A stretch of DNA of 64,000 nucleotides from Candidatus Thorarchaeota archaeon (lineage in GTDB: Archaea > Asgardarchaeota > Thorarchaeia > Thorarchaeales > Thorarchaeaceae). This document shows positions 1 through 64,000 of the stretch, in pieces. The DNA is taken from the NCBI GenBank assembly GCA_011364905.1, contig RDNZ01000007.1, forward strand, positions 32,742-96,741. Direction: 5' to 3'. The notes under the pieces are model-generated. The model was given only the letters and a program-made list of their open reading frames with translations. It searched no databases and was not told the origin of the DNA. The translations under genes and the position numbers were made by a program. Within the stretch, counting starts at the first letter, position 1; the number at the start of each line of letters is the position of its first letter.

Positions 1-11
1 AGGAAAAAGCA

Positions 12-641
12 ATGAAATTAATCTATGACACAGCTCTGATTCCAATTATTCGTGTTGAGTCGGCGGATATTGCTTTCAAAGTGGCGGATGCATTTTTGCA
101 GGGAGGCGTTCCCATCATAGAAGTGACCATGAGCGTTCCAGGCGCTGTCGAGGTTGTGCAACAACTTGTAGAGAAGTTTGGTAATAAGGTCCTGATAGGT
201 TCAGGGACTGTTGTTAGCGGGAAAATGGCTGAGGAAGTCATCAAAGCTGGAAGTGAGTTCATTGTGAGCCCTAATTATTCTCGTGATTTGATTGAGACTG
301 CAATGAAACATGACAAGCCAATTATACCAGGAGCCCTCACGCCCACTGAGATCTATGATGCATACACAATGGGGGCAGATGCGGTCAAAGTATTCCCGTG
401 TGGTATGGTGGGGGGTGCGGATTATCTGAAAGCCATAAGAGGGCCACTGCCCCACATCCCGCTCGTCCCAACTGGTGGCGTAGAACTAGAAACTGCAGGG
501 TCCATGCTTGAGGCAGGAGCATATGCGCTTGGTGTTGGTGGAGCAATCACTGACAAAAAAGCCATCAAGGAAGGCCGGTATGAAGTAATTACTGAGAATG
601 TTAGTAAATTTCTTGAGATTGTAAAGGACTACAGGAGGTAA
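12..641 (+). CDS. eda: KDPG/KHG aldolase
   Basis: IIEVT, GSGTV, FIVSP, PGALTPTE, VKVFP (Schiff-base Lys) and LVPTGGV motifs. Confidence 0.92.
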   Translation: MKLIYDTALIPIIRVESADIAFKVADAFLQGGVPIIEVTMSVPGAVEVVQQLVEKFGNKVLIGSGTVVSGKMAEEVIKAGSEFIVSPNYSRDLIETAMKHDKPIIPGALTPTEIYDAYTMGADAVKVFPCGMVGGADYLKAIRGPLPHIPLVPTGGVELETAGSMLEAGAYALGVGGAITDKKAIKEGRYEVITENVSKFLEIVKDYRR

Positions 642-688
642 AATGCCGATTTAGGAAATCGAAAAGGTAGAAGGGAGAACAGATCAAG

Positions 689-961
689 ATGATTGAGGGA
701 TATTATAAAGAAAGACTGACTAAAGTGATTCAAAAGAAAACGTTTGGTCAGCTTGAGAGGTTTGCGCTAGACAGTGCTGGAAACACAAAGGTATACAAGC
801 TAAGAGAAGTATTGCAGACATTTGATCCGGTTCATCTAACCATGTACATGGTAGGTGTTTGTGGAAGAAAGATTAAGGTGAAACTCAATACTTTCGATTT
901 CCCTGATGGCGAACGTAGGGTAGGAATTGAGTTCATTGAGGTTCTTAAATGGGATGAATAG
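689..961 (+). CDS. hypothetical protein (90 aa)
   Basis: Fills the gap on the same strand; purine-rich upstream; protein-like composition; no recognised motif. Confidence 0.6.
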   Translation: MIEGYYKERLTKVIQKKTFGQLERFALDSAGNTKVYKLREVLQTFDPVHLTMYMVGVCGRKIKVKLNTFDFPDGERRVGIEFIEVLKWDE

Positions 962-1085
962 AGAATCCTCAGAACAGTAGCAGAGCAGCAAGATATACAG
1001 CCAGAACGATCAATCAATATGAACCTTTAAGAGATATAACTAAATCCAGCGCTAAATCTGTACATTCTCATAGGAGCACTTAGAG

Positions 1086-1412
1086 ATGACTCAGGACCTA
1101 CTAGAACTTATGCAAGAACGAATCACAATCGGATTAGAAAGAGAGAAGACCCATGAAGCGATACAAGGGTGGGAACGCACAGTCCAACTTACACTGAAGG
1201 AAGGACCACAGTACCACTTCATTGTCAAAGACAACAATATCACAGTTCACGAGGGACCTATCGATGATCCAGATATGAGGATCCAGAGTGATGAGGACAC
1301 GATTCGGAAACTGTTTCTTGAAGAGATGAGCGCAAGCTCAGCCATCTTTAAACGCAAGTTGAAAGTGAAAGGATCGACTTCTGATCTCATGAAGATAAGA
1401 CACATTTTCTAG
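1086..1412 (+). CDS. SCP2 sterol/lipid-binding domain protein
   Basis: EGPIDDPDMRI...AIFKRKLKVKGS matches the SCP2 pattern; AGGAG RBS upstream. Confidence 0.85.
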   Translation: MTQDLLELMQERITIGLEREKTHEAIQGWERTVQLTLKEGPQYHFIVKDNNITVHEGPIDDPDMRIQSDEDTIRKLFLEEMSASSAIFKRKLKVKGSTSDLMKIRHIF

Positions 1413-1430
1413 GTCATAGGGGGAAAGCGA

Positions 1431-2843
1431 GTGGCAATTGACAAGAAGATTGCAAAGGAATTTGAAAATGCAGTCGGGGCCGAATATGTATCAACAAGAC
1501 CTGATGTTCTACTAACATATTCACAGACTGCGTCCATGGCAGTCGAGCCTGTTATTCCATCTGCGGTTATTCGTCCAGCAAATGCGAAAGAGGTATCTCA
1601 GATACTAAAGTTGGCAAACAAGCATAGGATACCTGTGACTCCTCGGTCGGGAGGATCTAGTCTTCAAGGAGAAGCCATCCCAAAACCGGGAGGAATTGTT
1701 GTCGACCTTTTGAGACTGGGTGGCATCACTCTTTACGAAAATCTCCGTTCCGTAACAGTTGGAGCAGGGGTCACTTATGGAGAACTAGACAAATTTCTAG
1801 CTAAGCATGGTCTCTTCCTCCCAGTTTATCCAGAGTCTTCTTTGGTCTGTACTGTTGCGGGTAATGTGGCCGTGAATGGAGCGGGTGTTGGTTCTAGTCT
1901 ATATGGGTGCACTGGCGAGATGGTTCTCGGACTAGAAGTAGTTCTCCCTGATGGCACTATCATACAGACCGGTTCGGAAGCAAATCCAAATTCGCCAGGG
2001 CCATTCATCCGATATGCCTTTGGTCCAGATCTGACAGGTTTGTTCATTGGCTCACTTGGTAGTTTTGGAATTATTACAAAGGTATCAGTGAAGACATTCA
2101 AACGGATGAAGTACTTTGACTATAACATGTACGGATTTGATACTGTTGAACTTGCGGAGCAGTTCCTCATTGAAATTAAACAGAACGACATCAACGGTCT
2201 CTTCACCTCTATCTACTCAGGAGAAGTCCTTGACTTATTCATGGACATGCTCTCGGAGGAACTTGGGTTCCCACCATTTGAGCATGCAGAGCGCACTGTA
2301 TCAATGACAATAGGTCGCGTACGTGAAGACATGCTAGAGAGTGACGCTAAACTTGCACGCGAGATATGTGAGAGATTGGGAGGGAGAGTACTGAATGTCC
2401 GAGAAATGCCACAGCAAGAATGGGAGGGGCGCTTTTGGAACTTCGTTCGAGCCTCGTACATACACGGATGGCATTGGAGGACACTTTACCATCATCAGAC
2501 TCCAACGAACTCGCACAAATCAGTAGACATCATAATGGATGCAATGGACAAATACAGGTTTCTTGGTCATACAGCTGGCTTTCAATCAGGACATAGCAGT
2601 ATGAACCTCTATCCTCACCTCTACTTCGACCCGCAAGACAAAGATGAAGAAGAAAAGGTTGTAAAGGCCCACCAAGAAATAGCGAAAGCCTTGTTCAAAT
2701 CGGGAGCAGTTCCCTTCAAGCTTGCTGAGTTTTGGAAGGATGCGATTGAGGACATGGATGAGTACATGGACTTTCTCAAACATATAAAGAACTCAATTGA
2801 CCCGAACAACATAATGAATCCGGGAGTGCTTGGAGGGATCTAA
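1431..2843 (+). CDS. FAD-binding oxidoreductase (GlcD/D-lactate dehydrogenase-like, FAD_binding_4 + FAD-oxidase_C)
   Basis: PVTPRSGGSSLQG, TVAGNVAVNGAG, FIGSLGSFGIIT, C-terminal DPNNIMNPG. Confidence 0.88.
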   Translation: MAIDKKIAKEFENAVGAEYVSTRPDVLLTYSQTASMAVEPVIPSAVIRPANAKEVSQILKLANKHRIPVTPRSGGSSLQGEAIPKPGGIVVDLLRLGGITLYENLRSVTVGAGVTYGELDKFLAKHGLFLPVYPESSLVCTVAGNVAVNGAGVGSSLYGCTGEMVLGLEVVLPDGTIIQTGSEANPNSPGPFIRYAFGPDLTGLFIGSLGSFGIITKVSVKTFKRMKYFDYNMYGFDTVELAEQFLIEIKQNDINGLFTSIYSGEVLDLFMDMLSEELGFPPFEHAERTVSMTIGRVREDMLESDAKLAREICERLGGRVLNVREMPQQEWEGRFWNFVRASYIHGWHWRTLYHHQTPTNSHKSVDIIMDAMDKYRFLGHTAGFQSGHSSMNLYPHLYFDPQDKDEEEKVVKAHQEIAKALFKSGAVPFKLAEFWKDAIEDMDEYMDFLKHIKNSIDPNNIMNPGVLGGI

Positions 2844-2846
2844 TCA

Positions 2847-4007
2847 ATGGCAGAGATAGATCTTGACGAACTCATAGAGAACTTACTTCAATGTCGTAGG
2901 TGCGGCATCTGCCGCAATGCGGTCTATGAGGAAAGAGGATTTGATGGAGTTTGTCCGGTCTGGAAGAACTCCCCTGGGTTTGAAACCAGTTTTATGCGTG
3001 GCCGGATTCAGGTTGCTTTAGCACTCTTGGAAGGAGTTCTTGAAAAGACTCCAGAGAATTCTGAAGCGCTTTTTTCATGTACCCTCTGTGGAAACTGCAC
3101 CGAAATCTGTGCCGCAGAGTTCAATCCTGCGGATTGCCTTGAGGAAGTCAGAGCAGTCCTGAATGATATTCCTAATGATGTTCGTGATGCAATAGCAGAG
3201 AAGATAATCCAGTTTGATAACCCCTATGAGAAAAACAGGAGTCTTAAACGCGAGTGGATTAAGGAGGTAGGTTTTGAGATTCCAACCTCTGGTGAAGTCC
3301 TCTACTTCACTGGATGTACTGCAGGGATGAAGCTTCCAACTGTCGTCATATCGGCAGCAAGAATACTCAAAGCCGCAAATATTGAGTTCGCGGTCCTTGA
3401 AGAGGAACCATGCTGCGGTAGCGTCATGTTGCGAACAGGAAAAACAGATGAGGCCCGTCTTAATGCACAGAGGGTAGTAAGCGCAATTCAAAAGTCTGGA
3501 GCGAAAAAAGTCATTGTTACTTGCGCAGGATGTTTAAAGACCCTTCGAGAGGATTTTCCGAAGTTGGGACTCGAGATTCCCGAAGTCCTGCACATAACCG
3601 AGATCTTACAGGAAACTGCGGCGTGTAAGAAGCTGAAGCTCAAACCGGTGACAAAAAGACTCAAGGTGACATATCACGATCCCTGTCACCTATCTAGAGC
3701 TATGGGAGTTTATGATGCGCCAAGAGAAGTAATCATGTCAATACCCAACATTGAGTTTGTCGAAATGGAAACAAGTAGAGAAACTGCAATGTGCTGCGGA
3801 GCTGGAGGGGGTCTTCGTTCATATGATCCTGAGCTTGCAAAGAAGATTGCCGCAGACAGAGTGATGAGTGCTCATGAAGTTGGGGCGGAGATAATAGCTA
3901 CTGCGTGTCCGTTCTGCGAGAGCAATCTAAGGTTGGGAGCTGAGCAAATAAACAGCTCAATTCGGGTTGCAGATATTGTGGACTTAATAGCTGAGCGCCT
4001 GATGTAA
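2847..4007 (+). CDS. Fe-S oxidoreductase (GlcF/HdrD-like): 2x[4Fe-4S] plus two CCG domains
   Basis: CRRCGIC, CTLCGNC..C, YFTGC, CCG, CAGC, YHDPCH, CCGAGGG, ACPFC. Confidence 0.9.
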   Translation: MAEIDLDELIENLLQCRRCGICRNAVYEERGFDGVCPVWKNSPGFETSFMRGRIQVALALLEGVLEKTPENSEALFSCTLCGNCTEICAAEFNPADCLEEVRAVLNDIPNDVRDAIAEKIIQFDNPYEKNRSLKREWIKEVGFEIPTSGEVLYFTGCTAGMKLPTVVISAARILKAANIEFAVLEEEPCCGSVMLRTGKTDEARLNAQRVVSAIQKSGAKKVIVTCAGCLKTLREDFPKLGLEIPEVLHITEILQETAACKKLKLKPVTKRLKVTYHDPCHLSRAMGVYDAPREVIMSIPNIEFVEMETSRETAMCCGAGGGLRSYDPELAKKIAADRVMSAHEVGAEIIATACPFCESNLRLGAEQINSSIRVADIVDLIAERLM

Positions 4008-4019
4008 AAAACAACAAAG

Positions 4020-4047
4020 GGCAGGCATCACCTTAGTAACGCCTGCC
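4020..4047. terminator. hairpin between convergent genes
   Basis: GGCAGGC...GCCTGCC inverted repeat between the stops at 4007 and 4073. Confidence 0.45.
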
Positions 4048-4072
4048 GCATCAATAGTAGTGCGAATCTGTT

Positions 4073-4570
4073 TCAATAGCCTCTGCTTCGGTCGCGATAT
4101 CCACCGCCACCGCGACGATCTCGGTCCCCATATCCACGGCCTCGGCCATATCCCCGACCGCCACCGCCACCGCCACCGCCATAGCGTGGACGTTGTTCGT
4201 GCTCTTCCGCACTCATGTCAACTTCATTGTTGACCTCTTCGATGGCTTCCTCAGCGTCCTTGAGGGTACCGTAACGTCCGATGTTGAGTCTAAGATGACC
4301 CTGAAAGAGAGTCGTGTATCCATTCTCGAGCCGGTAGGTCTTCTCATCTTCTATCTCATCGATTGAAGCATCCCATAATGGAACTGTCACAAGACCAGTA
4401 CTGTCTCCAACAACCGTATCGCAGACACGGTGGTTTTCTCCATCAGCCCTGGATGTCACTTCCCTGACTTCTCCTTTCTCAATCACCTTGAATGAGATAT
4501 TCACACTCTTCATTCTTGGTTTAAGTTCTGAAATTTGAGCCTCAATTGGCTCTCTCTCTTGATATCCCAT
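4073..4570 (-). CDS. ssb: single-OB-fold ssDNA-binding protein (Sulfolobus-SSB-like) with Gly/Arg-rich tail
   Basis: ISELKP, VGDSTG, LWD, ENGYTTLFQGHLRLNIGRYG; RGG/RGY tail. Confidence 0.9.
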   Translation of the reverse strand: MGYQEREPIEAQISELKPRMKSVNISFKVIEKGEVREVTSRADGENHRVCDTVVGDSTGLVTVPLWDASIDEIEDEKTYRLENGYTTLFQGHLRLNIGRYGTLKDAEEAIEEVNNEVDMSAEEHEQRPRYGGGGGGGGRGYGRGRGYGDRDRRGGGGYRDRSRGY

Positions 4571-4745
4571 GGTCTATCACCTTGGATTTGCAGGCTTTCA
4601 AAAGTAGAATCTTCCTCAGGGATCGCAAAGCTGTGCCTGGAACTCTGGAGCTTGTGATTCAACTAATCTTTGAGGGCACTGCTACTCTATCGGGATATCT
4701 AATTCCCTTTAAACTCTTGTCTAATATCTGGAAAGTCCAAAATGA

Positions 4746-4994
4746 GGTGGACGATTGTAGACACCCAGACTTGGTGCCCGATTTTGCGGGCTCGAGGTCC
4801 ACCCTCTTTTGTTATTTTGAACATGAGTGGCGCTCCAATGCACACATTGTCAAGACACCTCTCTGAACCCTCGGGGGTGAGAGCACGAATTTCCCTGCAG
4901 ATGGATAATTCGTATACGCCTACGCAATGCGGTCGCATCGTTTCCACGACTATCGACGATGCGTGGAGCAATGGGGCATCCGACCAATCGTCCA
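4746..4994. ncRNA. candidate structured non-coding RNA (unassigned)
   Basis: Several helices, including TGGACGATTG(4748-57)/CAATCGTCCA(4985-94), GGTGGAC/GTCCACC, GCCCG/CGGGC, ACGAATT/AATTCGT, GCATCGT/ACGATGC, GCTCCA/TGGAGC; overlapping ORFs are not protein-like. Confidence 0.4.
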
Positions 4995-5125
4995 AGATAT
5001 TGTATGCAACATACCAACATAAGTCCTTCCCCAATGTTCAAAAATCATTCAACTATTCTATACTCATAGAATAACTTATAAGAAATCAACAGGACTTGGC
5101 TATAATAGAGCCAAAGGTGACGTAT

Positions 5126-6193
5126 TTGAACGGAATAAAGGTCGCGATAGTTGGAGTTGGCAACTGTGCGAGTGCACTTGTTCAGGGTGTTGAATTCTAT
5201 AAGAGTGCAAAGACTGAAGATGAACTGATTGGATTAAACCATCTTGATTTTGCAGGATATCATGTGAAGGATATTCAGTTCGTGGCAGCCTTTGATGTTA
5301 CAGACACCAAAGTTGGCTTTGATCTTGCAGAAGCCATCTTTGCCGAACCAAACAATGTGATGCGGTTTGCAAAAGTTCCAACGACTGGAGTCAAGGTGTT
5401 GAAAGGTCCTGAGCTTGATGGTGTAGACGACATGCTAAGAGGGATCGTGAAAGTTGCATCTGGGGATGAAGCTGATGTAGTCAAGGTCCTCAAGGATTCA
5501 GGTGCTGAAATGCTCATCAACTTGATACCTGGCTCAGCTGAACAGGCCACGAAGTTCTATGCCAATGCCGCACTGGAGGCGGGCTGTGCATACATTAATG
5601 GCACGCCAATTCCAATTGCATCGGATCTAGAATGGAGTAAGAAGTTTGAGGAGAAAGGATTGCCTCTAGTTGGCGATGACATTCAGGACCAGCTCGGTTC
5701 TACTGTGTTTCATCGAAACATACTACAACTCTTAGTATCACGAGGAGTCAAAGTTGACAAAAGCTATCAACTAGATGTTGGAGGCGGCGCTGAGTCTTTA
5801 GACTCGCATTATCGAGGTAGGATGAGAAAGAGAGGCGTAAAAAGTGAGGCAATTAGTCAAGACTTGCCCTATGATGCGCCATTGGTTGCTGGATCAAGCG
5901 ACTACATTCCTTTTATGGATAATGCGCGAGACTCGTATTTCTACATCAACGGACGACAGTTTGGAGGAGCTCCAATCAAGATTGACATCAGAATGGAGGT
6001 CACGGATGGACCAAATGCTGGCCCAATACTCATGGATGCAATCAGGGGAACAAAGCTTGCTCTGAAAAGAGGTCTTGCGGGGTCTCTAGAGTCAATCTCA
6101 GCTTATGGTTTTAAGATGCCACCGACCCCTACGACAATGTATAGAGCTGAGAGATGGGTTGAAGAGTTCTTATTGGGTAAGAAAAGAAACTAG
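5126..6193 (+). CDS. ino1: myo-inositol-1-phosphate synthase
   Basis: AIVGVGNCASALVQG, FVAAFDV, VGDDIQDQLGST; TTG start after AGGTGA chosen over the track start at 5096. Confidence 0.92.
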   Translation: MNGIKVAIVGVGNCASALVQGVEFYKSAKTEDELIGLNHLDFAGYHVKDIQFVAAFDVTDTKVGFDLAEAIFAEPNNVMRFAKVPTTGVKVLKGPELDGVDDMLRGIVKVASGDEADVVKVLKDSGAEMLINLIPGSAEQATKFYANAALEAGCAYINGTPIPIASDLEWSKKFEEKGLPLVGDDIQDQLGSTVFHRNILQLLVSRGVKVDKSYQLDVGGGAESLDSHYRGRMRKRGVKSEAISQDLPYDAPLVAGSSDYIPFMDNARDSYFYINGRQFGGAPIKIDIRMEVTDGPNAGPILMDAIRGTKLALKRGLAGSLESISAYGFKMPPTPTTMYRAERWVEEFLLGKKRN

Positions 6194-6261
6194 CTGAGAA
6201 TAAACAGCTAGGGAATGAAGCAAGTCTTCAAACGAGCTATTCTTCATACTCCGTCGATTCA

Positions 6262-7854
6262 TCAAAGAAATGTCGTGTATAGACCACCCTGTATAACATC
6301 ATCGGGAAGGCTCGATGAGAATAGTATGAGGTTATCTATTAGCCTGCTTCTCTCAGACGGCATCACTACGTAAAACGACACCGTACTGGCATGTGCAACT
6401 ATATTGTGGTGAATGGTCCAGTTGCCAACCTGCTCCCAATCATCAGGGATGTACTTATCCGCATACACTATTGCTATTTTGACACCTCGCTCTGTAGCAA
6501 TGTTCTGCAACATAGTCGCACTCATTGATCCATTGAGTAGCGCTTCTCCTATTTCAAGAGTACCAATTCCCCATTTGTCAACACACACAATGTCTGAGAG
6601 ATAATTCACACAACCAATATCATTGACCATAATAGTTTCACCCGTATAGAAGTTATTGAGAAAGAGGCCCATCTGATATTGTTGTTCATAGATGTTGTTA
6701 GAAGCAAGAGGGGTCCAAACGACAGCTAGAACGCCTCGTCCCGCCAGGGGTGCTACGAACAGAATGACAAAAGCGAATCCATACAGGCGTTTCTTTTCCA
6801 GAGATCTTCCTTTCAATGACATCCAGAGAGATGACAAATCTAAGTTGGAGATGAACTGATGGCCTTGAATTGAAATGGCGATGACTCCAATCGCGACTAG
6901 ATAGGCCTCATACCTGAAGAACCATCCAACTCGACCCAGCAGAACATGTAACAGAAGGGTTGGAACGAATATCAGTTTTAATACATTGTTAATGTGCCAG
7001 AAGCCATATTCTCTAGCGCTTGTCAACTTGACAGAGGCGAGTAGGAGTGCAACCAAGTGAGGCGATACTAATAAAGAGCCAAAACCGCGAACGAAAAAGA
7101 AGGAAACGCCTTCATCCATTGCGTTGACACTCTTCACAAGCAGCGAGTTCGAAATAAGCAGCCAACCATTTTGTGCTGACACGATACCGTATGCAATCCA
7201 CGGAAGTGCAGCCATAATCAGAACCGCCAAAGCATAGACCCATTTTCTCCGCAGCGCAAAAAGACAGACTACCGGCAAAGCTAGAAAAACTGTTTCAATA
7301 CGAAATGCAGAAGCGAAAAAGGTGGCAATCAACATGAGGAGTAATTGACTCCTGGTGCTGGCTTCTCCAAGCGAAAGAATCCTCGCAGCGAGAACAAAAA
7401 GGACAATGGAGAAAACAACATGAAACGTGTGCTCCATCCCTGTGAAGACAAGACCAGGCAGTGAGGTAAAAAAGATGAACGATATCAGAACAACAGTGAG
7501 GTATCTCGAGTTCATTTCCGTGTCTTTTAGCAAAACATAGAGTATCACCACAGCAATCGAGGCAGCAAAGACATTGAGAACAAGTGGGACCAAGTCAGAA
7601 ACTCCAGTCAGAATAAAAACTGCAGAGATCATCAAATTCCAAATTGGCGATGAAGAGCTTGAGCTGAATCCGTATCGAGTCACGCCAAAAATCGAGTATT
7701 CGGTCAGATTCTTGGATATCGCAAGATGAATGTAGGCGTCGTCAAGTGTATATACCATCAAACCTGAATTGATAATCAAGATTGAGACATACATTACGGC
7801 AAGCGATATCCAGAGGCAGGCAAGTGCTATTATCACCGGAAGATGTTTCGCCAT
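6262..7854 (-). CDS. multi-pass membrane glycosyltransferase-like protein (GT-C type)
   Basis: DDAYIH in the first loop, SSSPIW, GME, RYEAY, many TM helices; start moved from 7947 to MAKHL. Confidence 0.7.
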   Translation of the reverse strand: MAKHLPVIIALACLWISLAVMYVSILIINSGLMVYTLDDAYIHLAISKNLTEYSIFGVTRYGFSSSSSSPIWNLMISAVFILTGVSDLVPLVLNVFAASIAVVILYVLLKDTEMNSRYLTVVLISFIFFTSLPGLVFTGMEHTFHVVFSIVLFVLAARILSLGEASTRSQLLLMLIATFFASAFRIETVFLALPVVCLFALRRKWVYALAVLIMAALPWIAYGIVSAQNGWLLISNSLLVKSVNAMDEGVSFFFVRGFGSLLVSPHLVALLLASVKLTSAREYGFWHINNVLKLIFVPTLLLHVLLGRVGWFFRYEAYLVAIGVIAISIQGHQFISNLDLSSLWMSLKGRSLEKKRLYGFAFVILFVAPLAGRGVLAVVWTPLASNNIYEQQYQMGLFLNNFYTGETIMVNDIGCVNYLSDIVCVDKWGIGTLEIGEALLNGSMSATMLQNIATERGVKIAIVYADKYIPDDWEQVGNWTIHHNIVAHASTVSFYVVMPSERSRLIDNLILFSSSLPDDVIQGGLYTTFL

Positions 7855-8089
7855 CCATTTTTCCACCTTTAACGCCTTCCTGCCAAGCTCAAAACTGAAG
7901 CGCGCATGAAATATCCAGTCAGCTCCTGCCGAATCGGATTTGAACACGGTTTTATTTCTTTTGCAATATATATGACATCCAATCTTGACCTTTACAGAAT
8001 CCCCTTGTATTTTACAGCTCCACTGTTACAAAATTGGAGAGCCGCAATACGGTGAGAATCACTCGTGGGGATTAGCAAACTCTTTAGAA

Positions 8090-8521
8090 CTAACTATGGG
8101 CTTTAAGATACTCATCAAGCATTGCCTTTAGCATGTCGAGCTTGCTAATGACTAGAAATTCAGTTTCCTCACCGATCTCGCTAAGAGTCTCATTAAATGA
8201 GATTACACTGTGAAACTCCTGAAGAAGATTCTCCTTGACAGCATTTGACCGAGCTGCAGGATCGAAGACAACAATCTTGTTTTCAGGTTCGAAGTTCACT
8301 ACTATGCTTCTTTTGAGGTACATTACTTTTTTGCATTTAGGGCATTGAACACGATTTGCTTTACCAGTTCTTAGAGGCTTAATCATATCCCGGTCTTCAT
8401 ACAAATCAATGTGGTCTACTACTTGAGTCTCATAGACCCTTTTGCATTTTGAGCACTTCACTTCTGTTGAACTCTTACTGACCAAAATTGTCACCCAGAC
8501 ATTGTTTGAAAGTTGAGGCAT
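8090..8521 (-). CDS. CpXC-domain zinc-binding protein
   Basis: CSKC...NRVQCPKC spacing typical of CpXC. Confidence 0.7.
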   Translation of the reverse strand: MPQLSNNVWVTILVSKSSTEVKCSKCKRVYETQVVDHIDLYEDRDMIKPLRTGKANRVQCPKCKKVMYLKRSIVVNFEPENKIVVFDPAARSNAVKENLLQEFHSVISFNETLSEIGEETEFLVISKLDMLKAMLDEYLKAHS

Positions 8522-8539
8522 CCACTTAAGAATTCCGCA

Positions 8540-9193
8540 CTAATCATCTGCCTTTGTATTTGTATCTAGCACCTCATCGTCTATGATGTCTTGAAGCATA
8601 TCAGATTCAGCCCCTTCAGTTTTTCTCTTAAACAAGATACCAGTGATAATTGCAGTTAGTGCGATTGATGCAACCACAATTGGTGTCGACTCGAAAAACC
8701 CACCTCCAAATGAAAGACCAAGAAGGGCAATCAGAGCACCGGCAATTGTCACAGCGACTTTGCCTGTGAAATAGCTGAGGATAAACTTGGTAGTATTATA
8801 TTTGGTGAGCCCTACGTATACTATAAGGGGATCATCAGGAATGGGAGAAGCTGCAGCAATAAAGAGCGCAATCGCACCCCATTTCTCAACACGACGTTTC
8901 TCAGAATCTAATGATTTCAGCCGTTCTGGTGACAGGATTGCTCGCGAACCTCGCACCACATAGAAATGAATCAGTTTGGCAAGCGTAGCTGTTACTGCGA
9001 CAATAATTCCGATGAGAATTGCTTCTACTATCCCAACAGGTCCTATAATTGATAGAATCAGAACAGCAGCAAAGGCCAAGACCATGTTACTCGGGCTGAG
9101 AAAAGGAATCATGTTGATTGCAAAACAGATGATGAAGAGACCTACATAGCCTTGACTTATCATATCAGTTATGAATTGGGAGATGTTCTGCAT
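8540..9193 (-). CDS. DedA/VTT-family membrane protein
   Basis: Hydrophobic; AASPIPDD motif; FILSYFTGK. Confidence 0.8.
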   Translation of the reverse strand: MQNISQFITDMISQGYVGLFIICFAINMIPFLSPSNMVLAFAAVLILSIIGPVGIVEAILIGIIVAVTATLAKLIHFYVVRGSRAILSPERLKSLDSEKRRVEKWGAIALFIAAASPIPDDPLIVYVGLTKYNTTKFILSYFTGKVAVTIAGALIALLGLSFGGGFFESTPIVVASIALTAIITGILFKRKTEGAESDMLQDIIDDEVLDTNTKADD

Positions 9194-9234
9194 CTCAAAA
9201 ACACCAATGCTGTGAACTACTGATCCTTTATGGA

Positions 9235-9657
9235 CTATTCCGACACCCGTTCAACAACGACTCTCTGAACTCCATCAAGAACCTTGAGTGAATTCTCCAA
9301 ATCTGCCAAGTCTGAACTGAGTTGTCCGGGGTTGAAATAGCACTCATAGAAGCATCTTGTTCCTCGGAGACACACACCTGTTGAAAATAAAAGATCAACA
9401 AGACCTGCTTTCTTGAAAATCTGGGACAGTTTGGTCAAGAAATCATTTGTGAGTTTTCCTATCTCGAGACTGAGGAACAAAACTTCATCACTCTCGAGCG
9501 GGAATATCTTAATGAGCCGGTCCTTGTGCACTAGCACCATTAATCCTTGAGAGGTCCCCATAGCGCTCTTAAACGCAGATGGAAATTTCACAGTTTCACT
9601 ATCATCAAAAACTAATACTTTTCCGGCGGTTGCACCTTCATAGGCTTCGTCTGACAT
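9235..9657 (-). CDS. hypothetical protein, AbrB-like N-terminus plus ACT-like C-terminus
   Basis: TVKFPSAFKSAMG followed by a beta-alpha-beta ACT-like pattern ending LKVLDGVQRVVV; start at MSDEA. Confidence 0.55.
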   Translation of the reverse strand: MSDEAYEGATAGKVLVFDDSETVKFPSAFKSAMGTSQGLMVLVHKDRLIKIFPLESDEVLFLSLEIGKLTNDFLTKLSQIFKKAGLVDLLFSTGVCLRGTRCFYECYFNPGQLSSDLADLENSLKVLDGVQRVVVERVSE

Positions 9658-9785
9658 CAGTTTTGGTCTCCGTAACGAAATCCTGCTGATGTATCTCCCC
9701 AAACTCGAATATAAGTGAATCTCTACTGTTTGGTCGGATATGTGCTCCTTTTGTAGGTGTCATTCATACATTACTCTGATATACT

Positions 9786-10055
9786 ATGAAACTGACAGAT
9801 ACTGAAAAAGAGCCATTTCATGGACTGAGAGATGTATCAGACTTAAGAACTCAATTTCAATGTGAGTACCGATTGCGTCTCAAACAGGCAACTGGAAACA
9901 CTTCCACACCAGCAAGTGTCGCCGGGACAAGGTTTCATCAACTTCTTGCATCACAGACAGATATTCGCAAAACTGAGAATGGAAAAAATCGGTTTGTTCC
10001 TTTATTGATAATCATCATCACTCTACTTGTTGGTACCCTTTGGATCATCTGGTGA
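9786..10055 (+). CDS. N-terminal half of a Cas4-like nuclease with C-terminal TM helix
   Basis: VSDLRTQFQCEYRLRL...GTRFH resembles the Cas4 N-terminal Cys/helix motif; ends FVPLLIIIITLLVGTLWIIW. Confidence 0.65.
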   Translation: MKLTDTEKEPFHGLRDVSDLRTQFQCEYRLRLKQATGNTSTPASVAGTRFHQLLASQTDIRKTENGKNRFVPLLIIIITLLVGTLWIIW

Positions 10056-10059
10056 TTGT

Positions 10060-10719
10060 ATGAGTAACCTTGTCAGTTTTCTCATGATACTAATGTGCAT
10101 GCTTGGACTCTTAGTCTTCTTAGCATATCAACCAAAGAGTGGTCTTGTATCGTCTGGGATGATAATGAGAAGAGCAGTATCTGCACCCGTGTGTCTCTCC
10201 GAGTTCTTGACTAAGAAGCAGAAGCAGTGGAAGAACCACACCTATTATTACTTCGCTGAAGAAACAGTTAGGTCCTTGGGACATAGGTTCATTGGAAGAT
10301 TCGATGGAGCAGTAATCCATTGGGAAGATGTACCTATCTTGGATCTCATAATTGAACACAAATTCCCATCGCAGCATCTCCCAAGACACATGAGACCAGA
10401 AGATGTTTTTCAAGCAGGCCTCTATGCACTGGCCTTGATGGAGAGCGGTGTTTCTTGTTCCTCGACAAAACTTGTGACAATATACTGCTCCCAAGATAAG
10501 GCGGAAAAATGTTTAGAAAGAAAATCGACTAGAGATTGCTGGCGTTGCAACGAGAGTAGATCATATGTGAAGAAATTCAGACCAAACGATGTGCTTAGGA
10601 TCCTAAAGAGATTGGATGAAGTTTGGTACGAAGGTAGGAAGTCAAGAACCACTCATGATGAAAGCAATTGTTGGGTTTGTCCATATAGTAATGGCAGATG
10701 CAACTATGCTTTGGTTTGA
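10060..10719 (+). CDS. PD-(D/E)xK Cas4-like nuclease catalytic half with N-terminal TM helix
   Basis: GRFDG, IIEHK, QAGLYA, C-terminal CWVCPY....C; ATG at 10060 after GGTGA overlapping the upstream stop. Confidence 0.75.
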   Translation: MSNLVSFLMILMCMLGLLVFLAYQPKSGLVSSGMIMRRAVSAPVCLSEFLTKKQKQWKNHTYYYFAEETVRSLGHRFIGRFDGAVIHWEDVPILDLIIEHKFPSQHLPRHMRPEDVFQAGLYALALMESGVSCSSTKLVTIYCSQDKAEKCLERKSTRDCWRCNESRSYVKKFRPNDVLRILKRLDEVWYEGRKSRTTHDESNCWVCPYSNGRCNYALV

Positions 10720-11201
10720 TTTGGAAGTTGATATACAACAACACAGACCTTTTTACGTTAGAGAATCAACAAGAAGATGCTATGGTTCATTCATTAACAA
10801 GACTCCTATCTTATGTAATAGCCGCAAAGAGAGATTTGAAACGTACCTACTACACCGCACGAAATCACGATGCCAAATTGGATGCAAAAGAGCTTGTAGC
10901 AGCTACGATAGCTCTTCAGCGACTATTGGAGGACCTTCTTGCCAAACGTAGAACGAGTAGGTTAGCCAAAAGAATCTTGGAAGACAGAAAAGCGAATCTG
11001 TCGGTTCAACGATGGATAAACGGATTTCCAAAGCGGGTGAAAGAGTATCTATCGAAGTCGAAAAAGCTCGAACAGCAGCATCTTCGAAAGTATCAACAAG
11101 TTCTCCTAGAGTACATAAACGGGATAAGCATGGAGCTTGCTCGATGGATTGAAGATATCGAAACAATGAAAGAACTGCCAAGACTTCCCCGAGAATCATG
11201 A
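10698..11201 (+). CDS. hypothetical helical basic protein
   Basis: Co-oriented with the nuclease pair; K/R/L-rich helical composition; true start uncertain, probably downstream. Confidence 0.65.
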   Translation: MQLCFGLIWKLIYNNTDLFTLENQQEDAMVHSLTRLLSYVIAAKRDLKRTYYTARNHDAKLDAKELVAATIALQRLLEDLLAKRRTSRLAKRILEDRKANLSVQRWINGFPKRVKEYLSKSKKLEQQHLRKYQQVLLEYINGISMELARWIEDIETMKELPRLPRES

Positions 11202-11213
11202 GGATTTTTTATT

Positions 11214-12293
11214 CTACCATCGAAGACGCGCAGCCATTCCACCAAATGCCTTCAGTTGCTGTCCTGATTCTGTTTGGTTGGAAAACACTAACAAATTGCT
11301 GCCATAGTCTGCAACCATGTCGTAGAGTTCATCCATTTCATCTGCAATGTCCTCTAACACCATTACTGTGTCCACACGGCCCTGACGTAGTGCCTCCAAG
11401 ACTTCATTCTTGCCGTATGTCACTGTGTTCAAACCCTTCATCAGATCCTCCATAAATTGGTCCCATGTTTGACGTTCAACATAAATCTCGGTTTCACGGA
11501 GGATTCGGGAAGCCTCTTTCATCGCTTGGTAGAGACCAGTTTCATCGATGATGCTGACAGGAATGATGGTTTCGGCAATCTTCTCACGGATTCGATAGTC
11601 AAGGTCCCCTTTTTCTAAGAATTCTTGACAACGAATTGTGTTTCCTCCCAAGACTATTGCATCGACGCCGTCCAAATTGTCAAGTAGCAGATCTGCAAGA
11701 ATGCGACCTACATGCTTGAAGAACTCCATCATTTTTTCCTCGCGAATTCGAAGGTATCGTTTTGCACTCTGGCCGCCAGCTCTGGTCTTGCCAATTATGT
11801 AAAAATCTTCATCGCGGACCAGTTCCATGTGCTTTCCTCTGAGGTATCCGATCGTTACCTTACCACCCTCAAGAAGAACAATGACGACCAAACTCTTAGG
11901 CTTCGTCATGTTTTCAAGTTCTTCTGTCACAAATTCCCGTCCACAGAGGTAGACAAATTGGGATATCGGACTGGGCGGAACGACGAGCTCTCGTATTACA
12001 TTCCCAGTGCCTCCCTCTTCTTCTATACCAAAAAAGAAAACCAATCCGTTTTCGGGAATGCCGGTCATTTTTGTAAGTTCGCTCAGTATTGCAGTTAGAT
12101 TGTCAGCAACATTCTTTCTATTTGCTTTGCTCTTGATGTTATCAGCGCCTGCAAGTTCAGTCTTGACGAAGTTAATCACATCAGTAAGATTCTTTGAAGG
12201 AGGTATATAGAGTGTGGTGAAAGAACTATGGCGCCCCTTGTACGCTTTGAGCTGTTCAACCTTGCGTTTGAGCCTATGTCTTTCTACGGACAT
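11214..12293 (-). CDS. prf1: peptide chain release factor aRF1
   Basis: TLYIPP, NIKS, YLCGREF (YxCxxxF), GGQSA; start at MSVER after GGTGA. Confidence 0.95.
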   Translation of the reverse strand: MSVERHRLKRKVEQLKAYKGRHSSFTTLYIPPSKNLTDVINFVKTELAGADNIKSKANRKNVADNLTAILSELTKMTGIPENGLVFFFGIEEEGGTGNVIRELVVPPSPISQFVYLCGREFVTEELENMTKPKSLVVIVLLEGGKVTIGYLRGKHMELVRDEDFYIIGKTRAGGQSAKRYLRIREEKMMEFFKHVGRILADLLLDNLDGVDAIVLGGNTIRCQEFLEKGDLDYRIREKIAETIIPVSIIDETGLYQAMKEASRILRETEIYVERQTWDQFMEDLMKGLNTVTYGKNEVLEALRQGRVDTVMVLEDIADEMDELYDMVADYGSNLLVFSNQTESGQQLKAFGGMAARLRW

Positions 12294-12603
12294 TGTTTTC
12301 ACCATCTCTATTATGCTATTCACTGATTTCATCAAAAATCAGAGGCAGCCATTCCTGCCAGTTGGTTGACTCGATTGAGGATATTTTAACATTCCGTAGT
12401 AGCTGTGAACTTCCGCGACCCTAAAGCGATGGCGACACATTAAAAAGGTGAGCTCTTAGTCCAATTCTAGAAAGGTGAAGGACGGATGGATAACCGCCAA
12501 TTTACAAATACCCCATGAGGGGTCATTCATTGTGCCAAGACAGAATATATGCGGTGCACCATTCGCGATTGATTCGAAAGACCTTAGGAGTTTTGAGTAA
12601 CAA

Positions 12604-14112
12604 ATGAGCGAGCAGTTGACAAAAGGAGAAAAAACCATTCTTAGGGAACTAATGAATATTGGTCAGCGTGTACCCACCTCGCAGCTAGCAAACAACCTCG
12701 GCCAAGCAGAAGAAAGAGTGATCTCAATTCTCAATTCACTGGCAAGTAGGAATCTTGTAGAGATTATCTCAAGAGAGATCGTGTCCTACAAAATAACTGA
12801 GGAGGGGCAGGAGTATGCCGAAACAGGCCTTCCCGAGGTGCGTCTCTTTAATGCTGTGAAGAGTTTAGGAGGAGTAGCCAGCTTTGATGATGCCTCTGCT
12901 CAATCTGGAATGGACCATAAAACAAAAGGTATCGCGATGAACTGGGCCAGGAAGAATCACTGGCTCCAGATATTAAAAGAAGACGATGCTACAGTGCTTC
13001 GTTCTCTCGTAGATGCACCAGAATCTGATGTATCGGATGTGTTGGAACAAGTTGCATCAGGAAAAGGCACACTTTCCAAGTCAATGTCAGATGCTCTTAG
13101 ACAGGCACTAGAGAGGAACCTAGTGTCGGAAGTTATAACCAAGAAATTCGAAACGGAGATCATCGAATCTGAGGTTGCAGAGGTTGAGCAGCTACTCGCC
13201 GTGGATTCAGGAGGGATTGGAAATTTGACTCCAGAGATTCTAACCACTGGCGCTTGGAGAAACAAGTCATTTAGACCATATAATGTAGACATCGTACCAG
13301 CCTATGCAAACTACGGGAAGAAGCATCCTTACGCGGAATTCAATGATTGGCTTAGAGAGATTATGATTGGACTGGGTTTCACAGAATGGTTTGGTCCCTA
13401 TGTTGAAACCGAATTCTGGGGTCATGATACACTCTTTGTTCCCCAAGATCATGTTTCGCGTGAAGTCCAAGATCAATTCAGAGTTGCAGCTCCATTCGAC
13501 CACGGGCACATTCGGGACAGGAAATATTACAAAGCTGTGAAAGCAGTACATGAGAATGGAGGAACCACTGGTTCTAAGGGCTGGGACTGGCCATATAGTG
13601 AAGAGGTGGCAACCAGACTTTGTCTGCGCCCTCATACAACCCCAGTATCAATGAGGTATCTCTATGAACATCGTGAAAGCCCTCAGAAGATGTTCATCAT
13701 AGACCGAAACTTCAGGTCAGAAACACTCAGTGCAACACATGGGCAGGAATTTGACCAGTGTGAGGGAATCATCATGGACAAAGGACTGACGTTGAGAGAC
13801 CTCCTAGGATACCTCACTTCAATATGCAATGCTGTAGGCATTAAGAAGTTGAAATTCAAACCTGGGCAGTTTCCTTTCACTGAGCCAAGTGTTGAAACTT
13901 TCGGAAAACATGAGAAGCTTGGATGGATTGAGCTTGGTGGTTCCGGGATTTTTCGACCAGAGGTCACCCTGCCGCTTGGAATAGAAGATACGGTCCTCGC
14001 ATGGGGAATCGGTTCAGGGAGGCTCTACATGGCAGCTATGGGTATCAATGACATTAGAGACCTCTTCTCAAGAGATTTGAATTGGCTTAGGAGGAGCCAC
14101 TTCGTCAGGTAG
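12604..14112 (+). CDS. pheS: phenylalanine--tRNA ligase alpha subunit
   Basis: GLPE, LFVPQDH, LRPHTT, FPFTEPS, ELGGSGIFRPE. Confidence 0.96.
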   Translation: MSEQLTKGEKTILRELMNIGQRVPTSQLANNLGQAEERVISILNSLASRNLVEIISREIVSYKITEEGQEYAETGLPEVRLFNAVKSLGGVASFDDASAQSGMDHKTKGIAMNWARKNHWLQILKEDDATVLRSLVDAPESDVSDVLEQVASGKGTLSKSMSDALRQALERNLVSEVITKKFETEIIESEVAEVEQLLAVDSGGIGNLTPEILTTGAWRNKSFRPYNVDIVPAYANYGKKHPYAEFNDWLREIMIGLGFTEWFGPYVETEFWGHDTLFVPQDHVSREVQDQFRVAAPFDHGHIRDRKYYKAVKAVHENGGTTGSKGWDWPYSEEVATRLCLRPHTTPVSMRYLYEHRESPQKMFIIDRNFRSETLSATHGQEFDQCEGIIMDKGLTLRDLLGYLTSICNAVGIKKLKFKPGQFPFTEPSVETFGKHEKLGWIELGGSGIFRPEVTLPLGIEDTVLAWGIGSGRLYMAAMGINDIRDLFSRDLNWLRRSHFVR

Positions 14113-15792
14113 GTGATAACGATGATTGTAGAATGTAGGATAGACGATCTCCTATCATTGATCGGCAAGAAACTAACCCATCGACAACTGGAAGACACAC
14201 TCTTTCTAATCAAGGCGGAGATAGAGAAGCTTGAGGGGAACATTGTGGAGATAGAAGTGAATCCAGACCGCCAAGATATGCTCTCGACTGAAGGCATTGC
14301 AAGGGCGGTTAGGTCATTCCTAAGAATAGACTCTGGTCTCTGGAAGTATCCAGTCCGAAAATCCGGAAAGCAAGTCATCGTCAAGCCAGGTCTCAGCAAA
14401 ATAAGACCATTCATTTGCTGCTCAATCATTAAGGGAGTTCCTTCAGATGATGAACTAATCAAGGAGTATATGCATCTGCAAGATGCTCTGACTTCCACAC
14501 ATGGAAGAAACAGAAACAAAGCTAGTATTGGTCTCTATGTCTATGATGACATTCAGTTCCCAGTAATCTATAAGCCACAAAAACCGGAGAAGATAAAATT
14601 CATACCTCTTGGCTATGAGAAGGAGATGGATGGTCCAACAATCCTAGCTGTTCACGAAAAAGGAGTTGAGTTTGGACCAATATTGCAGAATCACAGTAAG
14701 TGGCCTCTACTAATTGACTCCAAAAACCAGGTGCTAAGTCTACCACCTATTATCAATAGTAATAACTTAGGCAGAATGACCACTGAAACAAAGAATCTTT
14801 TCATCGAAGTCACCGGGACTCATTTACCGACTGTTGACCAAGCATTGAACATCATCACTGCGTCTCTTGCAGAAAGAGGAGGAAAGATCGAGTCGGTCAA
14901 TGTTGTGTACCCTGACGGTTCAACTGAAGAGACCCCTAACTTCAAGCCTGAAGGAATGAAACTAGATATCAGAGAGATCAATCGCATGATTGGGCTTGAT
15001 TTGACAGGAACTGAGATTATCCAAGCTTTAGAGAGGATGGGTTACGGAACAAAAATGCTGAGGTCCAAACAAGTCCAAATCCTAATTCCACAAGTACGAA
15101 TGGACATTCTTCATCCAGTGGATATTATCGAGGATGTTGCTATCGGATATGGATTCGATAACTTGAAACCAGCAATGCCTCAAACAATGACGGCGGGCAA
15201 GACAAATCCGGTGACTCGGGTTAAAAACAAGCTAAGAGATCTAATGGTGGGAATGGAGTATAATGAAGTCATGAACTACATTATGACATCTCCGGAACTC
15301 TTGAATGACAAAATGCTTCGGAACCGACTCATGATTACCACAGGAAATCCGAAAAGTCTGAGCTACTCTGTTCTTCGGAATTCGCTCCTGCCAATTCTTC
15401 TTGATTTCACATCACAGAATCAACATGCTGACTATCCACAGAAAGTTTTCGAGGTGGGAGACATTGTGATTCCTGATGAGACCAAGGAAACATGCGTGGA
15501 CCAAGTCCCATCAGTGTGTGGCTTAGAGAGTGATGTTAAGGTGAATATTACTAAACTCATGTCCGAGATAGGATTCCTATTGCGGAATTTGGGATTGGGC
15601 GAGCGTTTCAAATTCGAATCAGAGAAGAATACAGATTTCATTGAAGGTAGGTCTGGATGTATCAAAATCGATGGAAAGACATGGGGCATCTTTGGAGAGA
15701 TTTCTCCCGTGATACTTTCAAACTTTGGTATCGGATATCCTATTGTTGCATTTGAGATATTCTTCCCGAGAGAGATTGATTGGCTCATGTAA
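14113..15792 (+). CDS. pheT: phenylalanine--tRNA ligase beta subunit
   Basis: PDRQDMLSTEGIAR, LSLPPIINS, RMDILHPVDIIEDVAIGYG. Confidence 0.96.
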   Translation: MITMIVECRIDDLLSLIGKKLTHRQLEDTLFLIKAEIEKLEGNIVEIEVNPDRQDMLSTEGIARAVRSFLRIDSGLWKYPVRKSGKQVIVKPGLSKIRPFICCSIIKGVPSDDELIKEYMHLQDALTSTHGRNRNKASIGLYVYDDIQFPVIYKPQKPEKIKFIPLGYEKEMDGPTILAVHEKGVEFGPILQNHSKWPLLIDSKNQVLSLPPIINSNNLGRMTTETKNLFIEVTGTHLPTVDQALNIITASLAERGGKIESVNVVYPDGSTEETPNFKPEGMKLDIREINRMIGLDLTGTEIIQALERMGYGTKMLRSKQVQILIPQVRMDILHPVDIIEDVAIGYGFDNLKPAMPQTMTAGKTNPVTRVKNKLRDLMVGMEYNEVMNYIMTSPELLNDKMLRNRLMITTGNPKSLSYSVLRNSLLPILLDFTSQNQHADYPQKVFEVGDIVIPDETKETCVDQVPSVCGLESDVKVNITKLMSEIGFLLRNLGLGERFKFESEKNTDFIEGRSGCIKIDGKTWGIFGEISPVILSNFGIGYPIVAFEIFFPREIDWLM

Positions 15793-15895
15793 AATAACAT
15801 ACTGAAGGTTTGAGAATCTCCGAAGAAAAGATATAAGACAAAACCTGTGAACTGTCAGAGTAAGTCCGGTAAGTGATAACCCAAGGTGCTCCTGT

Positions 15896-16492
15896 ATGGC
15901 TCAGAGCAATGACACCACAGCTGCTGCATCCGACGACGGATTTGAAGGATACAAGTTTAGAATAGTTTTGTTAGGAGAGGCAGCCGTAGGCAAAACATCG
16001 CTCGTGAGGAGATACACTGAGAATGTCTTTGATGAGGAGTATAAGCAGACCATCGGAACAACATTCGCAACAAAAGATATCGATGTGACCGATGGTGAGG
16101 GCAACGTTCGGACAGTTCGTTTGAATATATGGGACATGGGCGGACAATCAACCTATAGAGAACTCCGCAGGCAGTTCATGAAAGGAGCCTCTGGGGCGGT
16201 AATCGTCTACGATGTAACCCGTCCGGAAACTTTCATGGCAATGAACAATTGGTTTGAGTCATTCAAAGAGGTGTGCCCAGATTCGCCGGTTATCATTAGC
16301 GCAAACAAAGTGGATCTATCAGAGAACAGGATGGTCCCTCAAGAACCCGGAATGATGCTGCGTGATTGGTTTCAGGCAGAGTATTTTGAGACTTCGGCGA
16401 AGACTGGCGACAAGGTAAACAATGTATTTACACGAGTTGCAGAGGTTGTTCTGGAGAAGGCACTATCTGAGAGCAAGAGTCCTTTGATGTGA
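15896..16492 (+). CDS. Rab-like small GTPase
   Basis: G1 GEAAVGKT, G2 TIG, G3 WDMGGQ, G4 NKVD, G5 ETSAK. Confidence 0.93.
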   Translation: MAQSNDTTAAASDDGFEGYKFRIVLLGEAAVGKTSLVRRYTENVFDEEYKQTIGTTFATKDIDVTDGEGNVRTVRLNIWDMGGQSTYRELRRQFMKGASGAVIVYDVTRPETFMAMNNWFESFKEVCPDSPVIISANKVDLSENRMVPQEPGMMLRDWFQAEYFETSAKTGDKVNNVFTRVAEVVLEKALSESKSPLM

Positions 16493-16507
16493 CCCTTTCC
16501 GGGTGAG

Positions 16508-16930
16508 GTGAAGGTGAACGTGATAGTAAGGGACTTCATGACATCATTTATTGTCACAGCTGATGCAGATACTCTTGTAGTCGATGCCGCGAAATTGATG
16601 GCAGCAGAGGATGTTGGCAGCCTGCTCGTTACAAAAGCAGATGTTCTTGCTGGGATGATTACAAGACGCGAAGTAATTGGTGCTCAGCTTCTATCGGATA
16701 AAGCCTATCATTCTCTGTGCGTAAAAGACATAATGACAACTCCTGTTGTAACAATTGGACCTGAAGCTGATCTTGGTCAAACCATCGCGTTGATGAATCA
16801 GACAGGAGTACGTCATGTGCCAGTCATTGAAGGAAACGACATAATCGGACTTGTTGCGTCAACAGACATAATCAGAGTACTGGCAACAATGAAGCTAATC
16901 GCTGATGGTGCGCCGGCAATCGAAGATTAA
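16508..16930 (+). CDS. CBS-pair domain protein
   Basis: VRDFMT, VGSLLV, GMITRRE, VKDIMTTPVVTI, RHVPV, GLVASTDI. Confidence 0.9.
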   Translation: MKVNVIVRDFMTSFIVTADADTLVVDAAKLMAAEDVGSLLVTKADVLAGMITRREVIGAQLLSDKAYHSLCVKDIMTTPVVTIGPEADLGQTIALMNQTGVRHVPVIEGNDIIGLVASTDIIRVLATMKLIADGAPAIED

Positions 16931-17625
16931 CCTATTTTGTATTTTGAAGCTTCAGCTCTGATCTCTTTTTTCAGTTGGATTATATCACGCGCTTGCATCT
17001 CTTTGCGTTTCTGATAACCTCCAACGATTCCAGCCCACCTATCGATATGAACCATAATGGGATCGCTTGGAACAATTTTCATTATAGCAGCTTTTGATTC
17101 TGCCAAAGCATCTAGGACATCTCCAGCTACACAACCCATCTTTAGGGATTTAATTATGGAGTCGAGATGTCCTGCAATTTGCAGTGATCGGTCAGCTGAA
17201 AGCGAGGAGGGAGCAGCTGAAGGCGCCGGAGTTGGTTCAGGTCTGGATGCAGGAGCAGGTTCCGGTGCCGGAGCGGATCTTGCAGGTGTGGGGGCTACCT
17301 GTACTGGCACGGGTTCGGGAACCGGCATATTCTGAATGATCTGTAGCATCTCATTTCGTAGGTTCTCGATGGACTGCTGAATGAAGACGCGGATTGCCCC
17401 GACCTCCTGCACGACCATGTTTGCCAAGTCTTCCTGATTATCAGGAGCTGGAGCGGCTTGAGCTTGATTACCCAGAGCAGCAATAATCTCGTCCTTAGCA
17501 GTTCGTACCTCAGATTTGATCTCGGTGACTGTTCCTAGAATGGTGATCATTCGTTTGAGAGTTTCACCAAGTTGGTTGATGCTTTCTTCAATCTTCATCA
17601 AACGGCTAAGGAATTGCTCTGCCAT
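16927..17625 (-). CDS. hypothetical protein: coiled coil, Pro/Ala linker, helical C-terminal domain
   Basis: Heptad-like N-terminus; PAPEPAPASRPEPTPAP linker; start MAEQ after GGTGA. Confidence 0.75.
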   Translation of the reverse strand: MAEQFLSRLMKIEESINQLGETLKRMITILGTVTEIKSEVRTAKDEIIAALGNQAQAAPAPDNQEDLANMVVQEVGAIRVFIQQSIENLRNEMLQIIQNMPVPEPVPVQVAPTPARSAPAPEPAPASRPEPTPAPSAAPSSLSADRSLQIAGHLDSIIKSLKMGCVAGDVLDALAESKAAIMKIVPSDPIMVHIDRWAGIVGGYQKRKEMQARDIIQLKKEIRAEASKYKIG

Positions 17626-17811
17626 AGTATTCACCAACAGTCGACATTTCATCCGAATATGGAAAATGCCCACTATAATCCTTGCTATGACGAACCCAGA
17701 ATGAGATTGTGAGTACTATGAAATTTTGGATATTACGAGGATATACTCAGAACTATTATTAACCAAAAAGCCGGCAAAGATACTTGGCAGTGAAATCTAG
17801 GACGTAGTACC

Positions 17812-18411
17812 ATGTCGATGGATGATGCTAGTCACATGTTTAAGCTGGTTGCGCTGGGAAATGGCGCTGTTGGCAAGACTAGCTGTATTAAGAGGTACAC
17901 GGAAGATAGTTTCAGCGAGCGGTACATTGCAACAATTGGCACCACATTCGCCCTGAAGACTGTGAATACTGTTTTGCCAAGTGGAAGTACTGTAACTGCA
18001 CGAGTTGTTCTTTGGGATCTTGCAGGGCAGCCCACATACAACGAACTGCGACGCAGGTACATGGCTGGCGCATCAATGGCAATCATTGTATATGATGTAA
18101 CACGGCCTCAAACGTTCTTGGATATAGGTGAATGGTTCACCAAGTTTATCACTGTGTGTCCCAATGCTGTGGTCGCGGTCGTAGCCAATAAGATAGATCG
18201 TGAGGACAGACTTGTTCCTCCAGAAGCAGGCAAGATGGTCACCCAGTGGTTGGATGTAGTACATTACGAAACTTCAGCCAAGACCGGAGAGAATGTCAAC
18301 ATTCTCTTCACAGAATTGGTGCAGAAAGCAATTGCCAAACAAGCAGAAACTGGTCCACTTGATTCAACATCAGGGGATCAACCACCAAAACCATTCAAGC
18401 TAGGAGTCTGA
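17812..18411 (+). CDS. Rab-like small GTPase
   Basis: GNGAVGKT, TIG, WDLAGQ, NKID, ETSAK. Confidence 0.93.
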   Translation: MSMDDASHMFKLVALGNGAVGKTSCIKRYTEDSFSERYIATIGTTFALKTVNTVLPSGSTVTARVVLWDLAGQPTYNELRRRYMAGASMAIIVYDVTRPQTFLDIGEWFTKFITVCPNAVVAVVANKIDREDRLVPPEAGKMVTQWLDVVHYETSAKTGENVNILFTELVQKAIAKQAETGPLDSTSGDQPPKPFKLGV

Positions 18412-18434
18412 GAGGGACACTAGGAAGGATATGA

Positions 18435-18971
18435 ATGGTTTCGACAACCAAATATTTAGAAGGATTAATTGGGCATCTTTTTCTCTTCTTAGTTAACTTC
18501 TCCGTCCTAGTAGGGATTATTGAGAGTCTTCAGCTTTTTACTCCGTCACTACCAATCCTCAATGCTCTGGTCCTGGGATACATGCTTGCTCACACATTCG
18601 TACTCCTCACTGTGCAACAAGGCATTCAAATTCTGGAGCTTATTAGAATGCATCTACCCACCGTGTTAATTCTTTACTACTTTAGAATCAGTGATCAGGA
18701 AACTATTCAGGTTCCGCTGTTTGACCCCACAAAAAGTCGATTGGCAGTTCTAATTGTTCTCCTTGTGATAACAGGCGGACCAATACTCTACCCAATTTTC
18801 GCAATCTACGGATTTCTTCTCGTTTGGGGACACCTCACAATCATTGCACTAGATCCAGCAAGAATTGTTCAATACTTTGGTATATTCCTCAACTATGCAC
18901 CTCCTTTGTTACTCATTGTAGCAGGAGCCATAGTCATCTCAATTGTGATGATTGAAAGAAGACATGTCTGA
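18435..18971 (+). CDS. hypothetical multi-pass membrane protein
   Basis: About 4-5 hydrophobic segments; directly downstream of the GTPase. Confidence 0.75.
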   Translation: MVSTTKYLEGLIGHLFLFLVNFSVLVGIIESLQLFTPSLPILNALVLGYMLAHTFVLLTVQQGIQILELIRMHLPTVLILYYFRISDQETIQVPLFDPTKSRLAVLIVLLVITGGPILYPIFAIYGFLLVWGHLTIIALDPARIVQYFGIFLNYAPPLLLIVAGAIVISIVMIERRHV

Positions 18972-18980
18972 GGCGCTGAT

Positions 18981-20264
18981 TCAAGAAACAATGATTGTAT
19001 CTGCCCTATCCGGGCCGATTGAAACCAGTTTCACCTGTGTGTTCGTTAATTTTTCAATAAACGCAAGGTATCTTTTCAGTTGGACCGGCAAATCGTGCAA
19101 CGACTCTAATTCTGATAGAGATAGGTCATCAAGTGTCCACCCTTCTAACTCTTCATAGATAGGAACTACGTTTGACAGAGTGGTAGCATCGGCAGGGAAA
19201 TTCGTGGTTTCTTCGCCGTCTACATCGTAGGCGACACAGACTTTCAAGGGATTGATTCCCGTCAGAGCATCAGCTTTTGTAACTGCCAGAAACTTGCCAC
19301 CATTGAGCCTGACCGCATACCGCAACGCAACAATATCCAACCACCCGCATCTTCGAGGCCGACCTGTTACTGTGCCATACTCTCTGCCTTTATCGCGAAT
19401 TCTTAGACCAACGCTTCCTTCAACCTCTGTTGGAAAAGGGCCGGTTCCGACTCTAGTCAGATACGCCTTGCAGATACCTAACACAGACTCGAGTTTCGAG
19501 AATGGAACTCCAGTTCCGATTGATGCAGCGGCAGAAATACAATTAGAACTTGTGACAAAAGGATAGGTCCCATGGTCAATATCAAGTAGAGTACCTTGAG
19601 CTCCTTCAAATAGGACACGTTTTCCTGCACTCATCTCCTTCTCCAAGAAGACGCCACTGTCTCCAACATAGGGCAAAAGGCTCTTGACAGCAGAGGTAAA
19701 AGACTCCAATGAAGGACCATTTTGTGTATCCACATCTGCATGATGAACTGCCTCAATAATAGACCTCGATGAAGCTTCAAGAGATGACCATTGATCACCT
19801 GAATGGTTTCTGAAATCGCAAAATCGAACACCGACACGAGACACCTTGTCAGAGTATGTAGGACCAATTCCTCTCCTCGTGGTACCGATCATCTTTCCTC
19901 CTTTAGATAACTCATTAAGGCCATCAATCTGAATGTGATACGGTGTGATGAGATGCGCTCGGTCACTGATTAGCAGGTTAACCTCGATTCCGGCCTTCCT
20001 CAAGGCGTTAATCTCATCTAAGAGAATGATGGGATCAACCACAACACCATTTCCAATCACTACACTTTTTTTGCGTATAGCGCCAGTGGGCATAATTCTA
20101 AACTTGTGTACCTTCTCGCCTATTTTCACAGTATGCCCTGCGTTACTGCCACCTTGAAATCTAACTACAATGTCAAAGTCCTCTGAAAGTACATCGACTA
20201 TCTTGCCTTTGCCTTCGTCGCCCCACTGCAGTCCGACGACGACCAAGCTTTGAGAGGAGTTCAT
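18981..20264 (-). CDS. purA: adenylosuccinate synthetase
   Basis: QWGDEGKGK, GGSNAGHT, FEGAQG, TGRPRRCGWLD. Confidence 0.97.
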   Translation of the reverse strand: MNSSQSLVVVGLQWGDEGKGKIVDVLSEDFDIVVRFQGGSNAGHTVKIGEKVHKFRIMPTGAIRKKSVVIGNGVVVDPIILLDEINALRKAGIEVNLLISDRAHLITPYHIQIDGLNELSKGGKMIGTTRRGIGPTYSDKVSRVGVRFCDFRNHSGDQWSSLEASSRSIIEAVHHADVDTQNGPSLESFTSAVKSLLPYVGDSGVFLEKEMSAGKRVLFEGAQGTLLDIDHGTYPFVTSSNCISAAASIGTGVPFSKLESVLGICKAYLTRVGTGPFPTEVEGSVGLRIRDKGREYGTVTGRPRRCGWLDIVALRYAVRLNGGKFLAVTKADALTGINPLKVCVAYDVDGEETTNFPADATTLSNVVPIYEELEGWTLDDLSLSELESLHDLPVQLKRYLAFIEKLTNTQVKLVSIGPDRADTIIVS

Positions 20265-20369
20265 AGAGTGAGACCTTCGTTCGTTGTAGATAATAGTTAT
20301 GCCTTGTTTCAGACTTTTGTGTTATGCAGGTATTTAAATTCCAGAGCTAGTTTATGGAGTCGAGAGACT

Positions 20370-21722
20370 TTGAAGAAATCAGATGTTGTTATCGTTGGTG
20401 CAGGATCAGCAGGATGTGTCACAGCTAGAAGATGTGCTGAACTTGGACTGAAGACACTGCTTTTGGATAGAAAGCCTCAGGAAGAAGTCGGGCAGAAAGT
20501 ATGCGGCGACGAGGTTAGTAAAACACACTTTGAGGCAACAGGAATAGACTACCCTGAGGGTGATGAAATATCGTCAGCCATTTTAGGCGCAGATGTCTAT
20601 CCTCCAAACAGAAAGAACGAATTACAGGTCAGAGGATGGACTGAGTTTGACGGTTGGACTGTGAACAGGCTCATTTGGGGGCAAAGGCTACTAAAGGATG
20701 CTATCGATGCAGGTGTCAAATTCCTGCCCAATATCCATGTAGCCGAACCTGTGGTGAATTCGGACCGTGTCATAGGTGTTGAATACAAAGACCTCGAATC
20801 TGCGGAAACTGTCGTTGTTAGTAGCAAGATAGTCGTTGATGCAAGCGGATTTGCAGCAGTTATAAGAAACAAGTTGGAAAGCCCTCTCATTGAAAACAAC
20901 ATTGACAAAGAGGACGTTGCCCTCTGTTATAGAGAGATTCTGAAGCTGAAGATGCCTTTGGCTGAACCCGAGGTTGCTCGTGTTTTCCTTGGTGGAGAAA
21001 TAGCACCAAAGGGCTACGCATGGATTTTCCCCAAGGGGGTTCAAGAGGTCAATGTAGGTGTAGGCATAACAGGCGGTGAAGGACGCGGCTCACCAAAATC
21101 ACACTGCTTTAAGTTCAAGGAGCAATACCCGTTGCTGTTCGGCAGCAAGGTAATAGATGGAAAGGGAGGTGCAGTGCCAGTCAGGAGACCCCTCAAGAGT
21201 CTTGTTGGAGATGGTATTGCATTCGTTGGAGACGCCGCACTGCAAGTCAATCCAATCCATGGTGGAGGCATTGGAGCAGGCATGAGAGCAGGAATCATCC
21301 TTGGTGAAGTTGTGAGAGGAGCAATTGCAAAACGAGATCTTTCAGCGGCGGGTTTATGGTCATATAACATGCGATACCTTCCTAACTTCGGACGCAGACT
21401 AGCATCTCTTGAGGTCTTCAAAAGACTCCTCCAAGCAGTATCAGATGAAGACATGAACTTCGGTTTTGAAAGAAGACTACTCGAAGCTGAAGACTTGATG
21501 GCTGCAAACCGTGGTGATGGGATTTCTCTCAGCATTGTTGAAAAAATGAAGAGAGTAAAAAGAGGAGCAGGCAGAATATCTCTTCTAATGAAGTTGCAGA
21601 AGGCAGCAGGGCTCATGAAAAAGATGAACAAAGCTTACAGTAACTACCCGACCAGCCCAGATAGACTTGATAGTTGGGAAAAGTCAGTCTTGAGCATTAT
21701 AGAATCGGCAACTTTCAAATAG
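20370..21722 (+). CDS. geranylgeranyl reductase family (digeranylgeranylglycerophospholipid reductase)
   Basis: VGAGSAG, KVCGD, GYAWIFPK, VGDAA, NPIHGGGI; TTG start chosen. Confidence 0.9.
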   Translation: MKKSDVVIVGAGSAGCVTARRCAELGLKTLLLDRKPQEEVGQKVCGDEVSKTHFEATGIDYPEGDEISSAILGADVYPPNRKNELQVRGWTEFDGWTVNRLIWGQRLLKDAIDAGVKFLPNIHVAEPVVNSDRVIGVEYKDLESAETVVVSSKIVVDASGFAAVIRNKLESPLIENNIDKEDVALCYREILKLKMPLAEPEVARVFLGGEIAPKGYAWIFPKGVQEVNVGVGITGGEGRGSPKSHCFKFKEQYPLLFGSKVIDGKGGAVPVRRPLKSLVGDGIAFVGDAALQVNPIHGGGIGAGMRAGIILGEVVRGAIAKRDLSAAGLWSYNMRYLPNFGRRLASLEVFKRLLQAVSDEDMNFGFERRLLEAEDLMAANRGDGISLSIVEKMKRVKRGAGRISLLMKLQKAAGLMKKMNKAYSNYPTSPDRLDSWEKSVLSIIESATFK

Positions 21723-21730
21723 AGAAGAAA

Positions 21731-21751
21731 GATGGTCTTTGCGAGACCATC
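21731..21751. terminator. hairpin between convergent genes
   Basis: GATGGTCT-ttgcg-AGACCATC, 8-bp stem. Confidence 0.55.
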
Positions 21752-21771
21752 AGTTTCTGCAAAAATGAATT

Positions 21772-22824
21772 TTAGACGTCACGTATGCCATCCTTAACAA
21801 CAGTGAAAACTGCTTCACCCTCGGGAAGGTTGGGAGAATCTACTAGCCGGCAGATTCTTCGTTCACCTTTTGATTTTCTGAGATAACAACGGGTCTGTGG
21901 CACATGTGCAAGGACATGACCACCTACAGGAGCTGTTGGGTCTCCAAAGAATGCATCCGGCCGGGACATGACTTGATTGGTGATATACACCGCCATATTG
22001 TTGATCTCCGCACCTCTCTGGAGATGGTGGAGATGCTTGTTTAATTTCTGTTGTCTTGCTGCCAGGGTACCTCTACCAGTATATTCCGCTCTAAAGTGAC
22101 TCGTCACGGAGTCAACAACCAATAGTCTGGCATTCTGGTCAGTTGCCATTTCCATGGCTTGATCGCACAAAAGGATTTGATGGTCCGAGTTGTACGCGCG
22201 AGCCCACACGACATTCTTCAGAACTTTGGCTGGGTCCATCCCATAGGCCTCTGCCATGTCAACTAAGCGCTCAGGCCGGAAAGTCCCTTCGGTATCCACA
22301 TAGATTGCTTTTGCGCCAAGACCCCCCTCTTCTGGGGAACGCTGTACCATCACAGCCAATTGATGTGCAATCTGAGTTTTTCCCGACCTGAAAGATCCGT
22401 ACATCTCTGTGATGGATTGAGTTTCAAGGCCTCCTGCAAAAAGCTCATCCAAAGCCTTGGAACCTGTGGAGATACGACCAGCTGTTTTACGCCTTTCCAA
22501 AAGTAAATCGGCAGTCTCGAATCCAATGTCTAGCATCTCTCGAGCCGCTTTGATGATCTTTGTGGCCGTTGTCTCTCCAATTGAACCAGCTGCTGCTAGT
22601 TCTCCAGGGGATGCAACAGCAATTGCTTCTACATTCTTATAGCCCGATTCGGCTAATCGTTTTCCAATAGCTGGACCGACTCCAGGGAGATCGGTCACTT
22701 CAATCCCTGACACTCCAGCATCTTCGCCAGAAGTTTCAAGGGTTTCCTGATCATTCGCATCGAACTCCTCGTAGTCCATTTCCTCTTCGTCTTTTTCTTC
22801 ATCTGCTTCCTTTTTTGGTGACAA
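21772..22824 (-). CDS. radA: DNA repair and recombination protein RadA
   Basis: Hh[46 protein letters not shown]. Confidence 0.97.
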
Positions 22825-23036
22825 GTAGAAGACCTCCCTATATCACCCAACATCTATCCTCAGACTTTGTTGAGCATGTAGACGTGATAATGTCGATTCA
22901 CTGAGTATAAAAATAGCACTAGTGAACAGACCGAGTGATGAGTCTATAACTTCTCTAAAGAACTTGACTCTTCCTACAGAAAGAACTCTGGAATATTTCA
23001 ATCATAAGACCAATGGTAACAAGGATCGAAAGCGTT

Positions 23037-23363
23037 CTAGCCGCGCGTTAGTGTGACTAAAATGAATTCCTCTTGGGGAGCGATTCGAATTCCACCCATG
23101 TTTGTCTGAATCTGAATGAAAGCCAGCTCGCCGCCTTCTTTAACACCCCGAACAATCTCCCATGTCTTACCAATCAGTGCGCTTAGAAGAGCCGAGATTT
23201 CTTCAGCCCTCTCAAGAGTCACACCCCATGTGTTGATTGGAAATCCTTCTGGACTAATGAAAAGAGCGGCATATACATCGGGAAACTTGCTTGTTATATT
23301 TTGAATAATCCTCTCGAATATCTCACGCTTTGGCATTGCTGGCATGTTTTTGTACACATCCAT
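23037..23363 (-). CDS. Roadblock/LC7 domain protein
   Basis: AALFISPEGFPI, EISALLSALIG, ELAFIQIQT pattern. Confidence 0.8.
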   Translation of the reverse strand: MDVYKNMPAMPKREIFERIIQNITSKFPDVYAALFISPEGFPINTWGVTLERAEEISALLSALIGKTWEIVRGVKEGGELAFIQIQTNMGGIRIAPQEEFILVTLTRG

Positions 23364-23523
23364 AGCAGTTTCTGGGTGTTCTGGTATCTCAAAGGTGTTA
23401 AATGGACAAAGAAAAAGCTTGTTGTCATATAGCCAAGAGCTAGGAGTGAAACTATTTCACTTGATTTCATAAAAAGAGAAACGCTTCCTGATTACCCTAT
23501 CTGGATACGACTACCAAAACTAT

Positions 23524-24234
23524 TTGAAACACACTGGAACGTCATTCTTCGAACTCAAAGTAGGGACTGAAAACGAACTTACAATATTCCAAACCATGAT
23601 GGTGAAACTAGTGAAATACCACGATGAGTTGCTAGAATTGGCAGGAGCGAGAGTTACTTTTTCTAGAGCAATTTCAAGACTTACTCCGGCTCCGCTAATC
23701 AATCTCTATGTTGGTATTATCTTTTCACTTACTTCACCAATAGGTCTCGGACCGTATCTTAGTCCTCTTCAATCTGTGTTGATCTGCCTACTCATAATGG
23801 TCATTCTCCCCATTGCTCCAATAGTCTTAGAGGCGTGGAGAGGAAATGTAGATCTCGATGTGTCTAACAGAGAAAGCCGGACAAAGTTCTTTGTGTTTTC
23901 GATGATGTGCGATGTCTTAGCTTTTGTCGTCTATGGATATTTCAAATGTCATATCATGAGTACTCTTGCTGCAGCATACTTCTCTGTAACGTTTGGTGTA
24001 CTGTTGGTCAGCTTGAGATGGAAGATATCAGTCCATGGAGCAGGGATAGGTGGCCCTGGTGCAGCTCTAATCTATGTCTATGGTCCTATTGCTCTCAGTG
24101 TCATCGCTGTTTGGGCATTGGTCATTTACTCTAGGGTCAAACTGAAACAGCATACACTGTTACAGTCAATTGCAGGCGTATTGATAGCAGTGATTATCTC
24201 ATGGGCGACCTATGTTGCTTTGTACGCAGTATGA
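23524..24234 (+). CDS. PAP2-like membrane phosphatase
   Basis: KISVHGAG and SRVKLKQHT motifs; TM helices; true start probably near 23630. Confidence 0.75.
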   Translation: MKHTGTSFFELKVGTENELTIFQTMMVKLVKYHDELLELAGARVTFSRAISRLTPAPLINLYVGIIFSLTSPIGLGPYLSPLQSVLICLLIMVILPIAPIVLEAWRGNVDLDVSNRESRTKFFVFSMMCDVLAFVVYGYFKCHIMSTLAAAYFSVTFGVLLVSLRWKISVHGAGIGGPGAALIYVYGPIALSVIAVWALVIYSRVKLKQHTLLQSIAGVLIAVIISWATYVALYAV

Positions 24235-24340
24235 CAATCGAGATGCGATATGACGATTTTGTACGAAATCGATTCATATGTGAACTTTCGAATTTGTTAG
24301 ATGCAGTTACGCCGCTGTCTAACTATAGGAATGTCTGTCA

Positions 24341-25627
24341 ATGCAGGACCAAGTGATTTGTCCAAATTGTGGAAAACACATCAGAAAGGGATCGACATTC
24401 TGTATAGGTTGTGGAAACAAAGTGCCCGAAGATTTGCCAATAGCCCCGCAAGAACCTACACTTGAAGATTCAGAGATTTCAGATGAATCTGACGAACTTC
24501 CAAGCCTTGAAGAGTCTGTCTTGGATGAGATACCTTCCGAATCGACTTCGCAAGCTACTGAACCGGAGGTCTTGCCACCGATAGAGGAAGACATGAGCTG
24601 GGATGATTCACCATTACCAACACCCGAAGGGCAACTAACTGAAGATGACATAACCCTCGTTGACAAAATCGTCGAGGCTCATGCAGGAGAGCCTTCCGGA
24701 AGTGCCACAGAAGGACCAAGCACCTCTGCGTCAGATGGTCCCCCACTATTGCCAATTGGAGACCCAGCAGTACCAGAAGGAAGAAGTACCGACCTATCAT
24801 GGGAAGAGGGAGTGGAAGGAATCAAAGTGGGAATGCCCTTCAAAGAGGTTGAACCACCTAGAGTCTTTGATGAAGAGGTTCCAATCACAACTGAAGAGGC
24901 ACTTGAGCATCTGTTCCCTGAAGGAGCACCAAAAGAGATTCAAGAAGAAACAAGAGAAGCTGTTGAGCATCTGTTCCCTGAAGGGAGAGGAACTACAACA
25001 ACGTCGTTCATCGATGTTGTAGTCGGGAAACCCTCAAGAGTTGGTCTTAAGGGACCACTTCAGGAGCTTGAAACACCTGTTTGCCCGAACTGCGGGGTCG
25101 CACTTTCATCAGACGATTTTGAGTATCCGCCTTATGTTTTTGAGGCCATGGGGAAAGCGCGACTTGAGCGAGGCGAACAGTACCTTCAGGAGAATGAGCA
25201 TGAGAAAGCAATCGAATCCTTTGAGATTGCAAAGATGCTGTTCGAGCAAGCCGGAAACGAAAAGGGTGTTGCTGAAAGCGTAAAGAGAGTAGATATTGGC
25301 TATGATGAGATGGCAAAGTTTCACTTTGATCAGGGCGAGAACCATATGAAAGTGAATGAATATGAATGGGCTATTGTGCAGTTCAGAAAAGCTCGGGAGC
25401 TCTACATGTTCAGCACTGATGAAAAGAAGCGTGCTCGATGTTCAGAGAAAGCTCGGGAAGCCTATGTAGAGTGGGGGAAAGACCTCGAGTCCCAGGGAGA
25501 CCAGTTGGCCAAAGACGGAAGTTCAAGGGATGCACTGTCAAAGTACCAGGAAGCCGCTGCCAAGTATCGAGAAGGCGAGGATAGTAAAAGACTCCGAGGC
25601 CTTGAGAAGAAGATTCGGAAGGCTTAG
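24341..25627 (+). CDS. zinc-ribbon protein with acidic disordered region and TPR-like C-terminus
   Basis: CPNC..CIGC; long E/D/P/S-rich tract; single CPNC; helical repeats EKAIESFEIA, EWAIVQFRKA, DALSKYQEAA. Confidence 0.8.
   Translation: MQDQVICPNCGKHIRKGSTFCIGCGNKVPEDLPIAPQEPTLEDSEISDESDELPSLEESVLDEIPSESTSQATEPEVLPPIEEDMSWDDSPLPTPEGQLTEDDITLVDKIVEAHAGEPSGSATEGPSTSASDGPPLLPIGDPAVPEGRSTDLSWEEGVEGIKVGMPFKEVEPPRVFDEEVPITTEEALEHLFPEGAPKEIQEETREAVEHLFPEGRGTTTTSFIDVVVGKPSRVGLKGPLQELETPVCPNCGVALSSDDFEYPPYVFEAMGKARLERGEQYLQENEHEKAIESFEIAKMLFEQAGNEKGVAESVKRVDIGYDEMAKFHFDQGENHMKVNEYEWAIVQFRKARELYMFSTDEKKRARCSEKAREAYVEWGKDLESQGDQLAKDGSSRDALSKYQEAAAKYREGEDSKRLRGLEKKIRKA
24903..24984 (+). repeat. 22-bp direct repeat, 60-bp spacing (EHLFPEG x2)
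   Basis: TTGAGCATCTGTTCCCTGAAGG at 24903 and 24963. Confidence 0.85.
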
Positions 25628-25632
25628 TGCCT

Positions 25633-26550
25633 TCAATCTTTCTTTGGTTTGAACCCAGTGAGTCTCAGGATATTATCTCGAAAGATAAGATCCACATCTT
25701 CTTGCGTATAATTAAATCGAGGTAACAATGACTGAACAGCATTATACTGCTCTTCCAATATGTTGTATCTAAATCCGCGTGGGAAGAATGAAGAATCTGT
25801 ACCAAAAACCACTCTGCAAGATGCTCCTGCTCTTAATGCATGTTCAAAGATTCTGGTAATAGTTAGTTCAGTATCCTGGTATTTCATCCACATGTTACTT
25901 CCACTTGTGTCCATAACCACATTGGGAATCTGATACATGAGCATCAACACTTCGCGGAAAAATCCCGCTCCAAAATGAGCAATCATAAAATTCAGCTCGG
26001 GAAAATCCTGAGCAGGTTTTTGGATATCGAGAGGATTTCCATATCTAAGATTCGCCTGGTCACCAATAGTTATACCGAAGTGGAGGATCACTAGTAGTTT
26101 CTGCTTCTTAGCTTCCTCATAGATGGGATATACTCGTTCATCATACATATGCATACTACCAGAACTAGGATACAACTTGATACCCTGAAAGCCATCCTTT
26201 CCTGCTCTTTTCACCAAGTCAGCAGCGTTCTCTTGAGCAGGATCAATATTCGCATAGCCCATAAATCGACCGGGAAATCGCTTCCGAGTTTCATTAAACT
26301 CATCCCAGACTTCCTCACCAATCATCATACCAATTGCAGTTATACCATATTTATCCAGTTCATCTATCCACATCTGACCAGCATCCCAACTCTCATCAGG
26401 GATCGTCAGTCCTGGCATGTCGGTCTGAAATGAGACCCTGTTTTGCATTCGCTCCATTGAGTGACCACTATTTAGCCATCTCTTAATTGTGTCATAAGTG
26501 AAGAAATGGGCATGGCTATCAATCACTTCAGTTCCAACTTTCGATATCAC
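25633..26550 (-). CDS. amidohydrolase family 2 metallohydrolase
   Basis: IDSHAH, GIKLYP, ILHFG, IAHFG, DTSG, FGTDS. Confidence 0.9.
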   Translation of the reverse strand: MISKVGTEVIDSHAHFFTYDTIKRWLNSGHSMERMQNRVSFQTDMPGLTIPDESWDAGQMWIDELDKYGITAIGMMIGEEVWDEFNETRKRFPGRFMGYANIDPAQENAADLVKRAGKDGFQGIKLYPSSGSMHMYDERVYPIYEEAKKQKLLVILHFGITIGDQANLRYGNPLDIQKPAQDFPELNFMIAHFGAGFFREVLMLMYQIPNVVMDTSGSNMWMKYQDTELTITRIFEHALRAGASCRVVFGTDSSFFPRGFRYNILEEQYNAVQSLLPRFNYTQEDVDLIFRDNILRLTGFKPKKD

Positions 26551-26636
26551 AGCAAAAGTCCCCTAAGTTTACAATAGTTATTGATACTGCCCCTTAGAGG
26601 TAATAAGGGCTCACTTGTAGGACAAGAGTGACATAA

Positions 26637-28877
26637 CTAGATCCAATCGCCAGTTTCGAGCTTTCGCGGGAGATATTCGTCTGTTAGATACTCAAAGCTG
26701 TGACTAGCAAATGCTTGGATCTCAGCTTTCTCTTTCAGTTTCAGCATCAACTCTAAGTCATTCACCCAAGGCTTGTTACGCTTTACAAATGGTTCCTTTA
26801 ACATGTCTTTTACTCGCTTGATGTCATTGGGCTGCATTGGGATTCGAACAGCTTTTGGAATCTTGTATTCATCCAGGTCACGACTTAATACTCCTAAGAG
26901 TTTCAATTCTGGTGTAGCGATGAAGGGCGACTCATAACTAAGCCTCTTACTGCCTCGAAGGAACACAGAGTATATGTAGTGTCCATATGGGTCGGAATCA
27001 ACAAGCGCAAATGCAGGAATCTCCAACTCTTTGACCAGCATCTTTAGGAAGGCTCTTGTAGCAATGTCTCCCGAGCCTTTCCCGGTTATTACGATGCAAG
27101 GTTGCCGGTTCCAGTACTTTGCTTCTGCAAGTCGCATGACTGCAGCATCTTTCTCAGATAGAATAATGAACTCCGCATCACTCTCGACAATCTCAAGCTG
27201 GTCTAAGAAGGGAGTAACGGCCCACCCACCAGTTCCCATTTTGGTAAGGTCGATGAGGTCACCACCATCTCGAATTGTCACACGACCCATTGCTGAACCT
27301 CTGGCTGACGCAACAACATGAATGCTATCTCGTGTCGTTTGAATCATCGAAGCAACATCTTCAATGATCTTGTCACTGTACTTCTGCTCTCTAAAGAGAT
27401 TGACATCACTGTAGTAGACCTCTCTTTTGGTTGCGTGAAGGTGCAACTTCAGCAAGTTGAATACTATCTCCATGACACGAGCAGTTCTTGTTGCATCAAC
27501 AACAGATGCCAGTGAGTGATAGGGGCGAGAAATTGTACGCATTCCTAAGAGCAAAAGATCACGAACCTCATCCCAGACGATGTTGTCACCAGACCTACTC
27601 GGTATGTCGAAAGCTGGTCTGCCACTCATCATGGTTTCATTGAGAATATCTAATGCAGTGTCAACTATTCTCTCGGTTGTTTCATCCGCTGTTAGACTAA
27701 CAACTTCAACAGTTTCAAGAATTGGTTTTGCTTCCTCATCTGATTCATTTCTATCCTGAATTTTTTGTTCCGCATTCGCCCAGTTCTCTTTCAATTCGAT
27801 TGCCAAACTTTCGACAGCTTTTGGCACATGTAAACCTGAATCTTTTCTCACTGGTTTGGGTTTCTTCTTGGGTGGCCTTATAGGCATCTTCGTGGGTTTT
27901 CTTGCAGGAGGCGATTTCTTTTTTGGCTGAGCTCGCTTGCGCTCCTTTCTTTTTTGGGGCTTCTTTTCTGGTTCTTCTTCTTCTTTTGCTGGTTCTTCAA
28001 TAACCTGAGGGGTTTTTTCCTCAGGCAGAACCTTGGCTGAAACCACAGTTTCTGGCTCTCCGACTAACTCAGCTAATTCTTGTTCGCGAATCAATCCCTT
28101 TGCGGCTCTCACAAATGATGTTGCTTTTGCTGTACTCAAACCCCCCACTTTCTTTGCGACATTTTCAGGGGAAGCTCTCGCCAATCGAGCCACAGAATCA
28201 TAACCAGCCCGCTCTAATGAGAGGGCGAGTTTCGAACCCAAGCCGGGAACGTCGGTCAGAGATAGTTTTGGAGGTGAGATTGCCTCCTCCTCACCACTTA
28301 CCTGTGTTTCAAGTTCATCCACAGGCGTAGTGGCTTTTTCGTGTCTTTTGACCATCTCTTTTGCAGTATCTACTAGTTTCTTAGCTCCAGACAGACTGAG
28401 ACCTTCAACCTTCTTTGAAAGAGAAGCAGGCCGTGAACGTGAGATCTGTTCAACGGTTTCATACTTTGCATCAATCAGCCTCTCTTCCAGTTTAGATCCT
28501 ACACCAGGGAGCTGAGTCAGACTGAAGGAGCTTTCTGGAAGTGCAGGTTTTGCCTTTTTCTTTGCAGGGGACTCTTTCTTCTTTGAACCAGCCTTCTTTT
28601 TCTGAGTTTGTTTCTTATCAGCTGGCTTTTTCGATGGCTTTTTTGAACCAGCCTTCTTTTTCTGAGTTTGTTTCTTATCAGCTGGCTTTTTCGAAGTCTG
28701 TTTCTTCACAGCTGGTTTTTTCGATGGCTTCTTTTGACTCTTGGACTTAGTTGCTTTCTTAGAAGGGCTTTTGGAGCTCTTTCTTGCCGATTTCTTCTTC
28801 GTTTTTTGTTCTTCAACAACGTCACTAAGAGTTGCTTGAACCGTGTCCTGTTTGTCTTTCTTTTTCTTACGACTCAA
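26637..28877 (-). CDS. top6A: DNA topoisomerase VI subunit A with long Lys-rich/HhH N-terminal extension
   Basis: TKREVYY (catalytic Tyr), EKDA, ITGKG, DSDPYG (TOPRIM), KAEIQA. Confidence 0.93.
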   Translation of the reverse strand: MSRKKKKDKQDTVQATLSDVVEEQKTKKKSARKSSKSPSKKATKSKSQKKPSKKPAVKKQTSKKPADKKQTQKKKAGSKKPSKKPADKKQTQKKKAGSKKKESPAKKKAKPALPESSFSLTQLPGVGSKLEERLIDAKYETVEQISRSRPASLSKKVEGLSLSGAKKLVDTAKEMVKRHEKATTPVDELETQVSGEEEAISPPKLSLTDVPGLGSKLALSLERAGYDSVARLARASPENVAKKVGGLSTAKATSFVRAAKGLIREQELAELVGEPETVVSAKVLPEEKTPQVIEEPAKEEEEPEKKPQKRKERKRAQPKKKSPPARKPTKMPIRPPKKKPKPVRKDSGLHVPKAVESLAIELKENWANAEQKIQDRNESDEEAKPILETVEVVSLTADETTERIVDTALDILNETMMSGRPAFDIPSRSGDNIVWDEVRDLLLLGMRTISRPYHSLASVVDATRTARVMEIVFNLLKLHLHATKREVYYSDVNLFREQKYSDKIIEDVASMIQTTRDSIHVVASARGSAMGRVTIRDGGDLIDLTKMGTGGWAVTPFLDQLEIVESDAEFIILSEKDAAVMRLAEAKYWNRQPCIVITGKGSGDIATRAFLKMLVKELEIPAFALVDSDPYGHYIYSVFLRGSKRLSYESPFIATPELKLLGVLSRDLDEYKIPKAVRIPMQPNDIKRVKDMLKEPFVKRNKPWVNDLELMLKLKEKAEIQAFASHSFEYLTDEYLPRKLETGDWI
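28582..28694. repeat. 53-bp tandem duplication (60-bp period) encoding SKKPADKKQTQKKKAGSK x2
   Basis: tttgaaccagccttctttttctgagtttgtttcttatcagctggctttttcga at 28582 and 28642. Confidence 0.9.
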
Positions 28878-30877
28878 TCAAGCTCACCTTCTTCGGAGGT
28901 ATCTTCCCCATTATCTAATGGAATGTCGGCGATAAGGTCAGTCCCGAGTGCATCAGTTTCAGTTTCCTCTTGGTCCTCAACTGTTTCAAACCCGGTTATC
29001 GAATCTCGTAGCTTACTCGCAATTGTTTCAGCATCAAAAAGAGGCTTCTTCTTACCATCATTGGCAATAGTCACCAAGCTCTGTGCAAACTGATCAGCAT
29101 ACATCGCAAGAATGCCTGCGCGCTTGGCCTTCCTTCGTGCTGTTTCACGCCTGGTAATGAATCGCCTGAATTTTCGTCCAGCATCCTCGAGGGCGAGTTT
29201 GATCTCTCTTAGAAGCACCTCGTCTTCTGCGAGGGCTTGTTTACTCTGCCCCTTAAACATGACATGCACATAGGCTCCTGCGACGTGAATAAACACCATT
29301 ACAGGTCCTCGCGGAATTCCATTATCAAAGGTCTGCAATTTGTAGTTCTTCCAGTTCACTAGTGCCGTAGCCTTCCAAGTGGCGCAGTCGCTATTGTCTC
29401 TGAGTTTTGGAACCCGATTCACAAATCGCCAAAGGACCATTGGCGCAGATGATGCAGATTTGATCTCACCGCCATAAGCAATACAAACCTCAATGGCAAA
29501 CGATAGACCTTTTCCTGAGGTGGGCTTTCGTGTCACTGCGGCTACAAAGTCTGGCTTGTATGCCATCTTAATTGTTTGTTCGAATATCTCTTCTCCAACT
29601 GGCACAACAGTATCAGTGGGAGGTGCTATATAGTCCTCGCTTGAAAAGGAGCGATAGAGTAGCTCAACTTCTGTCTTAGACAGAGAGTCTGTTGGTGTTG
29701 TCATTTTAAGATCATCAAGATGCCTTCTTCGAAGGTCTTTACTTGCATTGGCAATAATCGTCCTAGCTTTATTGGTACTTAGACGACAGAACGCTTTTGT
29801 CAGAAAACCTCGTAGATCCGATTCCTTGGTTTCCCTTAACAGATCTTGAAACTCACCAATCCTAATACTTGCGGGGTGAGGTTGAGCATACTTGGGTTCT
29901 TCTGGGAATGTATTCACCCTACGTGGATGAATGTGAACCAAACCGTAGGGATCAATAAAGATGATTGTCACATGAGAGTTTAGTAGTGATGCCATCTCTG
30001 CATATACATCAGCATAACCTCGTCGATATTGGATATTCAGATAGTATAATCTGATGTAGGTTCCGTGATTGAAAGGAAGGTCCATGTCTATTGGTCCACC
30101 AACATGTTCCTTGGTGTTTGCAGTGGTCGTGTAGAAGTTGGTTACTGTAGCCATATCAGTATTGAATCGTTTTGATATTGTAAAAATGGGCTTTCCAGTA
30201 GTGTTTTGTGCATCACTGAATGCTGATGGAGCACCAAATCCTTGGCTGCCTCTCGTTTGCCTCAGTTTCTCAGACTTACTTGATGCTAGATAGATTCCAA
30301 ATTTCTCCAAGTCATTTGGAACCATCCCTACGCCAGTATCGAAACAGGTGAACTCGTATACCTTGAAGCCTTCTTCGTCATCAATGGGAACAAGGTCAGG
30401 CATCTGAACTTCTTTTAGCTCCATGACCACTAGAGGTTCTCGTTTAGATATGAGAGTGCGCAAAGGCACCACGAACTTTCGAAACTCAGTAATTCGTTCA
30501 TCGATGGTTTCCTTGCGTCTCGCAGGTATCTCTACTTCCTTGCCAGCTCGCACATCTCGTTCAAGCTGCTTGCTGAGTGCAATAGAATCAATTTGCCCTT
30601 CTTCTAGTTTAGCTCGAACCTCAGCAATAACAGCAGGATCTAGCTGATCTTGAAGACGAGGGTGTCGCTTTGCTTTCCACCACCAACTCTCAAGAGCATC
30701 AATGGCATTGTCCAAGAACTCGATTGCGTACTGTGTATGTTTGTTAAGTCCTGTTTCAAAACCGACAAGCTGGGTACGTTTTCTCATGAATTTTGCAATT
30801 GTACCTTGCTTGATGTCTCCTGACTCGGCCTTGATTACCGTAGGAGCTGGATTTGAATTGGATTTTTTCCCGGACAA
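28874..30877 (-). CDS. top6B: DNA topoisomerase VI subunit B
   Basis: EFLDNAIDA, DTGVG, RQTRGSQGFG, RFVNRVP, FKGQSKQA; 4-bp overlap with top6A. Confidence 0.93.
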   Translation of the reverse strand: MSGKKSNSNPAPTVIKAESGDIKQGTIAKFMRKRTQLVGFETGLNKHTQYAIEFLDNAIDALESWWWKAKRHPRLQDQLDPAVIAEVRAKLEEGQIDSIALSKQLERDVRAGKEVEIPARRKETIDERITEFRKFVVPLRTLISKREPLVVMELKEVQMPDLVPIDDEEGFKVYEFTCFDTGVGMVPNDLEKFGIYLASSKSEKLRQTRGSQGFGAPSAFSDAQNTTGKPIFTISKRFNTDMATVTNFYTTTANTKEHVGGPIDMDLPFNHGTYIRLYYLNIQYRRGYADVYAEMASLLNSHVTIIFIDPYGLVHIHPRRVNTFPEEPKYAQPHPASIRIGEFQDLLRETKESDLRGFLTKAFCRLSTNKARTIIANASKDLRRRHLDDLKMTTPTDSLSKTEVELLYRSFSSEDYIAPPTDTVVPVGEEIFEQTIKMAYKPDFVAAVTRKPTSGKGLSFAIEVCIAYGGEIKSASSAPMVLWRFVNRVPKLRDNSDCATWKATALVNWKNYKLQTFDNGIPRGPVMVFIHVAGAYVHVMFKGQSKQALAEDEVLLREIKLALEDAGRKFRRFITRRETARRKAKRAGILAMYADQFAQSLVTIANDGKKKPLFDAETIASKLRDSITGFETVEDQEETETDALGTDLIADIPLDNGEDTSEEGELD

Positions 30878-31190
30878 TGTAATTCACTCCGAACTATGGA
30901 AATGTTGCTACATTTTATCAATGAGCAATCGGACAGGTTTACCTACGAAACGGTCTTCTGCCTTGTCTAATCGGATTTCTTTTACTATATATTAATGATT
31001 TCTGTCACTAATACCTTCAAAATGCCTCTTTCTATGATTTTGTGCACTTAGAACGCTTTTGAAGTCATATAATCGGAGAAATATCTCACTCGTAGGGCAA
31101 ACTAGAACTCACATTCCCGTTTTTACAGATTAACGGAGACCAATGGACAACCTTTTCCGGAGGAATAGCACCTCAGTCTAGAGCAAGAAA

Positions 31191-31946
31191 ATGAGTCCCA
31201 AACCAGTCAATGCAATAGCAATACACTCGATTCCTGATGTCAATCCGGAGGATAATATTCCGGAGATGATACTTGACGCAGTTCGAGAAACGGGACTTGA
31301 ATTAATGGATCGAGATGTCCTGGTCATTGCTTCTAAAATTGTTTCCAAATCAGAAGATAGGATCGTTCACGCATCAGCGATCGAAGTTTCAAAGCAGGCA
31401 GAGAAGATTGCTGAAAAGAACAACTTCGACCCAATTCATGTTGAAATCGCGCTCCGCGAAGCAAATGAGGTCATAAACAGTGATGGTGTGTTAATTACAG
31501 AAACCCATTTCGGACTAGTCTGCAACTTCAGTGGTGTAGATAAGTCCAATGCTCCAGAAGGAGCATACATTCTCCTTCCGGAAAACCCGGATAGGTCTGC
31601 TGAGAGAATCCTCTCAATACTCTCTGAAAAAACAGGATTACAACTAGCTGTTATAATATCGGATACTCAAGGGAGACCCTGGAGAAAAGGTTCGGTTAAT
31701 ATAGCCATAGGATGCGCAGGTATCAATGCCTACAAGCATAACAAAGGAAGGAGGGACTTGTATGGTAGGATTCTGCAACGCTCTAGTGTTTGCCAAATTG
31801 ACGAAATCGCATCACTCGCAGAGCCGCTCATGGGACAAGCTGGAGAGAGAACACCTGTAGTCGTTGTTAGAGGTTACGAATACTCTAAGGGAAACGAAAA
31901 AGCTACAGACATAAATCGACCTAAGAGCGAGGATCTTTTCAGATAG
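31191..31946 (+). CDS. cofE: coenzyme F420-0:L-glutamate ligase
   Basis: SKIVSKSE, GVDKSN, LPENPDRSA, ISDTQGRPWR, DLYGR, DEIAS, DLFR. Confidence 0.93.
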   Translation: MSPKPVNAIAIHSIPDVNPEDNIPEMILDAVRETGLELMDRDVLVIASKIVSKSEDRIVHASAIEVSKQAEKIAEKNNFDPIHVEIALREANEVINSDGVLITETHFGLVCNFSGVDKSNAPEGAYILLPENPDRSAERILSILSEKTGLQLAVIISDTQGRPWRKGSVNIAIGCAGINAYKHNKGRRDLYGRILQRSSVCQIDEIASLAEPLMGQAGERTPVVVVRGYEYSKGNEKATDINRPKSEDLFR

Positions 31947-31961
31947 TACAATGGGATAACA

Positions 31962-31985
31962 GAAGGGCCCTAATATGAGCCCTTC
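31962..31985. terminator. hairpin between convergent genes
   Basis: GAAGGGC...GCCCTTC. Confidence 0.45.
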
Positions 31986-31996
31986 GATAGCATTAA

Positions 31997-32743
31997 CTAG
32001 TTAAGCTTCTGTCCGCATTTATTGCAGAATCTAGCACCTTGAGGATAGGGAGTTCCACAATTACCGCAAAAGCCTGCTTGACCACCAGGAACACCAGCCC
32101 CAGCTTGAGCTCCACTGGAGCCCTGAGCAGGACTTCCGCCTTCAATAACTCCACCGCAATTGGGACATGTAGGTACATTTCCAGCATTCGTTCCGCAATA
32201 TGGACACTTGCCTTGACTCTGCGCGGAGCTGACATTAGCGAGGATTGAGGGAATGACCTTCTTTTGCTTAAAGCGAAATTCCATTGTTCCTCCGGATTTC
32301 AGCTCGACAATGAGACGATCTCCGCTCTGAGTAGCATTGCTGATTGCTAGAAGAGGCAGAGCAATGCTTTCCGTATTCCCGTGCTGATCTTTGTTATAGT
32401 ACGAGTCAGCGGTCCAGGACGAAATAGCGGTTCCGACAGCTGCATAAGTGATTCCTCTTGCAAGGGAACGAGTAACTGCTCGACCGACACCACCCATCTG
32501 TCGTCCAGCACCCTCAAGAAGTGCAGCTCCAGCTACCGCACCGGCAAGCGCGCCCCATTTTTTCAGCCCACTCCTCTTTGATGGTTTCTTGTACCACACA
32601 ATACGAATATCGGTAAGCTCGAGTGAGCCATCTTCTCCGTCAAACTTTACATCCTTCTCACGGACCATTTTCCGCTCATAGTTCATGGTATCTAGTCCTG
32701 AGCCTGAATAAGATACGGTTAAAAACTGTGGTCTATCTGACAA
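31997..32743 (-). CDS. PH-like domain protein with Gly-rich insert and double zinc ribbon
   Basis: GSLELTDIRIVW...IALPLLAI pattern; CPYC-CPNC and CGNC-CNKC ribbons. Confidence 0.7.
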   Translation of the reverse strand: MSDRPQFLTVSYSGSGLDTMNYERKMVREKDVKFDGEDGSLELTDIRIVWYKKPSKRSGLKKWGALAGAVAGAALLEGAGRQMGGVGRAVTRSLARGITYAAVGTAISSWTADSYYNKDQHGNTESIALPLLAISNATQSGDRLIVELKSGGTMEFRFKQKKVIPSILANVSSAQSQGKCPYCGTNAGNVPTCPNCGGVIEGGSPAQGSSGAQAGAGVPGGQAGFCGNCGTPYPQGARFCNKCGQKLN

Positions 32744-32843
32744 TTATAAGCACCAATGCCCAATTCACAACATTGAGTATTAACTTTTTGTTGGGCGATA
32801 AAATAATGGAATGGCTGCTGTCGTAAGCAGCCTCCATACAATT

Positions 32844-34409
32844 CTAATCATCCAGATGGATACGCTCGGCAATCTCATCTGTCCCTCCAGACTCGATTTC
32901 ATCGAGGAGTTCTTCATCGATTAACTCAATTCCAGTGGTTTCGATTGTCTCGATTGGTTCTGGGGGAACAACAACATCACCGTTTGCCCAGGTTTCTCCT
33001 TCAATCTCTGGAGGTTCATGTCGAAAGCCCTGAACAATAAGGAGGACCCCAATCAGGGATGTGACACCGCAAGCTGCGAGAGTTAGTGGGAATCCGATGA
33101 TTGTGATTAGCCATCCAAATAGGGCAATCTGTGGAATTGCGAATATAGTGGCAATTGTGGGAAACAGAGAGTACATTGAGTTGCGAATCCTGTTTGGTAT
33201 GACATCAATCAAGACTCTCTGAGTCAGAACCTCTGCGAACCCTCCAAAGAAACTAGTTGATACAAAAGTTGTGAATATCAGCACTATTGGTAGAATGTTC
33301 TCCACAGGAAGACTCAGGAGTTGAATGTTGGTGAGAGGCCAGTACAGAATCAGTGTATCGGTACTGGTTGCAGCTGGTGGGAAGATAAGCATGATTGCAG
33401 CAAAGACCCAGAAGAAGATGAAACCGCATGTCTGCATTAAACGGAATCGTGGTATCCAGGTTTTTGGTTCGAATTTACGAGACCAGATACCTGATCGCTC
33501 CTGCGAAAAAATGCCAGGGATGAATAGCAGTGTTCTGAAACTCGCGACTCCTACATCTGTTATCAGATAGAGGTAATACATTGGAAATAGAATGAGATTA
33601 CCCCAGACCATTATACTACTTACAGCTATCATGCTGCCAATGCCAATGTAGCGGACAAAGGAATTCCTAAAGAGATAGCTTACACCACCCTTTAGTATTG
33701 AGAAGTACTCGCCCATGTCAGGACGCCCACCTTCCTGAGCTCTCTGTTCCTCGACCTCAGGGAAATCACGTACTAGTCTGAACGTAATCATGGCGAAGAA
33801 AAAGGCGAGAATACCTTGGAATTGGAAGACCCAGGCTCTTGAGAAGACAACTGCAAGAATGCTTCCAGGAATCAAAGCAGCTGTTGCCACGACCTGCATG
33901 ATCATACCCATTCGGCCCCAGAAGACACCGTACTGTTTCCGGTCTGTGTCTCCAGGCATAGCAACTCTGTAGTTGTTGTCAAACCATGCACCCCAGGCCC
34001 CACTGGACTGGGATTGAGCAAATCCCTGCAGTCCGTAGATTAGAACAAGGTAGAGGTACGGTGTATCAACGGTCACAAACGAGAGCAAGAGAAAAGCCAC
34101 ACCAAAGGAGAGGTTTGAGGAGGCTATAATGTATCGTTGACCAATCCAATCACCAATTGCGCCGGTTGGATAGTCGAGAGATATTTGCACAACCATCTCG
34201 ATAACCACCAGAGTTCCAACCAGTCCCATGCCCTGAAGATACATTCCAGGGCCACCGCCCAGTGCCTCAGCGACGAAGATCACATAGAATGTACTGCTCA
34301 AGACAAACGTGATGTTTGCTAGTGGTCCAAGTATGGCCATGATTTTTGCCAGTCGTAGAACTTTCTCAGTGGCATCTGGCAAGCCGAGGAAGGATTTCAT
34401 TCGACTCAT
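32844..34409 (-). CDS. MFS transporter
   Basis: DYPTGAIGDWIGQR (motif A), about 12 TM segments, acidic tail. Confidence 0.9.
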   Translation of the reverse strand: MSRMKSFLGLPDATEKVLRLAKIMAILGPLANITFVLSSTFYVIFVAEALGGGPGMYLQGMGLVGTLVVIEMVVQISLDYPTGAIGDWIGQRYIIASSNLSFGVAFLLLSFVTVDTPYLYLVLIYGLQGFAQSQSSGAWGAWFDNNYRVAMPGDTDRKQYGVFWGRMGMIMQVVATAALIPGSILAVVFSRAWVFQFQGILAFFFAMITFRLVRDFPEVEEQRAQEGGRPDMGEYFSILKGGVSYLFRNSFVRYIGIGSMIAVSSIMVWGNLILFPMYYLYLITDVGVASFRTLLFIPGIFSQERSGIWSRKFEPKTWIPRFRLMQTCGFIFFWVFAAIMLIFPPAATSTDTLILYWPLTNIQLLSLPVENILPIVLIFTTFVSTSFFGGFAEVLTQRVLIDVIPNRIRNSMYSLFPTIATIFAIPQIALFGWLITIIGFPLTLAACGVTSLIGVLLIVQGFRHEPPEIEGETWANGDVVVPPEPIETIETTGIELIDEELLDEIESGGTDEIAERIHLDD

Positions 34410-34442
34410 AAGTTTTCAACACTCGGTTTTTAGTTGCGATCT

Positions 34443-34514
34443 CTACAAGAAACTGAAGTGCCCTAGGCATGTAGTTATTGCCATCATGCTTTGGGGTTGA
34501 GATTCGTGTTTCAT
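34443..34514 (-). CDS. putative small ORF H (23 aa, MKHESQPQSMMAITTCLGHFSFL)
   Basis: Manually translated; AGGAAG upstream; ends 33 nt before the MFS start. Confidence 0.25.
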   Translation of the reverse strand: MKHESQPQSMMAITTCLGHFSFL

Positions 34515-34526
34515 GTTTTTCTGACT

Positions 34527-34606
34527 TCCTATAGTAGCAACGGTCCCCGGATCACACAAACGAGGACCGCTGCTGAATCTCCACATTGGGAGATTCGGAG
34601 ATAGGA
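34527..34606 (-). ncRNA. structured RNA element (three-way junction) upstream of the MFS gene
   Basis: 14-bp stem AGCAGCGGUCCUCG/CGGGGACCGUUGCU with two G-U pairs that form only on the minus strand; 8-bp GAAUCUCC/GGAGAUUC; closing UCCUAU/AUAGGA. Confidence 0.5.
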
Positions 34607-34785
34607 GATTTGTCCGATTCGACTCTGATGTGAAATTGCATTGCTCTAGTCGGCTATACTTAGACCAGTATTACACAATGCTCCAAATGACTGGACACAA
34701 ATCGTCTTGTCACCTTTGGTCAAGCAGGGCTTGTCCATTGACAGGATTCTCGGTAGTGTCATCGTCATCATCACGCTTTTTTTTC

Positions 34786-34944
34786 TTAACCCCACATGTT
34801 AAATAGTTTGTGGGCCACACCATTATTATTAAATGGTTTGATTATAAGCATTATTCTCGAAGCATTATTTTGTACTCCGCACTTAAATCCATCATTTTGT
34901 TGGTTTTTGGGACCAAAATTATAATGGTTGCACAGGGAGGCCAT
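34786..34944 (-). CDS. putative small ORF E (52 aa, MASLCNHYNFGPKNQQNDGFKCGVQNNASRIMLIIKPFNNNGVAHKLFNMWG)
   Basis: ATG 7 nt after AGGAGGT, which overlaps the stop of sORF D. Confidence 0.45.
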   Translation of the reverse strand: MASLCNHYNFGPKNQQNDGFKCGVQNNASRIMLIIKPFNNNGVAHKLFNMWG

Positions 34945-34949
34945 TGATT

Positions 34950-35018
34950 CTACCTCCTAAAGTACATGTCAGCGATAGCACGCGTCGATACAGTCTGCGA
35001 TCTGCTCTTTTTGGTCAA
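34950..35018 (-). CDS. putative small ORF D (22 aa, MTKKSRSQTVSTRAIADMYFRR)
   Basis: TTG 7 nt after AGGAGGT, which overlaps the stop of sORF C; ends AGG AGG TAG. Confidence 0.45.
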   Translation of the reverse strand: MTKKSRSQTVSTRAIADMYFRR

Positions 35019-35023
35019 GCTTG

Positions 35024-35119
35024 TTACCTCCTATAGACATGGGCATGAATAATGGCACTTGTCTGAATGACTGCTTTCCTATCCAACGCAATTGGACAGT
35101 TGCTATTCGTTAGCGCCAT
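35024..35119 (-). CDS. putative small ORF C (31 aa, MALTNSNCPIALDRKAVIQTSAIIHAHVYRR)
   Basis: Start context 21/23 identical to sORF A; ends AGG AGG TAA. Confidence 0.5.
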   Translation of the reverse strand: MALTNSNCPIALDRKAVIQTSAIIHAHVYRR

Positions 35120-35135
35120 GACATTTCACAACTCT

Positions 35136-35264
35136 CTATAGGTTGGTCACAGGATATGCTGTTTCTGAGACTAACTGACCAGTTCTGTGACCACACTGTG
35201 GCCAGAACTCAGCCACACTAGGATCTGCAGAGATCCAGCATATTGTCCGTTCAGGATTCACCAA
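35136..35264 (-). CDS. putative small ORF B (42 aa, MVNPERTICWISADPSVAEFWPQCGHRTGQLVSETAYPVTNL)
   Basis: TTG 5 nt after AAGGTGA, which contains the stop of sORF A. Confidence 0.4.
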   Translation of the reverse strand: MVNPERTICWISADPSVAEFWPQCGHRTGQLVSETAYPVTNL

Positions 35265-35269
35265 ATCGT

Positions 35270-35374
35270 TCACCTTGTAACGGTCAGGTAAGCATAAGTT
35301 ACAGCAAAGGTCGAGACCTTTGCCTTATCGTTCTTGAGCACAGATGTTGTTCGTGAGTTAGTTGTTAGAGCCAT
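35270..35374 (-). CDS. putative small ORF A (34 aa, MALTTNSRTTSVLKNDKAKVSTFAVTYAYLTVTR)
   Basis: First ORF behind the TATATATA box; GTGAAATatcATG context. Confidence 0.5.
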   Translation of the reverse strand: MALTTNSRTTSVLKNDKAKVSTFAVTYAYLTVTR

Positions 35375-35406
35375 GATATTTCACAAGAATTAGTACTCAG
35401 ATTTAG

Positions 35407-35414
35407 TATATATA
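35407..35414 (-). promoter_or_regulatory. putative TATA box for the sORF array/MFS transcript
   Basis: TATATATA 32 nt upstream of the sORF A ATG. Confidence 0.55.
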
Positions 35415-35444
35415 GCGAAGCCACTTCTGAGGGTCACCAGAGGG

Positions 35445-35461
35445 AGTCACAATATGTGACT
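35445..35461. promoter_or_regulatory. palindromic putative operator between divergent units
   Basis: AGTCAC-aatat-GTGACT. Confidence 0.35.
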
Positions 35462-35539
35462 ACTGTATACCACATAGACAAGCATATCAGGGTCCACAGG
35501 TGGCTCAAAATTGTATTAAGTCGAAAAACGTGAAGAACA

Positions 35540-36166
35540 ATGGCTCCTGATGACCAGACTCAACAATTAATCGACTATTTTTCAAATATGGCGCTACAGG
35601 AATTAACGAATCAGTTCGAAGACCGTGGTTCAGCGATGCACAAGCTCTTCGTGCGGCAATTCAAGATTCACTACAACAACTATGAGCAGATGATGCCAAA
35701 TCCGCTCGCAAAGAGACATGGAATCAACTCATTATTCGTGATGGCAATGGACGATGTGATGTGCGAGGTCAGAGCATCATTCTCAGAACTCAAAGACATT
35801 GTGGTTTCAATATACCGTGCAATGCTTCAAGATTACTTCAAGAGAGAAGTTGAGAAACTTGAGGCTTCCAGCGATCCATGGCACGCCTTTGTTGAGTGGA
35901 CTCGTCAAGGGAATGAAACCAACAACAACAATGAATACTTCCAAGTCAAAGAGGTTGAAACACAAGAGGGGTGCTTTGGATTCGATATTCAGAGATGTCT
36001 CTATTTTGAAATCCTCAGAGAAGCTGGAAAACCAGAGCTAGGGCCAATACTTTGCAAATATGATAGTCTCCTAGCTGAAGCCGTACAGAATTGGATCGGA
36101 TTTACAAGACACGAAACAATAGCGCGTGGAGATAAGTGTTGCACATTCAGATACTGCAAAAAATAG
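35540..36166 (+). CDS. L-2-amino-thiazoline-4-carboxylic acid hydrolase family (ATC_hydrolase-like) protein
   Basis: FDIQRCLY, ELGPILCKYD, TIARGDKCCTFRY. Confidence 0.8.
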   Translation: MAPDDQTQQLIDYFSNMALQELTNQFEDRGSAMHKLFVRQFKIHYNNYEQMMPNPLAKRHGINSLFVMAMDDVMCEVRASFSELKDIVVSIYRAMLQDYFKREVEKLEASSDPWHAFVEWTRQGNETNNNNEYFQVKEVETQEGCFGFDIQRCLYFEILREAGKPELGPILCKYDSLLAEAVQNWIGFTRHETIARGDKCCTFRYCKK

Positions 36167-36269
36167 CAGGTACATCTATTCTTAGTAGACCATCCTTGTT
36201 CAATCAACAGTCAAACATATTTAGAGGCAGCTGCGAACCTGATAACAGATTAACCAGAGGTGGACATTA

Positions 36270-37151
36270 TTGGAAATCAAGAAAATTGCAGTTTTGGGTG
36301 CAGGTCTGATGGGAAATGGTATTGCCCATGTGTGTGCTCAAGCTGGTTATGAAGTCAAGATGCGTGACATCGACCAGAAATTTGTTGACAAAGGTATTGC
36401 AACCATCAAGAAAAATCTAGAGAGAGGCCTTCAGAAAGGTAGAATCACCCAGAAGGAGATAGATGAGATCCTAGGGAGGATTGAAGGAATTCTAGACTTG
36501 AAGGAAGCGGTCAAGGATGCAGACCTCGTCATTGAAGCAGTTCCAGAGATTGTCAGTCTGAAGATTGATGTCTGGAAAGAAGTTGATGCGGCAGCGCCCG
36601 ATCATGCTATCCTAGCTTCCAATACTTCAAGCATTAGTATAACACAGATGGCAGCAGCGACCAAGAGGCCTGGGAAGTTCATTGGGATGCATTTCTTCAA
36701 TCCAGTCCCAGTCATGAATCTTGTTGAGATCATCAAGGGACAAGCTACTGATGAAGAAACAGCGAAAATTATTGTGGATGTGTCAAAGAAGCTCGGCAAA
36801 GAAACGGTGCTCGTAAATGAAGCACCAGGTTTTGCTGTTAATCGCATTCTTGTTCCTACGCTACTGGAAGCTGTATTCGCAATTCAGGAGGGAGTAGCTA
36901 CCGTGGAGGACATGGATACATCGGTTCGTTTAGGGTTGAACTGGCCAATGGGACCACTGACCCTACTGGACTTTGTGGGTCTCGATACAGCGCTTCATAT
37001 CTCAGATTATTTCGTTGATGAATTCAAGGACAGCAAATACAGAGCTCCAACCCTGTTGCGAAAGATGGTCCGTGCGGGATGGCTTGGTAGGAAATCGGGC
37101 ATGGGTTTCTACGACTATTCTGGCGACAAACCTAAACCAAACAGATTCTAA
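36270..37151 (+). CDS. hbd: 3-hydroxybutyryl/3-hydroxyacyl-CoA dehydrogenase
   Basis: GAGLMGNGIA, IEAVPE, ASNTSS, GMHFFNP, PMGP, LGRKSGMGFY. Confidence 0.93.
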   Translation: MEIKKIAVLGAGLMGNGIAHVCAQAGYEVKMRDIDQKFVDKGIATIKKNLERGLQKGRITQKEIDEILGRIEGILDLKEAVKDADLVIEAVPEIVSLKIDVWKEVDAAAPDHAILASNTSSISITQMAAATKRPGKFIGMHFFNPVPVMNLVEIIKGQATDEETAKIIVDVSKKLGKETVLVNEAPGFAVNRILVPTLLEAVFAIQEGVATVEDMDTSVRLGLNWPMGPLTLLDFVGLDTALHISDYFVDEFKDSKYRAPTLLRKMVRAGWLGRKSGMGFYDYSGDKPKPNRF

Positions 37152-37162
37152 ATGCTTGTAGA

Positions 37163-37184
37163 GACTGGTCCTTCAGGACCAGTC
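37163..37184 (+). terminator. hairpin downstream of hbd
   Basis: GACTGGTCC-ttca-GGACCAGTC, 9-bp stem followed by a pyrimidine-rich run. Confidence 0.55.
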
Positions 37185-37241
37185 CATTTCCTTTCAATAC
37201 GGGCAAACTAAATAGAAGTCTATACGTAAGACACGATAACG

Positions 37242-38093
37242 GTGTGTGACTTGATTTACAAGGAAACTAAATACATTGGCTATGATGGAACAAGGATGTT
37301 CATGGCGCTTTGGCGCCCGGATGACGATAAACCGAAAGCTCTCATCCTTGCCCTTCATGGACTGGGAGGTCATGGGGGAGATATGAGAAACATTGGCGAA
37401 TTTCTCGCAGAACGTGGACTCGCAGTGTTTGCCCCAGACCTGAGGGGCTTCGGGCACTATTCTGGAACAAAGGGACATGTTATGAACTTTGACGAGTATA
37501 TCGAAGACATCGAGAACCTAGTAATGCAGGTGAAGGACACTTATCTGAATAAAATAACGTACATCTTTGGAGCTTCTCTTGGAGGGTTGAATGCTATTCG
37601 GTATGTAGTAAAGTATCCTAGAACAGTCGACGGTCTGTTACTTGAGTGTCCAGCAGTGAGTCAAAAACTGAGCATTGGTGCTGGAAAGCAGTTTGTCGGA
37701 AAAATCCTCTCCGCTCTCAATGTTAAGAGATACGTGGTGACTGGAGTAGAGTATGAAAAAGCATCCAGAAATCCTGACAATGTAAAGAGACTTCAAACTG
37801 ATCCACTAAGAGTGAATATGGTCACACCGCGTTTTGGTATCGAGGCATTGCGAGCGACGAAAGATGCATTTCTCTCTGCAAAAGATATCGTCCTGCCAGT
37901 TCTGCTTCAACAAGCTGGAGATGATAACCTGGTTGTTCCTGAAAAAAGCAAGGAATTCTTTGAGAACCTTAGCTCAGCTGACAAGACCTGGTATCTTTAC
38001 GATGGCCTCTATCATCAGCTCCACGAAGAACCTGAGAAAGACAAAGTGCTTGGAGACCTCTATAACTGGCTTGATAAGCGCCTTCCAGCTTAG
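37242..38093 (+). CDS. alpha/beta hydrolase (lysophospholipase/monoacylglycerol lipase family)
   Basis: HGLGGH, DLRGFG, GASLGG nucleophile, catalytic D and H (YHQLHEE). Confidence 0.9.
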   Translation: MCDLIYKETKYIGYDGTRMFMALWRPDDDKPKALILALHGLGGHGGDMRNIGEFLAERGLAVFAPDLRGFGHYSGTKGHVMNFDEYIEDIENLVMQVKDTYLNKITYIFGASLGGLNAIRYVVKYPRTVDGLLLECPAVSQKLSIGAGKQFVGKILSALNVKRYVVTGVEYEKASRNPDNVKRLQTDPLRVNMVTPRFGIEALRATKDAFLSAKDIVLPVLLQQAGDDNLVVPEKSKEFFENLSSADKTWYLYDGLYHQLHEEPEKDKVLGDLYNWLDKRLPA

Positions 38094-40906
38094 TCTGTTT
38101 TGGACTTTCGGAAATATCCAAAGATTAGGTGCGGAGGAACCAGTAGCGCAGGCATACAGCTAAGAATGACAATAAACCAGTCTTCCGGATTGAGTGGAAC
38201 CGTTTGAAAAAGAACTGCTACTGGCGGGAAGTATATCGTCACCAGCGTCAGAACTAGGGATAGAATAACTGCAGCCGCTAGAACCTTTGACTTTCTCACA
38301 TCAGTCCTCCATACCGGATGATATTCATTCCTACAATTCCACACGAATAGGAGTTCAAAACACACTACACTCGCAAAGACAGCAGTTCGCCCGTGAGTAC
38401 GGACGTATGCCCAGGAGAGACCAGTTATTGGTGAAACGTCAGTGTTCCAAAGGACATCTGGACCTGTAATTCCGGGAATCCATCCCCCATATGCCCAAAG
38501 AGACCAAAACCACATTATGAGTGATGCCAAGAATGCCGCTGCACCTGCGATAAGGATGAAAGATATCATTCCACGGTCCATCATCTTGGCGCCTGGTTTT
38601 CTGGGTGGTCTATCCATCACGCCAGACTCCGGAGGATCAACACCAAGGGCCAATGCAGGAAAACCGTCAGTTGCTAGGTTGAGCCAGAGTATCTGAATTG
38701 CTGTAATGGGTGGAGGTAATCCCAACATGACGACTGTGAATATCAAAAAGACCTCGTCAAAGTTTGCAGCTAGCAAGAACCGCACGAACTTTCTTATGTT
38801 TGAATATATCTCACGACCCTTTTCCACTGCAGACACGATTGTGGCAAAGTTGTCATCGGTCAAGATGACATCTGAGGTCTCCTTTGTAACATCCGCTCCA
38901 CGAATACCCATGGAAACGCCAACATCTGCAGTCTTGATTGCAGGGGCATCATTGACACCATCCCCGGTCATTGCGACAACTTGCCCACTTGATCTCAGAA
39001 AACTCACGATCTGCAGCTTGTGTTCTGGGGCCACTCTTGCAAACACATTACAACGATTCACTGCATCCTGAAACGCCTCTTGAGTCATTTCATCAAGTTC
39101 GGCTCCAGTTATTACTTCTCCATCATTGTCAATTAGTCCAACATCTCTAGCAATCGCGCGGGCTGTTAGATGATGGTCGCCAGTTATCATTATTGGGCGA
39201 ATCCCGGCCATTTTGCAAATTTGCATCGCGTTTCGCACCTCACTGCGAGGCGGATCAATCATGCCAATGAGACCCACAAAGATGAGATTACGCTCAACCT
39301 GCTCAGGCTCCCAACCCGGAATTTCGTGCTCCAAGGGGCGATAAGCAAAGGCTAAGACTCTCAACGCATTCTCTGCGAATCCAGCGTTGATTTGGATTAT
39401 GTTCTCCTTCTCGTTCTGCGTCAATTCTCGAATTTCATTATTCTCATAGATATGAGTACAAAGAGGAAGTAGTATCTCAGGGGCCCCCTTTGCATTCGCA
39501 ACGAGTCTTCCATTCTTGTCCCGAACGATCGACGTCATGCGCTTTCTTGCGGAATCGAATGAGATCTCAGTGACTTCGGTGTTTCGTGACATTGTGTCAT
39601 CATAGGAGAGACCTGCTTTTTCAGCAAGAACAAGGATGGCACCTTCGGTTGGGTCTCCAACAACACTCCAATCATCCTTTCCAGTTGGATTGGTTTGCAG
39701 GATTGAGTTACTACAGAGTTGCCCTATCTCAAGCAGCTTCAAGACATGAGGATCGTCTCTCACACTATAGTCCTCGCTTGCTCGTCTGAATTCGCCTCTC
39801 CGATTATATCCTACTCCACTTACAGAAATGGTCATGCCGTTCACAAACAAAGTTGTCGCAGTCATTTCGTTCTTTGTGATGGTTCCAGTCTTATCAGAAC
39901 AGATGATTGTTGTTGATCCTAGGGTTTCAACGGAGGGAAGTCTTCGAACTATGGCATTTCTAGCCACCATTCTTTGAACACCTATGGCAAGTGTGATTGT
40001 CACTACTGCAGGCAGTCCCTCAGGGATTGCAGACACCGCTAAGGCAATTGAGGCTAGCAATGCATCCATAATGGTTGCAGTGGAGTGCTCAAAAACCTCC
40101 GCTCCAAAGACGATAATACAGAGAGCGATAATCAAAAGCCCTAATTTCTTGCCAAGATCATCAAGGTCGACTTGGAGAGGAGTCATGCTCTGCTCGCTCT
40201 CCTGAACAAGTTCAGCTATTTTCCCGAACTGAGTTTTCATTCCTGTCGCAGTCACGAGGGCTTGACCTTTTCCAGCTGTTATGGTAGTTCCTTGGAATAC
40301 CATATTCTTCATGTCTCCAACAACAGCCTTGCGGAGATAGATAGGATCCAGCATCTTTCGAACCGCTACAGATTCTCCAGTAAGGGGAGCCTCATCAGCT
40401 GACAAACCCACAGCATAAGAAACCCGACCATCAGCAGGTATTAGGTCGCCGGCTTCGAATCCAATAAGGTCGCCGGGTACAATTTTTTTGGATTCAAGTT
40501 CAGTCCAAAGGCCATCTCGCATAACCCGTGCTTTTGGTGCCGCCATCTCTTTCAGAGCTTCTAACGCCTTCTCAGACTTGTATTCTTGCGCGAATCCGAA
40601 TATCGCGTTGAAAATCACAATTGCGGAAATCACAATTGCGTCAATAATTCCACCTTCGTGATTAGTCTCAGATGAAAGCATTGTAGTAAGTACTGAGATT
40701 ACTATTGCAATGAGAAGGATAATTACCATGGGATCCATGAACTGTCGGAGAAACATCTTGATTGGATTAATACCACCAGTTTCAACCAGTTCATTGGGCC
40801 CATATTCCACAAGTCGCTTCTCTGCTTCTGTGGTTGAGAGGCCCTCTTGTGACGATTCAAGATGTTCTATCACGTAGTCAAGATCGTTGCTATACCACTC
40901 AGTCAT
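38090..40906 (-). CDS. P-type ATPase, type II (Ca2+-like cation transporter)
   Basis: TGES, PEGL, DKTGT, KGAPE, GDGVNDAP, LWLNLATD. Confidence 0.95.
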   Translation of the reverse strand: MTEWYSNDLDYVIEHLESSQEGLSTTEAEKRLVEYGPNELVETGGINPIKMFLRQFMDPMVIILLIAIVISVLTTMLSSETNHEGGIIDAIVISAIVIFNAIFGFAQEYKSEKALEALKEMAAPKARVMRDGLWTELESKKIVPGDLIGFEAGDLIPADGRVSYAVGLSADEAPLTGESVAVRKMLDPIYLRKAVVGDMKNMVFQGTTITAGKGQALVTATGMKTQFGKIAELVQESEQSMTPLQVDLDDLGKKLGLLIIALCIIVFGAEVFEHSTATIMDALLASIALAVSAIPEGLPAVVTITLAIGVQRMVARNAIVRRLPSVETLGSTTIICSDKTGTITKNEMTATTLFVNGMTISVSGVGYNRRGEFRRASEDYSVRDDPHVLKLLEIGQLCSNSILQTNPTGKDDWSVVGDPTEGAILVLAEKAGLSYDDTMSRNTEVTEISFDSARKRMTSIVRDKNGRLVANAKGAPEILLPLCTHIYENNEIRELTQNEKENIIQINAGFAENALRVLAFAYRPLEHEIPGWEPEQVERNLIFVGLIGMIDPPRSEVRNAMQICKMAGIRPIMITGDHHLTARAIARDVGLIDNDGEVITGAELDEMTQEAFQDAVNRCNVFARVAPEHKLQIVSFLRSSGQVVAMTGDGVNDAPAIKTADVGVSMGIRGADVTKETSDVILTDDNFATIVSAVEKGREIYSNIRKFVRFLLAANFDEVFLIFTVVMLGLPPPITAIQILWLNLATDGFPALALGVDPPESGVMDRPPRKPGAKMMDRGMISFILIAGAAAFLASLIMWFWSLWAYGGWIPGITGPDVLWNTDVSPITGLSWAYVRTHGRTAVFASVVCFELLFVWNCRNEYHPVWRTDVRKSKVLAAAVILSLVLTLVTIYFPPVAVLFQTVPLNPEDWFIVILSCMPALLVPPHLIFGYFRKSKTD

Positions 40907-41052
40907 TTTGAATACTCCGAGGGCAAAGAAGATTCTACTCTGAGATGCTACTCAGCGCCTGTCAGATGAACAAAAACCTATCGGAGTGGGAAAAACCCGT
41001 TTCGAAAGTGTTAAAGAGATTAAGGAAACGAAGCGCTTGACTACACCATCAG

Positions 41053-41682
41053 GTGAAGAGGATGTCTGAGAAATCAAAGTATAGCTTCAAGTGTTTAGAG
41101 CAAAAATGCGAAACAAAAGCATGCCACATCCGCCCTAAAGTCTTGGTCACTATTGGGGACCTCAATAGATGGATGACTCAGGGATATATCATGAACATTC
41201 TACCGGGAATCACAATCCATATGCCGGGATCAGAAGAAGATACTTTCTATTTTGAAACAGCCAGGAAACCTTTGGAAGCAGATTCCGAGGTCAGTGCCTG
41301 CATTTTCTATAATGAGCAGGCAAATGGATGTGAAATACGATATAGCAGGCCAATCTCTTGTCAAACATTTCCACTTGAGTTCAATGGAGAGAAATATCAT
41401 TTGAGCAGTAAGGATTGCCCCGGAGTGGGAGAAGGTGAAGTCAGCAAGGAGGCACTTCAAGAATCAAGAGACTTGGCTGAAAAGGAATTCAGGGAACGTA
41501 CAGAAACAACGGCTGCTCTCCCTGCAATCTATTCGGTTATGATGAATCAGATAGTGCGACAGTCAGCTGAAGCAATGCAAAACCTTTCTGATGAAGATCG
41601 TAAAAAGATGGATGAGATTCTTGCCAAATCAAGTGAGGACTCAACCACTGATGAAGATGCTACTGAGGACCAATCTGAATAA
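41053..41682 (+). CDS. YkgJ-family Cys-cluster protein
   Basis: ACIFY...GCEIRYSRPISCQTFP, CPGVG. Confidence 0.8.
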   Translation: MKRMSEKSKYSFKCLEQKCETKACHIRPKVLVTIGDLNRWMTQGYIMNILPGITIHMPGSEEDTFYFETARKPLEADSEVSACIFYNEQANGCEIRYSRPISCQTFPLEFNGEKYHLSSKDCPGVGEGEVSKEALQESRDLAEKEFRERTETTAALPAIYSVMMNQIVRQSAEAMQNLSDEDRKKMDEILAKSSEDSTTDEDATEDQSE

Positions 41683-42772
41683 GATCTCTTGGCATGAAAG
41701 TAAGCAGTTCTGGTTTGTAATCGCGAATGCACACTAGGTCTTCAATCCGGATACCGAATTTCCCTTCGAGATATATTCCTGGTTCAATACTATGACACAT
41801 TCCTGATTTCAGTTCCTGAGAATTGCCACGAACCACATATGGCTGTTCATGAACCTCAAGGCCAATACCATGACCGAGTCTATGTGTGAAGTAGTCGCCA
41901 AATCCAGCATCATCAATGATTCTTCGAGCTATACCATCAGCAGTTCCACAAGTCATGCCAGCGACAACTTTCTCGATGGCTGTTTCTTGGGCACGAAGGA
42001 CTGTTGAATAGACCGCTTTGATCTCCTCCGTTGGAGTGCCTGCAACACCTACTCGGGTCATGTCAGTATTGTAGCCATTTAGCTCACAGCCACAGTCCAT
42101 TAGCACCACATCGCCTTTCTTTAGCGCTCTATTTCCCGGTGCAGCATGAGGCAGTGCGCTGTTCTCGCCGAATTGCACAGCTGCGAATGTCGGAGTTGCT
42201 CCCTGACGGCGAATCTCCTTGTGAACTGTTTCTTGCACTTCGAGTTCAGTCATACCAATTTCAGCTTCTTGAAAGGCTTTGAGTACTGCATCATTTATGA
42301 TGTGACCAGCTTGTTTCATTAACTCGATTTCTGAAACTGATTTGGTTATACGCATGGATTCAATCATGGAACTGATTGAAGCTACTTTATGAAAGGCACC
42401 CATGGCATTCTCTAGCGCCCAAAAGACGCCCAATGGAGTATTCGCATCAACCAAAACAGAATGCCCTCCACTCTTATGCCCAACCAAACCTGCAACAACG
42501 GAGTATGGATCTTCATCCTCAGCCCAAGGCAATAAGTCGCCAATCCAAGTGTGAGAAGCGTGGTCTGTCATTTCAAATGCAGGGACAATAATGTGAGGAT
42601 TCTCGCCCTTCTTAATAATGAGAGCAAGAAGTCTTTCACGCATATCATACTTAAAACCAGCAAGGTACTGAAAATTTGGAGACGGGGTCAAAAATGCAAA
42701 GTCGGACCCAGTTGACTCCAGAAAACTCTGAATTTTACTTATCCTCTCTCTGTATACTGATTCGTCAAGCAT
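41660..42772 (-). CDS. pepQ: Xaa-Pro aminopeptidase/prolidase (M24B)
   Basis: ALPH, MDCGC, DMTR, HRLGHGIGLEVHE, EPGIY, RIED; start moved to MLDES. Confidence 0.9.
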   Translation of the reverse strand: MLDESVYRERISKIQSFLESTGSDFAFLTPSPNFQYLAGFKYDMRERLLALIIKKGENPHIIVPAFEMTDHASHTWIGDLLPWAEDEDPYSVVAGLVGHKSGGHSVLVDANTPLGVFWALENAMGAFHKVASISSMIESMRITKSVSEIELMKQAGHIINDAVLKAFQEAEIGMTELEVQETVHKEIRRQGATPTFAAVQFGENSALPHAAPGNRALKKGDVVLMDCGCELNGYNTDMTRVGVAGTPTEEIKAVYSTVLRAQETAIEKVVAGMTCGTADGIARRIIDDAGFGDYFTHRLGHGIGLEVHEQPYVVRGNSQELKSGMCHSIEPGIYLEGKFGIRIEDLVCIRDYKPELLTFMPRDLIQIGPQ

Positions 42773-42892
42773 CGATAAGCTTTCACAACCATGACCAGTA
42801 TACGAACAGTACCACATAACAATGACGGTTGACTCAACATGTAGCGTAAGAACTAGAGTTAATAGGAGGTCGAAGCGCCTCGACAAATACTG

Positions 42893-44269
42893 ATGATAGA
42901 GGCTGATGTGCAAGTTGAGAGCCCTGTAGACAAAAGGCTACCAGCGCGTGCATATATTGTCGGAGCATTAACCCAGTTTGGAGTAGGCTTGTATGCTCCC
43001 TTTATCCAAGCATATTTAATCGACATGCAGGTGGCCCTCAGAGGCGTTCAGAACTTCGCTGAACAAGGAGCATTTCGAAGCGTAGGTAACTTCGCACCAA
43101 CAGTTCTTCAACCAGTATGGGGAGCAACCTCCGATAAGGTGAGAAAGACCAAGGCATTTGTTGCATTCGGTACATTGACAGGTCTTCTTGTTGTCTATAT
43201 GTTCCTCTGGGCTGCAACACCAATTGATTTGATTGTCCTCTATGCGGTCCAATCAATCCTATTCAGCATTCAAATCCCAACCTGGTTATCATTAATAGGG
43301 GGGTTAATGGATGAGAAAAACAGGGGAATTGAGCTTGGTAAGCTAGGGCTTGCTACTAATGTGGCATCTTTATCTGCCACAATGATGTCAGGTTTCATTG
43401 CTGTATTGCCAGCGGTTGTACCGTTGCTCAGAACCCTCTTTGGCCCACTGTTATTCCCAATTCAATTAGGTACTCAGGCTTTTAGAGTTGCATACTATGG
43501 ACCGTTCTTCTTTACAGCCGTGGTGGGAATAATCTCGTCTCTTCTTTCACTAACAATTAAGGAATACACTAAGCAGCGTGATGGACCAACAAGATTCCCA
43601 CCAATTCATCGGTTGATATCGCAACCAGGTGATTTCCGCAGATTCTGTTTTGTGGCTGTGTTCTTCTCATTTGCAATGTCCATGGCATGGCCATATTTCA
43701 TAGTAGTCCAAAAAACTTGGTTGAACAACTCCAACCTTGAGATTGCTATTGCGTCAGCGCTCATGACCCTAGCTACCATAATATTCACCATTCCATTCGG
43801 AAAACTAAGTGACAGGGTAGGAAGAAAGCCGCTGATAATCCTAGGAAGAGGACTATTATGCCTAGTCCCAATAATGTACGCATTTGCTCAAAATGTGTAC
43901 TATGTTTATGCAGCCAACATACTAGCAGGTTTTTGCGTAGCTTCAAGCTTTAATGCCATCACTGCATATATCTACGATATTGCTCCAGAAGCGGAACGAG
44001 GATCTCACCTTGCTGTGTTTAACACGTTCACGGGATTAGTATACTTGATTGGGTCTTTGATTGCAGGATTCGTCGGACAAGCCATTTTTGAAGCATTTGG
44101 AAGCGCTTATTTCTCGGTCTTCATTATGCTGGTCTTGAGTGGGGTTCTTCGATTCTTTGCATCATTCTTTTACCTGCTCATCCGAGAGCCAAGAGAATAT
44201 AGCTCAACCATCTGGCTGGAACTCAGAGCTCGCTTTCCCGGCAGACGTCACGATGCGGATATCGCCTAG
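42893..44269 (+). CDS. MFS transporter
   Basis: GKLSDRVGRK motif A; about 12 TM segments. Confidence 0.9.
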   Translation: MIEADVQVESPVDKRLPARAYIVGALTQFGVGLYAPFIQAYLIDMQVALRGVQNFAEQGAFRSVGNFAPTVLQPVWGATSDKVRKTKAFVAFGTLTGLLVVYMFLWAATPIDLIVLYAVQSILFSIQIPTWLSLIGGLMDEKNRGIELGKLGLATNVASLSATMMSGFIAVLPAVVPLLRTLFGPLLFPIQLGTQAFRVAYYGPFFFTAVVGIISSLLSLTIKEYTKQRDGPTRFPPIHRLISQPGDFRRFCFVAVFFSFAMSMAWPYFIVVQKTWLNNSNLEIAIASALMTLATIIFTIPFGKLSDRVGRKPLIILGRGLLCLVPIMYAFAQNVYYVYAANILAGFCVASSFNAITAYIYDIAPEAERGSHLAVFNTFTGLVYLIGSLIAGFVGQAIFEAFGSAYFSVFIMLVLSGVLRFFASFFYLLIREPREYSSTIWLELRARFPGRRHDADIA

Positions 44270-44334
44270 GATAGACATACTTAAGGAGATGTTATAGAAT
44301 CCACTTTTCTAACAACTAAGAGGATTGCATCAGG

Positions 44335-44685
44335 TTGGATAATGCACCCAGCTTTGAGGACAGTTGGAAAATAGAAATCAGAAGAGGAATTCTTCAATAT
44401 GCAGTCCTTGCCATAGTTAATCGTCATGAGAGAGGTATTCATGGCTATGGGATTGCTCGTGAGCTTGAAGAAAAGACTGACGGACTTCTTCAAGTCAAGG
44501 AGGGTACACTATATCCAATACTTCACCGTCTTCGGAAAGAACGACTACTGAATGTTCATACTGAGAAATCAGAGTCGGGTCCAATCAGGAAGGTCTATGT
44601 CCTAACGGGAGAAGGCGACCGAGTTTTTCGTCAGCTGTCTATTCTTGTTGGAGATATCTTTGAAAAACTGGAGGCGCTCAAATAA
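44335..44685 (+). CDS. PadR-family transcriptional regulator
   Basis: RRGIL, HGYGI, EGTLYPILHRL, RKVYVLT. Confidence 0.92.
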   Translation: MDNAPSFEDSWKIEIRRGILQYAVLAIVNRHERGIHGYGIARELEEKTDGLLQVKEGTLYPILHRLRKERLLNVHTEKSESGPIRKVYVLTGEGDRVFRQLSILVGDIFEKLEALK

Positions 44686-45128
44686 TGAGTGATAAACAAA
44701 TCGATCGTGATATAGAGAATTACATGAAAAGAATAGCTAAACTGCTTCCCGATGGTTTTGAAACAGAAGACCTCTTAGAAGATCTGAGAGCTCATATCTA
44801 TGAATCGTTCAATGCGAAGGTCCAGAAGGAACCTACAGAAGACAAACATCGTTTAATCATGGAAGTACTTCAGGCACTCGGTACGCCTGAGGAAATTGCA
44901 GAGGAATACGGTAAGGAGAAGCTTGCTGAAGAAGAAACGAGTCCAACAGACAGATGGATATACTATACAATGCGACTGACAGTGGCAATCTTAGTCATTG
45001 TGCTAGCGTCCTGGATTGTTTCAGTAATCTCGGAGGGCGCAATAAATTTTGCACTTGCAGTTGTTGTATTGCTTGCCTTTGCACTCCTCGAATGGGTAGT
45101 TAGAACACAACAGACAAAGGATGCTTGA
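44685..45128 (+). CDS. HAAS/DUF1700-like membrane protein (PadR partner)
   Basis: LEDLRAHI...LGTPEEIAEEY plus 2 TM helices, coupled to padR. Confidence 0.8.
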   Translation: MSDKQIDRDIENYMKRIAKLLPDGFETEDLLEDLRAHIYESFNAKVQKEPTEDKHRLIMEVLQALGTPEEIAEEYGKEKLAEEETSPTDRWIYYTMRLTVAILVIVLASWIVSVISEGAINFALAVVVLLAFALLEWVVRTQQTKDA

Positions 45129-45131
45129 TCA

Positions 45132-45701
45132 ATGACGATAAAAACAGTCTATTTTGACAAGGCTTCATCAGCACATACCGAGAAAGTTCTCGACTTGGTT
45201 AAAGACCACTTAGATTCGAATCCAGATATCGAACATCTGATTGTGGCAACAACAAAGGGAGCCACCGGTCTCGTAGCGGCTGAAAAGTTCCAAAACAAGA
45301 AAGTGATTGTAGTATCACATCAGACCGGATTCGCGGCTGAGAATGTGAATGAGCTAACCGAAGAGAATAGACTGAGAATTGAATCATTTGGAGCAAAGGT
45401 GCTCACCGCAACTCACGCATTTGCTGGAGTCGCCCGCAGCATTAGAAAGGAGTTGGGAACATGGATGCCTACTGAGATCATTGCTGTAGCTCTCAAAACA
45501 TTCGGGCAAGGCACTAAGGTCTGCGCAGAGATTGCAATGATGGCTGCTGATGCCGGTCTTGTTCCTGTAGACAAGGACGTAATTTGCGTTGCTGGAACCG
45601 GAAGAGGTGCAGATACTGCATGGGTCATCAGACCAACTTATTCGCAATTCTTTCCAAGAATCAGAATGAAAGCGTGTTTATGCAAACCGTTAGAGTTCTA
45701 G
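45132..45701 (+). CDS. pyruvate kinase C-terminal-like domain protein (MTH1675 family)
   Basis: IVATTKGATG, FGQGTKVCAEIAMMAADAG, AGTGRGADTA. Confidence 0.85.
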   Translation: MTIKTVYFDKASSAHTEKVLDLVKDHLDSNPDIEHLIVATTKGATGLVAAEKFQNKKVIVVSHQTGFAAENVNELTEENRLRIESFGAKVLTATHAFAGVARSIRKELGTWMPTEIIAVALKTFGQGTKVCAEIAMMAADAGLVPVDKDVICVAGTGRGADTAWVIRPTYSQFFPRIRMKACLCKPLEF

Positions 45702-46738
45702 CCGAAGATATCCTCGAATTTGGATAGGTATTCCTTTTGTTCTTTGCTCATTTTTCGAGGGACATAGATGTTCACTCTCACAAGTTGGTCACCAGTTCGA
45801 CCATTCTCTGTATGAACTCCTTTTCCTTTCATTCGAAACAGAGTTCCGCTCTCGGTCCCCTTCTTCACCTTTATCACACTACTTCCCCACATAGTTGGAA
45901 CCTCAACTTCGCCACCCAGGGCTGCAGTTGAAAACGGAATGTCGGTTTCCAAATATACATGGAGACCTCTCCGTACAAAGGCATCATGTTTCCCTACTGA
46001 GAACATCAGGATGAGATCTCCCGGGGGACCTCCTCTGGGTCCAAAGTTACCACCACCTTGGATTCTGATTCCTTGTCCATCCTCTACTCCTGGGGGAATG
46101 GGTACTTTTGTTTCTCTGCGCTCGTCCTGCAGTCCTTGCCCCTTGCACTTAGGACATGGAGTTTCAATTGACTCTCCAAGTCCGCCGCAGGTTGGACATG
46201 TTTGAGCCACTCTCATGAAACCACCCATAGACCGCACTATTTGACCTTGTCCTCCACAAGTACGACATTGTGTGGGAGAGGTTCCTGGTTTAGCTCCACT
46301 TCCACCACAGTTCTCGCAACTAATCTTCCTTTTAAACGCAATTTCCTTTTCCGTACCAAAGAAGGCCTCATTAAAGCTCAATTTTATCGTCATGCGCAGC
46401 GTTTGGCCTGGCGGGGGTCCAGCTCTCCCGCTTCGCCCAAATCCCATGTCCCCGAAGCCTCCAAAACCACGAAAGAGAGAACTGAAAAGGTCGCCAAATC
46501 CACCCATATCAACCCTTTCAAAATCTGCTGTACCATATCTATCATAATTTGCTCGTTTTTCAGAGTCACCTAGGACATCATATGCCTCGTTAATTCGTTT
46601 TAACTTCTCTTCGGCACTTTTATCGGGATTTCGATCTGGATGATACTCCTTGGCTAGTCGACGATATGCCTTTCTAATCTCATCCTGAGTGGCTCTACGG
46701 TCCACTCCTAGAATGCCATAGTAGTCATCTTCGGCCAA
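45698..46738 (-). CDS. dnaJ: chaperone DnaJ
   Basis: HPD J-domain; four CxxCxGxG repeats. Confidence 0.96.
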   Translation of the reverse strand: MAEDDYYGILGVDRRATQDEIRKAYRRLAKEYHPDRNPDKSAEEKLKRINEAYDVLGDSEKRANYDRYGTADFERVDMGGFGDLFSSLFRGFGGFGDMGFGRSGRAGPPPGQTLRMTIKLSFNEAFFGTEKEIAFKRKISCENCGGSGAKPGTSPTQCRTCGGQGQIVRSMGGFMRVAQTCPTCGGLGESIETPCPKCKGQGLQDERRETKVPIPPGVEDGQGIRIQGGGNFGPRGGPPGDLILMFSVGKHDAFVRRGLHVYLETDIPFSTAALGGEVEVPTMWGSSVIKVKKGTESGTLFRMKGKGVHTENGRTGDQLVRVNIYVPRKMSKEQKEYLSKFEDIFG

Positions 46739-46761
46739 AGAGCATCACCTATTACCTGAGC

Positions 46762-48660
46762 TTAATCGAGGTCTTCGAAGTCGACATCAACAACATCTTC
46801 ATCGTCGTCCTTTGATGTCTTTTCGGTAGTTGGCCCAGTCGGTCCAGTCGCTCCGGCACCAGCCATATGACTCGGATCGAATCCTGCGGAGCCAGGACCC
46901 GCAGCTCCGGCTCCAGCTTTCGAGTAGACTTTCTCCGAGATCTTGTAGATTATCTGTTGAAGTTCTTCAGTACCAGACTTCATCTTCTGAAGGTCATCCG
47001 ACTCAATGGCTTTCTGCAATTCAGCGGCCTTTGTTTCAAACTCCTTTTTGAGGTCGCCAAGATCTTCTTTTACTAACTCTTTGAGAAGTTTTTCACCTTG
47101 GTATATCATCTGTTCAGCATTATTCCTTGTCTGGACTGCATCCTCACGTTTTGCATCTTCCTCTGCATACTTCTCTGCGTCTTTTACCATTCGGTTGACA
47201 TCATCATCAGAGAGATTAGTTGTTGCAGTAATCGTGATGGACTGCTCGTTACCAGTAGCAATATCTTTGGCTTTGACATTCACAATACCGTTTGCATCTA
47301 TGTCAAAGGACACCTCAATTTTAGGCGTACCACGAGGAGCAGGCGGAATTCCAACGAGTTGGAATCTACCTAATGTCATGTTGTCTGTAACCATTTTCCT
47401 CTCCCCTTGAACAACATGGATATCCACGGCAGTCTGGCCATCAGCGGCAGTAGTGAATGTCTTGCTCTTTCGCGTAGGAATTGTTGTATTGCGATCAATA
47501 AGCGGTGTTGCTATCCCGCCAAGGGTTTCAATACTAAGTGTAAGAGGTGTCACATCAAGCAATAGAATGTCCTTGACATCTCCTGCTAGCACTCCAGCTT
47601 GTGCGGCTGCACCTAGAGCAACGCACTCATCTGGGTTGATGCTCTTGTCGCCCTCCTTGCCAAATAAGTCTCGGATGACGTTTTGAATCATTGGCATTCG
47701 AGTTGCTCCACCCACGAGTAGAATCTTACTGACCTGTTCAGCTTCCAGTTTGGCATCACCAAGTGCTTGTCTGATTGGCCCAACTGTGGAGTCAACCAGA
47801 TCATCAGTCATCTTTTCCAACTCTGACCTTGTAAGATCGAGATTGAGATGCTTTGGGCCGCTGGCATCTGCTGTGATGTATGGTAGATTGATATTCGTCT
47901 TGACAACAGTTGAGAGTTCTATCTTTGCCTGTTCGGCCGCATCACGGACACGCTGCATAGCAGAAAGGTCCTTGGTGAGATCTACGCCAGTTTGGTTCTT
48001 GAACTCATCCACCATCCAATTGATTACTCGGTTGTCCCAATCGTCACCCCCGAGATGTGTATTTCCGCTGGTTGACAAGACTTCGTAGACAACCTCGTTG
48101 TCAACTGCGCCAATATCAAGAATAGAAACATCAAATGTACCTCCACCAAGGTCATAGACCAAGACCTTGACCTCTTTGCTCTTATCAAGACCGTAGGCCA
48201 ACGCCGATGCCGTTGGTTCGTTTACAATACGATCAACTTCAAACCCAGCTATACGCCCAGCATCTCTAGTGGCCTGCCTTTGACTATCATTGAAATAGGC
48301 GGGCACTGTAATGACAGCCTTTCCAATTGGTTCTCCAAGAAATGCTTCTGCATCCTTCTTCATCTTGGTTAGAATCATCGCAGAGATTTCCTGGGGAGTG
48401 TATTCCTTATCACCAATTTTGACCTTGTAATCCTGCCCCATTTTTCTTTTTATGGAGCGTATAGTGCGGTCAGGCATTGATACGGCTTGCCGCTTCGCCA
48501 ATTCACCTACAACGATTTCTCCATTTGGCGTGATACCAACAACCGACGGAGTTAACCGCTTCCCTTCAGCATTTGGAATAATAGTTGGTTTTCCACCCTC
48601 CATATAGGCGATACCACTGTTCGTGGTACCCAAATCGATACCTACAATTTTACCTGCCAT
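46762..48660 (-). CDS. dnaK: chaperone DnaK
   Basis: [27 protein letters not shown]. Confidence 0.98.
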
Positions 48661-48662
48661 TT

Positions 48663-49277
48663 CTATTCAGCACCTTCTTTTTGATTGTCTTTGTCTTCAT
48701 CATTACTTGTTTCGACAGTGGGAGCTTCATGACGATTTACGCAGACCACTGCAGGACGCAAGACCTTTTCTTTCAGCATGTATCCTTTCTGATACTCCTC
48801 TAGTACTTCGCCATCCTTCTTGTCAGGGTCATGAACTTTTTGCACCGCATGTTGATAGTAAGGATCAAATTGCATTCCTTTGGACTCAATTGGACGCACA
48901 CCTTCTAAGGTTAGCATTTTATTGATCTGCTGTGCAATCGCACTGATGCCTTCCTTTGCGGCTTGCGGATCATTAGCAAAATCCATCTCAAGTGCTCGTA
49001 GAATATTATCGTAAACATCAAGGACCTTCAAGAGGATATTCTCACTGGCAAATTTGGTCACGTCAGAAAATCGTGCATCCATTCGTTTTCGATAGTTTTC
49101 AAACTCCGCTTGTAGTCTTTGAAGTCTGTCAAGAAGTTCATTGGTTTTGTTACACTCTTCATCAAGTTGCTTGTAAAGAGGGTCCTCCGGAGAAAGTTCA
49201 ATGATAGTATCATCTTCTAGGCCTTCCTCAGACAGATCTAGCTCGATCTCCTGATCCTTCTCATTTTCTTCATCCAT
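48663..49277 (-). CDS. grpE: nucleotide exchange factor GrpE
   Basis: [32 protein letters not shown]. Confidence 0.95.
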
Positions 49278-49478
49278 TCTACAGTCACACTGCCTAGTTG
49301 TAAGCTTGCTGACTGACAAAACATACAGAAAGGGGTCGTAATTGGGATGCTGACTGAATTATTCAGCTCCCTTGGTGACTCGGGCGAACGCATTGTTAAA
49401 CAAAGAAAAACTTTTCGACAAGGGAAAATTAGTACAACCGAAAACAACATCAGGGGGGTCTAAGGGATTTCAATTACT

Positions 49479-50225
49479 ATGCTAGGTTCTGATGAAATGA
49501 AACATGCAAAAGATCTTGTTTCTAAGTGCAAAAAGATAACGGCATTCACTGGTGCTGGAATTAGTGTTGATTCAGGAATTCCAGATTTTAAATCAGAGGG
49601 CGGTCTGTGGGAGAGATATGACCCGCATGAGTATGCAACAATTGAGAGCTTCATGCTTAATCCGACAAAGTTCTGGACTATGGGTCGAGAGATTGCGGAA
49701 ACAATACTTAACGCTAAACCAAACGCGGCGCACATGAGCCTAGCAAAGCTTGAAACTGAAGGGAAACTACTTGGTATCATCACGCTGAACATTGACAATC
49801 TTCATCAAGCTGCCGGCAGTAAGCATGTAATCGAGTTGCATGGGAATTACTTGCGGGCTCACTGCATAGACTGTAAAGCTGAGTATGTAGGTGAAAGAAT
49901 TCACAAGAGTGTCGCGAGTGGTGAAATTCCGCCCAGGTGCGAGAAATGCAATGGAATTCTAAAGTCAGAAGCTATACTATTCGGAGAGCCATTACCTGAG
50001 AATGCAATGGCAGAAGCAATAGAACTATGTCGTAAGACTGACCTCATGCTTGTAATTGGGACCAGCCTTTCCATTTATCCTGCAGCCTTCCTGCCTCAAT
50101 TGGCCAAGAATTCTGGAGCCAAGGTCATTCTAATCAACCTTGAGGGAATAAACCGAGATTCGGTGGGTGACATTGTTTTGAGGGGAAGAGCAACAGATGT
50201 GTTGCCAGAAATTGTTGAAGACTAA
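49479..50225 (+). CDS. cobB: NAD-dependent protein deacylase (Sir2/CobB)
   Basis: TGAGIS..SGIPDF, NIDNLH, ELHGN, CxxC..CxxC, GTSL. Confidence 0.93.
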   Translation: MLGSDEMKHAKDLVSKCKKITAFTGAGISVDSGIPDFKSEGGLWERYDPHEYATIESFMLNPTKFWTMGREIAETILNAKPNAAHMSLAKLETEGKLLGIITLNIDNLHQAAGSKHVIELHGNYLRAHCIDCKAEYVGERIHKSVASGEIPPRCEKCNGILKSEAILFGEPLPENAMAEAIELCRKTDLMLVIGTSLSIYPAAFLPQLAKNSGAKVILINLEGINRDSVGDIVLRGRATDVLPEIVED

Positions 50226-50614
50226 GCGGCAATTGTATACCCAAACCAAGAGTAGACTCCAATTGCAATAGGTATGACAACAACTGAGAGAAAGATTGTA
50301 ACTAGACCTAGGATATACAATCTATTGTCCATCATCCAAAGACCGAGATAGGAGAATGCATAGGAGATAACACATACTGAAAATCCTAGAACAATGACCG
50401 GACCAAGCGGCAGTGCAATTGCTAGATATCCTCCAGCTTGAGTCCATAGCACACCACCAATTCTCAATACAACATACAAACCGCGTGTAGCAAGATAGAA
50501 AATAACAGCCGTAAAGATTCCTACATGAGAGAAGGTAAACCGAGCTGGAACGAATCCTTGAGACATGGAAAGAAATCGGTCTGATGTCCTTTTTATGCTT
50601 TCTAATCTTGACAA
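50222..50614 (-). CDS. hypothetical membrane protein
   Basis: About 3-4 TM segments; 4-bp overlap with the cobB stop. Confidence 0.55.
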   Translation of the reverse strand: MSRLESIKRTSDRFLSMSQGFVPARFTFSHVGIFTAVIFYLATRGLYVVLRIGGVLWTQAGGYLAIALPLGPVIVLGFSVCVISYAFSYLGLWMMDNRLYILGLVTIFLSVVVIPIAIGVYSWFGYTIAA

Positions 50615-50655
50615 TGCGAATGTCTAAATCGGACGATGATGCCCGTGAAATCCTG

Positions 50656-51627
50656 ATGACACGCATTCCTTGGAGATTAGCCAGCATAGGCCAATTGGCG
50701 ATTCTTCTAGAAGCTAGTTCGCCAAAACCTGGAAATGTGAACAGAAACATTGGATTCTCTGATACTGATTATAGACATTTCCTTGCTAGTGCCTCGTTAA
50801 TAGGGAGAGGACTCTACAGGGCATCTATCAGAGGAGCTGCGTTGGCTCAGAAGAAGATAACTCCATCAAAAATCAGAATTGGAGAGCTCATTCATCAATG
50901 TGCTCAAGATACATTTACCGGAATCAACAAGCGAAATACCATTCTGGGAACCATACTCCTCTATATTCCACTTGTTGTCGCATCGAGCGCGACTTTGACG
51001 GAAAACCATTCTTTCTCCATTGAGGCTTTATCAGGATGGTTAAAAAAGATCACAGAAAAGACATCTGTTAAGGATACACTGAGTTTCTACAAGGCTTTCC
51101 ACCTCATCAGATCAAAAAATCCTCGGGTTGATGAATCCACAAGTTGGACAGAAACGCACAGTAGATACGACATCGATAATCCTCATGTGATGAAAAACAT
51201 CGTTGAGGACAAACTGACGTTATTTGAGCTCTTCAAACTATCAGCTAATGTGGATGAGATCAGTAGTGAATGGTCCAACACCTTTAGTCTCACTCTTAAC
51301 GAAGTATTCCCGTACCTTGACAAGATCACCGACAGCCTTGAGAATATGGAAGAGGGGATTGTACAAACCTTCGTATGGTTACTATCACGCAGACCAGATG
51401 GTCTGATTGCAAAGAAGGCTGGCGAAAAACGTGCCGAGAAAATACGTCAATTAGCTGAAAAAACAATGAACGCATGGAACCATGAAACAGGGCCATTTGA
51501 GCTCATGGTACATCTTGATAATGAATTAAGAATGGAAGGAAACCTCCTTAATCCAGGAACCACTGCGGATCTTGTTTCTGCGGGGATATTCTGCAAGCTT
51601 GTTGCACTTAATTTTCCAGAGGCTTAA
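50656..51627 (+). CDS. citG: triphosphoribosyl-dephospho-CoA synthase (CitG family)
   Basis: LEASSPKPGNV, NTILG, NPGTTADLV. Confidence 0.85.
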   Translation: MTRIPWRLASIGQLAILLEASSPKPGNVNRNIGFSDTDYRHFLASASLIGRGLYRASIRGAALAQKKITPSKIRIGELIHQCAQDTFTGINKRNTILGTILLYIPLVVASSATLTENHSFSIEALSGWLKKITEKTSVKDTLSFYKAFHLIRSKNPRVDESTSWTETHSRYDIDNPHVMKNIVEDKLTLFELFKLSANVDEISSEWSNTFSLTLNEVFPYLDKITDSLENMEEGIVQTFVWLLSRRPDGLIAKKAGEKRAEKIRQLAEKTMNAWNHETGPFELMVHLDNELRMEGNLLNPGTTADLVSAGIFCKLVALNFPEA

Positions 51628-51809
51628 CCCAGTACGCCACTAAATACAACCGCAGCAAGAACGAATAGCAGGATCGCTGAAGGAAAAAGCATCATCTGGC
51701 CTTCCTTGCGTTTTATCAATCTTGTTTCATTATTTGGACCCAGAAAGTATGCAATGATAAGGAGAATACCCAAAACGATGAAGAATAATGCAAGTCCTTC
51801 ATGAGCCAT
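51624..51809 (-). CDS. small 2-TM hypothetical protein
   Basis: Two hydrophobic helices with a charged loop. Confidence 0.65.
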   Translation of the reverse strand: MAHEGLALFFIVLGILLIIAYFLGPNNETRLIKRKEGQMMLFPSAILLFVLAAVVFSGVLG

Positions 51810-51938
51810 TGAATACCGCCGGAGTGGAGGCAGAAAGCTAGGTTATTAATAGTATTGGATTGGTGGGATTGATTTGTAGACAAGTGTCTTTGAAACCAAA
51901 AAATAAATTCAGAGTAGTGAAAGAGTAATCATGAGAAT

Positions 51939-52205
51939 CTACACGAGAACCTGTCTGAAGACATGTTCGAACTTCATTCTTAGCTCCTTCGCACGTTCCA
52001 TATCGGCAGCGTACAGAGGTTGACGCATATCTGTAAGGTTTGGTATCTTTTTGCATAGCCTTTGACCTATCAATTTTCTCAGAGCAAAACTAACCGTTCT
52101 TGGTGCAAGGTCAACTCTATTACTGATGTCCTTCGGCGTCATAGGACCTTCGGTAGTTAGTCGGTCCAAGACAATTATTGCACTACGCGGCAGTTCGATG
52201 GACAT
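51939..52205 (-). CDS. winged-HTH (MarR-like) regulator
   Basis: EGPMTPKDI..LAPRTVSFALRKL..PNLTDMRQPLY. Confidence 0.85.
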   Translation of the reverse strand: MSIELPRSAIIVLDRLTTEGPMTPKDISNRVDLAPRTVSFALRKLIGQRLCKKIPNLTDMRQPLYAADMERAKELRMKFEHVFRQVLV

Positions 52206-52354
52206 CGGGTATATACCATCTCCTAGATAGTAGTCTTTCTGTTCCCGTTTACAATTACGCAGTGGAATTAATAAACAAACGGATTACAGCAGTGTTGTAC
52301 AAATAAGCGTATCTACTCATCATTGAGAACAGACGTTTTCTTACGGAATAATGT

Positions 52355-52657
52355 TCAAAGCTTGAATGAGTGACCGGATGGTCTGAATGAATAGGGTATC
52401 TGGGAGAGTTGACCAGAGTCAAACTGAAGTTGAAGTTCTTTCACACGCTCTATATCAATGCAGTAGATAGGCTGGCGCATGTCAGCTAGGTTGGGAGTCT
52501 TTCGAATCACCTTTTCTCTAACAAGGGTCCGAAGTGCAAAGGATATCGTACGAGGCGCTAAGCCTACCTTTTCGATTATTGTCTTGGGAGTCATTGGCCC
52601 CTCTGAAATAAGACTACCTAGAACTAGAATTGCACTATTCGGAAGTTCCACGGTCAT
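52355..52657 (-). CDS. winged-HTH (MarR-like) regulator, paralog of 51939-52205
   Basis: EGPMTPKTI..LAPRTISFALRTL..PNLADMRQPIY. Confidence 0.85.
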   Translation of the reverse strand: MTVELPNSAILVLGSLISEGPMTPKTIIEKVGLAPRTISFALRTLVREKVIRKTPNLADMRQPIYCIDIERVKELQLQFDSGQLSQIPYSFRPSGHSFKL

Positions 52658-52776
52658 ATCTATCTCACAATCCTACAGCATGGATATTTTCTATCATCGA
52701 ATATAAGCAGTCTGTTCTCAGCAGAACTTCGACTCCATCCCCTATGGTAGGATTCAAGAGAGCCTAGAATCAAACC

Positions 52777-53775
52777 ATGACGAGTAAAATGACGCGGAAA
52801 GTGTTTGTTACACGAGAAATTCCTCAAGAGGGCTTGAACATGATACGAGAAAAGTTCGAAGTCAAAGTCTGGCCTTCTGAGTATCCACCAAGCAAGCAAG
52901 AAATTCTCGAAATGGCGAAAGACTGTAAAGGATTAGTCACGCTTCTTTCCGATCCCATTGATGAAGAGGTAATTAGCATGTTACCAAATCTCAAGGTGAT
53001 AGCTCAGTACGCAGTTGGTTACGACAATATTGATGTGAAACAAGCAACGCGAAGAGGAATCATCGTCACAAACACACCGGGTGTTCTCACGGAGGCTACC
53101 GCCGACCTTGCGTGGTCTCTAATAATGTCCGTTTCAAGACGCATTGTCGAGGCAGACCAATATGTTCGTGGTGGAAAATGGAATGTTGCATGGGGACCCC
53201 AGCTCCTTCTGGGTTCGGATGTTTTTGGTGCAACTCTCGGGATCATTGGGATGGGAAGAATCGGCCAAGCTGTTGCGAAGCGAGCGGTTGGATTCAATAT
53301 GCGCGTCCTCTATCACACACGAAGCCACCGTGACGGATTAGAGGAAATCGAAAAATTGGTCGGTGCAGAGGCGAGACGCCTTGACACACTTCTCCATGAA
53401 TCAGATATAGTGAGTCTTCACGTCCCTCTCACATCGAAGACTCATCATATGATAGGCAGAAGGCAGCTAGGTTTGATGAGGGCAGGATCGATTCTAATTA
53501 ACACATCACGGGGTGCAGTCGTAGACCAAGATGCATTATATGACGCACTTGTGTCGGGGCATCTAGGAGGCGCTGGCTTAGATGTCTTTGAGGATGAACC
53601 TCTTTCAAAAGACAGTCCATTACTAGGACTATCAAACGTTGTTCTTGTGCCGCACATAGGGAGTGCTACAACAAAGACAAGAGCGACTATGGCTTCAATG
53701 TGTGCAACAAACATCATCGCTGCACTTAGTGATGAAAAGCCACCAAATATTGTCAATCCAGAGGTGCTTCAATGA
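52777..53775 (+). CDS. gyaR: glyoxylate reductase / D-2-hydroxyacid dehydrogenase
   Basis: AVGYDNID, NTPGVLT, GMGRIG, INTSRG, LDVFEDEP, PHIGSAT. Confidence 0.9.
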   Translation: MTSKMTRKVFVTREIPQEGLNMIREKFEVKVWPSEYPPSKQEILEMAKDCKGLVTLLSDPIDEEVISMLPNLKVIAQYAVGYDNIDVKQATRRGIIVTNTPGVLTEATADLAWSLIMSVSRRIVEADQYVRGGKWNVAWGPQLLLGSDVFGATLGIIGMGRIGQAVAKRAVGFNMRVLYHTRSHRDGLEEIEKLVGAEARRLDTLLHESDIVSLHVPLTSKTHHMIGRRQLGLMRAGSILINTSRGAVVDQDALYDALVSGHLGGAGLDVFEDEPLSKDSPLLGLSNVVLVPHIGSATTKTRATMASMCATNIIAALSDEKPPNIVNPEVLQ

Positions 53776-54305
53776 GCAAAGAATGCATTGAGAAAATAAA
53801 GACTAGACAATCAATCAGAAAGTTTACGGTAGACACAATTCCGGAATCAACAATCGAGGATATCATCAAGATTGGTATCAGTTCACCAAGTGCCGGGAAT
53901 CGTCAACCGTGGAGAATAGTAGTTGTAAGAAAGGAGGAGTTGAAGCAGCAACTCGCCAAAGCTGCTTTCAATCAGAATTTCATTGCTGTAGCCCCAGTCA
54001 TTTTTGTCATATGCGCAGTTCCAGAGGAGTCTGCAGAGAGGTATCAGGAACGAGGAAGGAGCCTTTATGCAATCCAAGACACAGCAGCTCTAACTCTGAG
54101 TTTGCTCCTAGGAGCCCACATGCATGGCTATGGTGCTTGTTGGATAGGAGCATTCAGTGAGGAAGCTGTTTCGCAGGTTCTGAATATCCCATCATTCATG
54201 CGGCCAGTTTCTATGGTGCCAGTTGGACATATTGGTGGCAGTTTACCACCCAGGCGTCATCGAAAGGGTGTATCAGATATCGTGGTCAGAGATAAATTCG
54301 AATAA
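53772..54305 (+). CDS. nitroreductase family protein
   Basis: RQSIRKF, SPSAGNRQPW, GYGACWIG. Confidence 0.92.
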   Translation: MSKECIEKIKTRQSIRKFTVDTIPESTIEDIIKIGISSPSAGNRQPWRIVVVRKEELKQQLAKAAFNQNFIAVAPVIFVICAVPEESAERYQERGRSLYAIQDTAALTLSLLLGAHMHGYGACWIGAFSEEAVSQVLNIPSFMRPVSMVPVGHIGGSLPPRRHRKGVSDIVVRDKFE

Positions 54306-54403
54306 TCTCTTCTTACTCTTGGCTAGTCCACATTCATTTTTTCCATATCTCTCCAAGGACTTGCTTCAATACCTTCTAGTTTGTCCTGACAAATCAAGAT
54401 CTC

Positions 54404-54441
54404 AAAAAAAGAGGGGGGATGGGGGCTAAGCCCCCAAATCC
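54404..54441 (-). terminator. GC-rich hairpin plus U-tract after the S8 protease gene
   Basis: GGGGGC-tta-GCCCCC stem followed on the minus strand by a C-run and T7. Confidence 0.6.
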
Positions 54442-54468
54442 GTTAAACTATACCTATGACAGTTGCAG

Positions 54469-57400
54469 CTACTTCTTCCGAATAAGGAAGAGGATGAGCA
54501 GCACTACTACACCGACGCCGATACCACCGATTAGACCAATGAGTAGAGGATCAATGCCTGTAACAGGCGGAGTTGTTGGTGTTGTTGTAGTCGTTGGTGG
54601 TGTTGTTGTAGTCGTTGGAGATGTCGTGACTGGGACATCACCTGCTGCGAATGGAGCTGTGAACCCATCACCGAAGTCTCCGGGCCAGTAGTTCTCTTCA
54701 CCGTTTGTGCTACATAGACCTGGAGGATTGGAGAAGTCAAGGCTGAAAGCTCTGACTCTAATGACGTAGTCGTTCTTCTCAAGGAATCCATGTGATTCCC
54801 AGACGATTGACGTAGTGGTGAGGTTCCTCGCAAGTACTTGAAATGTACTTCCACCATCATTGCTTACCGCGACCTGGTAGTATGGAACATCGGCAGCGTT
54901 TTGATCAGTAGAGCTCCAACTGACGTTGAATGCAGTACTGCTCACCGCAACCGGGGCATCCACAGTTACTTTAGGTGCGAAGAAGTTTCCAATGAAGATG
55001 TTCGGAATTTCTAGGGAGTACTTGAGGTTAGTACCAGTGTCACTGTCAACGAGTACCGAGTAGGTTCCATTGACCAACAGGAAGTAGGTGTCAATTGTTT
55101 TCGTCATACCAGCCACTGGACCCGGCTCAAGTCCGACTCGTGTGTCAACAGTCAGGTAGTAGTCACCACCATCTTGTGCGTAGTTGAGGATAGCGAAATC
55201 AATGCTTCCAGATTGGTCAGCAACGAACGAGTCTGTCTCAGGATGAGCGCTCGAAGCCATGGTATTGCCGAGAATGTTGTTGGCATATGACCTCGTATCC
55301 ATGGGCGTAGTAGACCACCAAGCCATGAAGTCATTATCAGCGCCATCAAAGTCGCCGATAACACGTACATTGTCACCCTCCACGATGCCCGGAGCAGTCT
55401 CCCAAGCAAACTCAGAAGGATCAATGATGCCAGCGAAGGCGCCATCCGGATCGCTTGGTATGACATTCGGACCTGTAGCGTAGAAGAGAGTACCGTAGAG
55501 TACCCGCTCCCTGGTTGTGGTGATTCCGAACTCAGGCATTCCTGGGTTTATTCCATTGGTCCATGTGGCCGTCATCATCACATGGTCGCCAACCGCACTT
55601 CCACCTGCCGTAATAACAGTTGGAGTAGGATGGTCATTGGAAGTCCAGCTCAACTCTAGAGTTGGTTCATCGAGAGCAGTCACTCCGACAACTGTCAGAG
55701 TAAAGTCCTCTGGAATGTCTGTACCATTCACTGTGTTCACAGTGGTGTAGATGATATACATTCCTGTTGCTCCAGAGACGTCAGCGATTGCCAATGAAGA
55801 GTCGGTTGTAGCTTTGACAGCATCACTCGAATCAGCTAACGAGAACCCAGTCATATCAAGGATTGTCACATCGATGTCTGTACCAGCGAGTGTCCAGTTG
55901 ACCCTAGCAGCGAGGTAATTCACTGTAGCATCAGTCATGTTCACTACGAACGTTGCATGGTCACCAGATTGGAAGGTGTAGTATGAGTCCCAACCAGCAG
56001 TGATTGCGCCTTGCTCGTATGGTGTCTGGACTGCGCCAACACCGTCGGCGAGTGTCATCACATTTCCTGCGGTATCGTAGGGAGCAATGACCTCGTAGGT
56101 GTAAGGCATCTTGAAGTCCATGGTACCATTGTTAGCAATGACAAAGCCCTGGTGGACACCGTACTCTGGTGATGCAGGAACGTTCAGTGTGACATCAGCG
56201 TCGCCTGCATTGTCTGCAAAGGAGATGTCTCCATCAGCAGCCAGAGTCCAGGTCTGGACAGTTACTTGCAGCATGTGACCGCCAGTGTATGGCCAGCTCC
56301 AGATACTGTCGTCGTGGACCGATATGATTGCCGTGTTCGGGAAGACGCTTCCAAGATCTGTCGAACTGGACAGGTCCATCTTGAGAATGTTTCCAGTACC
56401 ACCAGCATATTGGATCCGAGTGAGCTCGTCACCTTGCCCAGTGGTTGTGTTGTAGTAGTCAGGAATGCCGTTTGCTGGGGAATTGTCATTCCAATCGAAC
56501 ACAAAGGCCCAGAGTGGATCAACTGCCGTATTACCAACATAGTAAGTACCGACATCATCCTGAGAGCCTGTGATTGAGATTGTCGCGTAGTTTGCATTCA
56601 TGAGGTTCGTGTAGGAACCAGCTGAGGCTGCTTCCATAGCTGTGTTCAAATTCATCCACCCAGCTAGGGTGTAGTTATGGCCATGAGACGTTGTTTCGTT
56701 GTAGATGAATGTTTCAAAGCTGAACTTTGTTGTCTGATCAGCAATGTATTGCTCAGCACTCCAAGTCAAGCCCGAATAGGCCCAATTGGCACCGGTAACA
56801 GTCATTGTGACCATGTCATTTGCGTTCACGAGACCAAAGTACAGGTTTCCATCAGCATAGTTGCCAGGTGGCGACGTTGTGTTGATGAAGTTGTCCCTAT
56901 CGTATGGATTCATGCGGGCGGACCAAGCATCAGCAGTTGCTGTGCCCCAGTTGTCCACTGAGTCATACGTATAGAAAGTCAAGCCATGATCGTTGACAAC
57001 AAAGTCGACCGCAGCGAATGCGTTAATGACACCATGGCCCTGTGAAAGTCCATCCATGCCAATGTCGGTAGCAGTACTCTGCATAACCGTTTTGACCATG
57101 TCAGGAGTCAAGGCACTATTGGCGTCGAGCATTAGAGCCGCAAGACCAGCTGCCAATGGACATGCCATTGAGGTACCAGCGTACACTGCCCAATGGTCAC
57201 GGACAAGTCCGTATCCGCCAAGGATGGTCTCTCCATAATATGGTACGAGTCCATAGTTGTTCCGACCAGGGGCCAGAACATCCGGCTTTGGATAGCCAAG
57301 TGTCAGAGGACCTCTGGATGAGAAGTCAGCAATCTGGTCAAATCCCTGATTAGGGCCATACGAGTTTTCGAACGTATGGTAGCTTGTTGATGCACCAACG

Positions 57401-59334
57401 TTGATTATCTGTGCTGCTCTTGGAGGTGTTGATGTAGCATAGCCTGGGCCAGCGTTACCCGCTGAGAAACACTGAACCATTCCTGGATACGATGAATTGT
57501 AGAATCCAGGAGTCGCCATTGCGGCATAAATCAGTGCATACTGGCCATATAGCTCATAGTATTGCGGTGCTACCCAACCCCAAGAGTTGCTTGTTATTTG
57601 TGTCTGATGTGCGCTGTTCCAATTCCACTCCCAATATCCGGAAGTGCCATTATAATCGAAGCCAGCGGCAAAGAGCATTGAATTAAACTCTGCAGCGATA
57701 CCTACAGTCATTACACCCATGATTTTTGCACCGGGCGCAATGCCTTCTACGGTTCCGTCTGCGCCGTCTAGACCGATTGGATAGGTTGTTGGCTTAGCTG
57801 CAATCTCTCCAGCCACAAACGTACCATGAGAGTCGCCATCGTACATGATACCAATTGCACGACCACTGAGGCCAATACCATCGATCATTCCAAGACCGAA
57901 GATGTTGCCTTCCCAACAGTGTGCCAGAGTACCAAGGCCAAATCGAAGTCCATCAGAATAGTCATAGTACATGTTGAGATGCGATTCCGCACCATCAACT
58001 GTTGAGTAGAACAGACCATCTTCATAGTCATCGACGAAACTCCAGTCGCCCATAGCGTTGTAATAAGCCGCAGCTTCTGGTTTACTAAAGTTCCACTCAC
58101 CATAGTTCACATTGGCATTCCAGAAGTCAGTGTGAGCTCGGGTTGTGTTCCAGTCCACGATAACCATTGATCCGTTCAGCACAAGTACTGGAGCGAAGAC
58201 CTTCATGTATGGATCGTTTCGCTGTTGGAAAGCGTAACCAGCGGTGTAGTATGGAACCAGTTGCCATTCTTCTGTTTGGGCATTCACAGTGATGTTGAGA
58301 GTAGGACTACCTGAGGTCAAACTTGGATCCGGAATCTCAGGATCTTGCCTCATCACATTGTGATAGTACTCTGTCATTGCTGTGACGTTGCCGGGGTACG
58401 AGCCACCAGGCCACCATGCCGGCATGTAGGCATCATAGAACCAGTCAAGGTTGGATACACCTCCTTGATTGTTCACGTAGGGAGAACCTCCCTGTGATGC
58501 GCGCTGGGTCGACCAATCGAGGTACCACTTACCAGTGGCAGAATCCTTGTAGCTAAGTATGTTCCAGCTTGAATAGGCCAGATACGCTGTTGCGTTAACA
58601 ACTGTAGCGTTTGCACGATAGAGTGACATAACAAAGCCATATCCTGTTGGGTCATAGCTCATTGAAAGGTTATCTGAACCGATAGCCATTGTGCCAACTA
58701 GGCCTTCCTGGCTGAAGTCTGTACCTGTATCGATTACACCCACTGTTACACCAGTACCGTCAACCCCAAATTGCGACCAAACTTGGTCTGCCCCAATGTG
58801 ATTGTCAACCACTAAATCCTGTGGCTCAGTCACGGTGGGTGGGGATATACTAGGTCTGGGTTCTACGCCGGTAGTTTTCGCACTATAGAGACTATCGGCA
58901 AATGCGGTTACAATACCATCGAAGTTTTCGAGGGCGGTTACTGCTTCTGGGCTAGTAATGAATCCGCTAGCAACTGTCATGGAACCAATCTTAACCTTCC
59001 AGTTGACATCCATGATCTCATTGAGACTTGCTACGTCGGAGTCAGTTCTTACGGTTACAAGAATTCCCATATCACCAGCATCATTCCTAGACACTGTGTT
59101 TGGAATATTTCCTGTATCCCTATAACTAGCTAGAATAGAACCGATGGGTCCTCCTTCCCTCTGAGTATCTACGTATTTTTGGATATCCTTCAATACATCT
59201 TGAGGGGTCGAAACATCGGTATTTGTATTTGCAACCGGTTGAACGTGGTTTGTCGGTGTGAATGGCACAAATGCCGCACTTAAGGCAAATATGGCAATCA
59301 TCGCCAGACAACCAGCCTTCTTCAGGTTGTTCAT
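54469..59334 (-). CDS. large secreted, C-terminally membrane-anchored S8 serine protease (pyrolysin-like)
   Basis: Signal peptide; IDTG, HGT, GTSMA triad; Thr/Pro linker, TM helix, RKK; ATG after GAGGAG. Confidence 0.92.
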   Translation of the reverse strand: MNNLKKAGCLAMIAIFALSAAFVPFTPTNHVQPVANTNTDVSTPQDVLKDIQKYVDTQREGGPIGSILASYRDTGNIPNTVSRNDAGDMGILVTVRTDSDVASLNEIMDVNWKVKIGSMTVASGFITSPEAVTALENFDGIVTAFADSLYSAKTTGVEPRPSISPPTVTEPQDLVVDNHIGADQVWSQFGVDGTGVTVGVIDTGTDFSQEGLVGTMAIGSDNLSMSYDPTGYGFVMSLYRANATVVNATAYLAYSSWNILSYKDSATGKWYLDWSTQRASQGGSPYVNNQGGVSNLDWFYDAYMPAWWPGGSYPGNVTAMTEYYHNVMRQDPEIPDPSLTSGSPTLNITVNAQTEEWQLVPYYTAGYAFQQRNDPYMKVFAPVLVLNGSMVIVDWNTTRAHTDFWNANVNYGEWNFSKPEAAAYYNAMGDWSFVDDYEDGLFYSTVDGAESHLNMYYDYSDGLRFGLGTLAHCWEGNIFGLGMIDGIGLSGRAIGIMYDGDSHGTFVAGEIAAKPTTYPIGLDGADGTVEGIAPGAKIMGVMTVGIAAEFNSMLFAAGFDYNGTSGYWEWNWNSAHQTQITSNSWGWVAPQYYELYGQYALIYAAMATPGFYNSSYPGMVQCFSAGNAGPGYATSTPPRAAQIINVGASTSYHTFENSYGPNQGFDQIADFSSRGPLTLGYPKPDVLAPGRNNYGLVPYYGETILGGYGLVRDHWAVYAGTSMACPLAAGLAALMLDANSALTPDMVKTVMQSTATDIGMDGLSQGHGVINAFAAVDFVVNDHGLTFYTYDSVDNWGTATADAWSARMNPYDRDNFINTTSPPGNYADGNLYFGLVNANDMVTMTVTGANWAYSGLTWSAEQYIADQTTKFSFETFIYNETTSHGHNYTLAGWMNLNTAMEAASAGSYTNLMNANYATISITGSQDDVGTYYVGNTAVDPLWAFVFDWNDNSPANGIPDYYNTTTGQGDELTRIQYAGGTGNILKMDLSSSTDLGSVFPNTAIISVHDDSIWSWPYTGGHMLQVTVQTWTLAADGDISFADNAGDADVTLNVPASPEYGVHQGFVIANNGTMDFKMPYTYEVIAPYDTAGNVMTLADGVGAVQTPYEQGAITAGWDSYYTFQSGDHATFVVNMTDATVNYLAARVNWTLAGTDIDVTILDMTGFSLADSSDAVKATTDSSLAIADVSGATGMYIIYTTVNTVNGTDIPEDFTLTVVGVTALDEPTLELSWTSNDHPTPTVITAGGSAVGDHVMMTATWTNGINPGMPEFGITTTRERVLYGTLFYATGPNVIPSDPDGAFAGIIDPSEFAWETAPGIVEGDNVRVIGDFDGADNDFMAWWSTTPMDTRSYANNILGNTMASSAHPETDSFVADQSGSIDFAILNYAQDGGDYYLTVDTRVGLEPGPVAGMTKTIDTYFLLVNGTYSVLVDSDTGTNLKYSLEIPNIFIGNFFAPKVTVDAPVAVSSTAFNVSWSSTDQNAADVPYYQVAVSNDGGSTFQVLARNLTTTSIVWESHGFLEKNDYVIRVRAFSLDFSNPPGLCSTNGEENYWPGDFGDGFTAPFAAGDVPVTTSPTTTTTPPTTTTTPTTPPVTGIDPLLIGLIGGIGVGVVVLLILFLIRKK

Positions 59335-59358
59335 GTTTAGTTTTCTCCTCACTTGTTA

Positions 59359-59479
59359 GTAGAGAACAACCGCGACCAGAAGCAAACCATCTCTGCTTAG
59401 ATGGTGTCCTCTGGACGCAATAAAACCTCCATCATCCATCCAGTGGGATGAATGTGTCTCCTCTTTCAGCGTTCTCCAC
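59359..59479 (-). promoter_or_regulatory. structured 5' leader of the S8 protease gene
   Basis: GUGGAGAAC/GUUCUCUAC and CAUUCAUCC/GGAUGGAUG (G-U pairs on the minus strand), ACCAUCU/AGAUGGU, CCAGA/UCUGG. Confidence 0.5.
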
Positions 59480-59754
59480 GGGTGTGTGATTAACCTCGAC
59501 AGACTAATCGCCATTATTAAGGATTGTGCAAGATTTGTACTATAATGTGAGGCGCATTTTCCTTTATCAAAGGTAATGCACTCCAGTATAGTTTGGAAGT
59601 GGGAAAAAAGCGCCGATACCGCTATTTGTTAAGAGAGAAGGCATATAATACTCGGAAACCGTCAATGTGTACGCAAATACACCATCTCTAACCACAGACT
59701 GAGGAGTTTCGCTTTGCATGCCTAGAAAGTCGTAGAGGAGAGGAAATCAGATAA

Positions 59755-60876
59755 TCAACGAACCATCTTCTTGATTGTATCTACAATCTCGTTCACCATG
59801 ATGATGGCCCCAATCATCTCTACCTTGGGTTCTTCACCATGGGAATCTCCAACCTCGCGGGCGACTCGTGTCATTGACCTACCTAGACTTTCGATTAAAG
59901 AAACCAAAGCTTGTTTTCCACCATCACTTTGATTGCTTGACTCCACCTGAGAAATAAGCTCGACGAGATCCGAAATGACGCTATCGGAGACCTCAGATGC
60001 AGTTTCTGCTCTTCTACTTAGGTCCTCCCACTTTGTTTGAGCTTCCTTTAGTTTGCTTGAAAGCTCAACTACTATGCCATCATCGCCAGGTGCAGATGGG
60101 GGACTTGTGACGCCTTCACTTGCTAATCGAAGATCCGCGATTTCAGCCTCTAATGACTGGATAAGCGCATCTTTCATCTTCATCTTCTCACGAATTGCTT
60201 CATCAGAAGCAGATGCTGCTGCAGGCGTTGCTTTCAGTTGCTCCTCCATCAGTTCGATGGATCTTTCCCGTTCTCCAACTTCAGCTTTAATAGCTTCAAG
60301 TTCGCTTTGCAGAGTCGTCAGGGAGTCTTCCTTCTCAGATACAAACTCATTCAGCTTCTTGTTCTCTGCTTCTAGTTTTTGCATTTCAGTCTTAGAGGAT
60401 TTTGCTTCATCCTTCAGCTCTTTCACTTCATCTCGTAGTGTCGTAAAATCAGGATTAGGAGGCGAAATCACGTAATAGCCAATGATTGAGAGCGCGATGA
60501 CAAAACCTGCAACATAAAGAAGTGAACTCCAAATAGATCCAAAGAAGAGATCTGTTAATAGCTGCAGAAAATGACCGAATGTAGACGCTGATCCAAATCC
60601 TAGAAGTAGTCCAAATGCGGCAAACAAAACTGCAATAATGGAAACACCAAGACTCAGGAGCCCAATTATTATTGCTATGTTCCGCTTCATGGCAGTTTGA
60701 GGCAAGTGCCTTTGATACATAAAGAGCAGAATAGCTAATGTTAGTAGCGGAACGATATATGGCAATGATGCAACAATATCATCCATGGGGGTCTCAAATA
60801 CTACAAGCATGTTTGCCCCAACAAGTGTAAGATGACCGGTCATTTGGAATCCTCCAAGGTGGTATAAGAACGTCAA
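59755..60876 (-). CDS. membrane protein with N-terminal TM bundle and long coiled coil
   Basis: About 3-4 TM helices then an E/K-rich heptad region; true start probably downstream (MDDIV). Confidence 0.8.
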   Translation of the reverse strand: MTFLYHLGGFQMTGHLTLVGANMLVVFETPMDDIVASLPYIVPLLTLAILLFMYQRHLPQTAMKRNIAIIIGLLSLGVSIIAVLFAAFGLLLGFGSASTFGHFLQLLTDLFFGSIWSSLLYVAGFVIALSIIGYYVISPPNPDFTTLRDEVKELKDEAKSSKTEMQKLEAENKKLNEFVSEKEDSLTTLQSELEAIKAEVGERERSIELMEEQLKATPAAASASDEAIREKMKMKDALIQSLEAEIADLRLASEGVTSPPSAPGDDGIVVELSSKLKEAQTKWEDLSRRAETASEVSDSVISDLVELISQVESSNQSDGGKQALVSLIESLGRSMTRVAREVGDSHGEEPKVEMIGAIIMVNEIVDTIKKMVR

Positions 60877-60970
60877 TTGCCTTGGAGGATAAAACTATTC
60901 TTTGTATTGGTTACGAATATAGAGATGTAGGTCCAGCACTTGAAACTTCCAGACTTGACCTTCCAGTAGA

Positions 60971-61279
60971 TTATTTCTTCCAGAGAGCAGCCTTCTCTAC
61001 TTCGTGATCTGTAACGGCTATCTCCACAGCCTTGAGAAGTCTTGTTGCTTCTTCTATCGAGAGAAGGAAAGACCCTTTGATGTTTCTGTCTTCTCCAATT
61101 GAAATTCGAATTCGGCCATCATTTACCCATCCTTCTTCAGTCTGTTCAGGCATTGATACCTGCATCTCCATCCAAGTCCTCCGGGACTCCTTCGTCTCAC
61201 GATCTTCATAGAAATGCTTTAGCTGAAGACGCCGCTCATATGAATTAGGTTTTGCACCCATCTTGATAGTACACTCCAT
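60971..61279 (-). CDS. small hypothetical protein
   Basis: Protein-like beta-rich pattern followed by a C-terminal helix. Confidence 0.7.
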   Translation of the reverse strand: MECTIKMGAKPNSYERRLQLKHFYEDRETKESRRTWMEMQVSMPEQTEEGWVNDGRIRISIGEDRNIKGSFLLSIEEATRLLKAVEIAVTDHEVEKAALWKK

Positions 61280-61431
61280 TCTTGGGCAATCTAATTATTT
61301 GCCCTCAATATAACATTGGCACGAACTGATTTACAGTCGTTTCTCGGAAATTCCGAGCTGGACTCCAATTCGCCCTCAAGAAAACCCTTATCTTACGTCT
61401 GGAAGTGATGCGGTTGGAAGGACTCTTTAAA

Positions 61432-64000
61432 ATGCCAGCTAACCGCACACAACTCTATCGACGCATCATAGCTGTCTTTCTTGTGACCCTTTTCTTCACC
61501 CCAATAGGTATTTACACAGGGAGCCAGGCAGCTACCAAGCAAAATGAGCCCGCCAATATCAGCGCAGATCTAGCAGAAGCACTAGTTGGCAAAGAGTCCA
61601 ACAGTATGATTTCTGTATTTGCAAAGTTCCCAGATGGAGTATCAGCTGATGAGATGATTCAAAGCATCCAACTCTCCGGGTTGGACGGTGTGCAAATCAA
61701 ATATGCTTACCAACTCATCCCAATGATTTCTCTGTCAGTAAGAGTAGATGAAGTTCAATCCCTTGCCAAAGTCCCGCATATCAAAGAAATTACATTGAAC
61801 CGTGAACAACAGTTGCTTGATGATCCAATCCAAAATGAAGACTACATCTTAGCTGAGAATGTGAATCAATATGTCAATTTCACCTCCCTACTAAGTGCGG
61901 ACCAACTTTGGGCCCAAGGATACGATGGCACCGGTATCACTGTGGCTGTATTGGATAGTGGCGTTTGGAGTGGTCATCCAGACCTTCAGGGTCATCTGAT
62001 TGGTTTCAAGGACTATATCAATAATCAAGATGACATGAATCCTGCTGATGGGATTGTGGCGTATGATGATAATGGACATGGAACAGCATGTGCTTGGAAT
62101 ATTGCGGGCGATGGAACAGCAAGTAGTGGTGAGCTGAAGGGGGTGGCACCAGGAGCCAATCTGCTTGCGATCAAGATACTTGATAATGCTGGATCGGGAA
62201 ACGATGATGTCATCGCACAGGGCATAGAGTTTGCAATCCAGCAAAACGTGGATGTCATAAGTATGAGTTTCGGCGGGGATTGGACAGATAACCAATTCAT
62301 CGCAGAGCCAACAATTGACGAGATAAACGTAGCTGTAGCTGCTGGCATTTCGGTAGTCGTCGCTGCGGGAAACTCAGGACCTGCAGCCTTTTCAATCAAC
62401 TCACCAGGTATTGCTGAAAAAGCTGTGACTGTGGGTGCTTCATATGGGGACACTGGTGTTGTGGCATTTAGTAGTGTTGGGCCCGTATGGAGAACCAGTT
62501 CAGAACCAATGGGATACACCGCAAAACCAGATGTTGTAGCTCCGGGTTATCAGATTGTTTCCGGAAGAGGTAATAATGTGGATCCAGCAGAGTTTCCGGT
62601 TTACAACGGTAGCCAGTTTGGACCTAGTTACACACGTTGGTCAGGAACATCTTCTTCGACTCCCATGGTAGCTGGATTGATAGCGCTTTTGGCACAGAAG
62701 CAGGTGGCGCTCACACCGCTTGAAGCAAAGGCTGCTTTGATGAGTGCCGCCAAAGACATTGGTGGAGATCCAATGAGTATGGGGTGGGGTCTGCCAAATG
62801 TAACAAGAGCGTCGCAACTTCTCGCCAATCCATCCGGAGAAATTACATTGATGACACCCAGACGCCTTCCAACTCTGCCATGGAGCTCGGATGTTCTCAT
62901 AGTTGGGGACGAGCGGCCACCTCAGAATGTCACCGTTATTACAACACAATCATTGGGTCTTGTGAACATCACCGTTTCGGGGAATGCAAGCCAGTTTATA
63001 GAAACAAATGCCGATGAGATTTCGTTAACCCCAGGATACTCGTATTTCTGGGTCAAACTTTCGGTACCTAAGGACGTTCCGCTTGCATCTGCTGGCAAGT
63101 ACACCGGATTCTTAAACCTAACAAAGGATCACGAAGTAGTTGCATCCATGGACTTGGTCTACTCAATCACTCTTTTTGGGGGACGGATGATGGTGGATAT
63201 GGAACACCAATCAACTACAGATATTGACCGACCTTCATACTATGGCTACTTTACCGAATATCTGAGGGAACAAGGGACGGTCTTGTCCCTATTTGGAAAT
63301 CCTGAAGATAATATAAGAAGTTACATCGACTTGGACACAATTTCCAGCGCAGATATCTTCATGATCATGGATACCGAAACATCGTACACTCAGGGGGAGA
63401 TCCAAGCACTCCATTCTTTTGTGGATAATGGAGGGACTCTGCTGATGCTTTCGGAGTCCTTTGATCCATCAACAGGTAAACCCACATTTGCTTTTGACGA
63501 CTATAATGCAATTCTCGAACCATTCGGTATCCAATGCGAGAAACGTTCCATTGGATTTGGTCCTGATAATTACGGTTTGGTCTATGGTGCCAATTATAGC
63601 GGCTATGTGGAGAATGATCCCCTGATGGATGGAGTAAGAAATCTTTACATCGTTCAGGGCAGTACACTTCATATTAATCCAAGTGTGTCAAACGCCAGAG
63701 GTTTGTTCTGGGAAGATGCAAATAGGACACATGCCATTGTCGCTACAGCAGAATACGGTCGTGGTCGCGTCTTTGTAATCTCAGATGGTTCGACTCTTTA
63801 TGACGACATTCTCTATGATGCAATTAGCGCCGGTGCTGATAATCTAAGATTGTTAAGAAATCTTGCAACCGCAATAATTCCAGAAGCACCAAAAATCTTC
63901 GATGTCAGCCTAAGTGTCGGTACGTTTGGAGAACAAGCAAATGTGACTGCATATGTCTTCGATAGTGATCTTCTTGATGTTTCAATGACTGTAACCGGGC
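61432..64000 (+). CDS. secreted S8 serine protease with SKI-1/site-1-protease-like C-terminal domains (truncated by window end; absent from ORF track)
   Basis: Manual translation of sampled stretches in one frame: signal peptide MPANRTQLYRRIIAVFLVTLFF; VAVLDSG (~61942), GHGTACA (~62074), SGTSSSTP (62641); DUF4350-like region MIMDTETSYTQGEIQALHSFVDNGG. Confidence 0.9.
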   Translation, partial: MPANRTQLYRRIIAVFLVTLFFTPIGIYTGSQAATKQNEPANISADLAEALVGKESNSMISVFAKFPDGVSADEMIQSIQLSGLDGVQIKYAYQLIPMISLSVRVDEVQSLAKVPHIKEITLNREQQLLDDPIQNEDYILAENVNQYVNFTSLLSADQLWAQGYDGTGITVAVLDSGVWSGHPDLQGHLIGFKDYINNQDDMNPADGIVAYDDNGHGTACAWNIAGDGTASSGELKGVAPGANLLAIKILDNAGSGNDDVIAQGIEFAIQQNVDVISMSFGGDWTDNQFIAEPTIDEINVAVAAGISVVVAAGNSGPAAFSINSPGIAEKAVTVGASYGDTGVVAFSSVGPVWRTSSEPMGYTAKPDVVAPGYQIVSGRGNNVDPAEFPVYNGSQFGPSYTRWSGTSSSTPMVAGLIALLAQKQVALTPLEAKAALMSAAKDIGGDPMSMGWGLPNVTRASQLLANPSGEITLMTPRRLPTLPWSSDVLIVGDERPPQNVTVITTQSLGLVNITVSGNASQFIETNADEISLTPGYSYFWVKLSVPKDVPLASAGKYTGFLNLTKDHEVVASMDLVYSITLFGGRMMVDMEHQSTTDIDRPSYYGYFTEYLREQGTVLSLFGNPEDNIRSYIDLDTISSADIFMIMDTETSYTQGEIQALHSFVDNGGTLLMLSESFDPSTGKPTFAFDDYNAILEPFGIQCEKRSIGFGPDNYGLVYGANYSGYVENDPLMDGVRNLYIVQGSTLHINPSVSNARGLFWEDANRTHAIVATAEYGRGRVFVISDGSTLYDDILYDAISAGADNLRLLRNLATAIIPEAPKIFDVSLSVGTFGEQANVTAYVFDSDLLDVSMTVTG

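What the first reader, a model, noticed from the sequence alone, without database searches (positions are those of the whole stretch)
34410..35414. Head-to-tail array of translationally coupled micro-ORFs feeding into an MFS transporter
Seen: this gap has no ORF of 60 aa or more on the minus strand, yet behind a TATATATA box (35407-14) it is tiled by short ORFs: A 35374-35270 (34 aa), B 35264-35136 (42 aa), C 35119-35024 (31 aa), D 35018-34950 (22 aa), E 34944-34786 (52 aa), then F 34771-34646 (41 aa) or 34823-34710 (37 aa, MVWPTNYLTCGVKKKKRDDDDDTTENPVNGQALLDQR), G 34641-34552 (29 aa) and H 34514-34443 (23 aa), then the MFS start at 34409. A ends AGG-TGA, C ends AGG-AGG-TAA and D ends AGG-AGG-TAG, so each stop sits inside a Shine-Dalgarno motif with the next start 5 nt after the stop. 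A and C both begin MALT(T)NS; C and D end YRR and YFRR. Established: SD motifs overlapping stop codons are typical of translational coupling. Inference: either a polycistronic micropeptide operon whose products are exported or sensed by the MFS (peptide signals, toxins or precursor peptides), or a multi-uORF ribosome relay controlling MFS expression. I know no described Asgard system like this. F-H are weaker than A-E.
Basis: partly seen in the sequence, partly recalled or inferred. Interest (0 to 1): 0.88.

Follow-up and report, generated by a model that had tools for sequence, protein, structure and literature searches.

The report
Chained micro-gene leader before archaeal pump
The "empty" 1.1-kb gap in front of a membrane transporter gene of a Thorarchaeota (Asgard) archaeon holds a conserved chain of tiny translated genes; three belong to an undescribed, multi-copy micro-protein family, and what the peptides do is still unknown.

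Summary
All ORFs lie where stated. Stops set inside Shine-Dalgarno (SD) motifs occur 3 times, against 0.09 in shuffles (0 of 1000 reach 3).

Fourteen same-genus genomes keep this leader in front of the same MFS gene. A, C, D and F (34771-34646) are under protein-level selection. B and E are kept open, with conserved starts, but their peptide sequence is not selected. They look like translated bridges. The alternative F (34823-34710) and G are not conserved. H is a version of a 35-codon final upstream ORF (uORF) that is broken in this genome. Two RNA hairpins (34596-34537) show compensatory changes.

A, C and D belong to a Thorarchaeota-only family of 22-38-residue basic peptides. The family sits behind one near-invariant promoter and operator, with four copies in this genome. 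About half of the classifiable copies across Thorarchaeota precede one of two MFS families.

This scan has already found the same family on other genomes. I found no published description.

Best reading: an operator-controlled, polycistronic, fully translated leader whose ribosome chain co-expresses micro-proteins with the pump and may gate it. The single transcript and the function are inferred, not shown.

The parts
35432..35462 (-). Operator: an inverted repeat of the half-site TGTGAC (35461-35445) plus a third half-site, GGTGACC (35438-35432), upstream of the TATA box.
   Evidence: Near-invariant in the 14 orthologues, in the 4 copies in this genome and across Thorarchaeota loci. The left arm varies C/A without compensation, so it is read as a DNA site, not an RNA helix.
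35407..35414 (-). TATA box of promoter P1.
   Evidence: Invariant in all copies. It lies 22 nt upstream of the conserved GTGAAA leader, which predicts a transcript start near 35384 (inference from archaeal TATA-to-start spacing).
35375..35386 (-). Short conserved 5' leader (TTGTGAAATATC) with a GTGA SD-like core, immediately before ORF A.
   Evidence: A pattern built on it hits 108 stretches in 185,579 species genomes. Of the 80 records listed, all but about 5 are Thorarchaeota/Promethearchaeota or unnamed archaeal MAGs.
35270..35374 (-). ORF A, 34 aa. It is the first-position member of the micro-protein family.
   Evidence: Start and stop are kept in 14 of 14 species. Codon-position entropy is 0.59/0.50/0.90. 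The synonymous share of differing codons is 0.34 in frame against 0.17 and 0.07 off frame. Across 46 copies the position entropy sums are 23.0/18.2/34.9.
35136..35264 (-). ORF B, 42 aa (TTG start; alternative GTG at 35273). A bridging ORF that is kept open but not selected as a peptide.
   Evidence: It is exactly 129 nt in 14 of 14 species, with a start in 12 of 14 and a stop in 13 of 14. It is open in 14 of 14 species in frame against 0-1 of 14 off frame, even in its variable 5' half. The synonymous share is 0.19 against 0.10 and 0.21, so no frame is preferred. The same conserved 3' bases are read in a different frame in paralogous loci.
35144..35204 (-). B element: three direct GGTCA(C/G)-type repeats about 11 nt apart (35204-35197, 35194-35186, 35182-35175), a TATA-like GCATATC (35159-35153) and a TGTGACCA half-site (35151-35144). 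Candidate internal promoter P2 with operator.
   Evidence: Almost invariant, with entropy 0.17-0.31. The predicted stem never varies, so it gives no RNA evidence. GCATATC sits 23 nt before the second GTGAAA, as TATATATA sits 22 nt before the first. The same arrangement occurs 53 times in the held loci (which counts a few stretches held under two locus ids) and also upstream of the MFS-A leader in another genus.
35120..35131 (-). Second copy of the TTGTGAAA-type leader and ribosome-binding site, before ORF C.
   Evidence: Direct repeat D1, 86% identical to 35359-35386. Conserved in the orthologues.
35024..35119 (-). ORF C, 31 aa. A micro-protein family member whose stop lies inside AGGAGGTAA.
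   Evidence: ATG start and stop are kept in 14 of 14 species. All 13 indel events keep the frame. Entropy is 0.62/0.59/1.02 and the synonymous share is 0.35 against 0.10 and 0.11. Alignment A5.
34950..35018 (-). ORF D, 22 aa. A micro-protein family member of the second-position type, whose stop lies inside AGGAGGTAG.
   Evidence: The start is TTG in 9 species and ATG in 4, in the same column. The stop is kept in 13 of 14 (one species has a deletion). Entropy is 0.50/0.54/1.19 and the synonymous share is 0.35 against 0.04 and 0.09. Alignment A6.
34786..34944 (-). ORF E, 52 aa. A second bridging ORF over an AT-rich, nucleotide-conserved stretch that has T-runs and a TATA-like TTATA(T/A). Possibly a terminator or promoter zone.
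   Evidence: The start follows D's SD 5 nt later in 12 of 13 species. The frame is open for 49-90 codons (49-57 in 10) in 11 of 13 species, against 0 of 13 off frame. There is no codon periodicity (0.72/0.69/0.66), there are 18 frame-breaking indel events, and the synonymous share is 0.10 against 0.16 and 0.13. Consensus folding is weak at -4.7 kcal/mol.
34646..34771 (-). ORF F, 41 aa (in frame with a GTG at 34774). A conserved Cys-containing small protein unrelated to A, C and D.
   Evidence: Present in 10 of 14 species and cleanly deleted in 4. Entropy is 0.66/0.55/1.02, the synonymous share is 0.33 against 0.12 and 0.09, and the peptide is conserved in 9 of 10.
34710..34823 (-). Alternative F (37 aa, poly-K/D). 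Rejected.
   Evidence: The stop is not conserved, there are 26 frame-breaking indel events and there is no periodicity.
34552..34641 (-). ORF G, 29 aa. Not a conserved frame; it overlies the RNA hairpins.
   Evidence: Entropy is flat (0.35/0.37/0.35) and there are 33 frame-breaking events. In some orthologues another frame runs from here to just before the MFS start.
34575..34596 (-). RNA hairpin 1 (8 bp).
   Evidence: Four pairs are fully compensated in 2 related species. The hairpin is cleanly absent in 3 species.
34537..34573 (-). RNA hairpin 2 (13 bp, GC-rich, with an invariant 11-nt loop).
   Evidence: Compensatory changes occur at 3 pairs (both sides changed), and several further pairs change on one side with pairing kept. 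The G-U pairs form only in minus-strand RNA.
34443..34514 (-). ORF H, 23 aa. A truncated version of the final uORF H'.
   Evidence: Ten orthologues keep a 105-nt ORF ending 6-12 nt before the MFS start. This genome has deletions of 8 nt and 1 nt that break it, 33 nt short of the MFS start. Codon periodicity of H' is weak (0.58/0.67/0.70), so coding is inconclusive.
32844..34409 (-). MFS transporter (here called MFS-A), 521 aa.
   Evidence: Matches Pfam MFS_1 at E = 3.7e-16 and no NCBIfam model. The orthologue lies downstream of the leader in 14 of 14 genomes.

Best explanation
The gap is a conserved, multi-part, translated leader-operon in front of an MFS transporter of a Thorarchaeota archaeon.

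A near-invariant promoter (TGTGAC-type operator, TATA box, 10-12-nt leader) starts a string of short ORFs. Ribosomes are handed from one ORF to the next because each stop lies inside the SD of the next start, 5 nt away.

Three ORFs (A, C, D) make members of a lineage-specific family of 22-38-residue basic peptides with a conserved C-terminal motif (S/T-T-x-A-I/L/V-x3-Y-x2-R-R). A fourth ORF (F) makes an unrelated small Cys-containing peptide. Two ORFs (B, E) are bridges: selection keeps them open and startable, but not their sequence. This is what is expected if ribosome traffic matters there rather than the product.

The leader ends with two RNA hairpins and a final uORF next to the transporter start. 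That uORF is broken in this genome.

Proposed working (inferred): one operator-controlled transcript carries the micro-protein genes and the pump. The ribosome chain keeps this long leader translated. It thereby sets how much transcription and translation reaches the pump, and the micro-proteins are made in step with it. Their own target is unknown.

Shown: the anatomy, the selection patterns, the RNA covariation, the multi-copy family and its association with MFS genes. Inferred: a single transcript, reinitiation, and any gating of the pump.
For: - ORFs and junctions are present and exceed chance.
- The leader is about 70-75% identical over about 1 kb in same-genus genomes, and it lies upstream of the same MFS in 14 of 14 loci.
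- Protein-level selection on A, C, D and F: synonymous share 0.33-0.35 in frame against 0.04-0.17 off frame, frame-keeping indels, conserved starts and stops.
- B and E are open in 14 of 14 and 11 of 13 species against 0-1 off frame, with conserved starts but no synonymous bias.
- SD initiation is used in this genome.
- The family has four copies in this genome behind the same promoter.
- It was found in all 24 same-genus genomes searched and in none of 16 genomes of other genera (only chance-level matches, E of 0.08 or more). The pattern scan hits almost only Thorarchaeota. The profile finds only 35 cluster representatives among 1.84 billion proteins, nearly all 32-46 aa.
- Of 68 classifiable cassettes, 36 to 39 precede MFS-A or a DHA3-type MFS-B. 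In most MFS-B loci the second family ORF's stop lies only a few nt (about 4-6) before the pump start.
- The B-type promoter/operator element precedes the MFS-A leader in another genus too. The homologous regulated promoter of this pump therefore lies upstream of C and D, which puts C-D-E-F inside the pump's leader.
- The hairpins covary on the minus strand only.
- Termination-reinitiation coupling at very short distances has been demonstrated in archaea (PMC6728339, PMC10666635).
Against:
- The B-to-C gap is 16 nt, and the H-to-MFS gap is 33 nt in this genome. These distances nearly abolished reinitiation in Haloferax and E. coli (PMC10666635).
- Only 4 of 14 species have an unbroken ORF path to the MFS start.
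- The F region is deleted in 4 species, and hairpin 1 plus H' in 3. The distal relay is therefore dispensable.
- The E region carries T-runs and a TATA-like box, and the B element looks like a promoter. The locus could therefore be two or three separate transcription units.
- Stand-alone cassettes, and cassettes before unrelated genes, show that the peptides do not need this pump.
Confidence: 0.45

Rival explanations
1. Neighbours only. The gap holds two or three independent units: P1 drives A; the B-element promoter P2 drives C and D with a terminator in E; a third promoter in E drives F, the hairpins, H' and the MFS. These units share a regulator but are not mechanically coupled. The peptides act in trans as small basic proteins of a stress or efflux regulon.
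For: - The B element has a TATA-like box at the same spacing to GTGAAA as P1, with a half-site between them.
- E is non-coding by selection tests, AT-rich, and has conserved T-runs and a TTATA(T/A) box.
- Stand-alone three-ORF cassettes exist in this genome.
- D ends 540 nt from the pump start.
- The distal parts vary between species.
Against: - B and E are kept open, with starts placed 5 nt after SD-bearing stops, in nearly all species. This is hard to explain if they are untranslated promoter or terminator DNA.
- There is no TGTGAC operator near the putative third promoter, whereas in another genus the operator element directly heads the pump leader.
Confidence: 0.3
2. Cis-only nascent-peptide sensors. 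A, C and D are ribosome-arrest or attenuator peptides. Their conserved C-terminal residues act inside the exit tunnel, stalling at the stop and so masking or exposing the next start in response to a metabolite or translation stress. In this way they tune the pump.
For: - All family members are 22-38 aa, short enough to lie within the exit tunnel.
- The strongest protein-level constraint is in the last 13 or so residues, next to the stop.
- The stop and the next start lie within one ribosome footprint.
- Downstream genes are efflux pumps, a GNAT and a YbaK-type deacylase. Leader peptides control such resistance or translation-quality genes in bacteria (own knowledge).
Against: - Cassettes occur with no coupled downstream gene.
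- The N-terminus and middle of ORF A are also conserved.
- Three sensors in series, 540 nt from the target, is unlike known arrest systems.
- No arrest peptide is known in archaea (own knowledge), and nothing here tests stalling.
Confidence: 0.15
3. Exported peptides. The micro-ORFs are unmodified or modified secreted peptides (bacteriocin-like or signalling), and the MFS is their exporter or immunity pump.
For: - Tandem paralogous cationic peptide genes lie next to efflux-type MFS genes.
- The architecture resembles multi-peptide leaderless bacteriocin operons (own knowledge).
Against: - No maturase, peptidase or ABC exporter lies within about 7 kb.
- The peptides are polar and basic rather than membrane-active, and are predicted to be a single helix at modest confidence.
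- The cassettes also precede cytosolic enzymes or nothing.
- The family is highly conserved across species, unlike fast-evolving bacteriocins.
Confidence: 0.07
4. No genes: chance ORFs in a conserved non-coding RNA or regulatory DNA.
For: - Rfam has no match.
- Parts of the gap (B 3' half, E, hairpins) are conserved at the nucleotide level.
Against: - A, C, D and F show third-position variation, frame-keeping indels, stop-to-stop substitutions and frame-specific openness.
- The junctions are far above shuffle expectation.
Confidence: 0.02

Closest known systems
Thorarchaeota micro-protein cassettes noted earlier in this scan on other genomes (e1-5662947, e1-4731605, e1-5554941, e1-5526804, e1-5583489, e1-4839788, e1-5554814) and on three other contigs of this genome (e1-5792715, e1-5792982, e1-5792633)
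   Same: The promoter/operator is the same, the first ORF has the same N-terminus, the C-terminal motif is the same, the SD-over-stop chaining is the same, and the cassettes recur before MFS pumps.
   Different: This locus is the most elaborate form seen here. A lone first ORF is followed by a bridge ORF over a second promoter-like element, two more family ORFs, a second bridge, an unrelated small ORF, covarying RNA hairpins and a final uORF. The last family ORF and the pump are 540 nt apart instead of 4-6 nt.
Leader-peptide or uORF control of bacterial efflux and resistance genes (tetA(L) reinitiation, cmlA/fexA, mef(E)/mel attenuation; own knowledge)
   Same: Short ORFs lie in the 5' leader of an MFS efflux gene. 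The paralogous MFS-B is of the DHA3/Mef type. Stop and start lie close enough for coupling.
   Different: This is an archaeon. There are several paralogous ORFs in series and one promoter shared by many loci. The ORFs also occur without a downstream gene. No inducer or stalling has been shown.
Termination-reinitiation translational coupling in archaea and bacteria (PMC6728339, PMC10666635)
   Same: Stop and next start are separated by -4 to +5 nt, with an SD in the 3' end of the upstream ORF (A-B, C-D, D-E, F-G).
   Different: The described pairs mostly encode subunits of complexes and are full-length genes. Here there are 5-7 micro-ORFs in a row, two of them without a selected product. Two junctions (16 and 33 nt) exceed the distance at which coupling was seen.
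Termination-stalling arrest peptides SpeFL (34 aa) and TnaC (24 aa) of E. coli (own knowledge)
   Same: Similar size, conserved C-terminal residues ending in Arg directly before the stop, and a position upstream of a regulated gene.
   Different: No sequence relationship, no evidence of stalling or of a ligand, multi-copy and tandem, archaeal ribosome.
Multi-peptide leaderless bacteriocin operons such as aureocin A70 (own knowledge)
   Same: Tandem paralogous cationic peptide genes of about 30 aa without leader sequences, next to a transporter.
   Different: The peptides here are polar. The neighbour is an MFS rather than an ABC exporter, there are no immunity or accessory genes, and conservation is strong across a whole class.
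Translation-dependent protection from factor-dependent transcription termination (bacterial Rho polarity; archaeal FttA/aCPSF1: PMC11616081, PMC7515710)
   Same: A long leader kept covered by ribosomes would escape premature termination. This would explain why B and E are kept open without peptide selection.
   Different: This is purely an inference here. No termination data exist for this organism.

Membership tests
Thorarchaeota micro-protein cassette family (undescribed; defined within this scan) | Conserved promoter: TGTGAC inverted repeat plus third half-site, TATATATA, and a GTGAAA leader directly before the first ORF | tested here: met
   35462-35375 aligns nearly base for base with the three other copies in this genome and with copies in 24 of 24 same-genus genomes.
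Thorarchaeota micro-protein cassette family (undescribed; defined within this scan) | First ORF of 32-38 aa with the conserved N-terminus and the S/T-T-x-A...A-Y...R C-terminus | tested here: met
   ORF A aligns with 46 and then 56 family members. M1, A2 and L3 are invariant, and N6, A24 and A28 are at least 90% conserved.
Thorarchaeota micro-protein cassette family (undescribed; defined within this scan) | Further ORFs with the same C-terminal motif, whose stop lies inside the SD of the next start | tested here: met
   C and D carry the motif and end in AGGAGGTAA and AGGAGGTAG. Both are conserved in 13-14 of 14 orthologues.
Thorarchaeota micro-protein cassette family (undescribed; defined within this scan) | Purifying selection at the protein level | tested here: met
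   The synonymous share is 0.34-0.35 in frame against 0.04-0.17 off frame for A, C and D.
uORF / leader-peptide control of a downstream gene | The uORFs lie on the same transcript as the regulated gene | not testable with these tools
Only positional arguments are available.
uORF / leader-peptide control of a downstream gene | The last uORF ends at or within a few nt of the main gene's ribosome-binding site | tested here: not met
   In this genome H stops 33 nt before the MFS start and D stops 540 nt before it. The feature is met in 4 of 14 orthologues as an unbroken chain, and in 10 for H' alone (6-12 nt). It is also met for the family ORFs before MFS-B in paralogous loci.
uORF / leader-peptide control of a downstream gene | Translation of the uORF changes expression of the main gene | not testable with these tools
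   Needs reporter or ribosome-profiling experiments.
Ribosome arrest peptides (TnaC / SpeFL type) | Conserved residues in the last 10-15 positions before the stall site, and a peptide short enough to sit in the exit tunnel | tested here: met
   The C-terminal 13 residues are the most constrained at protein level. All members are 22-38 aa.
Ribosome arrest peptides (TnaC / SpeFL type) | Demonstrated ligand- or stress-dependent stalling | not testable with these tools
   No experimental system. No homology to any known arrest peptide or PDB chain: the best PDB hit has E = 0.34 and is judged spurious.
RiPP or bacteriocin gene clusters | A maturase, leader peptidase, immunity gene or dedicated ABC exporter next to the precursor genes | tested here: not met
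   The neighbours within about 7 kb are Topo VI-B, an F420 ligase, a zinc-ribbon protein, the MFS, an ATC-hydrolase-like protein, a 3-hydroxyacyl-CoA dehydrogenase, an alpha/beta hydrolase, a P-type ATPase and an M24 peptidase.
Known protein or RNA families (Pfam, NCBIfam, Rfam) | A significant model match | tested here: not met
   No Pfam hit for A-F and no NCBIfam hit for A, C, D and F. No Rfam hit in 33900-36000 at E up to 1.

The most novel reading that the evidence does not exclude
An archaeal, fully translated leader that works as a ribosome relay. Family peptides act as nascent-chain sensors, and sequence-free bridge ORFs keep ribosomes behind the RNA polymerase. Translation status then decides, through reinitiation and protection from factor-dependent termination, whether a shared efflux or translation-stress regulon (two MFS pumps, a GNAT, a YbaK-type deacylase) is expressed. 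This would be the first leader-peptide or attenuation-type control described in Asgard archaea.
Probability: 0.2. Interest if true: 0.85.

Novelty: new variant of a known kind. Interest (0 to 1): 0.6.

Why it matters
Small ORFs are missed by gene callers. Here at least four real micro-genes, and a whole regulon-like family with about 10 family ORFs in this 81%-complete genome, sit in annotated "gaps".

The locus offers a clean natural contrast between ORFs selected for their product (A, C, D, F) and ORFs selected only for being translated (B, E). This is direct comparative evidence that ribosome traffic itself is under selection in an archaeal leader.

If the relay gates the pump, it would extend leader-peptide and uORF control, so far a bacterial and eukaryotic theme, to the archaeal lineage closest to eukaryotes. 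It would also provide a defined promoter/operator, a peptide motif and an RNA element to test. If the peptides act in trans, they form a new, lineage-wide small-protein family tied to efflux.

Tried and rejected
- Rfam scan of 33900-36000 on both strands at E up to 1: nothing.
- tRNA scan of the whole window: none.
It was replaced by a profile search of 1.84 billion representatives. The two long hits are trimeric-autotransporter-like repeat proteins. They match a short S-T-E-A-I-T-G stretch only, and I judged them spurious.
- PDB profile search: one hit at E = 0.34 (ribosomal protein S14), judged to be chance.
- AlphaFold2 of ORF A with 56 relatives: a single helix with mean pLDDT 75. This is uninformative about function.
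- Complex prediction for C with D: no verdict (score 0.03, mark 0.32; D is shorter than the calibration range). It counts neither for nor against binding.
- RNA-structure reading of the B element: the predicted 8-bp stem never varies, so there is no covariation evidence.
- RNA-structure reading of E: weak fold.
- Alternative F (34823-34710) and G as genes: rejected on frame-breaking indels and flat codon entropy.
- Search of this genome for further copies of the operator before genes without micro-ORFs: only the four cassette copies were found.
Full report
**Setting.**
The window is contig C78 of an 81%-complete, 3.08-Mb genome. Relatives carrying the same sequences are Candidatus Thorarchaeota / Promethearchaeota MAGs. 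The finding covers the 1.13-kb gap between an MFS transporter gene (32844-34409, minus; Pfam MFS_1) and a divergent ATC-hydrolase-like gene (35540-36166, plus). Within about 7 kb there are no peptide-maturation or ABC-export genes.

**Observation.**
The three SD-over-stop junctions (A-B, C-D, D-E) have the stated sequence and exact 5-nt spacers.
- In 1000 dinucleotide shuffles such junctions average 0.09, and none reaches 3. The exact motif AGGAGGTAR never occurs twice.
- Tiling alone is only mildly unusual (37 of 1000). With gaps up to 20 nt, the chain A-B-C-D-E-F-G covers 85% of the leader, and 5 of 300 shuffles reach as far.
- The organism has a canonical anti-SD, and SD motifs are enriched before long ORFs (25% against 6%).

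**Conservation.**
The whole gap is 69-75% identical over about 1 kb in a dozen same-genus genomes. Its first 175-340 nt recur three more times in this genome (contigs C17, C53, C11) and three to five times in each of 24 same-genus genomes. I fetched 14 orthologous loci. In all of them the cassette lies 760-980 nt upstream of the orthologous MFS, and I aligned them.

**Which ORFs are genes.**
I used three measures on the 14-species alignment: codon-position entropy, frame-keeping versus frame-breaking indels, and the share of synonymous changes among differing codons in each of the three frames.

| ORF | Synonymous share, in frame | Off frame | Other evidence |
|---|---|---|---|
| A | 0.34 | 0.17, 0.07 | starts and stops conserved; indels almost all in threes |
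| C | 0.35 | 0.10, 0.11 | starts and stops conserved; indels in threes |
| D | 0.35 | 0.04, 0.09 | start alternates TTG/ATG in one column |
| F (34771-34646) | 0.33 | 0.12, 0.09 | present in 10 species, cleanly deleted in 4 |
| B | 0.19 | 0.10, 0.21 | no frame preference |
| E | 0.10 | 0.16, 0.13 | no frame preference |

- Across 46 paralogous and orthologous copies of ORF A, third positions carry nearly twice the entropy of second positions. Invariant T and A codons in the C-terminal motif vary only at position 3.
- B is exactly 129 nt in 14 of 14 species. It has a start in 12 and a stop in 13. It is stop-free in 14 of 14 in frame against 0-1 of 14 in the other frames, even in its variable 5' half.
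- E starts 5 nt after D's stop in 12 of 13 species and is open for at least 49 codons in 11 of 13, against 0 of 13 off frame.
- In paralogous loci the conserved 3' bases of B are read in a different frame.
- I therefore read B and E as translated bridges: their openness and start position are selected, their product is not.
- The alternative F (34823-34710) and G fail every test.
- H is the remnant of a 105-nt final uORF (H') that ends 6-12 nt before the MFS start in ten orthologues. In this genome deletions of 8 nt and 1 nt truncate it. H' itself shows little codon periodicity, so its coding status is open. A differently sequenced but similarly placed uORF overlaps the MFS start (ATGA) in another genus.

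**Non-coding elements.**
1. *Promoter P1.* An inverted TGTGAC repeat plus a third half-site (35462-35432), TATATATA (35414-35407), and 22 nt later the conserved GTGAAA leader. The left arm of the repeat varies without compensation, which argues for a DNA operator rather than RNA.
2. *The B element (35204-35144).*
   - It has three direct GGTCA(C/G) repeats about 11 nt apart. These are followed by a TATA-like GCATATC and a TGTGACCA half-site, and 23 nt after GCATATC comes a second GTGAAA leader before C.
   - It is nearly invariant, and its predicted stem never varies.
   - The same arrangement occurs 53 times in the held loci. In another genus it sits directly before the last uORF of the MFS-A leader.
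   - It is thus probably an internal operator or promoter (P2), even though it lies inside the bridge ORF B.
3. *The E region.* It is AT-rich and conserved at nucleotide level, with T-runs and a TTATA(T/A) box. Consensus folding is weak.
4. *Two hairpins (34596-34575 and 34573-34537).* They show compensatory changes at seven pairs, and their G-U pairs exist only in minus-strand RNA. This partly confirms the separate first-reader note e1-5793094: RNAalifold did not return its closing helix.

**The family.**
- A, C and D are paralogues of 22-38-residue, basic peptides with a shared C-terminal motif.
- Pfam, NCBIfam and the PDB give nothing.
- A 56-member profile finds only 35 cluster representatives among 1.84 billion proteins. 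Nearly all are 32-46 aa, and the two long hits are spurious repeat proteins.
- A 19-nt pattern over the leader and start hits 108 stretches among 185,579 species genomes. Of the 80 records listed, all but about 5 are Thorarchaeota/Promethearchaeota or unnamed archaeal MAGs.
- I could classify the first long downstream ORF for 68 of 84 further cassettes: 19 are a DHA3/Mef/EntS-like MFS (MFS-B), 17 to 20 are MFS-A, 6 are a GNAT and 2 a YbaK-like deacylase. The rest are diverse.
- Before MFS-B the arrangement is usually first ORF, second ORF, pump, with junctions of only a few nt.
- In this genome, C53 and C11 carry self-contained three-ORF cassettes, and C17 carries a cassette chained to MFS-B.

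**Interpretation.**
A-B-C-D-E is a conserved chain of startable, open frames with stops inside SD motifs. Two links in it have no selected product, which is best explained by selection on translation itself.

Whether the chain reaches the pump is uncertain.
- The B-to-C gap (16 nt), and in this genome the H-to-MFS gap (33 nt), exceed the distance at which termination-reinitiation was seen experimentally (PMC10666635).
- Only 4 of 14 species have an unbroken path.
- Distal modules are lost in some species.
- On the other side, the only operator-bearing promoters lie upstream of A and of C. The homologous element directly heads the MFS-A leader in another genus. This places C-D-E-F within the pump's regulated leader.

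I therefore favour one operator-controlled polycistronic, translated leader-operon (0.45) over adjacent independent units (0.30). A plausible but untested benefit of continuous translation is protection of a long leader from factor-dependent termination (FttA/aCPSF1: PMC11616081, PMC7515710).

The peptides themselves are probably products in their own right, because cassettes also stand alone. A purely cis, arrest-type role (0.15) and an export role (0.07) remain possible.

**Relation to earlier notes.**
This scan has already found and followed up the same family on several other Thorarchaeota genomes, and it noted the three other copies in this genome. My independent tests agree with those notes on reality, lineage restriction, the shared promoter and the link to MFS genes. 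New here are four points: the bridge-ORF pattern, the internal promoter-like B element inside a translated frame, the extra conserved ORF F, and covariation support for the hairpins. I also found that H is broken in this genome. Full-text searches found no paper describing this system.

Noticed in passing
window 34443-34514 (compare L062:2452-2591): Relative to ten orthologues, this genome carries an 8-nt and a 1-nt deletion inside the final uORF before the MFS. They truncate it and move its stop from 6-12 nt to 33 nt before the MFS start. This could be a real lineage change or a MAG assembly error.
   Followed up: partly
P0015 (public 103-aa gene call); compare window 35540-36166: One public protein fuses the first 68 or so residues of an ATC-hydrolase-like protein, the divergent neighbour here, directly to a family first-ORF peptide at a shared F-V-M-A junction. 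This suggests a rearrangement or assembly chimera at that locus in another genome.
   Followed up: no
orthologous loci L064, L065, L056, L058 versus window 34649-34786; L059, L060, L026 versus window 34450-34600: Clean module-sized deletions. Four species lack the whole F region, and three lack hairpin 1 and the H' uORF. The leader thus evolves by gain and loss of discrete blocks.
   Followed up: partly
G000:C11 about 19150-19270, and L110 and L023 downstream of their cassettes: Translations containing W-C-R-G-W-D-S-N-P-R-T-P-type strings indicate a tRNA gene on the opposite strand, apparently interrupted (intron-like insert in the T-arm region), just downstream of some cassettes.
   Followed up: no
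G000:C17:30411-31751 (L002): The paralogous pump MFS-B matches TIGR00900 (DHA3 H+ antiporter, E = 2.7e-64, below the curated cut-off) and more weakly EntS, Mef(A) and Tap models. It is therefore an efflux-type MFS directly chained to two family ORFs.
   Followed up: partly
window 42893-44269 (+) and 38090-40906 (-): A second, unrelated MFS gene (MFS_1, MFS_1_like) and a P-type cation ATPase lie within 10 kb. Neither is preceded by a cassette.
   Followed up: no
P0002, P0031: Trimeric-autotransporter-like giant repeat proteins score against the peptide profile through a short S-T-E-A-I-T-G-x-Q-L stretch. That stretch begins a helix in those proteins. This is a weak hint that the family motif is an N-capped helix start, not homology.
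   Followed up: no
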